From NCBI RefSeq assembly GCF_006345805.1, contig NW_021833066.1, positions 22,675 to 86,674 of the forward strand: a stretch of DNA of 64,000 bases. Reading direction: 5' to 3'. The stretch comes from Octopus sinensis (Eukaryota). The notes under the pieces are model-generated. The model was not told the origin of the DNA. It saw only the letters and a list, made by a program, of their open reading frames with translations, and did not search any database. A program made the position numbers and the translations under genes. This document shows, piece by piece, positions 1 through 64,000 of this stretch; positions within the stretch are counted from its first letter, which is position 1; every line of letters starts with the position of its first letter.

Positions 1-217
1 TCTGTCATTTCGAGGGGATGTGTTTTTTTTTTAAAACATATCCACCCGAACTGTAGCGAAACTGAAATGTAAACCTCCGCATTTACAAGCATATTATACA
101 CATGAGGTGTCTTCTTTGCACTGTGTGTTGCATCTGATATTGCGTCGTTCCACGCCCACTATGATGTGACAATAAATGGCTTTTTGGTACACTCCGTCTT
201 CTCCATTAATCTTTAAT

Positions 218-2700
<2,483 letters not shown>

Positions 2701-3052
2701 TAAAATAGAGTGTATAGTGATTAAAAGGAAGTGGAAGTGCAACACGTAGTGACAGATCGCTGACCTTTTCAGTGGTTATCTGTTCTCAGACCAGAAAGTG
2801 TCAACTTTTCAATATAATAACCAAGAAAATAAATATGATTGCAACGATCAGACACTGGCCAAAAATATTAGACATGCTTCATTGATAACAATTTGATAAT
2901 GATTATTTTTGATGAATTTATTTTAAAACGTTGCAGCAATTATAGACTGTTACACTTAGTGGCGTTATTGTTTGTGCTGCTGCTGCTGTTGTTGTTGTTG
3001 TTGTTGTCGTCAATGTAATCATTGTCAGTAATAGCTATAGATTATCTTTCAA

Positions 3053-3083
<31 letters not shown>

Positions 3084-3091
3084 TATTATTA

Positions 3092-3122
<31 letters not shown>

Positions 3123-3682
3123 GAGTGGGAGAGCGGTGCATGCCATCAAAGTGACACTGGGGTAAAATACACGAAGCCCAGTATACCCATCATGACTACC
3201 CGTCTGATAAGGGTACACCAGGTACATGCATCACAACCATATGTGCGCGACATGGAGATGAGATCTCATATCAAGATAAACAGCACATGACCTTGCAGGT
3301 GGGGCTCAGTTAGAATTTTCTTTAGGTCGAGTAACCCATCCCACTCGAAAGGTCCCTGAATGAAGGTTGTTTAAGGATGTTGAACGAAACACCCATGTTT
3401 CCAGAGGTGAATTATTCAAACCCCAAAGAATCCCTCTCAACACACGGCTATGATGCTCCCCTACTACTCCTGCTCGTGATCAGAGATGCACATATCGTCA
3501 GCCACTAAGGGACATGCTCAACTGGTTGAGGTCAAACAACTGACAAGCAAATCTGTGGTATTGAGCAGAATATTTGCTGTAGCCCATCTTTTATACAAAG
3601 ACAAAACAATGTACATGATAACACTTCCAATCAGTTAAGATCAGAAGACATGAGAGCCACTGCCTGGTACTGCATCAGGGCA
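3123..3682. mobile_element. ~560 bp non-coding interspersed element in (ATT)n, copy 1
   Basis: Colinear and highly similar to 9064-9618; (ATT)n on both sides; no recognisable ORF or TIRs. Confidence 0.85.
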
Positions 3683-3775
<93 letters not shown>

Positions 3776-3779
3776 TATT

Positions 3780-4195
3780 AAGGAGGCGGTGAACTGGCAG
3801 AATCTTTATCACGCCAGACGAAATACTAAGCGGTATTTCGTCTGCCGCTACGTTCTGAGTTCAAATTCCTCCGAGGTCGACTTTGCCTTTTATCCTCTCA
3901 GGGTCGATAAATTATGTACCAGTTACGCACTGGGGTCGATGTAATCGACTTATCCGTTTGTCCTCCTTGTTTGGCCCCTCTGCGTTTAGCCCCTTGTGAG
4001 TAGTAAAGAAATAGGTATTTCGCCTGTCGCTATGTTCTGAGTTCAAATTCCGCCGAGGTCGACTTTGCCTTTCATCCTTTCGGGGTCGATAAATTAGCTA
4101 AGCACTTAGCGGCCATTTCGTCCGTCTTTACATTCTAATTTCAAATTCCACCAAAATCGATTTTGCTTTTCACCCTTTCGGGGTCAATGCATTGG
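3780..4195 (+). mobile_element. SINE family 1 dimer/trimer
   Basis: Same motifs and the same AAGAAATAGGTATTTC junction (~4006-4021); a third partial unit follows. Confidence 0.85.
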
Positions 4196-4399
4196 GACCA
4201 ATGTAAATGACTCGGCCCGACCCCAGTTCTCCCATAATTTCTAGTCTTGTGATTATGATAGAAAGGAAAATCGCTTCCAGGTTTTCGACCGAAACGATAA
4301 AGTTCAGTACCTGGGGTTAATTTAATCCACGAACCTCAACCCTAAATATTTCGTTCTCTACTCTGTGAGAAACATTTATTATTATCATTATCCATTATA

Positions 4400-4700
4400 A
4401 GGCAGCGAGTTGGCTGAATCGCTAGCGTGTCGCTCTTAGTTCCAGCTCTTCACATTCTGAGTTCAAATTCCATCGAGGTCGACTAGCTTGGTGCCAAAAT
4501 TTAAAAGATTAAATGTGGTGAACTGGCAGAATCGTTAGAGCGTCGCAAAAATAACTGCTTAGCCGTATTTCTTCTGGTTCTTTACGTCCTGAATTCAAAT
4601 GCCACCTAAGTCGATAATATATGTACCAGTGGAGCACTGGGATGTATGTAATCGGATTCAGCCACATTAGAAATTCCTGACCTTGTGCCAAAATTAGAAA
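4400..4700 (+). mobile_element. Two degenerate SINE family 1 copies (second with alternative tail B)
   Basis: Heads at ~4402 and ~4520; B-box GAGTTCAAATTCC; tail CTTGTGCCAAAATTAGAAA. Confidence 0.65.
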
Positions 4701-4894
4701 GAATTTTTATTATTAATGTTGTTGTTGTTGTCTACCCCTCAGATGAACCGGATCAAACTAAATTATCAAAAGCATTAAAACCCTCACCAGCCCTTGGTTT
4801 TTTCCTTTTTATTCTTCCATAGTGTAGTATCTAAAGTTACACTATTCAATGTACTCATCATGTTTTTTCGCTAGAATGAAGTAGTAGTCCTTAA

Positions 4895-5060
4895 ATTCTT
4901 TTGTACTCTAGGAACAAGGCCCGAAATTTGCAACTGGTACTTAATTTATCGACCCCGAAAGGATGAAAGGAAAAGTCGACCTCGGCGGAATTTGAACTCA
5001 GAACACGAAGACAGACGAAATACTGCTACGCATTTCGCTCGGCGTGCTCGCTCGCCACCC
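4895..5060 (-). mobile_element. SINE family 1
   Basis: Reverse complement of core and B-box (ATCGACCCCGAAAGGATGAAAG...GGAATTTGAACTC). Confidence 0.82.
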
Positions 5061-5727
5061 ACATATTTCTTTACCAAGGTAGGAGTTGAAAAAAACATTT
5101 AAAACTATTTTAATTTTAATAATTATGGCAGTGAGTCTTCCTCTCACAGCCGCCGTTCCTTTCAGATCCGCTGCAGGAAAGAACGACAGAAGTGAGCTAT
5201 TTAACTGCCAATTCTAGCAGGGCGAGCGGCCCCGTAGAGACATAACCCCCACTCATCATCTCTGCTATTGGCTCAGATTAATCTAATTATAACGAGTTGT
5301 GGAGAAACCAACGTAATAAAAATCAAACCTTTCCGCTTTACTAATCACAACCGGAAATTGCATTTACGATGGAGGAATTCAAGTGATATATTGCTCATTT
5401 GAGAATCGAAACTTTGAAGAATTTTATCAGAGTGGTGCCAGTGGGTTCCAAGAATAGATAAATGGTAATAAGAAACAAATAATATTCTACTGGGTCAAGT
5501 TGTTGTTGTTGTTGATGCTGTCATCGTTGTTGTTTTATTTTTGGCGGGGATTAATTAAAATGTTCTCCAAGTCCCCAGCAGAAGATATACGGAGATCAAT
5601 GAAAGCAATTCATTCAAAATTTGATGTGAAATTTAACACCTGCAATTAAGCATTAAGGTAAACCAAAGATATAATTTGTGTGTAGATACTTATATAAATA
5701 CATTTGATACACGCGTTATTATTACTA

Positions 5728-5785
<58 letters not shown>

Positions 5786-6001
5786 CGGTATTATCATTAT
5801 TATCAATATTATTATTACCATTGTTGTTGTTGGTATTATTATTATCATTATTATTATTATTATGACTGCAGCTTACAGCGATAACAGTAAACAAATAAAA
5901 AGAACAAACAAAACGACAGGTTAATGATATGTCGGAGAAAAGGAAAACCAATTCTCAGAGATCATTTTCTTCCCACACATACTTGTATGTATGTGTGTGT
6001 A

Positions 6002-7054
6002 TCTATATATATATATAAAACTGAGAATGTGTGTCTGTCTGTCTGTGTGTTTCCCTAAAACATGAGAACTACACAACCAATTTCATTCAAATTTTATACA
6101 TGCCTTACTTAGGGTCCATGTAGTTTCATGGGCAAAACAATATTCAACTTCTTGCCTAGGGTGAGCTCATAACCATATCATATCTACTCTACTATTTCAG
6201 AATTACGTGTTAAAAATGAAACAAAAACATTTCTCTATTTTATGTCAGATGTTTCACTTTAACAATAAAAATTAGAGATAATAATAACAATTAAGTTATA
6301 TGTAGTAAGTAATAATTAAAACCAAACTAAATTATAATATAATAATTAAATCGTAACATAACAAAAGTAAAAATAGCAATGGTGTAAAATTGCATCAATG
6401 ACTTGAATTTGAATAAGTGGTTTCACATGAATGGGAATAAATTAAAAATAAAATTAGCGTGCAGAAATAGAATAGTCCAGATGGATGATAAAAAATTAAA
6501 TTAAAGAAAAGACTATTGTCCATAAAGTATACAATGTAGAGAATAAAGAAGATTTGAACACCTGGAGGAAAGCACCTTCGAAAAGTGTCTTGGTGCGACT
6601 ATGAAAGATATCTAACCAGAGGCGGTAAATTCGCCACAATAGAAGCAAGGTTCGAGTCAACGGAGCATTCAAGGGAGTACTCGACTCGAACTTGCAAAGT
6701 GGAAATATTTTATTTTTACCTTTATATCTGGGATGTAGGATGTCCCGGATAAAAATTTAAAATGCTCCCCCCAGCAAAAAAAAAGTAGTGGTAGGCTGGA
6801 TTGTAGCCACACTTCTATACAAGAGGGAGGACAAGATACAATTGATCGAAATTGAAAGAGACGGGCTTACAATTCCAGTCTGTTATATATTTTGAGTATT
6901 GTTATCACTAGCGATATCAAGATATAACTTTGTATTTTGTATTTTATGTATAGATGTATATATATTTAGATGTAAACGTAATATGTACACATATATATAC
7001 ACATATATACATGCACTAGCACTATGACCCGGCAACGACGAGTCATAATGCTAG
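6002..7054 (+). mobile_element. Non-autonomous Helitron-type element (~1.05 kb)
   Basis: A|TC 5' end (TCTATATATATAAAA), subterminal CCCGGCAACG-type hairpin, CTAG|T 3' end; no TSD. Confidence 0.6.
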
Positions 7055-7085
<31 letters not shown>

Positions 7086-7094
7086 GTATGTATT

Positions 7095-8220
7095 CTTTTA
7101 TTATTTTATTTTTTAGTGTTTTTAGTTTTAGGACTGAAGCCATGCTGGCGCCCCGACTTTATTTCCTTTCAGTTTTCTTGTCGTTTTGTAGCTGGGAGTT
7201 GATTTATGATAGAATTTGTAGCAGCTGACCTTTCCTGAGTGTATCCTTAAATGGTTTAATATTTCAGTAGAGATACCTTTTATATTTCTGAACAGTTGAA
7301 CAGTTGAGGGCCTCTAAATATCAGGCTGGCACAGTTGAGAGATTTTGCTCGTGATTCCGAAAGTGGTATATTTGGAAGCTGACAGTATCTACCAGTTCGT
7401 GTATTAAATTTCTCTCTAATACCAAAGTTTGGAACTTACCTTTGCAGGGTTTTCTTTACGTGCATTTTAGTATATCTCTCTCCTCAGCGATCAAGAGACG
7501 CAAAGCTTTCAGGTGTTTCCAAACGTTCTTTGTAATCCTTTAGTCTTTTCTATGAAACCGGATGTTTTTGGAGACCAAAACTGTGAGCAGTAATCTAATC
7601 TGCTCAGAACTAAGGTTTTCCATACAGTTACCATAACAACTGATTCTTGTGTCACGAGGCTTCGTAGAATCCATCCTAAAAGATGTCTGCATTTAAAAGT
7701 TAGTTTGGTGATGTAGCAAATGAAAGAGGCATTGTTTCGGGATGTCATTATCGCTCTGAGTTATTGTGTGATTTGGTGTCAAATAATGTGGTTTGTGTGT
7801 AATCTCTCCGTAGTGCAGAACCAGCAATTTTGCTGTATTCATATTCTTTTGGTATGTCCATTGATAAAAGAGATTTAGCTCATTCTGGAGTGTGGTGGCA
7901 TCTTTTGGAGTTTCGATAGCCGTCAATATTTGTGTCATTAGCGTAACACGTTAGGTTGTCCGAGTGCACTTGTGGTGACGATAAATAACAATGGCCCTTG
8001 AGCCGTGCCCAGAGGCACGCTACTTATTACAGGTGACTTGGCGGAGAGAAAACCATTTACAAAAACAGATTGATTCCTACCCTGTAAGTCAAAGAGCCAC
8101 TCTTCGAGTTTTCCTTTGATACCAAGATCTCTGAGCCTATGACAGATGATCCCGTTATCAATCTTGTCAAACGCTTTAGCAAAATCAAGGTTTATACACT
8201 CAGTGTACACTCCTCTTCCA
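7095..8220 (-). mobile_element. CR1/L2-type LINE, RT and 3' end (3' half of the split copy)
   Basis: LDFAKAFDKIDNGIICHRLRDLGI, VPLGTAQGPLLF, GWILRS..VWKTLVLSRLDYCSQFWSP, LQRTF; A-rich tail near 7095-7130. Confidence 0.85.
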
Positions 8221-8969
8221 TTATTATTTTTATTTTGTGTTTGACTTTTGCTTTGCATTTGTACAGGTTGGCTCCAAGTCTCACCCAGAGACCTCAAGAG
8301 ACAACAAATTAGAAGTTCATGTTGGTGTTATGTCTAGGGTGCCATATATTTGGTTTTGTACATAGTGTTGTTCTAGAGAATGTTTAAGAAACCATAAGAA
8401 AATTATGTTTGCTTAAAAACTTGAGATTACATAGAAAGTATTTTGCGTAGGATATGAGCAGTTCCCATGAGCACTATCTTTTGAATTTCTGCCATTTTGG
8501 GGTTTCCTAGTATCTGAGCTAGGTAGCAATCAGCCCCTTTTACTATCATTCCCAGCGCACCTATGACAACAGGTATTGTTTTAGTTTTCAGGTTCCACAT
8601 TTTGATGATTTCTATTTCAAGATCTTTATATTTGCTCAGTTTTTGGTAGGTCTTGAGAGATACGTTTATATCGATTGGGACAGACATATCAAAGAGGAGG
8701 CATGTTCTTTGTCTGAAGTCTTTCAATATGATGTCTGGCCTATTTGCATCTATCTTTCTGTCAGTTTGAATGGTGAAGTTCCAGAGGAGTGAGATATGGT
8801 CATTTTCAAGCACTGGAGGTGGTTTGTGTTCCCACCAATTTTTATCATGGGGCAAGTCCAGGCTTTTGCAAATTAACCAGTGAATATATTGTGCAGCTCT
8901 ATCATGCTTGTTGAGATATTCTGTAGGCGCTAGAAGACTGCACATGGAGACAAAATGATCATTGATTTC

Positions 8970-8970
<1 letters not shown>
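8221..8970 (-). mobile_element. R4/Dong-clade non-LTR 3' fragment (restriction-like endonuclease domain + 3'UTR)
   Basis: ORF 8427-8945: KHDRAAQYIHW, LLWNFTIQTDRKIDANRPDII, KLSKYKDL, IPVVIGALG, LMGTAHILRK. Ends AAATAAAAATAATAAT; (AAT)n at the 5' junction. Confidence 0.87.
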
Positions 8971-9063
<93 letters not shown>

Positions 9064-9618
9064 GAGTGAGAGAGCAGTGCATGCCATCAAAGTGACACTG
9101 GGATAAAATATACGAAGCCCAGTATACCCATCATGACTACCTGTCTGATAAGGTTACACCAGGCACATGCATCACAGCCATATGTGCGAGACATAGTGAT
9201 CTCATATCAAGATAAACAGCACATGACCTTGTAGGTGGGGCCCAGTTGGAATTTTCTTCTTATCGAGTAACCCCTCTCACACAAAAGGTCCCTGAATAAG
9301 GGTTGTTTAAGGATTTTGAATGAAACACCCATGTTTCCAAAGGTGAATTATCCAAACCCCGAAGAATTCCTCTCAACACATGGCTATGATGCTACCCCAC
9401 TACTTCTGCTCCTGTTCAGAGATGCACATATCGTCAGCCACTAAGGGACATGCTCAACTGGTTGAGGTCAAACAACTGACAAGCATATCTGTGGTATTGA
9501 GCAGAATATTTGCTGTAGCCCATCTTTTATACAAAGACAAAACAATGTACATGATAACACTTCCAATCAGTTAAGATCAGAAGCCATGAGAGCCACTGCC
9601 TGGTACTGCATCAGGGCA
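9064..9618. mobile_element. ~560 bp non-coding interspersed element in (ATT)n, copy 2
   Basis: Same ends as copy 1 (GAGTG...CATCAGGGC); (ATT)n on both sides. Confidence 0.85.
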
Positions 9619-9637
9619 TTTATTATTATTATTATTA

Positions 9638-9715
<78 letters not shown>

Positions 9716-9745
9716 CATTATAATAATAATAATAATAATAATAAT

Positions 9746-9800
<55 letters not shown>

Positions 9801-9802
<2 letters not shown>

Positions 9803-10290
9803 ATAGTGTTATGATGCTCTAATAATTGTTACAGGCAACTTCGTCCAGTCCGAAAACTAAGTTGTATATTATCTAAGAGGTTGTTTTCTTCAAGGTACGT
9901 AATGATTCTTCGTCGGACAATGCGTCCGATAATTTTAGTTGTGTGAGATGTGAGAGAATAGGTCTGTAATTTTTTCAGCTTCAACCCAGCTAACTGATAC
10001 TACTGCGTCTTTCTGTAGTTTTGGGAATTGGCCGGTGCCTAGCGACTTTTGAAATAGTGTCTTTAATGGTTTGTCGAGGCTGTGTTTGCACATTTTTCAC
10101 ACTATGGCTGGGAGACCATCTGTTCCAGTTTGCATAATATCTTTAATTTCTAGACGTGCCTCTGCAGTTGAATTCTGAGGATCAAACAATTCGTTTTGAT
10201 TATGTTCTATTTTGTTGATAATGGGTCGGGTGTTAGCTTGTTTACGTTTCCGTAACTTAGTGGTGCGGCAAAGGAGACTGATAAAAAATA
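9801..10290 (-). mobile_element. CR1/L2-type LINE, RT N-terminal part (5' half of a split copy)
   Basis: Translation GTDGLPAIV..CKHSLDKPLKTLFQKSL..., IVRRRIITYLEENNLL..Q.SFRTGRSC..QLLEHHNTI follows the CR1 RT pattern. Confidence 0.78.
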
Positions 10291-10559
10291 AATGCCAGAG
10301 TTTAAATACGACACTACTCCGATCGATTTGTTCGACTAAGCACTTCAAGGCGGTGCCCCAGCATGTCACATTCCAAGGACTGAATAAAGGGAAAGATAAA
10401 TTGTGAAAGATAAAAGACAAGCTTTTTAAGGGGCAATTCTTTTTGTAGTGGCCCTATTAGTTACGCCCTCAGCCACTCTTTCTAACCACACTGATGATAC
10501 GAAAATCACTGAGGTAACCAAGGGCCCTCGCGATGCAGCAAACTGAAATGAATATCTTA

Positions 10560-10732
10560 ATGCCGTTATGTTCTGAGTTCAAATTCCGCCGCGGTCGACT
10601 TTGCCTTTCATTCTTTCGGTGTTGATTAAATAATTAGTTACGCACTGGCGTCGGTGTAATTGCCTTAATTCCATTGTCTGTCCTTGTTTGCCCCCGTCTA
10701 TATTTAACCCCTTGTGGGCAATAAAGAAATAA
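10560..10732 (+). mobile_element. SINE family 1, 5'-truncated, tail A
   Basis: B-box, core and tail CCCTTGTGGGCAATAAAGAAAT. Confidence 0.82.
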
Positions 10733-11274
10733 ATATCTTAATGTAAGTGGGTTGAATTAAATAGCATGCAATTTCATGCTGGAAATTTTTCAAATTCTTC
10801 TTTATTGCCCTCCGAACATTCTACAACCCGTACACACAGGGCCTGGAGGGACTGCAGTTTCAGAGACACAGTCAATGCATAACCTGGGAATAAATATTAA
10901 CAGTGATTCCATCTTTGCATTTTTTCCAAGCACGCATTACCAAAATGGCAATGATGTGCCAAAGACTGGCGACAGGTGTCATTTACTCACACACGCACAC
11001 ACGTGAGCGCATATACCTTAATGTGCCTGTTTTTTTATATCAAGTAATAACAAAATTAATTTAGCATTAATCTAAATAATTACTAAATGTCTACGATACT
11101 CTTAAAAGAAGAGGGATGATAGTGACTTCGAAGTTTCGCCTGACGAAAACTAGCACGCTTCTTGTGACAGTGTAATTTATATAGACAGACAGACAGACGG
11201 ACGGACGGACGAATAGAGATAGATAGATAGATAGACAGACATACAGACATATGTATGTATATATACATACATAT

Positions 11275-11308
<34 letters not shown>

Positions 11309-11326
11309 GTATGCATGTATACATAC

Positions 11327-11358
<32 letters not shown>

Positions 11359-12419
11359 ATATATATATATGTATATATTTATTTATATTATATTGAGGGT
11401 ACTACTATTCGTAGATACCAACACGCTAAGAGGGACCAATGCGGTCAAAACTACTAAAAATAAACAAAATTTTACCGAATGCAAAACTTCAAAACACATC
11501 ATTTTAAAAAAGAATTCAGTTACATATCACATGTGATTTCGCATTTAATGCAGAATATGCATTTCATGTTCATCAGTGCAACAAACTCAAGAAATATAAG
11601 AAAAAACATAACGTTACAAGCTCGATAGCCAACCGTAGAATTCGTCGTAGCATGTACGAATGTTTATCTTTACATATCTATGAAAATGGCGGGCTTATTC
11701 GCAATGCATTTCGGTAAAAATTGTCTAGTCGGTGAAAAATATAAATTAACAATTGAGGATAAAATCTTTAAAAGAAATTATCAGTAGTCAGCGTGAAAAA
11801 CCTCGTAAGAGAAAAAATCCGTAAATTCTTCCTCTTTGAAAATATTCATTTATATTATATATACATATATATATGTTTGTAGATATATGCATATACATAC
11901 ATACTTATTTATATTTACACATATAATTATCCACACAATAAGGAAACAAAAACTCCATCTCGTGACGCTTAAAATCTAACCAACCAAGTAATATCAATAA
12001 AATGGTCCAATTGAAAGAATTTAGGATAACATAGAAATTGCAGTATAGGGGAGGATTTCTTCCAAGCATTTCACTTATCTGAATTTATTAGAGTTATCTT
12101 TTACTTGGTTTCATATGGCAGAACACCCTAGGGGGAGTATCTGTCTATTGATTTCATGTATAGGATAATCGAAGTTTCTCGGCACACTCTATTGCAAATG
12201 TGCCAACTTTCTTCAAAAGTATTAAGTATGCAGAGGTAGTTTTTCTCTCAGCCATTAGGTGCATATGCTTACATTCTACAAGTAATGCTGGTGCAGTAGA
12301 TGAAGTTAATAACACCGCTTCTTGGTTCGTACAAGGTAGACCCGGCAACATCGATCCTGAAAAGTGACAGGTTTATCATTAAACAACAGCAGCAATTCAA
12401 ACGTTCACAATTACTTTCC

Positions 12420-12650
12420 GGCTAGCTGGCAGAACCGTTAGCACGCCGGGCGAAATGCGTAGCCGTATTTCGTCTGCCGTTACGTTCTGAGTTCAAATTC
12501 CGCCGAGGTCAACTTTACCTTTCATCCTTTCGGGGTCGATGAATTAAGTACCAGTTACGCACTGGGGCCGATATAATCGACTTAATCCTTTTGTCTGACC
12601 TTGTATGTACCGTCTGTGTTTAGCTCCTTGTGGGTAGTAAAGAAATAGGT
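12420..12650 (+). mobile_element. SINE family 1, full monomer, tail A
   Basis: Complete head, core and tail ending GTAAAGAAATAGGTA. Confidence 0.88.
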
Positions 12651-13077
12651 ACACAATAACTTTCCGATCGAATCCAGAACGGTGCCTCTATGCTCTTGCT
12701 CACCCTTTGAGAAATAGCAGTTAAGTCACACTTAACTTTCAACCTACATTCGTTAGTTTTATACGACAAAATTTCCAGTTTTTCCACGATGCCAAGATCA
12801 CGCAATTTGCAACACCCCAAAAGACATAATACGGCATCTAGAATTGAGGCTAGTAAACTGTTATACTTTGTTAATTTGTTAATTCTCCTCTTTGGGGCAG
12901 AAACTTAGACAAATATACACAGCAAAGGAGAAAAGAGAAGCGTTTACAATGTGGATCTTTCACAAATTAGGAAGAACGAGCTGGAAAGAGAGGCTGCCAA
13001 ATGCTGCCTTTCTAGAAAAAGCAGAAAGTCCAACGACACCTATTGTCGAGAATCAAATTCATAACGCTTTCATATCT

Positions 13078-13280
13078 TGAGGCGGAGAGAATCGTTTTCG
13101 ACCCACGAAAGTCCTTAGCGGAATGTCTTCCGACTTTGCGTTCTTAGTTCAAATATCACCGGTGTTATTTTTGTCTTTTATTCTGTCGGAGATCGATAAA
13201 ATAAATATCAGTGGAACACTGGGGACGATGTATTCGACTTATCCCTTCTCCCAGAATTGCTAGTCTCCTACTAAAATTTG
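13078..13280 (+). mobile_element. Degenerate SINE family 1, tail B
   Basis: Decayed head and core; tail GAATTGCTAGTCTCCTACTAAAATTTGAAATC. Confidence 0.6.
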
Positions 13281-13489
13281 AAATCAATGCTGTCATATCT
13301 TGAGCCACAAGTCATTGCCCAAGACCGATTCTGACTGGAAGCGGTGGCAGAGAAGAGAACCAGAAGCCGTAGAAGACGTCTGTGGAGAACATACAATAAA
13401 AAAAGAGGCAGAGTTGTAGAGTATTGGCAAGATGAATACGGATTACAGGAAGGGCACCTGGCAGGTGATGTGTGACAAGGTAATCAGAT

Positions 13490-13682
13490 GTTAAAGGCGG
13501 GGCGAAATGCTTAGCGGCATTTCGTCCGTCTTTACGTTCTGATTTTAAATTCCGCCGAGGTTGACTTTGCATTTTATCCCTTCGAAATCAATAGAATAAG
13601 TACCAGCGGAGCATTGGTGAATATAATCGATTTAGCCACATCCTCGAAAATTGCCGGCATTGTGCCATAATTTGAAACCAAT
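13490..13682 (+). mobile_element. SINE family 1, tail B
   Basis: GGGCGAAATGCTTAGCGGCATTTCG, core, tail AATTGCCGGCATTGTGCCATAATTTGAAACCAAT. Confidence 0.75.
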
Positions 13683-14184
13683 ATTTTCAGAAATTGTCCT
13701 TCCATTTCTTTTTTTCTCACTTGAGATGGCACGGTTTCAATTCAGAGAATTTTGGCTGCTGTTTCTAGCAGATTATCCGAATGAGTAATAGTCCCGTAAC
13801 GGTGTCAGAAATTAAGGGTTGCGGTGGTTAACAAGGTTTTGGTTATGTTGGTTACTTCCTGGTTGTCATGGTCCTTGTGGTGTTGTTGCTGGTTTAGGTG
13901 GTTGTTTTGTTGTTTTTTTTAGTTGTGTCGGGCAAGAGTGGGGTATGGAACCGGGTGCGATAATTGCGCCAATGGAGGTGGGGCGAGGCGGGGTTGAAAA
14001 CGAAGTGGATGACCAACTATGACATTTTGAATTGATCGGTGGAATAACAAGATTTCCACCATCGCCAAAGGCACGTCTGTTTGTTGTGTATTTGACAGGA
14101 CACAATATGGCGCACAATAGCACTAATTACTGACTCAAATAATAATATAAGTATGGATGCATGTATATGTGTGTGTGTGTATCC

Positions 14185-14288
14185 GTGTGTGTATCCGTGC
14201 GCGCGCGTGTGTATATGCGTGTGTAAGCAATGTAATATATGCATATACATATAAGCATATACATATATGTATATATAAAATGCATACG

Positions 14289-14319
<31 letters not shown>

Positions 14320-14610
14320 ATGTGTGTAGGTGTGTTTATGTCTGTGCGCGCGTGTGTATATGCGTGTGTAAGCAATGTAATATATGCATATACATATACG
14401 CATATATACATATATGTATGTATAAAATGCATACGTATATATATACGTGTGTGTTTATGTGTGTAGGTGTGTTTATGTCCGTGCGCGCGCGTGTGCATAT
14501 GTGTTTGTTCGCAATACATATGTAATATATACATAATTATATACGCATATATATATGTATATATAAAATGTATACGTGTATATATATATACACGTGTGTG
14601 TGTGTGTGTG
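14185..14610. repeat. Higher-order ~140 bp repeat (x3) built from GT/AT/GC microsatellite pieces
   Basis: GCGCGCGTGTG...GCAAT...TATAAAATG.ATACGT recurs at ~14200, ~14346 and ~14484. Confidence 0.75.
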
Positions 14611-15271
14611 TACATAGTTATGTATGCAGGTATGTACGCAGTGTCGTGAAAATTGAAAGGCGAGACACACATTCAGTTCCAACAAATTATGCAAGTGTAC
14701 ACAGCATAAACGCACTACATAAGCACATACACATTACACACACACGCATATATACATACACACCCACACACAAATGCGTGTGCACTTCTGTGTAAAGTGT
14801 TTTATACGCATGCGTCTTGGTGCCGAAGTAAACACTGTTTCCATAAGCTATGCGTTAGTAGATGTGTATGCGTGTATTTGTTTGTGCGTACGTGTTTGTG
14901 TACAAGTATGAACGCATTATATCAACATACCCATAAATATGCATATTTATATATGATATATATGTATCTGTATGTATATATAAGTATATATATATACATA
15001 TATATATATACACTTATATATATTTATATATATATATATATATATATACATATATATACATACATATATACATACATAAATATATATATGTATATATATA
15101 TACATACGTATATATATATTTCATATGTATAGAAGTCTTTCTATGTGCATGTGTGTGTCCTAACCTATATGTGTGTATTCGTTCGAATGTAAAAATTTAA
15201 ATGTATATATTTATATAATGCAATATCTAAGTGAACTACATATTTGTGGGTATAACACACACACACACACA

Positions 15272-15339
<68 letters not shown>

Positions 15340-15346
<7 letters not shown>

Positions 15347-15646
15347 TATACATACATATATATATGTATATATATATATATATATATAAAGTTAATTCAA
15401 ACAAGAAAGCACAAAAAACACAACATATATAAACATCTACATACATACATATATATATATATACATATATATATCTACATACATATATGTATACATACAT
15501 ATATATACATACATACACACGTGTATACACATATATATATATGTGTGTGTGTGTGTGTGTTTGTGTGTGTATGTATGTGTGTGTGCGTGCATGTGTGTGT
15601 ATCAAATGAATGTATATAAATCGAAGGTGTGAGTGAAAGAAGGAGA

Positions 15647-15689
<43 letters not shown>

Positions 15690-16398
15690 AAATGTCGGAT
15701 AAGACGAAAAGTTTTAAAATAATATAATCAGGCAATTACTAGCGCAGTGTTATTTAGATTCTCATTGGTTGTCTTTCAATAACATTTATTGACGTAGAAG
15801 TCGATTATTGGTTAGCAATTTCCGGGCATTCTCATTTAACATGGCTCTCGGTGGCGGTAGCTTTATTTCGAAAGCGGATATTTGTTGTTCTTCTCAACTA
15901 GAAGCCTTCCATCTTCAAAGTTTGCAATGGCAATTGAGAATTTTTAAATGTAACAGCCAAAAGCAATTTAAGATTTGCGGCCTAACCTCTTCAAGATGTT
16001 TGACGCGTTTCCATCAACAAGCGTCCAGCCATTTTTACTTATTTTTTCGTTTCTTCTTTATTTTTTTTCTTTCTATTTCTTTTATTTTTTTTTACTGAAT
16101 TTTTATTTTATATTTGAAGAACCGATACAGAGTAAAGGCAGCGTTTGGTTTTGTGGGACGAACTTCTTTTCCGTTGATGATTTTATGAATCATTCGTAGC
16201 AACAAGCCTACACACACGCACACACAGAAAGAAAGAGGAGAGAGAGAGACAGACAGATAGACAGAAAGAGAGAGATAGCCACACATTCAGAATACATGTG
16301 TGTAAGGCACTCCTATGTACGTATCTACATAATTGGTACTCACATATGTACATAGGTATATTTATATATATACATGCATATATGTCTGTATATATAAT

Positions 16399-16430
<32 letters not shown>

Positions 16431-16465
16431 TTACATATATATGTATATGCATATATATGTGTCTG

Positions 16466-16499
<34 letters not shown>

Positions 16500-16595
16500 A
16501 ACATATGTATGTATTTACATAGATATTTATATGTATATACATATATAAATATATAAATATGCATATATGTCTTTGTGTGAAATATGATATAGTAG

Positions 16596-16636
<41 letters not shown>

Positions 16637-16898
16637 TATAAAGTTAATTCAAACAAAAAGCACAAAAAACACAACATATATAACCTCTACATACATACAT
16701 ATATATATATACATATATATATCTACATACATATCTATATGTATACATACATATATATACATACATACACACGTGTATACACATATATATATATGTGTGT
16801 TGTGTGTGGTGTTTGTGTGTGTATGTATGTGTGTGTGCGTGCATGTGTGTGTATCAAATGAATGTATATAAATCGAAGGTGTGAGTGAAAGAAGGAGA

Positions 16899-16942
<44 letters not shown>

Positions 16943-17825
16943 GAAAATGTCGGATAAGACGAAAAGTTTTAAAAATAATATAATCAGGCAATTACTAGCG
17001 CAGTGTTATTTAGATTCTCATTGGTTGTCTTTCAAAACATTTATTGACGTAGAAGTCGATTATTGGTTAGCAATTTCGGGCATTCTCATTTAACATGGCT
17101 CTCGGTGGCGGTAGCTTTATTTCGAAAGCGGATATTTGTTGTTCTTCTCAACTAGAAGCCTTCCATCTTCAAAGTTTGCAATGGCAATTGAGAATTTTTA
17201 AATGTAACAGCCAAAAGCAATTTAAGATTTGCGGCCTAACCTCTTCAAGATGTTTGACGCGTTTCCATCAACAAGCGTCCAGCCATTTTTACTTATTTTT
17301 TCGTTTCTTCTTTATTTTTTTTCTTTCTATTTCTTTTATTTTTTTTTACTGAATTTTTATTTTATATTTGAAGAACCGATCAGAGTAAAGGCAGCGTTTG
17401 GTTTTGTGGACGAACTTCTTTTCGTTGATGATTTTATGAATCATTCGTAGCAACAAGCCTACACACACGCACACACAGAAGAAAGAGGAGAGAGAGAGAC
17501 AGACAGATAGACAGAAAGAGAGAGATAGCCACAATTCAGAATACATGTGTGTAAGGCACTCCTATGTACGTATCTACATAATTGGTACTCATATGTACAT
17601 AGGTATATTTATATATATACATGCATATATGTCTGTATATATATTATATATATATATATAACATATACATATATTTACATATATATGTATGCATATATAT
17701 GTGTCTGTATATAATATATATATTATATATACACACACAAACATATGTATGTATTTACATAGATATTTATATGTATATACATATATAAATATATAAATAT
17801 GCATATATGTCTTTGTGTGAATATA
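15340..17825. repeat. Tandem duplication of a ~1.24 kb unit
   Basis: AAGTTAATTCAAAC at ~15389 and ~16641; colinear unique cores differing mostly by 1 bp indels; junction in (AT)n. Confidence 0.9.
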
Positions 17826-17881
17826 TATGTATATATATATATATATCTATATATATATATAGGAATGGATATATATATATA

Positions 17882-17925
<44 letters not shown>

Positions 17926-18249
17926 TGTTATATAATTACATGCATACTTTCATACATGAATATATATGTATATATGTACATATATATGCACATACATATA
18001 CGTGTGCATGCATGCATATACATACATGCAATCAAACTGGAATACTTATGTAGCCATTAGTTAATTTTCTTAGCCGTCCCTTCGAAGTCGTCCTTCTTGT
18101 CAACGCGAGACTTTATGCAACGCTTACAAATGTTCGACTAAATAAAACGACCACATATGTGACCTTTTCTATTGAGAATGAGTAGGTTTCTACTTTGTTC
18201 ACTGCATAAAATTACAGACGTTATATAAATGTGTTTCATACATACATAC

Positions 18250-18289
<40 letters not shown>

Positions 18290-18294
18290 TATAT

Positions 18295-18336
<42 letters not shown>

Positions 18337-18980
18337 CTTCGTTTATACGAGTAGTGAGCGAGGGGTAGTGAAGAAATACACACGTACCTTTTACTTAAGA
18401 CATGCAGTATCAGAAATATTGACTCAATAAAGTAATTTCGGTAAAATCCATTTTCCTTTTGTTATTTCCGGCTGGTAATTTTGTTTGTCCGCCATTTTGT
18501 GAATAAAACTTATTTTGCTAATGCGAGAAATTACTTCATAAAATGTTACTTTGCATGCGTATATCTGTTTGGTTTATATTCGATATTATACGTAAGCAAG
18601 TACGCATTCTTTATGTGTATACTTATGTTATTTCAGATACCTAAACCAGCTTGCAATGTTCAAATATGCGTGTACCAGCCGTGTGTTCAAACTCCGTATA
18701 GGCCAATTTGCCTTTCATCTCTTCGAATTCAATGAAAAAGGCAGCAGACCAGGGCATTAAAGTGATGAAACGCTGAAGCATCGGTCAAGATGTACTGTGG
18801 TATCTATTTCAGGTCTGTGTTTCATGGTTCAAATCCTACTCCCCATCGCTTCATAAAACAGAATCATTCAAGACTCAGTAAAAATCGTAATAGACTTACG
18901 AAGTTCTTAAGCAAGAATACAACTCCAGTGCAATCTCTACACATTTTACTACCTCTTTCTATCTCCAACACACACACACA

Positions 18981-19013
<33 letters not shown>

Positions 19014-20424
19014 ACACACACTCTCTCTCTAACACACACACTCTCTCTCTCTCTATAACACACATTCTCTCTCCCTTACTGTGTATGTATGTGTATACAT
19101 ATGTATGCATCAATACAATACAAACATATATAAGTTTATATGATGCATGCCTAACATACAAGTCAGTGTGTTTGTAATGCTATTTATATATACAAAGACA
19201 TATATCTCAATACTACGGGCGTTTTCTTCGTTTTATTTTGTGGTTAGTTACAATGATTTGAGTATTTATTTGGAAAAAAGAAAAATCATATTTGCAAGTG
19301 CATAGTAAGATGTGAATTTAGAGCCGTGTTAGTTTCACCAAGTAAGAGGATTTGGATCGCATCGTCATTTATCACGTGGTTGTGAAATTTGTGAAATTTT
19401 GTGAACAACATTAATTAAATGATCTTTTCTGTTGGTGAGTAACAAATGCCAGTTGTCTGAAATTGATGCGAGTACAAGTAACAGACACCAAAGTAATTAA
19501 TACTTAATAAGACACCTCTTTAAAGACGAGTCATTTAATTATAGCTTTCGATATCAAATTGTGCGTGCTTTATGCATAGTTTAAACGATTTGTATTTAAG
19601 CATTTCGCCATCGAATTTTGGATTTCTCCTGTAGAAACTTTATTTTTCTGTGAATTGGTTCAGACTGCTGCTAAAAATTAAAGATAAGACCAAACAATTA
19701 ATCAACAACCTAAACCATCCTTTGTGCAATATTTTCTATTCATTACTTTTCTACAACAAACCTCACCTGTAAACTCTCATAAAAGACAGAAATCTTATAA
19801 ATTCTTTAACTCTATAGATATTTTTTCACTTCTTCCTAAAACTCAATTGTTTATTCACTCGAAAAGAATAAGAAAAAATAATTTTGAAATCTTCTTAAAA
19901 CTTAATGTGAGTTTTAACAGCTATAAAATATACCGTGACGAGGAGCAATAGATACGAAAATAATCACGTTGAGATCGTTAGAATAATATATGTCTAGACA
20001 TTAATAACTGTACGTCTATTGGCAATGTGTGTAGTTAGTGTACAAAAGCTACAATGGCGAACGAAAATATGTTGCTCATTAGAAAAACAAAAGAGCGAGA
20101 ATTCATGAGAGAAATGAGGGTTGAAGGGAAAACATAATGATCGTATAGAACTTATAAAGGAATAATTGTAAATAGAGAAATACTGGAGGATAGAAATAGT
20201 TCCTTTCTGTAAAGCGCGCGCAAGCGTATGGCAGTGCAGTATTACAACAACAGCATTGCAACACAATCCGGAAGAAAACTGCTGGGGCCCAGGTTTGAAA
20301 AGGCAGGGATCTGAGTGAAGAAAAACAGAAAAAGACTGTCAGTGCTGAGAACAATGAAGAAAAATCACTGAGGGTGATTGCATGCGAGAGAGTGAAGGGC
20401 TTCAGAAGAGTTGCAATTATGGCC

Positions 20425-20885
20425 ATCGATAAAATAATTATTTCTAATTTAATCACCAAACTTGAGATATATATATGGACGGAGTTAATCCATCGATTCC
20501 AGTATTTGGTTGGTGTTTTATCGATCCCAAATGGAAGGGAAGTAAAGTTAACCCCAGTAAGATTTTAAACTCAAAATGTAAAAGTCAGGAAAATACCACA
20601 AGGTATTGCTTCCGGCGCTCTAACGACTCTGCCAGCTCACCGTCTTATATTACCGTTTCTAATTTAGGCACAAGAGCAAAGATTTTGTGGTTTTGATAGG
20701 AGGATGGGGGGACGGGGGGGGAGGGTTAGCCAATAATATCATCGCCAGAAATTGATTGATATTTCATTTTATCAACTCTGGAGAGAAGATAGTCAAAGCT
20801 TACGTCAACGGGAAATGAACTCGAACGGAAGAAATAGCGCAAGGCATTTTGTCCGACAGTATAAGAGTATAGCCATTCCATTGCT
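20425..20885 (-). mobile_element. Two degenerate SINE family 1 copies
   Basis: Reverse-complement head (ACGACTCTGCCAGCTCACC ~20625-20643) and decayed core; second copy at 20740-20885. Confidence 0.55.
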
Positions 20886-21685
20886 CTTACTAGCAATATA
20901 CAAACTGCGTTACATATATCTTGATTTACAACTCACAATAAACCGCCTCAGCTTTAGTTAATCCTAACAACCCAAGCAATCATCCTCGATCTTTTGCATG
21001 CAACACTATTCTTTTCTACCTCTGCCCTTCGACCCAAACACATCTACCCAAATCGATCCTAGCAATCACTCCTACCTTATCTCAAAGCTTTCCCTTGCAC
21101 CATAAATAATCTCATGTACAGCTTGAAGTTTCTATCATAAGATAACATTAGAAAATCCGATCGGAGATAAGCTCACAGATTCACAGTGTACAATAAGGAC
21201 ATCCGATTTAACAACACGCCGCCGGTCAGCTAAGGAACTCAGTCTAACACCTGACACACTACCGTTTTAGATATTGTTTTACGTTCCGCCTTCGAAGAGA
21301 ACATGAATCTATAATGTTTCTTCAAACTTTTCAATCATGCAGTTTGAAATTTTCAACTTAGGCTTTTTAAAACTTTACTCTTTTAATATACACACACGGA
21401 CATTATAATTCAAATGTTACCCACATGCAAATGAGTATCTGATTGTGATACATAAAGGCAATCAATCACACGCCAACTATTTTCTAATGGACAATTCAAT
21501 CAATAAATATATACACGCGCACCCGCCGTGTGTATATATGTAAATGTATATGGTGATAGACTTACGAAGTTCTTAAGCAAGTATCCAACTCCACTGAAAT
21601 CTCAGCACATTTTACTACATCTTTCTCTTACAATCTCTCCCTCTCTCACTCTGTCTCTCTCTGTCTCTCTCTCTCTCCCTCTTAC

Positions 21686-21766
<81 letters not shown>

Positions 21767-21769
21767 TAT

Positions 21770-22216
21770 ATATATAATATATATATATATAACATTAAAT
21801 AATGAGGGAGATAAATTGGATATTAATTTAATTAATATCAATTTAAAACCAGTAGCCTAGCATACTAAAATCTGAAAAATCAGAGAAAATTCTAATGCAT
21901 GTGTATATTTAAAGGGCTAAAAACCACTATAAACCGCCTTGTAAATTTGCGTGGATGAACTCCTAATTTTTTTCTTTCGTTGTCTCTTTCTCTCTTTCAC
22001 TTTTTAACTGTCTCCTTCTCCCTCGTTCCCTCTTCCCCCCCCCCTCTCTCACTCTCTTCCTATTTGTTCGCTGCAACGAAGGAGAAATAGATCTGAAACG
22101 TCAAGTATTTCTTCCTTTCATTTAATCAACGTCAGCTAATACAACATTCAATCGTTATATATTTTATGTCTACATGTTTACAGAGATTATACATACCTGC
22201 ACACACACACACACAT

Positions 22217-22295
<79 letters not shown>

Positions 22296-23076
22296 TGTGA
22301 GTGTGTGTATATATGTATGCATGTATGCGTTTGTGTGGATGTAAATTTGCTCGTTTTATTACTCAAGGTTAAGGCTATGCTCGGCCTCCGCATATAGAGT
22401 TGAATGCGCTAAATCTATTGTACCGTTTCCCAATACGACCAACGGTTCAATATTTATACAATATTATATGATTTTCTTATTAAGTTGATATGAACGAGGT
22501 CGGTTTGACAAGTTGTTGTCTGTTAGAATATATTGCGTGTGCTTTATAATATCCACGTACGTACATGCATTCATATATATATATATATATATATATATAG
22601 ATATATAATAACATTAAATAATGAGGAGATAAATTGGATATTAATTTAATTAATATCAATTTAAAACCAGTAGCCTAGCATACTAAAATCTGAAAAATCA
22701 GAGAAAATTCTAATGCATGTGTATATTTAAAGGGCTAAAAACCACTATAACCGCCTTGTAAATTTGCGTGGATGAACTCCTAATTTTTTTCTTTCGTTGT
22801 CTCTTCTTTCTCTCTCTCTTCTTTTTTAACTGTCTCCTTCTCTCTCGTTCCTCTCTCCCCCCCCTCTCTCTCCCTCTCTTCTCTTTTATCTCTCTCTTCG
22901 CTCTTCCCTATTCTGTTCGCTGCAACGAAGGAGAAATAGATCTGAACGTCAAGTATTTCTTCCTTTCCTTTCATCATTTAATCAACGTCAGCTAATACAA
23001 CATTCAATCGTTATATATTTTATGTCTACATTGTTACAGAGATTATACATACCTGCACACACACACACACACACAT

Positions 23077-23124
<48 letters not shown>

Positions 23125-23125
23125 C

Positions 23126-23156
<31 letters not shown>

Positions 23157-23440
23157 TGTGAGTGTGTGTATATATGTATGCATGTATGCGTTTGTGTGGA
23201 TGTAAATTTGCTCGTTTTATTACTCAAGGTTAAGGCTATGCTCGGCCTCCGCATATAGAGTTGAATGCGCTAAATCTATTGTACCGTTTCCCAATACGAC
23301 CAACGGTTCAATATTTATACAATATTTATATGATTTTCTTATTAAGTTGATATGAACGAGGTCGGTTTGACAAGTTGTTGTCTGTTAGAATATATTGCGT
23401 GTGCTTTATAAATATCCCTACGTAACATGCCATTCAATAT
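21770..23440. repeat. Tandem duplication of a ~0.83 kb unit
   Basis: AACATTAAATAATGAG at ~21791 and ~22609; colinear to ~22575 and ~23435; junction in (AT)n. Confidence 0.9.
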
Positions 23441-23959
23441 ATATATATATTAATATATATATATATATATATAATATGTAAGTATATGTAATATATGTGT
23501 ATATGTATCTGAAGCATATATGATGTATATATATATATATATATGTGTGTGTATGTATGTATGTAAATGTATAATAAGGTATACATTTATTAGATACTTA
23601 TTGATTTCATCTGAACATTTTCTTTTCTATTATGTGCGTATGTGTGTATATACGCATATATATATAAATAATATATATATATATATATATATATACTCAC
23701 ACAAACATATATATATATATATATACACACACACAAACATATAAGTAAACACACACAAACACGCGCTCACACAACCACACTCACAACATATATATATATA
23801 TATATATGCGTATGTATGGGTGTGTGTACGAGAACGTGTATATGTGGCTGCCATTTGAAATTCTGAGGTAAATAGGAGAAAGCTAACCATGAAAATCACA
23901 CCCACCTCTACTGACCCATCGCCTTCCATATCTCACCATCAAACCCTTCTCTTTTTGTG

Positions 23960-24012
<53 letters not shown>

Positions 24013-24139
24013 TTCTCTCTCTCTAATTCGGTCTCTGCACAAAACCTAAAATGGTATTAATCTTTACTCGTTTTCGTGTTTCATATAAAACGAACGTCCA
24101 GCAATTTAAAGCTGCTGCAACTACTTCAGGTACAACGAC

Positions 24140-24479
24140 AATAACAATAATAATAATAATGATAATAATAATAACAACAACAACAACAACAACAATAATA
24201 ATAATAATAATAATAATAACTACAATTACAATAATAATCAGTGCGTTGACGTCTATGGACACTATATCTTTAGATTTTGTTGAAGAAGAAGAAGACGAAG
24301 AAGATGAAGATGATGATGATGATGATGTCTGTAAATGATAAAAGCAACAACAAAAAGAACCACCACAACACAAACATTATTAATAATATTAATAATAATA
24401 ATATAATAATAATAATAATAATGATGATGATAATAATAATAATATAATAATAATAATAATAATGATGATGATGATGATA

Positions 24480-24514
<35 letters not shown>

Positions 24515-24530
24515 TAAAATGATGATGATG

Positions 24531-24567
<37 letters not shown>

Positions 24568-24628
24568 TGAGATAATAATAATAATAATAATAATAATATG
24601 ATGATGATGAATAATAATAATAATAATA

Positions 24629-24668
<40 letters not shown>

Positions 24669-24712
24669 TAATAAAATATAATAATAATATAATAATAATA
24701 ATAATAGTTGTA
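24140..24712. repeat. Compound (AAT)/(AAC)/(GAT)n microsatellite
   Basis: Direct reading. Confidence 0.92.
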
Positions 24713-25869
24713 ATACTAATCGCCAGACATTTCCTGCTAATCAATGGACGCTTTCTCCAAGTAATATCGCCCCTCACCAATGTCCTTTCAACTTGTTTCA
24801 ACCTCGACTTTGCCTTCAAATTCATCCACGTCATTTCCTAGTTTCTCCTCTATAATCAATCTATGTTGCAATATTTCTTTCTACTTTCACTTTCATCTCA
24901 TTTCTCTGTCTTTTTCCTTCTTGCGTTGTGTTGTTGTTCTCTTTGCTGTTGTTGTACTTGTCTTTCAATATTAGCGGGTAAGGTGTGTTGCGATGCCACG
25001 TGTAGTGTGGCTTGTATTTTCGCGCCTTTTCGCTAGAGTTCTATTCTTTTTTTTCTCCACCTCATCGCTGACTTTTAACTCACCTCGTGTGCATGAGATT
25101 GTGTGTGCCTGCGTGTGAACTATATTGCTACATATGTGTGTGTGTGTGTGTGTGTACGTATATATGTTAATGTGTATATATATGTATGTATATATATATG
25201 TGTGTATGTGTATATATGTATGTGTATATATGTCTATGTATATATATGTATATATATATGTATATATATATGTATATATACGTATGTGTGTATATATATG
25301 CATGTGTACATGAATATAAATATATCCATATATTATAAACATCTCTCATACTTGTAAAATCATATAATAAATACGTCTTTATGCTTGCATATATACATTT
25401 ATATATATATATATATATGTATGCGTGTGTATTTATGTGTATATGTATATATATATATGCATGTAGGCATATATATTATATATATATATATAGATATATA
25501 TATATTGTGTGTGTGTGTGTGTGTGGTATGTTATTTATATATATATATGTATATATATATATTATATATGTATATTTATACATATAAGTATTACGTGTGT
25601 GTGTGTATGTGTGCTGCGTGAATGTATATATACTTACAAACAAATCTAATGTAACATATCTGCATACATTCTATTATTTAAACGAAAAATTAATAGATAA
25701 TGCTACCGAAGACAGAAGGTTTTTGAACGCTGTCTTTATCTTCATGACAGCTTATCATTCATAGACTATTTTCAAGTTGCTCACCATGAAATTAGACTAA
25801 CCGCTCTGATAGTGAAGGCAAGTCATTGCAATGCTGGGTTCGGGGTGTTATGGTCATCTTTTATAACCA

Positions 25870-26530
25870 TTATTATTTCCATTTCACTTCCCACAACTCT
25901 CAGTTTCGCTTGCTCCGTTTAGTTCTGTAAGAGCGGGCAACAACCCCTTGTTAAAAGTTCTCACAGAGTCTCTATCATCAAAGCAGCAGTCTCAAACTTA
26001 TCACTGTCCTCAATAGAGCAGTTTTTCAACATGTTCTACCCTCATATCAATCCCAGTTTCCTCAACAAATTTACCAAACCGATCCTAGTACCCCTGCAAC
26101 CACTGGAGTGACAGTTTCTTCATTACCAACATTTGGGCAATCTCATCTTTTAGGGGCTTGTACTTCTCTGTCTTTTCCAGTTCTTTGTCACCCACATCCC
26201 TAGGTATGGCAATATCTATGATCTTGGAGGCGGCGAGCTGGCAGAAACCGTAGCACGCCGGGCGAAATGCTTTGTGGTATTTCGTCCGCTGATGCATTCT
26301 GAGTTCAAATTCCGCCGAGGTCGACTCTGTCATGATCTCTGACAACTATATATGATCTGTTGGCATTAATTTCTCTATCTGTGTGTATCGGCATATCCCA
26401 GAGTATGGTTGCTTTCCCGTTTTCTGGGACCTTTTCTGGTGTGTGCCCATACCATCTTTTTTCTGTTGTTATTCCATAATGTTGACATAGCTTCCAGTGT
26501 ATCTAGGTTCCAACTCTGTCATGTCTGTGA
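25870..26530 (-). mobile_element. R4/Dong-clade 3' fragment interrupted by a SINE
   Basis: YIHRHDRVG.IHWKLCQHY..TILWDMPIHTDREINANR, then after the SINE IIDIAIP..KTEKYKPLKDEI. Starts directly after (AAT)n and ends in AAATAATAAT. Confidence 0.78.
26228..26330 (+). mobile_element. SINE family 1 head inserted in the R4/Dong fragment
   Basis: GGCGGCGAGCTGGCAGAAACCGTAGCACGCCGGGCG...GAGTTCAAATTCCGCCGAGGTCGAC. Confidence 0.82.
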
Positions 26531-26549
26531 ATATTATTATTATTATTAC

Positions 26550-26640
<91 letters not shown>

Positions 26641-27429
26641 CATCATCATCATCATCCTCATTATCATCATCATCACATCATCATCATCATCATCATCGCT
26701 ATTATTATTATTTGTTGTTGTTGTTGCTTTGGCTGTTGTTATCGTTGTTATTATTAATAATGGTGGTCGTCTTGGTGCTGGATACGATTGACTCCATTTT
26801 ATTTATGGCTTGTCTAAGTGCAACTCTTCGCGTCCATGGCTTCATCATTCAGCGCTTCTCAGTATTCCATCGATAGGGAAAATATTTATGTGTATAGATT
26901 TCGATTCTCTCTTGTCTACTCTCTAACATTCTCCTCGCTCCACCTTTCTCTCTCTTTGTTTCACTCTCTCTCTCTCTTTCTCTCTGCCACGTAATCCATT
27001 AAACCGCATCTCTTCAACCTTTCATGAGGATACATACATATATACATACATATATATGTATGTAAGTATGTATGTATATATGTATGCATGTATGTATGTA
27101 TATATATATATATTTATATATATATACATATATACAAATATATATATATTATATATATGTATGTATATATGTATGTGTGTGTACGTATGTATATATGTAT
27201 ACACCTAAATATACACATATATATGTGAGCATACATATACATATACCAAGATATAAATAATAGCATCTAAAAAAGTTTGACTGAAAAATGAAATATACAT
27301 ACATACATATATAATATAATATAATATTATATATATTATATGTATTTCTATATGTTTATACATATGTGTGTATGTATATATATATATATATATAATATAT
27401 GTATTTCTATATATACATATGTGTGTATG

Positions 27430-27460
<31 letters not shown>

Positions 27461-27463
27461 ATA

Positions 27464-27505
<42 letters not shown>

Positions 27506-28560
27506 GGTATTGTATATGTATGTGTATTACATATACAATGTGTCTGTGTGTTTATGTATATATGTTCACTATGGAGACGTTATTTATCTGGGGCCGTCTA
27601 ACTCCTGTTTGTCTCAATCCTTATTTATTTCTGATTTCTTTCAATAATCTCATTCCTCCCACCACCAAACCCAGTTCCCCCTTTTCACAACGTATTTCAT
27701 TCCTTCGCCTTCACTCCTTTTCATTCCCTTCAACCTGTAGGCTTCACCTCCGTTCCGTTCATTAAATCATTTTACCTGTTAATTGCTTTACGTCATTATA
27801 TTTTTACTCGGCAAAGCAGAAGATTCACTGCAATGATAGAATGGGATGATGAAATACCTTGTTTGTATTGAGTTATTTTTCCTTTACCTTCCATCAATCC
27901 ATATTTCTTACATTTCTTTTTGACTCTCTTCATACACATATATATGTTTACGTATGTATGTATGTATAAACAGATATGTACACATATTTATGTATATATA
28001 TATATATATATTATATATATTATATACATATATAGATATATATGTATGTGCATGAATATATATATGTATTATGCACACAATATATTTATATACATACATA
28101 TATATACATACGTAAATACATAGGTATATATATATTATGTATGTCCATACACATATATACATTAGTATATATATGTATACATATATATATACGTATGTGT
28201 ATGCATATATATTTATATATATACATGTATATACATATGTAAATATATGTTTGTAGATATATATATTATATGTTCATATATATATATATAACATAATGTG
28301 CTTCCGTATGTAAAAAGAATTAGCATTAACTGAAGACACAACAGTGTCAGGTATGTATGTGACTTCGAAGTATTAACGTAAGGTGTTATGAAACGGTATC
28401 TTCATATTCCCTTTCTAGAGAGAGGCACTGACAAACGTACAAATACATGCACACACCCATACACACTCCAGACACATACACACAAGCACACGCACATATA
28501 TATGCATTATATATATATATGTATATATATATTATATATTATACTATATATATATATATT

Positions 28561-28900
28561 AGTCCCACTGCGTGGCATCTTGGGCAACTGTCTTCTGCTA
28601 TAGCCCCGGGCCGACCAATGCCTTGTGAGTGGATTTGGTAGACGGAAACTGAAAGAAGCCTGTCGTATATATGTATATATACATATGTATGTGTGTGTGT
28701 GTGTTTGTCCCCCTAGCATTGCTTGACAACCGATGCTGGTGTGTTTAGGTCCTCGTCAATTAGCGGTTCGGCAAAAGAGACCGATAGAATAAGTACTGGG
28801 CTTACAAAGAATAAGTCCCGGAGTCGATTTGTTCGACTAAAGGTGGTGCTCCAGCATGGCCGCAGTCAAATGACTGTAACAAGTAAAAGAGTAAAAGAGT
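28561..28900 (+). mobile_element. SINE family 2 (internal AT/GT tract; tail CCAGCATGGCCGCAGTC...AAGTAAAAGA)
   Basis: CCTTGTGAGTGGATTTGGTAGACGGAAACTGAAAGAAGCC is shared with 33190-33350, 31146-31290 and 53903-54050; the 3' part is shared with 10270-10405. Confidence 0.82.
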
Positions 28901-29271
28901 ATATGTATGTATGTATGTATATTTTATTTTTTAGCCAACATTTTTTAGATGCTATTATTTATAGCTTTATACGTTCTTCGGCAACCAATAGAAAAAGTGA
29001 ATTACTCCACGTTCTTTCGCAACTTTATAAACTCTTATGGCAGCAGCATGTAATTCTCAATAGGAATAATAAAGTTTCTGAAATGGATAAGGAAATTCGA
29101 AGGATTGCGTTGGTACAATGGTAAAATGCCTATTATGCCTAGAAGAGATGTGGGTTCCAATCGGACGTGCAGCCTCCCACTCTTAAACCCAATATGTACG
29201 TATTATTATTTATAACTCAATATGTACTTCCAGAACCATGTACGTGTGTACGTGTGTGTGTACGTGTGTGC

Positions 29272-29316
<45 letters not shown>

Positions 29317-29409
29317 CAACAAAACATCCAGATAGACGATACAAAAAAAACGAGGACGGGTCATTCGAAGTTTTCTTTCCTCACTCAAGCACCAGATTAT
29401 CCTCGCAAT

Positions 29410-29452
29410 TTATCTATCTATCTATTTATCTATCTATCCATCTATCTATACG

Positions 29453-29487
<35 letters not shown>

Positions 29488-29488
29488 G

Positions 29489-29531
<43 letters not shown>

Positions 29532-29555
29532 GCAAGCAGGCATGCAGACAGACAA

Positions 29556-29636
<81 letters not shown>

Positions 29637-29637
29637 G

Positions 29638-29695
<58 letters not shown>

Positions 29696-29696
29696 T

Positions 29697-29789
<93 letters not shown>

Positions 29790-29834
29790 CGACAGACCGA
29801 CAGACAGACGGATTGATAGATAGATAGATAGATA
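29410..29834. repeat. (GATA)n/(TATC)n microsatellite
   Basis: Direct reading; 3' flank of the truncated Tx1 copy. Confidence 0.95.
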
Positions 29835-30982
29835 TGTTTCTTTATTAGCCACACAGGGCTGCACACAGACGGGACAAATTACAAGGTAGAGCTTTACTTT
29901 CAGGGATAAAAAGGTGAGATTGATTTTCGATCAAGAGGGATCGTAAAATCAAAGAAAGAAGGAAGCAAAAGCAACAAAAAAGGAGGTGGGGAATAAAAAT
30001 AAAAGGAAAAAGAAAAAATCGATCAATAGAGATCGTTATCACAGAAATATCAATATAAAATGTAAAGGGGAAGACAGGTGAAGTTTACCCGTGGAAAGAA
30101 AAGCCTACGGAAAAGACCACCTCGGTCAATGCAGTTACATTTTACAAATAAGTAACTCTCCGTATTAAATTTTTACCGTTCATAGGATCATAGTCAAGGT
30201 GGCTTCGTCATTCATACGTGCCATCCTTGCTACATTCACCCATCTTTTTTTAAAACATTCACTAGACAAAACTTGCCTCTCTACTCTCACTTTCCTTTTC
30301 AAGTGATACTTGAAGAAGTTGATGAGATTGACCAGAGAGGAAAGTGTTTGTCTCTTATCCTTTCAGACGCGTCCACCAGATACATTCTTTCGCCATAGCC
30401 ACAAGTATGATAAAAATAGCTCTTCCTTCCCGTTTGAAGGAAGGAGGCGTGACAATATTGACGATAGACTCAGCTGATAAACCGACTCGTCCCACACGTG
30501 ACAGCAGTTGTTCGACATAAGCCCACAGGTTGGAAATTGTTGTACACTGCACGATTGCGTGCAGAACGGTTTCGTCGATCTGACCGCATCTCGGCCAGGT
30601 CGGCCCCGTGTTTCTCGAGCCGTGTCTGTAGAGCTTATCCCGAACGGGTAGCGCTTCTCGGTAGCACTGCCAGGCCAGGGATCTCTGGAAGTTGTCCATA
30701 CGTCCCAGCACGAAATTCGTCTAAACAGGCGGGTCAGGTATTTCTCGTCGACGCCCAGGTTTGCCCCAAGATCGTCGTCGTACCTCCTCTCCACTAATCC
30801 CTTATAGAATGCTTGGGTTGTGTTGAAGTCACTCAAGGTCGACCCGAGACGGCATAGTTGCTTGAGAGCAACGCGACACTCGCGGTGCCATTCGCCCTTC
30901 CTCGGCCTCTTTTTGATCCACGACTGCAGTTCTGTCATGGAGACGAGCTGCGGGAATGCGTGCCTTACAAACGTTCACCGTC
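29835..30982 (-). mobile_element. 5'-truncated Tx1-like copy (diverged subfamily) in (TATC)n
   Basis: ORFs 30363-30938 and 30355-30711 parallel the ORF2 C-terminus of the full copy (FQRSLAWQCYREALPVR, ETVLHAIVQC, MAKECIWWTRLKG). 3'UTR ends GGCTAATAAAGAAAC; (TATC)n on both sides. Confidence 0.9.
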
Positions 30983-31006
30983 AGATAGATAGATAGAAAG
31001 ATAGAT

Positions 31007-31290
<284 letters not shown>

Positions 31291-31891
31291 TTTCTGTTAT
31301 AATAATTGGAGTTTTTTTTTATTCTGTTATCTTTAGCCCTGGGTAAGTTTTATGCACCACGACTTCTCTACGAGAGACGGAGATCTAGAACCTGTCATGT
31401 CTGAGCTGCAATAACCTGAATAATCAATGAACTGTGATGTAGTTTCTGCTTCTTCGATCAGTTCAGTGAATCACGTGATTGCTAGATGCTGAGTTGCCAA
31501 GTGCAAAGTATGTCTTCTTCTCGTTTGTAGATCCATGTCTGCGCATGTCTGTATAAGTTTATGTTGATAATTGTGCTTTGCGTGTATGCTTATACATCGA
31601 TTCCCACGTAAATATATGTACTCATTCATGAATATGTATGTGTTTGTGTATGTATATATATTGTGTAAGTTGGTTTCTGTGCATGCGTATGTCTTAATGT
31701 GACTTCTTTTCACAGCTCCATACATTTACACAATCACAGGCTAACATGTATATATATGTATATATATAATTGTCTGTTTGTAGATAAACAGATGTGTGCG
31801 TGTGTGTAATTTTATGTGTATGAGCGTATGTTTATAAAATTATACACGTATACATATATACTTGTGTATATACACAACTATGTGCTTGTCT

Positions 31892-31939
<48 letters not shown>

Positions 31940-32553
31940 TACAGATTCAACAGTCATGCTTACATATATTCACAGGTATGGATAAATATATATAAAATAT
32001 ATATATATACATATGTATGTGTGGTGTGTGTATGTATATATGTATGTGAGCATATACACATGTATATAATTATGCGTATATATGTATGTATATATGTATA
32101 TATATATGTATTTACAATCATATATATATATAACAACGTAAAGTTGCAAGGTATATATATATACACACATACATATATATATGTGTGTGCGTGTGTGTGT
32201 ATATATACCTATATACATATACACACGCAAACACATACACACATGCGCGCGCACACGCACATGGCTTTTGTGTGTACTTGTCTGCTTATGTAGCTATAAT
32301 TTGAATTAATCAAATTAAGAGTCATCCCATCCCCTAGAACACCGACCATCTCTTTGATTATTTCAGGGATTCCGCTAAAATGCTGGTTTCGTTAATTGGA
32401 AAGCAGGAAAAAAGCAACAAACATCAGGACAAAGAAAGGTTGAGTTCACGTAGACACGGTTAAGACACACACACACACACACATGAGCGTACACTCACAA
32501 GCCCACACGCACACCCGCACACAGTTATAAATGTATAGATGTATACGTACGTA

Positions 32554-32596
<43 letters not shown>

Positions 32597-32643
32597 ATTA
32601 CATATATAATAGCAGCTATATGTATATATATATATATATGTAC

Positions 32644-32677
<34 letters not shown>

Positions 32678-32785
32678 ATGAATGTGTATATATATGTGTG
32701 TATATATGTGTGTGTATATATATATATCTGTGTGTGTGGGGGGTGTATGTGTGTGTGCACAAATATATATATACAAACATACACG

Positions 32786-32819
<34 letters not shown>

Positions 32820-32918
32820 CACATATATACATATGCATGTATATATAAATTTGTATATACACAGTACTCCTGCATATGCGTGTGTGTGCACATACGAACA
32901 TATACGTAACAACTCACG

Positions 32919-32957
<39 letters not shown>

Positions 32958-33189
32958 TCAATCATATTCATGTGTCTGCGTATGCGCATGCTTGGTTTTT
33001 ACTCTTGCGCGAACGTTGTTGTGTTTACACACTCTGAAAAACAATGATGCACATACACTTACACATACACACCCACATACAAACACACACACACACAACA
33101 ACACACACACATACACACATACAAATACACAGTTACAAGTACAAACAACACCAAAAACAACGACAACAACAACAAACGTAATATCAGAA

Positions 33190-33350
33190 GGCGTCGCTTT
33201 ATGTTAAGAAGTTTGGTTCCCAACCACACGGTTCCAGGTTCAGTCCTACAGCCAGGCACTTTGTGCAAGTGTTTTGTACTATAGCCTCAAGCTGACTAAA
33301 TCCTTGTGAGTGGATTTGATAGACGGAAACTGAAAGAAGCCCATCGTATA
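33190..33350 (+). mobile_element. SINE family 2, 5' half
   Basis: tRNA-like head (GTTAAGAAGTTTGGTTCC...GGTTCAGTCC) and GAGTGGATTTG.TAGACGGAAACTG. Confidence 0.75.
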
Positions 33351-33456
33351 TATATATATATGAATGTTTGTGTGTGTGTGTCTTCTCTGTGTCTCTATTA
33401 GCAGATTTTATGTTAAATTATATATATATATATATATATATATAGATATATATATA

Positions 33457-33625
33457 TTTCTTTACTACCCACAAGGGGTTAAACATAGAGGGGACAAACA
33501 AGGACAGACAAAGGGATTAAGTAGATTACATCGACCCCAGTGCGAAACTGGTACTTTATTTATCGACCCCGAAAGGATGACAGGCAAAGTCGACCTCGGC
33601 GGAAATTGAACTCAGAACGTAACTT
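33457..33625 (-). mobile_element. SINE family 1, 3' part, tail A
   Basis: Reverse complement of core and tail (TTTCTTTACTACCCACAAGGGG...). Confidence 0.85.
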
Positions 33626-33669
33626 GAACTCAGAATATATATATATATATATACATATATATAATATAC

Positions 33670-33738
<69 letters not shown>

Positions 33739-33761
33739 AAACAATATATACATATATAATA

Positions 33762-33802
<41 letters not shown>

Positions 33803-33806
<4 letters not shown>

Positions 33807-34140
33807 AGGCGTGTGGCTTAGAGCTTAGAGCATTCGGCTCATGATTGTAAGGTCGTGAGTTCGATTCCCGGCGATACGTTGTGTCCTTGAGCAAGACACT
33901 TTATTTCACGTTGCTCCATTGTACTCAGCTGGAAAAAATGAGTTGTACCTGAATTTCAAAGGGCCGGCCTTGTCACACTCTGTGTCACGCTGAATCTCCC
34001 TGAGAACTACGTTAGGGGTATACGTGGATTTTCTGTGGATTGCTCAGGTACTTGCACGTTCATTTCACGTTAATTTCACGAGCAAACTGTTCCGTTGATA
34101 ATATCCGCTGGGGCCCTCGTCGTCGTGACCGACGGAGTGC
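33803..34140 (+). mobile_element. tRNA-derived SINE family 3
   Basis: TGGCTTAG A-box, GAGTTCGATTCCC B-box, followed by GTGTCCTTGAGCAAGACACTT, a block typical of conserved SINE central domains. Confidence 0.75.
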
Positions 34141-34149
34141 TCTCTATAA

Positions 34150-34546
34150 TCTTTATATATAAAAGTGAGGTTGTGTGCTGTCTGTCTCCTACGATTTAGA
34201 TTCCTAACTACTCCCACATTTTGCGGTACAGTTTAACCAAAACCGGGTATCTTATAGTCGTGATTCATATCGAGCCCTTCTGGGTATTAGCGCGCGTCTA
34301 CGATGAGTCTACGATTTTTAAAAAATTACCATCAATTTTTCTCATTTTTAATGCAGTTTTGGCATATATAAGGGAAGTGACTCTCTAAAAATTTATTATT
34401 AAATCTCAAAACGTAAAAAGCTACAGTAACACCTCCACCCTTTGTGGTTAGCCATATTGAGATGGCTATTATACTTTAAATCTCTAAAAATGCTTGAAAT
34501 AGTTATTTCCTTTACAAACCCGAGCAACGCCGGGCGATACTGCTAG
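34150..34546 (+). mobile_element. Non-autonomous Helitron-type element (~400 bp)
   Basis: A|TCTTTATATATAAAAG start, CCCGAGCAACGCCGGG hairpin, GATACTGCTAG|T end; similar to 51449-51831. Confidence 0.78.
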
Positions 34547-34864
34547 TTTAACATAAAAGCTGCTATATATATGTATATGTAAGTGTGTGTGTGTGTGTGT
34601 GTGTGTATGCGTGTTTGTTTCTGTGCTTTTTGTTTGCCTCCACCCACCCACTCACCCCCCGCTTGATAACCGTCTGTATGAAAATGCAACAAAATCTCCA
34701 AATGACACGATTGGAACGACATCATATAATCTAACCGTTTGCTTTTACTGTTATTGTACACCACTCTGGAGTTCATTTTAACTTTAGATACTCGTGGACT
34801 TCCTGGATTGTTAATCTCTATTCCACGAACTTATATAATCCTCTTTAAGCAATATGTATGTATA

Positions 34865-35810
34865 TATTGGGTCATCCCATAAACAATGCGGTTGTTTATA
34901 CTTCTGTTATTTTTCAAAATTAAGATATACAAAGTTCTTTTTTTAATCTAAAATATACTCTTCTTCATTTTCTACAATGCTCTTCCATCTATCTGGTGGC
35001 CTTGCAAGGCCTCTCTTCCAAAATTCACTTGCCCATGACGAAAAATTCTCCTCCATCACTATTCTGACCTCCTCTACAGAATTCATATTTTTTCCGTCAG
35101 ATGGGACAATGTCCGGAGAATATGGTTAGTGGAGAATCGTTTCCCATTCAAACTGCTCCAGCATTTGGAATGTCATCTGTATGTGACCGAGCATTATCCC
35201 GATGGAGGAACACCTTTTGTTTTGAAACTAAAGATAGCCGTTTTTCTTCTCACGCTGACTTAAGCCGCTCAAGCTGCTCGCAGTAGATCTTTGTTATCGT
35301 TTGGTTTAGTTTTAAAAGTTCAAAGTGGACTAAACCTTTCATATCCCACCAAACAGATAGAACCTTACGTGGGTGAAGACCTTGTTTAGCCTGGGATGTT
35401 GGTGTTTCTCCTTTCCCTACCTACTGTCTTCGGCGCTTGACATTTTTACAGAGACTTCATTTCTCATCGCCAGTCACTATTCGGTCCGAAAAAGGTTCAT
35501 TCGTAAGACGTGACAGCAAAGAAGAGCACAAATTCACTCTCTGCGCACCATTAGACTTGGAAAGTTTTGAGGAAGCCATTAACCCAATTTGCTGGCTTTT
35601 CCGAAGACACGCACGTGTCGTTGAATGGTTGAATGAGTAAATCAAAGCTTCTCTGCTAGCTCCTCAACTGTTACAATGGGATTTTATTCCACCAGGGTTT
35701 GCAGAACGTCCTCGTCGAGCTCTACAGATCTTCCAGGACGAGGCTCGTCTTCTAGACTGTAGTTTCTGGCTCGGAATTTCTAGAACCACTGTTGACACTA
35801 TCTTATGCTT
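34865..35810 (-). mobile_element. Degenerate mariner (Tc1/mariner) transposon
   Basis: QRVNLCSSLLSRLTNEPFSDRIVTGDEK, PYSPDIVPSD, PDRWKSIVENEEEYILD; TIR-like TTGGGTCATCCCATAA next to TA at 34865. A second HPPYSPDIALSDYH piece lies at 35820-35930. Confidence 0.8.
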
Positions 35811-35929
35811 ATTGTCAGATCCCCATATGAATGATAATCAGATAGGGCAATGTCCGGGGAATATGGTGGGTGGAGCATCGTTTCTCATTCAAATTGCTCC
35901 AGCCTTTTCTGGCCACTGCTGCTCGTGTC

Positions 35930-36470
35930 TTCTGCACATTTTCTTTATTTCAAGATTAATTCTGCAATTATCTTCATTGTAGACTTTCCACTGATCCGTT
36001 AGATTTGCTTGATCACGCTTTGCTTTGGCCTAATGTCTTTCATCGATACAAGCCCATATTTCTGCTGTAATCTACATTTCTTTATTGGAACTCCTTCTCC
36101 TGCCTAAGGTGACACTTGGACTTTCTGTTAAAGCCTGTTGAAACAGCTTCCACAGCCCCTCAATATCTTCAGTGTGACGCACATCTTCAAATCTGTTGCT
36201 CACTTCGACTTCACTGTGTCGCTGTGGTTTAAGTTAACTTTCACCACCTCAAACGGTTTGTTTTTCTTGGCCACTTTTGTACTTTCCCAGATCTTTTCCG
36301 ACAGCATCATTGTGACCCGAGTCAACATCTTCTCTGCAGCTTCGAACATACAGCATGGAAGATCACCATTAACCGCTAATGCAGATGTAATCCATCTCGG
36401 TTTTGGTCTCGGTATCGATTTTGGTCTACGTTGTTTTGTGGGTAGTCTTGTGTAGGAAACTGTTTCCCAC
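35930..36470 (-). mobile_element. Degenerate RTE-clade LINE fragment (APE C-terminus + linker)
   Basis: GNSFLHKTTHKTT, MDYICIS..SSMLYVRSCREDVDSGHN (the DYI...SDH pattern), ITAEIWACIDER..KVYNEDN..IKKMCRR. Confidence 0.68.
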
Positions 36471-36550
36471 ATTCGTACACACACATACACACACAAAGGC
36501 ACATGCACCCCTTCCTACACACACAAACAAACAAATACATACATAAATAC

Positions 36551-36589
<39 letters not shown>

Positions 36590-36647
36590 TAGACAGATAG
36601 ATATATATATAGATATATATATAGATTAGATAGATAGATAGAGAGAG

Positions 36648-36788
<141 letters not shown>

Positions 36789-36789
36789 T

Positions 36790-36825
<36 letters not shown>

Positions 36826-37118
36826 CTTTTTATTGTAGCCACACAGGGCTAAACACAGAATAAAAATGGACGAAAAACAATGTAGAATTTTTTCTTTTCG
36901 AGGTGGGATGGGTGGGGCAAAAAAAAAAAAAAACCTTTGATCAATAGGGATCTGTGGGTTGTGTGGTGTATAAAAAGCAATATATATATATATATATTAG
37001 GTTCGCAGTTTAGGTGTAGCCTTGGAAAGAAAAACCTACAAAAAAGACCAAGGTCACCTCAGGAAATTCGAAAAAGAACACATGAGTAAGTCGCCTTACT
37101 TCTCGTTGTCTCTTTTGG

Positions 37119-40100
37119 TTACAGATTTATGCTTAAAATAGTGTCGTCTTTCATACTGACCATTTTTGCCACTTTTACCCACTTTTTATTAAAACATTTG
37201 TTCGACAAAGCCTTCCTCTCTATTCTCATCCTCCTTTTCAAGTGGTACTTGAAAAAGTTGACGAGAGACTGACCAGAGAGGAAGGTGTTTGTTTGCAGTC
37301 CTTTCAAACGAGTCCACCACACACATTCTTTCGCCATAGCCATCAGCGTAACGAAAACCGTTTTCCCTTCCCGTTTAAAGGAAGGTGGTGGAACAATACC
37401 CAAGATAGACTCGGCCGATAGGCGAGCCTGACCTACACGAGACAACAGCTGTTCGACGAAGGACCACAGCTCTGAAATATCTGGACACTGCACGAGTGCG
37501 TGCAGAACGGTTTCGTCGCTCTGACCGCATCTCGGGCAGGTCGGTCCGGTGATGGTTTTCGAACCGTGTCTGTAGCTCTTCTCTCGAACAGGTAGTGCGT
37601 CTCGATAGCACTGCCAAGCCAAGGATTTCTGGAAGTTATACATAGGCCCCGGCCCGAACGTCGTCCTGAACAGGCGGGTTAGGAATTCTTCGTCGACGCC
37701 CAGGTTTGCCCCGAGTGTGTCGTCGGACCTCCCCTCCACTAGTCCTCTATAGAACGCTTTAGTCGTTTGTAAGTTGCACAAGTTTGACCCCGGTCGGCAG
37801 AGCTGCTGTAGAGCTTGGCGACACTCTCGGTGTCAATCGCCCAGTTTCGGTCTCTTTTTGATCCACGTTTGCAGTTCGGTCAGTGAGACGAGCTGCGGGA
37901 AGTTGCGCCTCACAAACGGCGACCACACCTGTTCACCGTTGTCGATGAATTTCCAGAGATGTCGCAGTCTCAGCGCATGCCTGCGCATCATCAACCACGG
38001 CATGCCCAGTCCTCCATTCAACGGATGTTGACAGCAAATGGACTTCCTCACCATCGGAACGCCACCCTGCCACAGGAAGCGGAAGAGTATGCGTTCCAGT
38101 TTGGTGATGGTGGCGTCGGGACAAGGTACGACGGTCAGGCGGCAATCGATGACGGATGCGATGTACGCGTTCGCCACCTCCGCCCGGCCTTTTAGAGACA
38201 GCTTTCTCTCGGCCCATGTTTGGCTGAGAGCGACCACTCTACTCGTGATCTCGTCCCAATTCGTATCCATTTGGAGGTCCGGACTGAACCAGACCCCGAG
38301 CAATTTAACCGGTCCGTCCGTCCAGCGTCCCACTACTGAGCCGCAGTCGGACGGCATGGGCTTGCTTCTCCAGGTGCCGAGTAGCAAACCCACTGACTTT
38401 TCCGGGTTAATCTTTGCTCCCGTCACCGTTTCATATTTTCTTAGTGTCTCGCCTATCATCTTGATGTGTTTGTCGCTCGACACTATGACGGTGACATCGT
38501 CCGCATATGCCGACACGCTCGTCCCGCAACCCAGTTCCCGTGGGATGCCCCTCAGTGTCACCAGCTTCCGCAGTAGCGGCTCGAGAGTCAATACATACAG
38601 AAGCGCCGACAGGGGACACCCCTGACAGACCGAACGCGTGATGTCAAACGGTTTCGACAGGTGACCGTTCACCCGAATCACCGATCGGATGCCGCTATAC
38701 AAGGCAGCGATCCAACCGCGGAAGACGGGACCGAAGCCAGCCGCCCTGAGGACGGCCGCCAAGTACCGATGGTCGACCCTATCGAAGGCTTTAGACTGAT
38801 CCAATTTATCAGCGCCCCACCCATGCCAGGATCCTTAACTACCCTGTCCACAATGTAGCGCATCAGATGGAGGTTGTCATGTATGGTTCTGCCCGGCACG
38901 GCGCATGTTTGCGCCCTGTCGACCAGTTTACCAATGACAAGCGCCAACCTCTCGGCTATTACTTTGGCCAAAATTTTCAAATCTGCGTTGAGCAGAGTGA
39001 TGGGCCTGAAATTATCTATAAAATTCCCTTTGTTTGAGTCTTTCTTCAGCAACGTCACTGCACCTCGGCTCACGAAACCGGGGATTCTCCCGTTTTGTTG
39101 CCAGTTGCAGTAGACTGATGCCAAGAGGTCGCCAAACAAGTCTGGCATTCGATAATACAGCTCGTAGGGTAAACCATCCAATCCAGGCGACTTATCCCTC
39201 GCGCAGCCCGCCATCGCATCCCACACGTCAGCGGCTGTGATGGGACTTTCACAACACTCCGCTTCTCTTGCCGAGAGCCGCGGCAGGTCGGTCAGGTAGG
39301 CACTGAAATCTATCCCGCGTTCCGACCCACCACTCGCACCAAACAGTCGAGCAAAGTGCTGTTGAAAGGCCTCACACATCCTTTCGGGTTCGAGTAAACT
39401 GCATCCCTGTTGATCTATTAGAGACCGAATGGTTGATCTGTTGCCACGCTGCGCCTCCGCTACCCGGGCCTCTCGCGCTGCTTCAATCCCTTCGTTCCTT
39501 AGAGCACGCATTTTAGCTCTGACGACGCAACCTTCGTGCTTGGCGTTGAGGTGTTGGTCGAGGGCCATCCTCGCAGTCAGCACGTTGGTTGCGTTGCCAG
39601 TGGTAAGTGCCTCTTCTAGTTTCTTAACTAAGTCTCCCCCTACTCTATTTCGTTCTATCGCTAATTCCTTGCTAAACCTAATTGATTCCGATTTTATTGC
39701 CATTTTCAGGGCGTACCACCAGCGGTTGTTAACGACCGCTCCCGTCAGCGCCCTCTTAATTAACTCGCTAATCCGGTTCCTGTAAACCTGTCACGCTAAC
39801 AGCGACGTGTTCAGTTTCCAGTAACCGGGACCCTGCCTATGTGTTTTATCTAAGTCGAGCGTACACGTAACAAATTTGTGATCTGTGTAGCTGACTATTT
39901 TAAATTGTGGACATCCTACACTATCCCTATCCGCTGTCCTGCATAGAATTCTATCTAGATAAGATCTCGACGATCCGACGCGGTTTGTCCAAGTCCACGT
40001 TGGCACGTTCGGATGGTCGAGTCGGAACCTGTCAGACAAATGGAGACGTCTGAGCAGGTCTTTGAGGCTCTTACACCCCCTTCTATTCCTATCCCTTCCC

Positions 40101-40536
40101 ACATAATCTAGATGCGTGTCCAAGGTAGCGTTCCAATCCCCTACTAACAGTAAAGGTCTAGACGTACCCAGGAAAACCTCTAGACGTCTGAAGAAATCCG
40201 CCCGACCCGTTAAGGACGTGCATAAACTGCCATCAGACGGAATGCACACCCATTTCTGCCATCCACGTCCAAGACAACCAGCCTACCCTCCGGGTCTAGG
40301 AATATTGCTCTTACTTTTATCTTTAGACTCTCCCTGTTCGGCAGACAGGGAGAAAAATAAATGTCAAATTGATTGCCAAACATGGACTCGACGGCCCGCG
40401 GCTTACTGAGTCTGGTTTCACTGATAGCTACTATATCCACGTCCAGTGACTTGATGTCGTTTAGAAGGTAACCTTGCTTCCAAGCCGACGCCAAGCCACG
40501 CGCATTCACACAACCTAATTTAAGCATACTTGACAT
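37119..40536 (-). pseudogene. Tx1-like ORF2 (APE endonuclease + reverse transcriptase + zinc finger), split by about 4 frameshifts
   Basis: Consecutive ORF pieces 40536-40210, 40249-39791, 39703-38678, 38804-37833, 37781-37119. APE motifs CVNARGL, ISETRL, LVGDWN, SYLDRIL, YTDHKFV, YWKLN; RT motifs SPGLDGLP, NFRPITLLNAD, KAFDRVD, QGCPLS, YADD; zinc finger CPRC-x7-H-x4-C. Confidence 0.88.
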
Positions 40537-40813
40537 TTACGACAATTGTGTTTTACACACTATATTAGAAGAGACAAGAGGCAAGAAGTGAGGTCACTTA
40601 CTCATTTTAAAAGTTTCATTTTTTTCTTCTTCTTCTTTTGTATTGTTTTTGATGAGGTGTTTGTATAGTTTTTTCGACAGGTATCGTCGATACCCGCCTA
40701 CCGCATTCGGAAATATTGTTTTCAGTATGTGGTGTTGTGCTTGTGTTATGTGTAAAATTCTGATGTGTTTCGGTGGTGTGGTGAGCGGATGATTGTTTGT
40801 CTTAAAGTCATCT

Positions 40814-42456
40814 TCAGATGACCATGTTAGATTTGATGTAGTAGTCCATTAATTCTTTATTGTCTGTGTCTATTGCAGTTAGTTGTGTGTGTGGTTTTAC
40901 GGGTTCATTACTTTTTTGATTGTCTAGGGGGATGTTGTCCTGAGTTAGATATCTCCCTGCTTTACTTCCTTGTTTGGTGGATTTTTTGGATCTTTTTCTT
41001 TTACCCCCTGTGGCTATTTGCCATTCCGTCGAACTTTCGTCGTCCGACGTATCAGTATGGGGTAGAGGCAAAACATTTGCATTACTATGTATGCTTGTAT
41101 AAATTGTTGATGTTTTGTGCGGTGTTTGTTTTGTTGTGGTGTTATGGGTAGCAGTTGTCTTCTCGTCAGTGTTAACTGTCTTTTTAATTGTCGTCCTGGG
41201 TGTGGGTCTATTTTTTGTTAATTCAACAGGTTTAATTTGTTGTGAAGTCAACGGTGATTGTGTTGGTACTGTTTCTTTTCTTGGTGATGTTGTTGCGGTT
41301 TGTTCGTTGGTTTGTTGTTTTTCTTGGCATTGTTCTATAATTGAGTGTGTTGGTGTTGGTGTTGGCAACAAAGGGATTTTATTTGTTTTCTGATTTGTTC
41401 TTTCTTGTTTTTTCTGTACCAGATCGCACTTGGCAATCAAATGTACATTTGTAGCATCTAGGCTTTTTGCCTTCTGCCACAACATATAGGCACTGCCCAT
41501 TCTCCAAGTGGATCTTATCCGGTAGGCTCTCGATAGAGGCCCCCTCAATCTGGATGGTCACCACTATTGTCTTCCCACCCCAAATGTCACCAGGGTACAC
41601 GGCGGTCACCAAATATTAATATTTTTAAATGGTAACAGATTGCCCCTGTTATCCATTTGTTAGGAAGTTCGTTCGAGGTACATTTTTAATTGTGATTCGA
41701 CTCACTCTCTGGTTTTTGTAGTATGGACCATGATGATTTCATCATTTCCCAGAGACTCAGTAGAGTGAGCTTTTGCCACTTCCTGGTTAGGGAAGCGGAC
41801 CACTACTGTGTTAAACTGGGGACCCCAGTTTATATACTCTTTTTCTTTCATTATGTTTTTTAAACATTTTTCCACATCAGTTTTTGTAATCTGTTCATTT
41901 AGTTTTTTGTTTTTTCTAATAATTTTATATACAATTGTCTTATTTTCTATTTCTTGTTTTATATGTTGAGGTGTATGCAGGACTAAATCTTGTCCACGGG
42001 TTGTAAGAGAGCTCTAGTTTCTATGAGCTCTTCATTTGTGAATGTAACAATCTCCTTTTTCTGGCGAAGAATATCTGCGAAATTTACTGTTGTTGATTTT
42101 TTTGTATGAACATCTTCACTATTAGATAGTTCATTTTTATTGTTGTTCTTGTTGTTGCTGTTGTTTTTGTCAATAGTTTTCGTTTCAGTTTTATTTTTAT
42201 CATTTATGTTGGTCGTGGTAGTGGTGGTGGTGGTGGTGGAGGTGGTGGTGGTAGCAGTTGTTGTCTCGTGGTTGCTGTTGTTAGTGGTGGTGGTGGCGGT
42301 GGTGACAGGGCTGTTACCGCACGTGGTTGCAGCGTTCCTTTCACCGATATTCATATTTGCACGTACGTTCTTTTTTTCTCCTATTGTTTCCAAACTAGGA
42401 AAATGCTGGTCAATAAAAGAACGCGACCAGCGTTCTACAATAAAATTTCTAGACAT
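40814..42456 (-). pseudogene. Tx1-like ORF1 (nucleic-acid-binding, zinc knuckle), frameshifted
   Basis: ORF pieces 42456-41983, 41612-41379, 41548-40814. A CCHC knuckle can be rebuilt across a frameshift (KPRCYKC...HLIAKC). Thr/Asn-rich low-complexity segments; lies directly upstream of ORF2. Confidence 0.68.
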
Positions 42457-42658
42457 TTTCTAATGTCTAGAAGAAAATTACAGAAATGAAATGGGGTTGA
42501 AACTGCCCCTAGGGGCGAATTCCTCCCTTGGAAAAGCACTCAAACGAAAGTTGGGTGCCTTACACAACTTATTTGCAAAAATGTTCACAAAAATTGAGCT
42601 ATAAATAGTCAAAATAAATGATTACCTTCGGAGTCGAAGCGACAGCACGTCCATAGAC

Positions 42659-42736
<78 letters not shown>

Positions 42737-43069
42737 TAGATAGATAGATAGATAGATAGATAGATATTTTATATAATATGTATACACAGACACATACACA
42801 CACAGATGAGGAAAGAAATGCATGCACAAACACACACACAATGCAGATAGATAGATACATAGATAGATAGTTAAATAGATAGATAGATTTATATCATTAA
42901 TTACATATATTATGAACATAGACATGTTTGTGTATGTGTGTGTTATGTATAAGCATACATATATACAATTATTAAAGACTTCTAAATATATAAATGTACC
43001 TACGAAAATACTATAGACATATTTACACCCACAAACGTACATAAATCCGCATACTTATATGTGTGGTGA

Positions 43070-43151
<82 letters not shown>

Positions 43152-43590
43152 ACATATATATATTATATATGTATGTACGTATGTATGTATACATACACGT
43201 GTATATATGCATATACGTACATAAATGTGCACACATAGCTATATATGTGTATGTTTTATACTCATATACACGCACACATGCATATATATGTGAGTATATA
43301 CATGTATATTTAAATGAGTTCATATACAGGTTCAGGGCTTAATTCCATAAAGTTATGCATACGTTATATATATATATATATACCTATGTATATTCACATA
43401 TTCACATTTGTTTGTGCATGTCTATATGCATTTATATGTGTGTGTATGTGCGTGTGTATGTGTCTATATAAATATATATATAAAGAGAGAGAGAGAGAGG
43501 GGGGAAAGAAAGAAAGAAAGAAAGAAAGAGAAAGAGAAACACAGAGACAGACAGACAGGTAGGCAGGCAGATAGATTGATAGATAGATAT

Positions 43591-43621
<31 letters not shown>

Positions 43622-44409
43622 TGCATATATATATATATGTGTGTGTGTGTGTAGATAGTTATCTATAAATATGCATATTGCATATTAATATATACATATA
43701 CATCTATATATATAACCCATATATATAGATGTACAAATATATATATATTTATATACACACACACACTCACATAAATATATTTGCGTATATTTATGTATAT
43801 GTGTGTATACACATGTACATATATACACAATTATAGGCAATATATACGCGGATACACACACACACACACACACACAGCACCACTACCACCACCATCCTTC
43901 CCTCCTACACACACACACATGATTATCACATATTCACTTATTCACAGAGGAATTTCTTCAAGAGATTGACTGAAGTAAATGGAAAACGATGCCGTTATTT
44001 TTGGCTGTTCCATGAGGAAATTGGCCTGTGTCGTACATATCAGCCGGACTAAAATAACATTTAATATGCCATATTGGAATCTAATTCTGGAAACTCAATT
44101 CCGTCTTTGTAATATTCTTCATTTTGTTGATGTCATTTGTGTTGCTGTTGTTGTTGTTGTTATTGTTGTTGTCGTCGCTGCTTTGGGTGGGGGGGGGAGT
44201 GGAGTAGGGGACTGTTTGTGTTTGTTATATTGCTTTGCTGTTTGTTGCTGTTGCTTTTGATGTTGTCGATTCTGTCGTTGTTGTTGTTGTTGTTGTTGTT
44301 TGTGGTGGTCGTAGAGGTGGTGGTAATGTTGTAGTGATGCTGGTGGCAGTGGTAGAAGTGGTGGCGATGCTGGTGGTGGCGTCCTGACAATTCATGATGT
44401 TGATGAAAC

Positions 44410-44420
44410 TATTATTATTA

Positions 44421-44480
<60 letters not shown>

Positions 44481-44541
44481 TATCATTATTATTATTATTA
44501 TTAATATTAATAATAATAATATTATATTATTATTATTATTA

Positions 44542-44584
<43 letters not shown>

Positions 44585-44623
44585 CATTATTATTATTATC
44601 ATTATTATTATTATTATTATTAA

Positions 44624-44674
<51 letters not shown>

Positions 44675-44757
44675 CATTATTATTATTATCATTATTATTA
44701 TTATTATTATTATTATCATTATTATTATTATCATTATTATTATTATTATTATTATTA

Positions 44758-44790
<33 letters not shown>

Positions 44791-44819
44791 TATTATTATT
44801 ACATTATTATTATTATTAT

Positions 44820-44853
<34 letters not shown>

Positions 44854-44885
44854 TATTATTATTATTATTATCATTATTATTATTA

Positions 44886-44935
<50 letters not shown>

Positions 44936-44940
44936 GTTAT
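44410..44940. repeat. Long (ATT)n/(ATC) microsatellite
   Basis: Direct reading. Confidence 0.95.
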
Positions 44941-44997
44941 CAATATAGTAGAAAGGATTATTCCTATTATTATAATACTGACGACGACGACGACGAC

Positions 44998-45029
<32 letters not shown>

Positions 45030-45723
45030 CAATGATAGTGAAGATGCAGCATGTGGTGGTGATGATGATTGTGATCGTGATCGTCTAGTGGTGGTAGTGG
45101 TGGTGATGATGTCGAAGAGGAAGGGGGAAGGAAAATGTTGGTGGTGGACTTTGGGATGCTGGATGCTGCGTCTCAGATTTTCTTGTTATTGAGGAGAGGA
45201 TGAGCTGTTTAAAATTGAGAACGATGATTATGAAGATGACGACGACGACGACGACGATGATGATGATGGTGGTGATGTTGGTGGTGGTGATGATGATGGT
45301 GGTGATGATGATGATGATGATGGCAATGGTGGTTTTTGATGGTGCGTAGTTATGAATTAGGGTGTCGGGGCACTAATAGTGGTGGTGGTGGATGAGTCAT
45401 TTCGCTTATTGTTATCATAGTTGTTCATGTTTTGGGAATTTGGTGGCGGCGATGGAGAGGTGAGCTGAGTTTTTGTTGTTGATGTATTTGCTAACGTTCA
45501 ATATTTATTGATCCCAACAATGATGGCTATGATGATTATGGGGATTTTGATGATGGTTACGATGGTGATGGTGATGATGCTGGTAGTATTCTTGTCCTTC
45601 TTCTCCTTGCTCTCCTTCTTCTTCTCCCCCTTCTTCTCCTCCTCCTCCTTCTTCTTCAGGCCCTGGTGTAACAATCAATGTTCATTTTCTGCCAGGGTCC
45701 TCTTGAATGAGTACCAGTAATAT

Positions 45724-45822
45724 CAGTTTCAAATTCTGGAACGAGGCCAGCAATTTCGGAGCAAGGAGTAAGTTGATTAGATTTTACCCGGTGCAGTAAC
45801 GATTCTGCCAGCTCGCTACTTT
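45724..45822 (-). mobile_element. Internally deleted mini-SINE (head + tail B) with a 16 bp direct-repeat flank
   Basis: TGAGTACCAGTAATAT at 45708-45723 and 45823-45838 flanks GCGAGCTGGCAGAATCGTT...AATTGCTGGCCTCGTTCCAGAATTTGAAAC. Confidence 0.7.
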
Positions 45823-47329
45823 TGAGTACCAGTAATATTCCAAGGTTGATATATTCGATTATACTTCCCTTCTCCATAACGTATTTAGTCTAATGTCTTT
45901 GTTAGGTATCATTATTATTATTGCTGAGTTCAACGTAAATTACAAGTTTGGAGCTAGAGTCAAAGAAATCGACAAACCCCCTCCCCTCAAACCCTCCGCA
46001 ACAAACACCATTCCCTCAGTCTCCCTCCCCGCTACTCCCTTTCATGAAAACCTTTGACCTTGTATCCTAAATTAGAAATTATTATCGTTGGGAGAGTGGG
46101 TACAGTGATGGATGGTAAACTCGCAAGAGAGCCGGACAAAGAGCCCTTACTATTTACTTACCTCTCTTTAATTTCTGATTTTAAATCGAGTCTCAGGTAG
46201 TGTTTGCTTTTTTATCCTACAGGAGCGGATAAAGTAATGTACCACTCATATACTGGGGTCAATCTCATCGATAAAACTGTCCCTACAACTCCTGAAAGTA
46301 AATCTATGTTATACATATTTACACTTCTAATCCTGCATTGTAATGCAAGTTAGAGGTGGACAAGAGGGACAGCCTTCACGGGGAGAATCTAGACGTCGAA
46401 GAAAATCAAACGAAGTTGATATACAGAATGGCATTCAGCTCAGAGACATTGGATAATTTCCAGAAATATCCGTACTGTCAATGCTACCAGAGTCTATTTC
46501 CATTTCAGAAGAAATTCTTCTGGCACATTCTACATACACACATTTATTTAACGTCTGAGTATTACTGACTAGAAAAACAGCTGTTATCACGCAGAGAACA
46601 AGTCATCTCTTCTATGCTTCGACAATTGATCAATTCTGACGACAGCGATGTTTCTCTCCATACTTACTCGTCAAAACTTGTTTGCAAGTTGTACATTTAA
46701 AAGTTTATCAAACGAACACCACAAAGACAAAACCAAATATTTGCTGTAGCATTTCCAATCGAATGTTTCTTATAGCATTTATTTGAATCTCTACTCGCCT
46801 TTGTCTGAATTAATGTCCAAATAATCTGGTCGTAAAAGCACTTCTGCATTCTCAGTTCTCTTCCGCTTACTGGATTCGATCTAGTTTAGCTTTCGTTACT
46901 GGTACAAAGTTGTATTCCCTATCAGAATTCGGCACATTTTGCTAAAATTCTGTTATGGAATGTTTGTCAGATGATATTTTTCTATATTTATTTACGGCAG
47001 GTACTCTTCCTTCAAATTTATTAAATCTAAAATCCTTTTTAAAAATAATGTTTTTAAAAATTCATTCTTTTCAAAATTTCGTTAATTTCTTTAACTATCG
47101 CTACTCCATTTTGTCATGTTAGAAATTTTGACAAATATGTTGAGAACATTTTTAGTGAAAAGTTTTACCATTCCCATTTTTTTTTTAATGTATTTAAAAG
47201 AGGATTTTGTCTTGTAACTTTTTCACTGTCATTAGTTTCAAGTGTTTGTTTATTCGTTTCAGTGTTACTTGGTCATCATGTCACCCGTTTATTATGTCGC
47301 TTCTTTATTATGTTAATCCAGTGACAGCT

Positions 47330-48115
47330 AAATTAGTGACAATGTTATGGACCAATGTACTTTCAGAAAGGCAGCAACAAAACAAAATCAATAACCAGTC
47401 TAAAAACGGTGGAATAACGAAGAACCTGGTTTATCACATATCCTTTGGTTGAAAATGTAGCGAATAAAGATGCATCATTTTATGCACATACGATAATAGC
47501 AAAAGCATTCAGGAGAATAACAGAGTGGATTCTTAGAATATTCCGATAAAGCACAGAAGAGGTCATGCTTATTCTCTGGAAGACATTTATTTTCAGTCCT
47601 TCAGACATTTTTTTGTTCCTATCAGCTAATAGTCTTAACTCAGTATTGAAAGGCAGTCAAAAACCAACTCCTCAAAGTTGATCGATTCTATGATCCAGCT
47701 GAGCCGCTGGGAGAGATTTCAAATGTTGAAGTTATATTCCTTTAAAAGAAGAAAGGCACAGCATGTAATCATCCAGTGTTAGGAAGTCCTCGAAAGACTG
47801 GTACCAAACTTTGGCATTGCAACTTATACAAAAACAGACGAAACGGACGTCACTGCATCCGCCCCTCTCAAAATATAAAGGATATTTGTGGAACAGATGT
47901 TAACACGTTCAGAAAGGATTTGAAATTACGGCTATAATTTCAATCACCTATGAATGTACACAGTGGCAGAAGACACAGACATGTCTAGCAACATCGAATA
48001 CATTCACTTATTAAACATTGGTTAAGGGCTGAAATTCAAGCCATGTTCAGAGTTCAAAATGGCATCGCTGTGTAGCCACGGCTGGATACCAGAAACGTAA
48101 AATAATAAATACTTT
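47330..48115 (+). mobile_element. Degenerate CR1/L2-type LINE 3' fragment
   Basis: WILRIFR..EEVMLILWKTF, WERFQMLKLYS..RR, LERLVPNFGI, similar to the CR1 C-terminal region at 7330-7750; A-rich end. Confidence 0.62.
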
Positions 48116-48203
48116 TGTATCTACATTATCTACACACTCATACATTTAGAGCAGTAATAAGGAATAGATATGACAAAGGAATAAATGATTGATCCATGAT
48201 TTT

Positions 48204-48284
48204 CATTAGCTTATAGCTGAGGCTCCGATGAAGCTATAAGGTGTCCTTGAGGCACCTTTTAGCGGAAACAGCTGTAAGCTAATG
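48204..48284 (+). ncRNA. Degenerate minimal type I hammerhead-ribozyme-like motif
   Basis: C(C)GATGA-A-stem II-(G)GAAAC-AGCT-GTA with palindromic stem III ACAGCTGT; two core deviations. Confidence 0.42.
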
Positions 48285-49134
48285 CAGTTCATAAGGTAAT
48301 CATTTATTCCTTCGTTATCCCTCTTTCTTACTACCGCTCTATATTCAGCCAATACTTCGTTCGGAAAAGTACGTATATTGAGTTCTACATCGAGTTATTG
48401 GTCTCACAATGACTAAGTGAAATATTAAAATTCTCATGCGTTTATGTGGGGGTGGGTGCGTGTGTGTGTGTGTGCATGTATTTCTGAATATGTGTGTGTG
48501 TATGTGTGTGTATGTGCGTGTATACTTGCATGCATGTTTGTCTGTCTGTATGTCTGTTTGTATGTATGTGTGTGTGTGTATGTATGTATGTATGTATGTA
48601 TGTATGTATGCGTGTATGTATGTATGTCTCTTATATTTTTCAATTATGATAAATCTTCCACTGAGGAGAGAGCCGATTTCCAACAAAGATACAAGGCTCC
48701 ATTTTGGGGATGTAGTTAACACAGACAAATTCACATTTGGAACTTGAGAAAAGTTTTGCATATTTTTACTGTTCCACTCACAGATTGGACTTTTAGTGTA
48801 CGAATAAACCGGTCGATTTCTCTTTCTGAAAATCACATTTTATCTAGAATAACCTATAAGCATTTAGTAACAAAACCTAGTGCCCCTATTATTATTGGTA
48901 TGAATATGAATTCATAGTCTGGATATAGAAGCTGGAGCTTTCGAAGCAGTTGTCTATAGATATCCTCTTTTTCTTTCTTTTCCTTTGATCTTCAAAGAGA
49001 TATTTGTATTTGAAGGGCAGCTGACCTCTATGATGGTACAAACCTTTGCCCCTCTGTCCCAAATATCTAGCCTGTTATATTTACATTTCACAGGGGTTTT
49101 GATGAGAATATTCCATCATACGCATGTTTGCAAA

Positions 49135-49250
49135 CAATTGTTCGTTAAAGTATCGAATGGATTACTCTGCAGTAATCTCATCGGATATCTGCGTTCGGAG
49201 TTCAAATCTCGTTGAAGTCAACTTTGTCATTCATTCCTTCGGGGTCGTAC
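49135..49250 (+). mobile_element. Degenerate SINE family 1 fragment
   Basis: GGAGTTCAAATCTCG...CATTCCTTCGGGGTCG. Confidence 0.55.
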
Positions 49251-49324
49251 TTTCTGTGTGTCTCTCTTTCCCTCAACCTCTCTCCCCCTCTCTCTCTCAC
49301 TTTCTCTCTCCCCATCTCTCTCTT

Positions 49325-49402
<78 letters not shown>

Positions 49403-49480
49403 AGACTTCAACTGTGATCAAGCCTAAAGTGTAAACAGCTGTACCGACATAAGAACTACTGAAGTCACTCTGTCACGCAT

Positions 49481-49523
<43 letters not shown>

Positions 49524-49685
49524 CGTACGCACACACACACAGCGTCACGTAATTCTAATCAATATCTAATTTGGTAGAATGAGCCAACATCGTGCCATAC
49601 ATCTTTAGCAATTCTCAGCGCTTCACTGGTAGAATGTTTTATATTTATATGTGACCCGAGCTCGTGCTAGAATATTCGGCATATA

Positions 49686-50740
49686 TTAGGTTGTCCCATA
49701 TGAAATAATATCCACTTAGACATGAATATATGAAAACTACTCATAATAATTATTTATTCATCAAAATTCGCTCCATTTGCTTCAACAACTTTTATTCGTC
49801 GTCTCAGAAGACTTCTACATTCCTCCTTTGAAAAAAATTGTCTTTTGAAGATATAAGATTGTTCAAACACTGTCATTACTTCTTTCTTTACATACATTTT
49901 GTTGCGAGTGAAAACTTCAAGATGGCGAAATAAATGATAGTCTGTTGGCATCAAGGCTGAAGAATATGAACGATGATTCAATATGTCACGATTACGCCGC
50001 TGCAACTTTGCTCTCGTGTGATTTGCGGTGTAATATCTGAAATTATTAAGTGCTGTTAACGACACTATTTTTCGTTGACCAACCATAATATGCTACCAAG
50101 GAGTTTAAAGGTCTATAAATCAATCCTACCAGTTTGTGTAACTGTGCGATTCAATTACTTGTAAGTTATTTCCGCAGATATTCTCTAAAATTTAGAGCCA
50201 ACACTAAAAGTTACGACATTTCGTATACGAATACATTTGTGTAAACAATGCGATCGAAGCCGCTAACATTCGTATAGCAATAACCGGTCACATTCGTATA
50301 CTAAACGTCGCAACTTTCGGTGCTAGCTGCAAATTCAGTAGACTATTTGTAGAGTTAACTTAAAAGTGTCTGAATTTGTCATGTCAGAATATAGGCCCTT
50401 GTCTGATTTTCAATGCTGGACGCCTTCTGGACAACTTGCAGGCACCAGAATTGGGATGTTATTGTTCTCCTGGCAACAGGAACAAATCATGGATGATTCC
50501 TTGACGCTACCAACAAACGATAACCGAAATCTTTTGAGCATGTAAAGGAGATTTCCAAACAAATTTTGCTGACTCTTCAGCGTCTAGCTTTAACAAAGTT
50601 CTTCGATGTTGTCACAAAGGACCCATTTTTTCCGTCATAGAAGATTACTCTTTTCAGAAATGTGGGCATTTCGTTTCGCAATATATGATCGCAGGCTTGT
50701 TTCTGTTTCTCATTCTTAAAAGTACGCGTAAGATGCTGTG
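49686..50740 (-). mobile_element. Degenerate mariner transposon split by a MITE
   Basis: HAQKISVIVCW..QGIIHDLFLLPGE (50400-50560) and HRSYSSALMPTDYHLFRHL...RRIKVVEANGANFDE (49754-50000); TIR-like TTAGGTTGTCCCATATG near 49688. Confidence 0.68.
50188..50336. mobile_element. MITE-like element with ~45 bp imperfect terminal inverted repeats
   Basis: AAATTTAGAGCCAACACTAAAAGTTACGACATTTCGTATACGAAT (50188-50232) is the imperfect reverse complement of 50292-50336. Confidence 0.62.
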
Positions 50741-51254
50741 TGTCCCACGTATACTCGTGATTTTAACTCGTGGACTAGAAACTTATGCATTGAGTGCTGG
50801 ATGTGAAATAATAAAACTCATCTTCAATATTCGCGTCTGAATCTAATTCATTATATGTCGGTGTATTGCTTCTTCTTTCGAACTTTATACATATATTACT
50901 AATGTTATGCAGTGGAATGTATTTTGCAGTGGAATGTATTCCTTTTGCAGTGGAATGTATTTTAATTTTTAATCTTGAGAATAAACGTCCATATTTCAAT
51001 CTAATTTATACATACACACACACACACACTCACATTCACACTCATAAGCATATATGCATGGATATAGATATATATGTATAGGTGTATAGGTACATTTGTA
51101 TGTATACATATATTTATATACATATATATACGTACATATATGAGTACACATATATATAGTTTTATATATATATATGTACATACATATGTCTGTTTATGAA
51201 TGCATGCGTGTGTCTACCAATACATACATACATATGTATATAGGTAAATGGACA

Positions 51255-51440
<186 letters not shown>

Positions 51441-51448
51441 TGCATATA

Positions 51449-51831
51449 TCTTTATATATAAAAGTAAGGTTGTGTGTCTGTCTCCTACGATTTAGATTCC
51501 TAACAACTCCCACATTTTGCGGTGCAGTTTAACCAAAACCGGGTATCTTATAGTCGTGATTCATATTGAGCCTTTCTGGGTATTAGCGCGCGTCTACGAT
51601 GAGCCTACGGTTAAAAAAAAATTACCATCATTTTTTTCCATTTTAATGCATTTTTTCGCTATTATATAAGAGAAGTAACTCTCTAAAAATGTCTACAATG
51701 AGTCATCGATTTAAAAAAAAATTACCATCATTTTTATTCCATTTTCAATGCGTTTTTTGCTATTTTTGGCTATAACTCTCTAAAAATGCTTATATAGTTA
51801 TTTCCCTTACAACGCCGGGCGATACTGCTAG
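51449..51831 (+). mobile_element. Non-autonomous Helitron-type element, same family as 34150
   Basis: Same termini and body; the left arm of the hairpin is deleted and an internal ~70 bp segment is duplicated. Confidence 0.78.
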
Positions 51832-51873
51832 TCATATATATATATATTTATACATATATATATGTATATATAC

Positions 51874-51911
<38 letters not shown>

Positions 51912-52016
51912 TACATATATATATATCTATATATACATATATACATATATATATATGTATATATATCGTGAAGTATGTTTGCCACCTAATGTGGCTGACC
52001 CATATACATATATAAA

Positions 52017-52115
<99 letters not shown>

Positions 52116-53044
52116 TGTGTGTGTGTGATTATAAGTGTGAATGTATGTTTGTGCGTGTGTACATGCCTGTGTATATGTGTGCCTGTGTGTGTGTGTGTCT
52201 GTGTGTGTGCTTGTATGTGTTAGGCCGTGTGTAACTTGATGATGGTTAACATTAAAAAAAGAGAGAAAATAAAATTATCATCTCTTGCTCTAGAGTTTCA
52301 CTAGGAATTTTTTTCTTTTTTCCCCTAACCTCCACCACCAACACCACACCATCATCACATTTACATCAAACGAAACTGTTTTGAAATGAATGTATATAAA
52401 GATCGTATATGAAGACAGAATTTGTGTAATGCAGCAGATAAAAGAGCGAAAATATAGAAATATAAATATGCATTTATCACGTTAAATGTACTGAAATTGT
52501 AGAAGAGAAAACTGACGTAATGAGAAGCAACACAAGAGAACACGACGTTGTAAGTCGGAGCAAACCGAAATAAGCCGAAGAAAACCGAAGTAAGCTGGTG
52601 TAAGCCGGAGAAATTTGGAAAGAAGCGGAATGGACTAAGAATAGCTAGATGGCACACGGACCACTATGATGCGGAGTTTGAAGCTCAGATTTCTATGGAG
52701 CTGAATGGAACAAAGGTGGAACTTATTTCAGTGCTCAGAAATCTAGGTTAATGGTGTATAAATTTCGGTGCATTGGGTTTCGCCTGTTATGAGTCGCTTG
52801 TACATAAATAATTTCGAATATAAATTGATTGGCATGAGGCCTTATATATGTCAGTCGATAGTTGGTGAAATGAGAGAATATCAGAATATTAGAATGGATA
52901 TTTCTTAAGAGGAGGAAGGGTAAAGGTAAAAGATGTCCACGTGTTGGAATTTTGTAGGAATGCATGAATAAAACTGAATGGTTTTGAGAAGTTTTGAATG
53001 AATCATAAGAGAAAATGCTTGAAGCCCAACATTCACCACTAGCG

Positions 53045-53185
53045 TACATTTATTCTCACCCCTGCTGGAGCCTCATGGAGTTTAAGGTGTTTTCGCTCAG
53101 TAAACACTCAGAACACCCGGTCTGGGAGTCGAAACTGCGATCCTGCGACCACGAGTCCGCTACCCTAATCACTGGGCCATTGTGA
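53045..53185 (-). mobile_element. tRNA-derived SINE head (further family)
   Basis: Minus strand TGGCCCAGTGATTAGGGTAGCGGACTCG...GTTTCGACTCCCAGACC, then a non-tRNA body. Confidence 0.6.
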
Positions 53186-53902
53186 TTTAAAAAAATGTTT
53201 ATATATATATACATATTTTATGGATGTCGTGATATCTAACCGGTTTTCGCTATTTAAATTAGCTTTCCAAGGGACATTGTGAAGTAATTATTTCTTGTGA
53301 CAAAGGAGTCTTGACATTTTGGATGCTTGAAGAATAAGAATGAGTCTAGATAGTGGAGAAAATGAGGCAACAGGTGGCAAGGGGGACAACTAACTCCTCA
53401 GTACAATTGTTGAAATAGGAATACGTAAGGATCAGGTGGTCAAGTTTGTATATTAAGGTGTGGTCTGTACTTTAGTGTGAACAGGCTTTCCTTGTTTAGG
53501 CATTCTTGTAAAGAGATTAAAATGCTACAAATAGAAGGAAGAGGGGAAGACAGAAATAAGAAATGCTAGAAATAGAAGGAAGGGGGAAGACAGAGAAAAG
53601 AGGAGACGAAGAGAGAAAAAATAAGGAGAAAGAGTGAAGGCAAGAAATAGAGTCGTACGGATATATAAATAACTTAATGTTAACAAAAGCCAGGATACGT
53701 TACGTTCCGTTACTTAATAAGAGAAAAAATGTAAAGTAAATGAGCAAACGAAAAGTAAAAATCTTATAATGAATGTACAGACGAACGGGAAACGGATATT
53801 GAGTGCACAAACGGACGGAAAACAGACACAGAAGGTCCCTAATTCTTCGTCAGTTATCAGCCAGGTGATATTAATTAGTTTCGCACCGATGCTTCTGCAC
53901 AG

Positions 53903-54050
53903 TTTCCGTCTACCAAATATACTCACGATTTGTTGGTCGGCCTGGGACTGTAGTTGAAGACACTTGCTCGAGGTTACACGGCATGGGACTGAACTCAGAA
54001 CACCACGTGATGCAAAGCGAGTTTCTTAACCACACAGACATACCATGTAC
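53903..54050 (-). mobile_element. SINE family 2, 5' half
   Basis: GTTTCCGTCTACCAAAT..ACTCAC...AAGACACTTGC...GACTGAACTC...TTCTTAACCAC. Confidence 0.72.
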
Positions 54051-54051
54051 C

Positions 54052-54096
<45 letters not shown>

Positions 54097-54213
54097 TAAT
54101 AATAATAACTAATAATAAAACATAATAATAATGATGATAATAATAATAACAATAATAATAAAAAATAATAATAACAATACTATTAAAAATGTTTATTAAG
54201 ATTGACGTAACAA

Positions 54214-54278
<65 letters not shown>

Positions 54279-55016
54279 TAATAATAATAACAACAACAAC
54301 AACAAAAATTATCATTGTTTCATTATAGTAATTATAATCCCCAAAACTTGCCAAAGGGACAGTACAAATAGAAAAGAAGAAAAGAGGAAAATCATAATGG
54401 CACAAGAAGAAACCATAAAGAACGAAAATCAAAAATAACACGACATGACGTCATTGTTCTTTGAAAGAATAATTGTAAAAATATTTATTTTAAACGAATA
54501 ATGACCGACAGAAACTCTGTGTGCGGGTGTTTGTATGTCAGTGTATTTGTGTGTGCGTGTGAGTGGCTTTGTATGTGTGTGTGCGTGTGTGTATGTGTGT
54601 GTGTATGTGTCAGTGTTTTCCGCTGTCAAAATCAATGATATTGACAATAGGAAAACAATTCAAACATAAATATAAAATGTGTGTGTGTGTGTGTGTAGTG
54701 TTTATTGTGTGTGTCGTGTGTATGCAGTGTATGTTCGTGTGTCATGCGTATGGAATATATGTGAATATAGTTTTATCGGTTTTTAATAGTCGTAGGAGGA
54801 GGAGGAAATGCTTCTTGTTGTTGTTGTTGTCGACGGTGGTGGTATAGGAGCATAATTTTTATGTTATATGCAAGTGTCTTCCAGATATATGCGCCCGCAC
54901 ATACACATGTATATGATATATACATATATATATATATATATAATATATATATATACTATATATATAATACATATATATATATATTATATATACATATATA
55001 TATATATATATATTAC

Positions 55017-55065
<49 letters not shown>

Positions 55066-55231
55066 TATATATATTATATATTATATATATATATATATGT
55101 ATGTATATATATATGGAGACAGAGATAGAGAGAGAGAAAGTGAGAGGACAGAGAGAATTGTTTAAGAAAGCAAAAGCCAGAACAATGCAAGTTAGAAATA
55201 ATGTAGTGAAATCAGATACAAAACAATTCAT

Positions 55232-55616
55232 CAGCTTACACTTTTACCTTATATTTCAATATTTCGGGGTTATAACCCTTTTGTCAGGAGAAAAATGAAG
55301 GACGTATCTTTTATACAGACTTCTGTGTGCAATGAAGAAAAACCACTCCAAGGACTATATACCCGGCAAAAAAATCGACGGAGAGGAAGTACGCAACAGT
55401 GGAAAAGCAACAATAGCGCAGAGCTAGAAGCGAGTAACGGAAGAAGAAAACAGAAACATTTGATTTTAGCTGCATAGGAAATATGCCTAGCCACGAGCAA
55501 TACAAAAAGAAAATAATGAACAGAGTTGCTGATGCTCGTCACTATCTCCCATTTTTCTCCTGACAAAGGGGTTATAACCCCGAAATATTGAAAATATAAG
55601 GTAAAAGTGTAAACTG
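55232..55616. mobile_element. Foldback remnant with ~66 bp inverted arms carrying a hammerhead-like core (Penelope-like layout)
   Basis: 55232-55297 and 55550-55616 are near-perfect reverse complements; each reads CCTGACAAAG(G)GGTTATAACCCCGAAAT. Confidence 0.55.
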
Positions 55617-55708
55617 GTGTTTTGCATTATTTTGTTACAGAGTTAATTTTTTATTTCCCATTTACATTGTACTGGATTTCTAAACAATCTTAATTCTATC
55701 TGACAATG

Positions 55709-55808
<100 letters not shown>

Positions 55809-55947
55809 TACATTTGATTCTGAAAACCATGTCTAATTTTACATTAATCGAATTTAACATTGTACAAAAAGTTTATATCAATTTTTACGTATAATTAATG
55901 TTATGTTTCTATATATGCGTGTGAAAATGTGGGTGTGTGAGTGCGCG

Positions 55948-56059
<112 letters not shown>

Positions 56060-56251
56060 GAGAAAGAGAGAGAGAGGGAGACTTCACAAAAGAACAAAAG
56101 ACGAAGACAGGTAGTGTAGACAACAAACAGATGTATTAGTATAACACTCGGGAAGTGAAAAAGTCTTTAACGTGTCCACCCTACGCTCTTCCACAGAAAG
56201 GAACACAGAAAGAAACAAGGAAAGAAAATAACGAATGTGTAGTGGCTAAAG

Positions 56252-56284
<33 letters not shown>

Positions 56285-57589
56285 CATATATACCTATATA
56301 TATATATATATACAGATAAATATATACATATACATGTATATACATTTATATATATATATAAATGTTTGTAAATATAAATGGAGAAAATGCTGTGAGTGCT
56401 CTGTGGTGAAGAAAGGGAAGAACATATTTACATTCTGTTATAAATCTATGCTACCGGCTTCAGTTGTTTAAGTTAATTAAATCATTCAATTAGAAAAATA
56501 AATTGAATTAAATACAATTAATGTTTCAGATAGCTTTCTTGAAGTTCGCTGGTTTTTCTTAGATAATTTTTTCTTCTTAATCAGTGATATTCTTAATTCT
56601 GGTCTTCCTTGTGGTGAGTGCTGAAACCCACATCAGTCCCGTGTTTGTGGGGAAATGTCCTTCACACAATGGCCGCTTGTGTTCAGAGTAAAAGCTGAAA
56701 ACTTCCGGTAGCATTCACAACTTGTCCTCATCACTCCTTTTTCTATCGCCACTTGACTAGAAAGTGTAATGGTGCTTGTTCTAATGTTTTGGTTTAATGA
56801 GCAACGTGCACGATGGATATCATTATTATAGGCGTGGTTCGTGCTGAGCCAGTTCCATTCGTCCTTCATAATTGTAATGTTTGGTGTAACAATTATCACG
56901 GATCCAGCAATTATCAGGACACTGGATTCGTATGGAAACACCTTACTTTTTTGTCGAACTGTTACTATTGTTACAGGGATGTAAACAAGACAACACCGAG
57001 TATTGGAAAACCCTCAAGAAGACAACGGAAAATTACCATTGAATTCACCAATATATATTCAATGAAAAGCACATAATTCTTGTCAAAGAAGTCGCCATGT
57101 TTCGTTCGTCGACGTGATCACACAGAATCGAATGTATCAACCACCAGTTATTGAAGTTGAGATGTTCCTGTGTTATGTTTGCGGATATTAGACGGAGATA
57201 TTAATATTGCAAGATATTGCAATAAGGGGAACGGTATATAAATATAAACAGATAAATTGTGTCATTACATATTTATTATCAACTATTGGAAAGTCTGACA
57301 AAATTACGAGAGGAAATGATAACTGCAATGTAAGAATTTCCTTCATATACAAAATGTCATAAATACACTCTGGTATATTATTATTCTGGGGGAAATATTC
57401 AGTTATGAAGGAAGCTACGGCAGCATGAATGGCCGAGGATTTAGCAGTTCGTACCCTGCTAATACCATGGAGTTTAAATAACTACAGGCCATTTGGTTGA
57501 ACAGCTGTGATACAAGTGTTGCTATATTACACACTTGATTGAAAAGTTGGTGCTCTTGGAAGTATTAATGAATGCTACATTGGAATTAG

Positions 57590-58600
57590 TGTAGGCGGCT
57601 TTTGTGAAACATATCTTTATGCATCTCGTCTCCTTGACCGAACTGCTATCATCGGTCGAGCAAGGACTGACATTAGATGTTTAGCATTATAGCAGCTGGA
57701 AATGCCGTTGGCTGGAAAAAAACTTTAGATTACTATAGAGTGTGGGTGAGGGTACTACCGTCCACGATGGACAACTAGTGGATTTACGCATCGCCAAGAA
57801 CTCATGGCAATGACCAGTATGTTGAATATGTGCTATTATTTCGGATAAGCTCTGCAAGCGTGGAAGCACCAAAAGCCAAACGGTTCAGTGATGCGTGCAG
57901 GGCAACAAAAGGCGTTCTGCACGCCATCCTTCAATGTCTTTTTATTAACGACTTGTGGACCCGTGTTGAATAGTTGCTGCTGCGTATACGAGAACAAACC
58001 TGGTTGTCCACCGAGCGCATAGTGAAGATCAATGTGCCAACTTCCTTTGCCAGGGAAGAGACGTAGATCATTCTTTACTCGGTGGTTGTGGCGGAAGAAG
58101 TTATGTGGTGGGCTCTTCTGAAAGGTTTGAAGATTTGAAGACAACCATTTTCCAATCTACACAAGCTCTCAACAACTTTTTCAAGTGGCACATGAAGAAG
58201 GAGATGAAGATAGAGAGGTAGGTGTTGTCTTCTAGGATGTTTATCGAAAGATGGAGAGAATGGCAACACTGATGTATCTACATGGGCCTGCCTTGAGTAT
58301 GCTCTTTTTCTCAATAGAGGACAGCGCGCACACTCATAGCCTGGCAGATAGCAGATTCATCCAAGTGTTCTTTGTGGGGTTTACCCCCAAAACTTCCCAA
58401 GTTGGACTCGCCCACGTTAGAAGTTTTCTTATTAAAACTTGGGGTGGGGTTAGGTATTTCATTTCAATATCTTTTGCTGTAGCATTATTATTGTGATTCC
58501 CTTTTGATCAATGTAAACCCTTTATTTGTACGTTGTATTTCATCTTTCTATACTCTCCTGAATGTATTGAGTCCTTGTGGCCAATACACGAAATTATGAT
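57590..58600 (+). mobile_element. Old, degenerate Tx1-like 3' fragment
   Basis: Plus-strand translation gives FVKHIFMHLVSLTEL, VLHAILQC, LSTERIVKINVPTSFARE, EEVMWW, LNNFFKWHMKKEMKIER, matching the ORF2 C-terminus with stops and frameshifts. Tail CCTTGTGGCCAATA then (ATT)/(GTT)n. Confidence 0.75.
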
Positions 58601-58885
58601 TATTATTATTGTTGTTGTTGTTGTTGTTGTTGTTACTATAACATCGTTGTTTTAGGTGATCGTTGCCGTCTTAATTTTTAATCAGGTGTGTTGTCTTGCA
58701 ATTAAATCCCACGAGTGTCTACAACTTCTCCAGTAAACAGTGTTGAAATGTCGACAAAAACCTCGAGAGTGACGTACCCCACCGTAGTAGTGACTATCGT
58801 GGTTGCAACGGTTATGATTGATGGAGAGTTAGAGGTGCAGTACTTGGAAAATACATGAGTGTGTATGTACGTGAGGGTGTGTATG

Positions 58886-58930
<45 letters not shown>

Positions 58931-59205
58931 GTGCGTGTGCATGTATATATGTATATATATATATATATGTATAAATATATCGTATATATATATATGTATA
59001 TATGTATATATGTATATATATATATGTATATATATACAGAGGGAGATACATACATAGACATGTGAGTGTACGCATGTATATCTATACATATATAATGTAT
59101 GCATATATATATATGTGTGTGTGTGTGTGTTTGTATGTATTGTATGTATGTGTATATATATGCAGAATTGTATACATCTCAATAGATTTGTTTGTATATG
59201 TGTGT

Positions 59206-59259
<54 letters not shown>

Positions 59260-59458
59260 GTGTACATTTATAATAGTCGCTAGATTTCTACTTGTAACCA
59301 GCTCTTGTTTACCATAATCTCCTCAACTGATTAAAATTATTATTTGTTTTCACTCTATAGGAATTGTTTTAAAATTTATATAATACAAGTATATTTTTGC
59401 ATATTTCTTTGTGTGTGTATGTCTGTGTGTGTACCTCTCTCTCTCTCTCTCTCTCTCC

Positions 59459-59495
<37 letters not shown>

Positions 59496-59559
59496 GTGCG
59501 CATGCTGCATGTATTTAAATTTAAATCACGCTACCCTTTCAGTTTTAATACGAAGGGTG

Positions 59560-59700
59560 ACATTCATAAACCTTTCTGTTATAAGTACACGGCCAGCAAC
59601 TGGTACGTTTTTTTATAGATACCGAAAGGATGAGCAGCAAAGTCGACTACAGTGGAATTTGAACTCAGAATGTAAAGAAACTGCTAGAAATACCACTAAC
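59560..59700 (-). mobile_element. Degenerate SINE family 1 fragment
   Basis: CCGAAAGGATGA..AAAGTCGAC...GGAATTTGAACTCAGAA. Confidence 0.65.
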
Positions 59701-59880
59701 GATTCAATAGAAAGCATTTAGATTTCTGATGGGTTACTTAATACTTTGGTAGAGTACAAATTTAAACAAAAATGCTGTTGAGAGTGACTCGAAGTTACGG
59801 CCAGCTAAACTATTGTCGGCTGAAGCTTACTTGCCACTTACAACAACATCCTTGTTAAGATAATAATAATAATAATAATC

Positions 59881-60226
59881 AAAAAAGGAACTGAAAATTA
59901 TTTAAGAATGATTCCTGGCTTGCCCCCCATGCAGGAAGTGCAAAAAGATTGTCTCAACTGTACGTCACACGTATTGAGAAGAGCATTGTCGCTGTTAATT
60001 TTCTTTCCTTTTCCCCCTTTATTTCATTTGTTTACTTTTCTATTTTTATTTTTCCATTTTTCTCTCTGTCTTTCCCCTTTTCTCTGTCACATGACTCTGT
60101 AAATGAACAATCTGATGCGCTTGTTATAATGGCCTAACAATGTATACAGAACGTTTCTCTGCCCTTGGTGTCGGGAAAACATCCGGCGAGAAATGGAAAC
60201 AGAATTGAAAGAAGCTAATGAAAATG

Positions 60227-60230
<4 letters not shown>
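59881..60230 (+). mobile_element. R4/Dong-clade extreme 3' fragment between two (AAT)n tracts
   Basis: KGTENYLRMIPGLPPMQEVQK..TSHVLRRALS parallels the C-terminus of ORF 8427-8945; (AAT)n on both sides. Confidence 0.7.
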
Positions 60231-60304
<74 letters not shown>

Positions 60305-60325
60305 GTAATAACAACAACAACAACA

Positions 60326-60560
60326 ATGTGTTATCATGTACATTGTTCTGTCTTGGTATAAAAGATGGCCTACAGCAAATATTCTGCTGAATACCACAGC
60401 CTTACTTGTCAGTTGTTTGACCATAACCAATTGAGTATTACCCTTAGTGGCTGACAATATGTGCATCTCTGATCATGCGCAGAAGTAGTGGGGGAGCATC
60501 ATAGCCATGTGTTGAAAGGAATTCTTGGAGATTTGGATAATTCACCTTTGGAATTGTGTG
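60326..60560. mobile_element. Partial, more diverged copy 3 of the ~560 bp element (reverse orientation)
   Basis: Reverse complement of the 3400-3625 part of copy 1; follows (AAT)n/(AAC)n. Confidence 0.8.
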
Positions 60561-60807
60561 TTGATAAAAATGACAAGACAAGAAAAGAATGAAAGAGTCC
60601 TCGATGTTATGTAAATAGAGGAATTTATCTGTGAATGTTATATATGACAATTATTCGGTAGGCATGATAAAACTCCGAGTTTCCGATGCTGAGGTGGAAA
60701 TCCACGCCGCCATCCAAAATGCTATGAAAATGACCGTTATACAAAACTTGCATCCGAAACAGCGGAGTTTTTATCATGGCTACCGAATATTGGTCCACAT
60801 ATTACAT

Positions 60808-60841
<34 letters not shown>

Positions 60842-61254
60842 TATATATATTATATATATATATAATAATATATAAGATAAACCGAAATTTCGAAGTCACT
60901 CTCAACCTTTTTCTGGCAAATATTCATAATATATAAGCTATTTGGAAATTATTGAGTGACTTCAATGAATGCTAAAATATTTTAATATATAATTTCACAT
61001 AAGCACTAACATTAATATATGCGCCTGTGTGTGTAGATATATGTATGTGTATGTATGTATGTATTTGATTCCATTCGAATTTCATTTTCTTTGCCATTGC
61101 CTGCTCCATTTGCTGGTCGCTGGCCAGTGTCCTGGCTACTGTCTGTTTGGCTTCCGAAAGGAATTGCTCGTTGCTTGTTTAACTTGCTTAGTTCAATATT
61201 TAATCTGTCTGATTGCTGGCCTGACTGGTCAACTAAACAGAAGTAAAGACAATG

Positions 61255-61820
61255 GTGAGGAGGAGGAGAAGAAGAAGAAGAAGAAGAAAGAAGAAGAAGA
61301 AGGAGGAGGAGGAGGAGGAGGAGAAGAAGGAGAAGGGGAAGAAGAAAAAAGAAGGAGGAGGAGCAGGAGGAGCAAGAGCAGGAGCAGGAAGAGGAGAAAG
61401 AGAAGAAGAAAGAAGAAGAAAGAAGAAAAAAGAAAAAGAAAAAGAAGAAGAAGGAGGAGGAGAAGAAGAAGAAGAAGAGAAGAAAAGAAGGAGGAAGAAG
61501 AGGAGGAAGGAGGGAGAAGTAGAAGGGGAAAGAAAGAAAAAAATATATGAAAAGAAGAAGGAGGAGCAAGAGCAAGAGCAGAAGAAGAAAGAGAAGAAGA
61601 AAAGAAAGAAAAAGAAAAGAAGAGAAAAAGAAGAAGGAGGAGGAGGATAAGAAAGAAAAAAGAAGAAGAAGAAATAAGAAGAAGGATGAGAAGAAGAAGA
61701 AGAAGAAGAAAGAAGAAGAAGAAGAAAAGAGAAGAAGAAGGAGGAGGTGCAGGAGCAGGAGCAGGAGGAGGAGAAGGAGAAGAAGAAGAAGAAGAAGAAG
61801 AAGAAAGAAGAAGAAGAACT
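61255..61820. repeat. (GAA)/(GGA)n polypurine tract
   Basis: Direct reading. Confidence 0.92.
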
Positions 61821-62299
61821 AGGTGTATGTGCGGGTAGCTAGATGGATTAAGTGAGAAGGCAAGAAGGTTGATGACCCGGCTGACGACTTGCTGTTTGCT
61901 CAGATGCTTAAGTTACTGGCTGAAAAGTCCGACAGATTAATCGTTGACACATTATGCTTCTAATCTCCATTGAATTTGGCACCGAACTAGAATTTCTTTA
62001 AAATTCTTGCTGTGTTTATCAATTTACGGGCTCAATGTGCTCCGGGTTGAGAACCAAAAGCGATCATGCTTCTGTTTACGTACCTATTCGTTTATCCGTT
62101 ATAAAATTAATGTTACGTACTTATTTTGTTCAAATCTTTATTCCCTTTCCAAATATCTGGCCAAAAATATACCCCTGACAGTTCTCTCTCTCTCTCTCTC
62201 TCCCTCTCTCTCACTCTTCTTCTTGCTCTCCCCTCTATCTCTCACCCTTTCTGTACGTATATGTGTGAGAATGTATGTGTGTCTGTGAGTGTGTGTATG

Positions 62300-62690
<391 letters not shown>

Positions 62691-62989
62691 CAGAGAGAGA
62701 AAGAGTGTGTGAGAGAGAGTCGAGTGTCTCTCTGAGTAGTTTGTAATTTTTTTCTGTTACGGTCGTTGCTTATTTGTTTCTTCCGTTTTATATATTCTCC
62801 CTCCAGTCTCCTCACAACTCGTCTTTCATTATTGTTCAGTTGGGAAACCTCATCTCATATTATTCGTATCCCGTTGTTTCCTTTGTCTGTTCAATTGTTC
62901 AATTGGGTTTACATCGCCGAACTGAACTATGTTGTCGGAAGTTTTCGAAATTGTTATGCTATTTGATTGACAACTGATGAAGGTGCGAA

Positions 62990-63130
62990 TGTGCAGCAGT
63001 TAGGCAGCAGTCCACTGCGTTCCTTTTCACGACTTCTAGTATTCCTAAGTATGTGTATCCATTCTCCTGAATGCATTCTGTCGTTTCAACTGAAACGGTA
63101 CTGACCCTGCATGAAGCTCCTCTATTTCTG
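62990..63130 (-). mobile_element. Possible R4-type RT remnant
   Basis: Only the ENGYTYLGILE motif resembles the RT YKYLG motif. Confidence 0.3.
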
Positions 63131-64000
63131 TGTGTTCCTTTGACTTCCATCAGTGCCACATTTTCATTAATGTGTGAGTGGGGTGGTTACAGAGAAAGAG
63201 TGCGAGAGAAAGGGGTACATTTGAGTACATGTAGTCTAGCAACTGTAGAACTATTTTAATCCACAGAGAGATCGGATTAAAAATGAATTGTGTATTCTTC
63301 TATACATGTGTGCCTGTATAAGCGCGCACGTGTGTATGTTGTGTGTTTGTGTGTGTGCGTGTGTATGTTTATGTATGCGTATATGTGTGCATGTGTATGT
63401 GTGCCCATGTGTGTGTATGTGTGTGCATGCGTGTGTGTGTGCCTGTGTGCTTGTGTGTGTATATGTGTGTATGCGTATGTGTGTGCGTGTGTGTGCATTT
63501 GTGTGTGTATGTGTATGAGCATGTGTGTGTATAAAACAAGTAATAAAGGTTGGGATACCAGGAAGTTGAGATATTAGGAGAAACATGAAAGCAAACGGAT
63601 TAACAAAAGATGGTGCGCGGATATAAAGAGTAGAGCTGGATGGAGTGCATTCCAGATATTTCACAAAGACTAAACATTCGGCAAAAGTATATTTTGTCAA
63701 AACTGGGTAATACATTGGTAATAATCAAGAGATAAACCCAGCAAACTTTAATCTGTCATTATCTCAGCCAGATCTATAACATACAAAGCTTATCAGATAC
63801 TGAGGGAAGCTTAACAAACAAGGTTTCCGTTGATGTAGAACGGTCTGTATTGCATTCAACTTTGGTAGTAAAAAATCACTTAGGAAAGCTGAATAGCAGA
63901 GCGTCTTCAGAGAAGGAGGCGCCCCTCCATGTACGTGCTTTGGCCCTTAACTTCTTACACGTCTTATGGGGTCGGGTCGTATAGAGTTCATGATTGTTGG

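What the first reader, a model, noticed from the sequence alone, without database searches (positions are those of the whole stretch)
12595..12650. SINE family 1 tail A matches the 3' end of the Tx1-like LINE
Seen: SINE tail TCTGACCTTGTATGTACCGTCTGTGTTTAGCTCCTTGTGGGTAGTAAAGAAAT aligns over ~50 bp with the 3' terminus of the Tx1 copy at 29835-29890 (minus: TCTACCTTGTAATTTGTCCCGTCTGTGTGCAGCCCTGTGTGGCTAATAAAGAAAC). The full copy ends CTGTGTTTAGCCCTGTGTGGCTACAATAAAAAGT and the old copy ends CCTTGTGGCCAATA. Known: 'stringent' SINEs carry their partner LINE's 3' tail, whereas mammalian L1 partners rely on poly(A). Inference: a major octopod SINE lineage is mobilised by a Tx1/L1-clade element through a shared 3' cis-signal. 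Caveat: the tail-A SINEs here are not themselves in (TATC)n.
Basis: partly seen in the sequence, partly recalled or inferred. Interest (0 to 1): 0.8.

Follow-up and report, generated by a model that had tools for sequence, protein, structure and literature searches.

The report
Octopus SINE shares LINE 3' tail
The last ~50 bases of an abundant octopus short repeat (SINE) are a copy of the 3' end of an L1/Tx1-type LINE lying in the same window, so the SINE most likely borrows that LINE's copying enzyme; this is a familiar kind of partnership seen here with an unusual partner.

Summary
The SINE tail consensus aligns to the 3' terminus of the 5'-truncated LINE copy at 29836-29887 (-) with 40 of 47 bases identical (z = 17, 0 of 2000 shuffles). 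The two best non-SINE matches in the whole 64 kb are the 3' termini of the two copies of one LINE family.

The tail belongs to the LINE and is not an inserted SINE fragment. The last ~30 nt are the most conserved part of the 3'UTR in relatives from Argonauta and from unidentified contigs. Cuttlefish relatives keep the core GGC-CTTGT-GCC.

In Argonauta hians an independent SINE/LINE tail match exists (81% over 58 nt). There the SINE tail carries that species' LINE version, and both elements end GAAAT|CTAT.

A 4-bp hairpin with a CUUGU loop is plausible but weakly supported, resting on one compensatory event.

The LINE has APE, RT and zf-RVT domains. Its best solved relative is human L1 ORF2p. 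It sits in (CTAT)n arrays. Tx1 membership fits these facts but was not tested by phylogeny.

SINE copies have 13-15 bp TSDs, no poly(A), and are not in microsatellites.

Verdict: a stringent-type SINE/LINE pair with an L1-group partner. It is a new member of a known kind and of moderate interest.

The parts
12421..12651 (+). SINE copy (family 1, tail A), 231 nt, flanked by a 15-bp TSD CACAAT(T/A)ACTTTCCG at 12406-12420 and 12652-12666. It ends GAAAT plus 5 extra nt (AGGTA) and has no poly(A).
12598..12646 (+). LINE-homologous 3' tail of the SINE. It contains the candidate hairpin GCTC-CTTGT-GGGT followed by AGTAAAGAAAT.
29836..30981 (-). 5'-truncated copy (~1.15 kb) of the L1/Tx1-like LINE, inserted inside a (CTAT)n array. 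Its last 52 nt (29836-29887) are the best match to the SINE tail.
36825..42650 (-). Near full-length LINE (~5.8 kb) with APE, RT and zf-RVT. ORF2 is broken by frameshifts and a stop. (CTAT)n lies on both sides in the same orientation. Its 3' end carries the same TCTGTGTTTAGCCCTGTGTGGCTA motif.
57800..58585 (+). Old, decayed copy of a related LINE. It ends ...GAGTCCTTGTGGCCAATACACGAAAT and is followed by (ATT)n/(GTT)n.
1408..1821 (+). Dimeric tail-A SINE (monomers 1411-1636 and 1635-1817) inserted as one unit, with a single TSD AATAGAGAGTTAA.
3794..4016 (+). Tail-A SINE copy followed by a truncated second monomer joined at the same junction (GAAATA|GGTATTTC).
10561..10731 (+). 5'-truncated tail-A SINE copy with TSD (A)AATATCTTAATG.
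33455..33623 (-). 5'-truncated tail-A SINE copy lying inside (TA)n.

Best explanation
Tail A of this octopod SINE comes from the 3' terminal ~50 nt of an L1-group (Tx1-like) LINE family that encodes an APE endonuclease, an RT and a C-terminal zinc-binding domain. The likely mechanism is as follows. The LINE's ORF2 protein recognises the conserved 3' terminal module on its own RNA. That module is TCTGTGT, a small hairpin GGCC-CUUGU-GGCY, then A(A/G)UAAAGAAAU. Reverse transcription starts at the GAAAU end and not on a poly(A) tail (stringent-type recognition). The pol III SINE transcript carries the same module and is copied in trans by target-primed reverse transcription, which leaves 13-15 bp target-site duplications. 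Shown here: the homology and its statistics, that the tail is part of the LINE, conservation across genera, absence of poly(A), the TSDs, and the shared junction in Argonauta. Inferred: protein-RNA recognition, the role of the hairpin, trans-mobilisation, and Tx1 clade membership.
For: (1) The tail match has z = 17.4 and 10.2, and the two LINE termini are the top non-SINE hits in the window. (2) The match ends at the 3' terminus of both elements, and neither carries poly(A). (3) The last ~30 nt form a conserved island in 3'UTRs that are otherwise largely unalignable. This holds for LINE relatives at 61-72% amino-acid identity: Argonauta L001, and contigs L003 and L004. GTGGC is invariant. Cuttlefish and other relatives at 35-41% identity keep TCGGCCTTGTGCCA. 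(4) In Argonauta hians the SINE tail matches the LINE 3' end at 81% over 58 nt, E = 5e-8. The SINE carries the Argonauta LINE version GGCCCTTGTGGCTAA. All 4 independent SINE ends and LINE Arg2 are followed by CTAT. (5) The hairpin is recovered by MFE folding of most intact tails. 86.8% of cells pair, against 13-48% when the partner columns are slid. Pair 2 is G-C in the LINEs and C-G in the octopus SINE. (6) The SINE TSDs of 13-15 bp fit APE-type TPRT. (7) The LINE belongs to the L1 group: Pfam finds Exo_endo_phos, RVT_1 and zf-RVT, and the best PDB match is L1 ORF2p at E ~1e-18, against ~1e-9 to 1e-12 for R2-type RTs. (8) AATAAA is conserved in the LINE tails but degraded in the SINE tails (AGTAAA, AACAGA, AATAGA). 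The hairpin and the GAAAT terminus are kept in both. This is what is expected if those are the shared cis-signal.
Against: The two octopus LINE copies sit in (CTAT)n arrays, but none of the six tail-A SINE copies does, so the SINE's actual driver may be a non-microsatellite sister subfamily not present in the window. The hairpin has only 4 bp, and its covariation reduces to about one lineage-specific compensatory event (8/500 shuffles reach the observed pairing). My structural alignment was made by hand with the structure in mind. No 3' ends of RTE, CR1, Dong-R4 or L2 from the same genome were available for comparison. The LINE copies here are dead, with ORF2 broken into pieces, so concurrent activity is not shown. 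Tx1 versus L1 proper was not resolved.
Confidence: 0.72

Rival explanations
1. The SINE is mobilised by a different LINE clade (for example RTE-BovB, CR1 or Dong-R4, all abundant in octopus) whose 3' end matches tail A as well or better. On this view the resemblance to the L1/Tx1-like LINE is secondary, such as a tail exchanged between LINE clades.
For: Published octopus annotations list RTE, Dong-R4 and CR1 as more abundant or more active than L1-Tx1. No 3' ends of those clades could be examined here. The tail-A SINEs do not share the (CTAT)n location of the octopus LINE copies.
Against: In 64 kb of octopus and 22 kb of Argonauta sequence, the only non-SINE matches to the tail are the 3' ends of this LINE family. 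The SINE tail co-varies with this family's tail between genera, and in Argonauta it shares the GAAAT|CTAT junction.
Confidence: 0.13
2. The LINE termini are SINE fragments that inserted independently next to each LINE copy.
For: SINEs are very dense in this window.
Against: Only the last ~50 nt are shared, never the SINE body. The motif sits at the same position, directly abutting the target, in at least 7 LINE copies from at least 3 sources including cuttlefish relatives. No TSD flanks the fragment. The LINE versions carry their own diagnostic differences (AATAAA, and a CTGTGT loop in the two window copies).
Confidence: 0.02
3. The shared motif is conserved for 3'-end formation of transcripts (a polyadenylation or termination signal) and not for RT recognition, so it says nothing about who mobilises the SINE.
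For: The LINE tails contain a canonical AATAAA 11 nt from the end.
Against: The SINE is a short internal-promoter-type element with no need for a pol II poly(A) signal, and AATAAA is the part that decays in the SINE tails. Neither element carries poly(A). The shared portion extends ~35 nt upstream of AATAAA.
Confidence: 0.08
4. The similarity is a chance match or a low-complexity artefact.
For: The window is extremely rich in simple repeats.
Against: 0 of 2000 shuffles reach the score, with z = 17. The background maximum over 128 kb of tiles is 25 against 50. The match was replicated in Argonauta.
Confidence: 0.01

Closest known systems
Stringent-type SINE/LINE pairs with a common 3' tail (e.g. 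eel UnaSINE1/UnaL2, tortoise Pol III SINE/CR1, tobacco TS/RTE; Ohshima 1996, Kajikawa & Okada 2002, as reviewed in PMC3747384)
   Same: The SINE's last ~50 nt are homologous to the partner LINE's 3' terminus. There is no poly(A). A small terminal stem-loop precedes a short conserved terminal sequence. TSDs are present.
   Different: The partner here is an L1-group (Tx1-like) LINE, not L2, CR1 or RTE. No terminal short repeat such as (TGTAA)n is evident. Function has not been tested.
L1-clade stringent pairs: maize ZmSINE2/3 with LINE1-1_ZM, and Chlamydomonas SINEX-3_CR with L1-1_CR (PMC3472496)
   Same: An L1-group LINE has a conserved structured 3' end that is shared with a SINE. [quoted passage not shown]
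   Different: Those are plant and algal elements that end in poly(A). This is an animal (cephalopod) case without poly(A).
SINEU mobilised by Tx1-Mar in crocodilians (Kojima 2015, PMC4494074)
   Same: A SINE family is attributed to Tx1-type machinery, and the Tx1 elements are target-specific.
   Different: The SINEU/Tx1-Mar link rests on shared target preference and shared 5' heads. Here the link rests on a shared 3' tail, and the octopus SINE copies do not share the LINE's microsatellite location.
Microsatellite-specific Tx1 elements Kibi (TC)n and Koshi (TTC)n, and crocodilian (TTCC)n/(TTTC)n families (as cited in PMC4494074)
   Same: An APE-type L1-group LINE is inserted in one orientation inside a specific microsatellite: (CTAT)n for two copies, and (ATT)n for a relative.
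   Different: The repeat units differ. Argonauta relatives are not in microsatellites. A terminal CUAU microhomology could contribute to the targeting.
Octopus tRNA-derived SINEs OK/OR1/OR2 (Ohshima & Okada 1994) and the 'tRNA-Core' SINEs of octopus annotations (PMC8967140)
   Same: Same host group, similar length, a B-box-like GAGTTCAAATTCC, and a body that from memory resembles the CORE domain.
   Different: I had no reference sequences, so identity with OR1/OR2 is untested. No partner LINE for these SINEs is stated in the papers I could search.

Membership tests
Stringent-type SINE/LINE pair (shared 3' tail) | The SINE 3' end is homologous to the 3' end of a LINE in the same genome, above chance | tested here: met
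   40/47 identities, z = 17.4, 0/2000 shuffles. The LINE termini are the top non-SINE hits in the window. Replicated in Argonauta at 81% over 58 nt.
Stringent-type SINE/LINE pair (shared 3' tail) | The homology reaches the very 3' terminus of both elements, and there is no poly(A) tail | tested here: met
   Both end ...TAAAGAAA(T/C) directly at the flank, with 0-5 extra nt in SINE copies.
Stringent-type SINE/LINE pair (shared 3' tail) | The tail is an intrinsic, conserved part of the LINE family | tested here: met
   The last ~30 nt form a conserved island in the 3'UTR alignment of 6 copies. The core is kept in cuttlefish relatives.
Stringent-type SINE/LINE pair (shared 3' tail) | A conserved stem-loop in the tail, supported by compensatory changes | tested here: inconclusive
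   The stem has 4 bp. 86.8% of cells pair, against 79% in shuffles (8/500) and 13-48% in slid controls. One pair shows G-C against C-G, which is essentially a single event.
Stringent-type SINE/LINE pair (shared 3' tail) | The SINE and the LINE share an insertion signature (target or junction) | tested here: inconclusive
   Argonauta: 4 independent SINE ends and 1 of 2 LINE ends read GAAAT|CTAT. Octopus window: the LINEs are in (CTAT)n and the SINEs are at varied AT-rich sites.
Stringent-type SINE/LINE pair (shared 3' tail) | The LINE's RT mobilises the SINE in trans, dependent on the tail | not testable with these tools
   Requires a retrotransposition assay.
Tx1 clade (L1 group) non-LTR retrotransposons | APE endonuclease + RT + C-terminal zinc-binding domain in ORF2 | tested here: met
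   Pfam finds Exo_endo_phos, RVT_1 and zf-RVT. The best PDB relative is human L1 ORF2p at E ~1e-18 for both RT halves.
Tx1 clade (L1 group) non-LTR retrotransposons | The RT groups with Tx1 references and not with L1 proper in a phylogeny | not tested
   No Tx1 reference sequence could be obtained with these tools. Indirect support: octopus TE annotations report L1-Tx1 as the only L1-like class.
Tx1 clade (L1 group) non-LTR retrotransposons | Sequence-specific insertion into a repetitive target, in one orientation | tested here: met
   2 of 2 younger window copies lie inside (CTAT)n in the same orientation, and 2 of about 5 original arrays in the window are occupied. L003 and the old copy abut (ATT)n. 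Argonauta copies are not in microsatellites.
tRNA-derived CORE-SINE | A tRNA-derived head with A and B boxes | tested here: inconclusive
   ARAGORN and Rfam (E <= 1) find nothing. A B-box-like GAGTTCAAATTCC is visible.
tRNA-derived CORE-SINE | A central CORE domain | not tested
   No reference was available. The resemblance to the MIR core is from memory only. Published annotations call the main octopus SINEs tRNA-Core.
Relaxed, poly(A)-dependent L1 partner SINE (Alu/B1 type) | The SINE ends in poly(A) and shares no tail with the LINE | tested here: not met
   None of the 6 octopus and 5 Argonauta SINE ends has poly(A), and a shared tail is present.

The most novel reading that the evidence does not exclude
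One ancient L1-group (Tx1-like) LINE family of coleoid cephalopods may use a conserved 3' hairpin with a CUUGU loop for stringent template recognition. It may have supplied the tails, and therefore the amplification machinery, for the CORE-type SINEs that make up roughly a tenth of octopus genomes. This could include a second tail ('tail B', GGC-CTTGT-GCC-AAATTTGAAA) captured from a sister lineage of the same family. A terminal CUAU microhomology could also explain why some family members home to (CTAT)n microsatellites while their SINE passengers scatter.
Probability: 0.35. Interest if true: 0.62.

Novelty: new member of a known kind. Interest (0 to 1): 0.45.

Why it matters
SINEs are the largest repeat class in octopus genomes (about 11-12% in O. 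vulgaris, PMC13282606). Their expansion is octopus-specific, yet the papers I could search name no partner LINE. Naming the driver would let SINE and LINE activity be dated together and tested in an assay. It would also add an animal case to the very short list of L1-group LINEs that recognise a specific 3' sequence and not poly(A). That list bears on whether stringent recognition is ancestral in the L1 group (PMC3472496).

Tried and rejected
(1) The search for related loci with the ORF2 C-terminal alignment in metagenome contigs found no relative.
(2) An exact-pattern scan for the tail motif in metagenome contigs gave 9 hits. All were chance matches in bacterial-looking coding sequence. That collection therefore holds no useful cephalopod DNA.
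(3) Contigs L002, L005 and L006 stop before the LINE 3' end, and P0005 was not on record.
(4) I suspected the short LINE copy was an internal-deletion derivative keeping a piece of the 5'UTR. Alignment shows its first bases continue the ORF2 homology at about position 4737 of the full copy, so it is a plain 5' truncation.
(5) The other long ORFs in the window have no Pfam domains, so no other LINE clade was available in the window for comparison.
(6) ARAGORN and Rfam gave nothing for the SINE head.
(7) The outer helix (UCUGUG with UAAAGA) appears in some MFE folds but not consistently, so I do not claim it.
(8) Literature searches found no statement of an octopus SINE/Tx1 tail relationship. 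Repbase and Dfam entries could not be consulted.

Full report
**Observation**

- The SINE copy occupies 12421-12651 (+). Its tail TCTGACCTTGTATGTACCGTCTGTGTTTAGCTCCTTGTGGGTAGTAAAGAAAT ends at 12646.
- On the minus strand, a LINE copy ends ...TCTACCTTGTAATTTGTCCCGTCTGTGTGCAGCCCTGTGTGGCTAATAAAGAAAC at 29836 and runs straight into (TATC)n.
- The long copy ends ...CTGTGTTTAGCCCTGTGTGGCTACAATAAAAAGT at 36825, again at (TATC)n.
- A decayed third copy ends ...CCTTGTGGCCAATACACGAAAT at about 58585 (+), next to (ATT)n/(GTT)n.

**Statistics**

- In-window blastn with the SINE copy finds the other SINE copies plus one non-SINE hit. That hit is 12598-12645 against 29887-29837 (-), 78% over 51 nt, E = 6.7e-6.
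- I made a consensus from six tail-A copies (alignment A1).
- Its last 52 nt align to the truncated LINE's terminus with 40/47 identities and one 3-nt gap. The score is 50 against a shuffle mean of 12.1 and sd of 2.2 (z = 17.4, 0/2000).
- Against the full copy z = 10.2.
- I scanned the tail against every 80-nt tile of both strands. The best non-SINE scores are the two LINE 3' termini (50 and 33), and the next background score is 25.
The old copy's match alone is not significant (z = 1.6).

**What the LINE is**

- The 5.8-kb element at 36825-42650 (-) encodes Exo_endo_phos, RVT_1 and zf-RVT domains. ORF2 is broken by frameshifts and one in-frame stop.
- Both RT halves hit human L1 ORF2p best among solved structures (E ~1e-18). 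R2-type RTs score far lower. The endonuclease piece hits only L1 ORF2p, and weakly.
- It therefore belongs to the L1 group.
- Both younger copies lie inside (CTAT)n arrays in the same orientation.
- The window holds seven (TAGA)n blocks, which correspond to about five original arrays. Two of these are occupied and three are empty. The arrays therefore pre-exist the insertions, and insertion is target-specific, which is typical of the Tx1 group (Kojima & Fujiwara 2004, as cited in PMC4494074).
- Published octopus annotations list L1-Tx1 as the only L1-like class.
- I could not obtain a Tx1 reference, so clade membership is probable but untested.
- The short copy (29836-30981) is a plain 5' truncation starting at about position 4737 of the full element.

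**The tail belongs to the LINE**

- A protein search with ORF2 gave relatives at 61-72% identity. Their contigs were then fetched.
- Argonauta hians (L001/L019) has a LINE ending ...TTCTGTGTCAGCCAGGTGGCTAAGAAAGAAAT. A 3'UTR-only copy just downstream ends ...TTCTGTGTCGGCCCTTGTGGCTAATAAAGAAAT.
- A JGI contig (L003) ends ...GGGCCCTTGTGGCCAATAAAAGAAATC followed by (ATT)n.
- An ENA contig (L004) ends ...CCTCTTGTGGCCAATCAACACAC.
- In the 3'UTR alignment of six copies, only the first ~100 nt and the last ~30 nt are conserved, and GTGGC is invariant.
- More distant relatives at 35-41% identity are the cuttlefish Acanthosepion pharaonis (L016) and two ENA contigs (L017, L018). All keep TCGGCCTTGTGCCA near the 3' end.
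- Only the terminal ~50 nt is ever shared with the SINE, never the SINE body.
- The idea that the LINE termini are inserted SINE fragments is therefore rejected.

**Independent replication**

- The Argonauta locus contains its own SINE, related in body to the octopus SINE at about 70%.
- Its tail ...TCTGTCCTTCTGTGTTTGGCCCTTGTGGCTAACAGAGAAAT matches the Argonauta LINE 3' end at 81% over 58 nt, E = 5e-8.
- That tail carries the Argonauta LINE form GGCC...GGCT, not the octopus SINE form GCCC...GGGT. SINE and LINE tails therefore co-vary by genus.
- Five Argonauta SINE ends, four of them independent, and one of the two LINE ends are followed immediately by CTAT.
- In one SINE the 14-bp TSD includes CTAT. 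In another the TSD starts at TAT.
- This fits an RNA that ends ...GAAAUCUAU and anneals by microhomology to the nicked target.
- It would also make (CTAT)n a preferred landing site. This last step is inference.

**Candidate cis-signal**

- Just upstream of A(A/G)TAAAGAAAT every intact tail can form a 4-bp hairpin:
  - AGCC-CTGTGT-GGCT in the window LINEs;
  - GGCC-CTTGT-GGCT/C in Argonauta and L003;
  - GCCC-CTTGT-GGGT in the octopus SINE;
  - GGC-CTTGT-GCC in the decapodiform relatives.
- MFE folding recovers the hairpin in most intact tails.
- On a MAFFT alignment of 17 tails, 86.8% of cells pair. Shuffles give 79% (8/500 reach the observed value), and slid controls give 13-48%.
- Pair 2 is G-C in 8 sequences and C-G in 5.
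- That compensatory change is essentially a single event in the octopus SINE lineage, so the structure is plausible but not established.
- AATAAA is conserved in the LINE tails but decays in the SINE tails. The hairpin and the GAAAT terminus persist in both.

**SINE insertion features**

- Tail-A copies have TSDs of 13-15 bp and no poly(A). Between GAAAT and the TSD there are 0-5 extra nt.
- Their targets are varied AT-rich sites, not (CTAT)n.
- This is the main point against the two window LINE copies being the actual drivers.
- Argonauta LINE relatives are not in microsatellites either. A non-microsatellite sister subfamily is therefore the likely partner.

**Comparison with what is known**

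- SINE/LINE tail sharing and stringent recognition are classical (PMC3747384).
- Within the L1 group it is rare. [quoted passage not shown]
- Crocodilian SINEU was linked to Tx1-Mar through shared targets, not through tails (PMC4494074).
- I found no paper that names a partner LINE for octopus SINEs. Repbase and Dfam could not be checked.

**Verdict**

- It is a new member of a known kind, of moderate interest.
- Still open: direct proof of mobilisation, Tx1 phylogeny, and screening against the other LINE clades of the genome.

Noticed in passing
window 1408-1821 and 3794-4100; also 12647-12651: Tail-A SINEs occur as head-to-tail dimers joined at the same point (GAAATA|GGTATTTC, position ~56 of the next monomer). 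The 1411-1817 dimer has a single TSD, so it inserted as one unit. The monomeric copy at 12421-12651 ends GAAAT+AGGTA, which is the first bases of that junction. This could mean RT initiated at the internal tail of a dimer transcript.
   Followed up: partly
window 13106-13295, 13497-13695, 4608-4700, 45719-45783 (-): A second SINE family shares the body but has a different tail ('tail B': ...GAAATTGCCGGC(C/A)TTGTGCCA(A/T)AATTTGAAAC). Its GGC-CTTGT-GCC-A-AATTT core resembles the 3' motif TCGGCCTTGTGCCA(C/A)ATTT of the decapodiform LINE relatives L016-L018. The match is short (z about 3.5-4.3).
   Followed up: partly
window 57800-58620; L003 1980-2105: Related LINE copies (the old window copy and JGI contig L003) abut (ATT)n and not (CTAT)n. 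L004 runs into CA-rich sequence. Different subfamilies of one LINE family seem associated with different microsatellites.
   Followed up: partly
L019 11994-12657 (= L001 7994-8657), Argonauta hians: A 3'UTR-only (heavily 5'-truncated) LINE copy lies about 130 bp downstream of the 3' end of a longer LINE copy.
   Followed up: no
L019 1477-1500 (-) and 2803-3045 (-): One Argonauta SINE has its last ~13 nt duplicated in tandem (CTAGTAGAGAATT-CTAATAGAGAAAT-CTAT). Another has 13 extra nt, including a G10 run, at its 5' junction.
   Followed up: no
window, whole: The window is extremely dense in microsatellites. All seven (TAGA)n blocks lie in the same strand orientation (216-489, 29453-29834, 30983-31146, 36535-36824, 42653-42766, 51254-51441, 62302-62686), alongside many long (AT)n and (TTA)n arrays.
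   Followed up: no
protein P0005: A protein labelled 'MAG: zinc-binding domain-containing protein [Herbaspirillum sp.]' is 61% identical to this cephalopod LINE ORF2. This probably reflects eukaryotic contamination in a bacterial metagenome-assembled genome.
   Followed up: no
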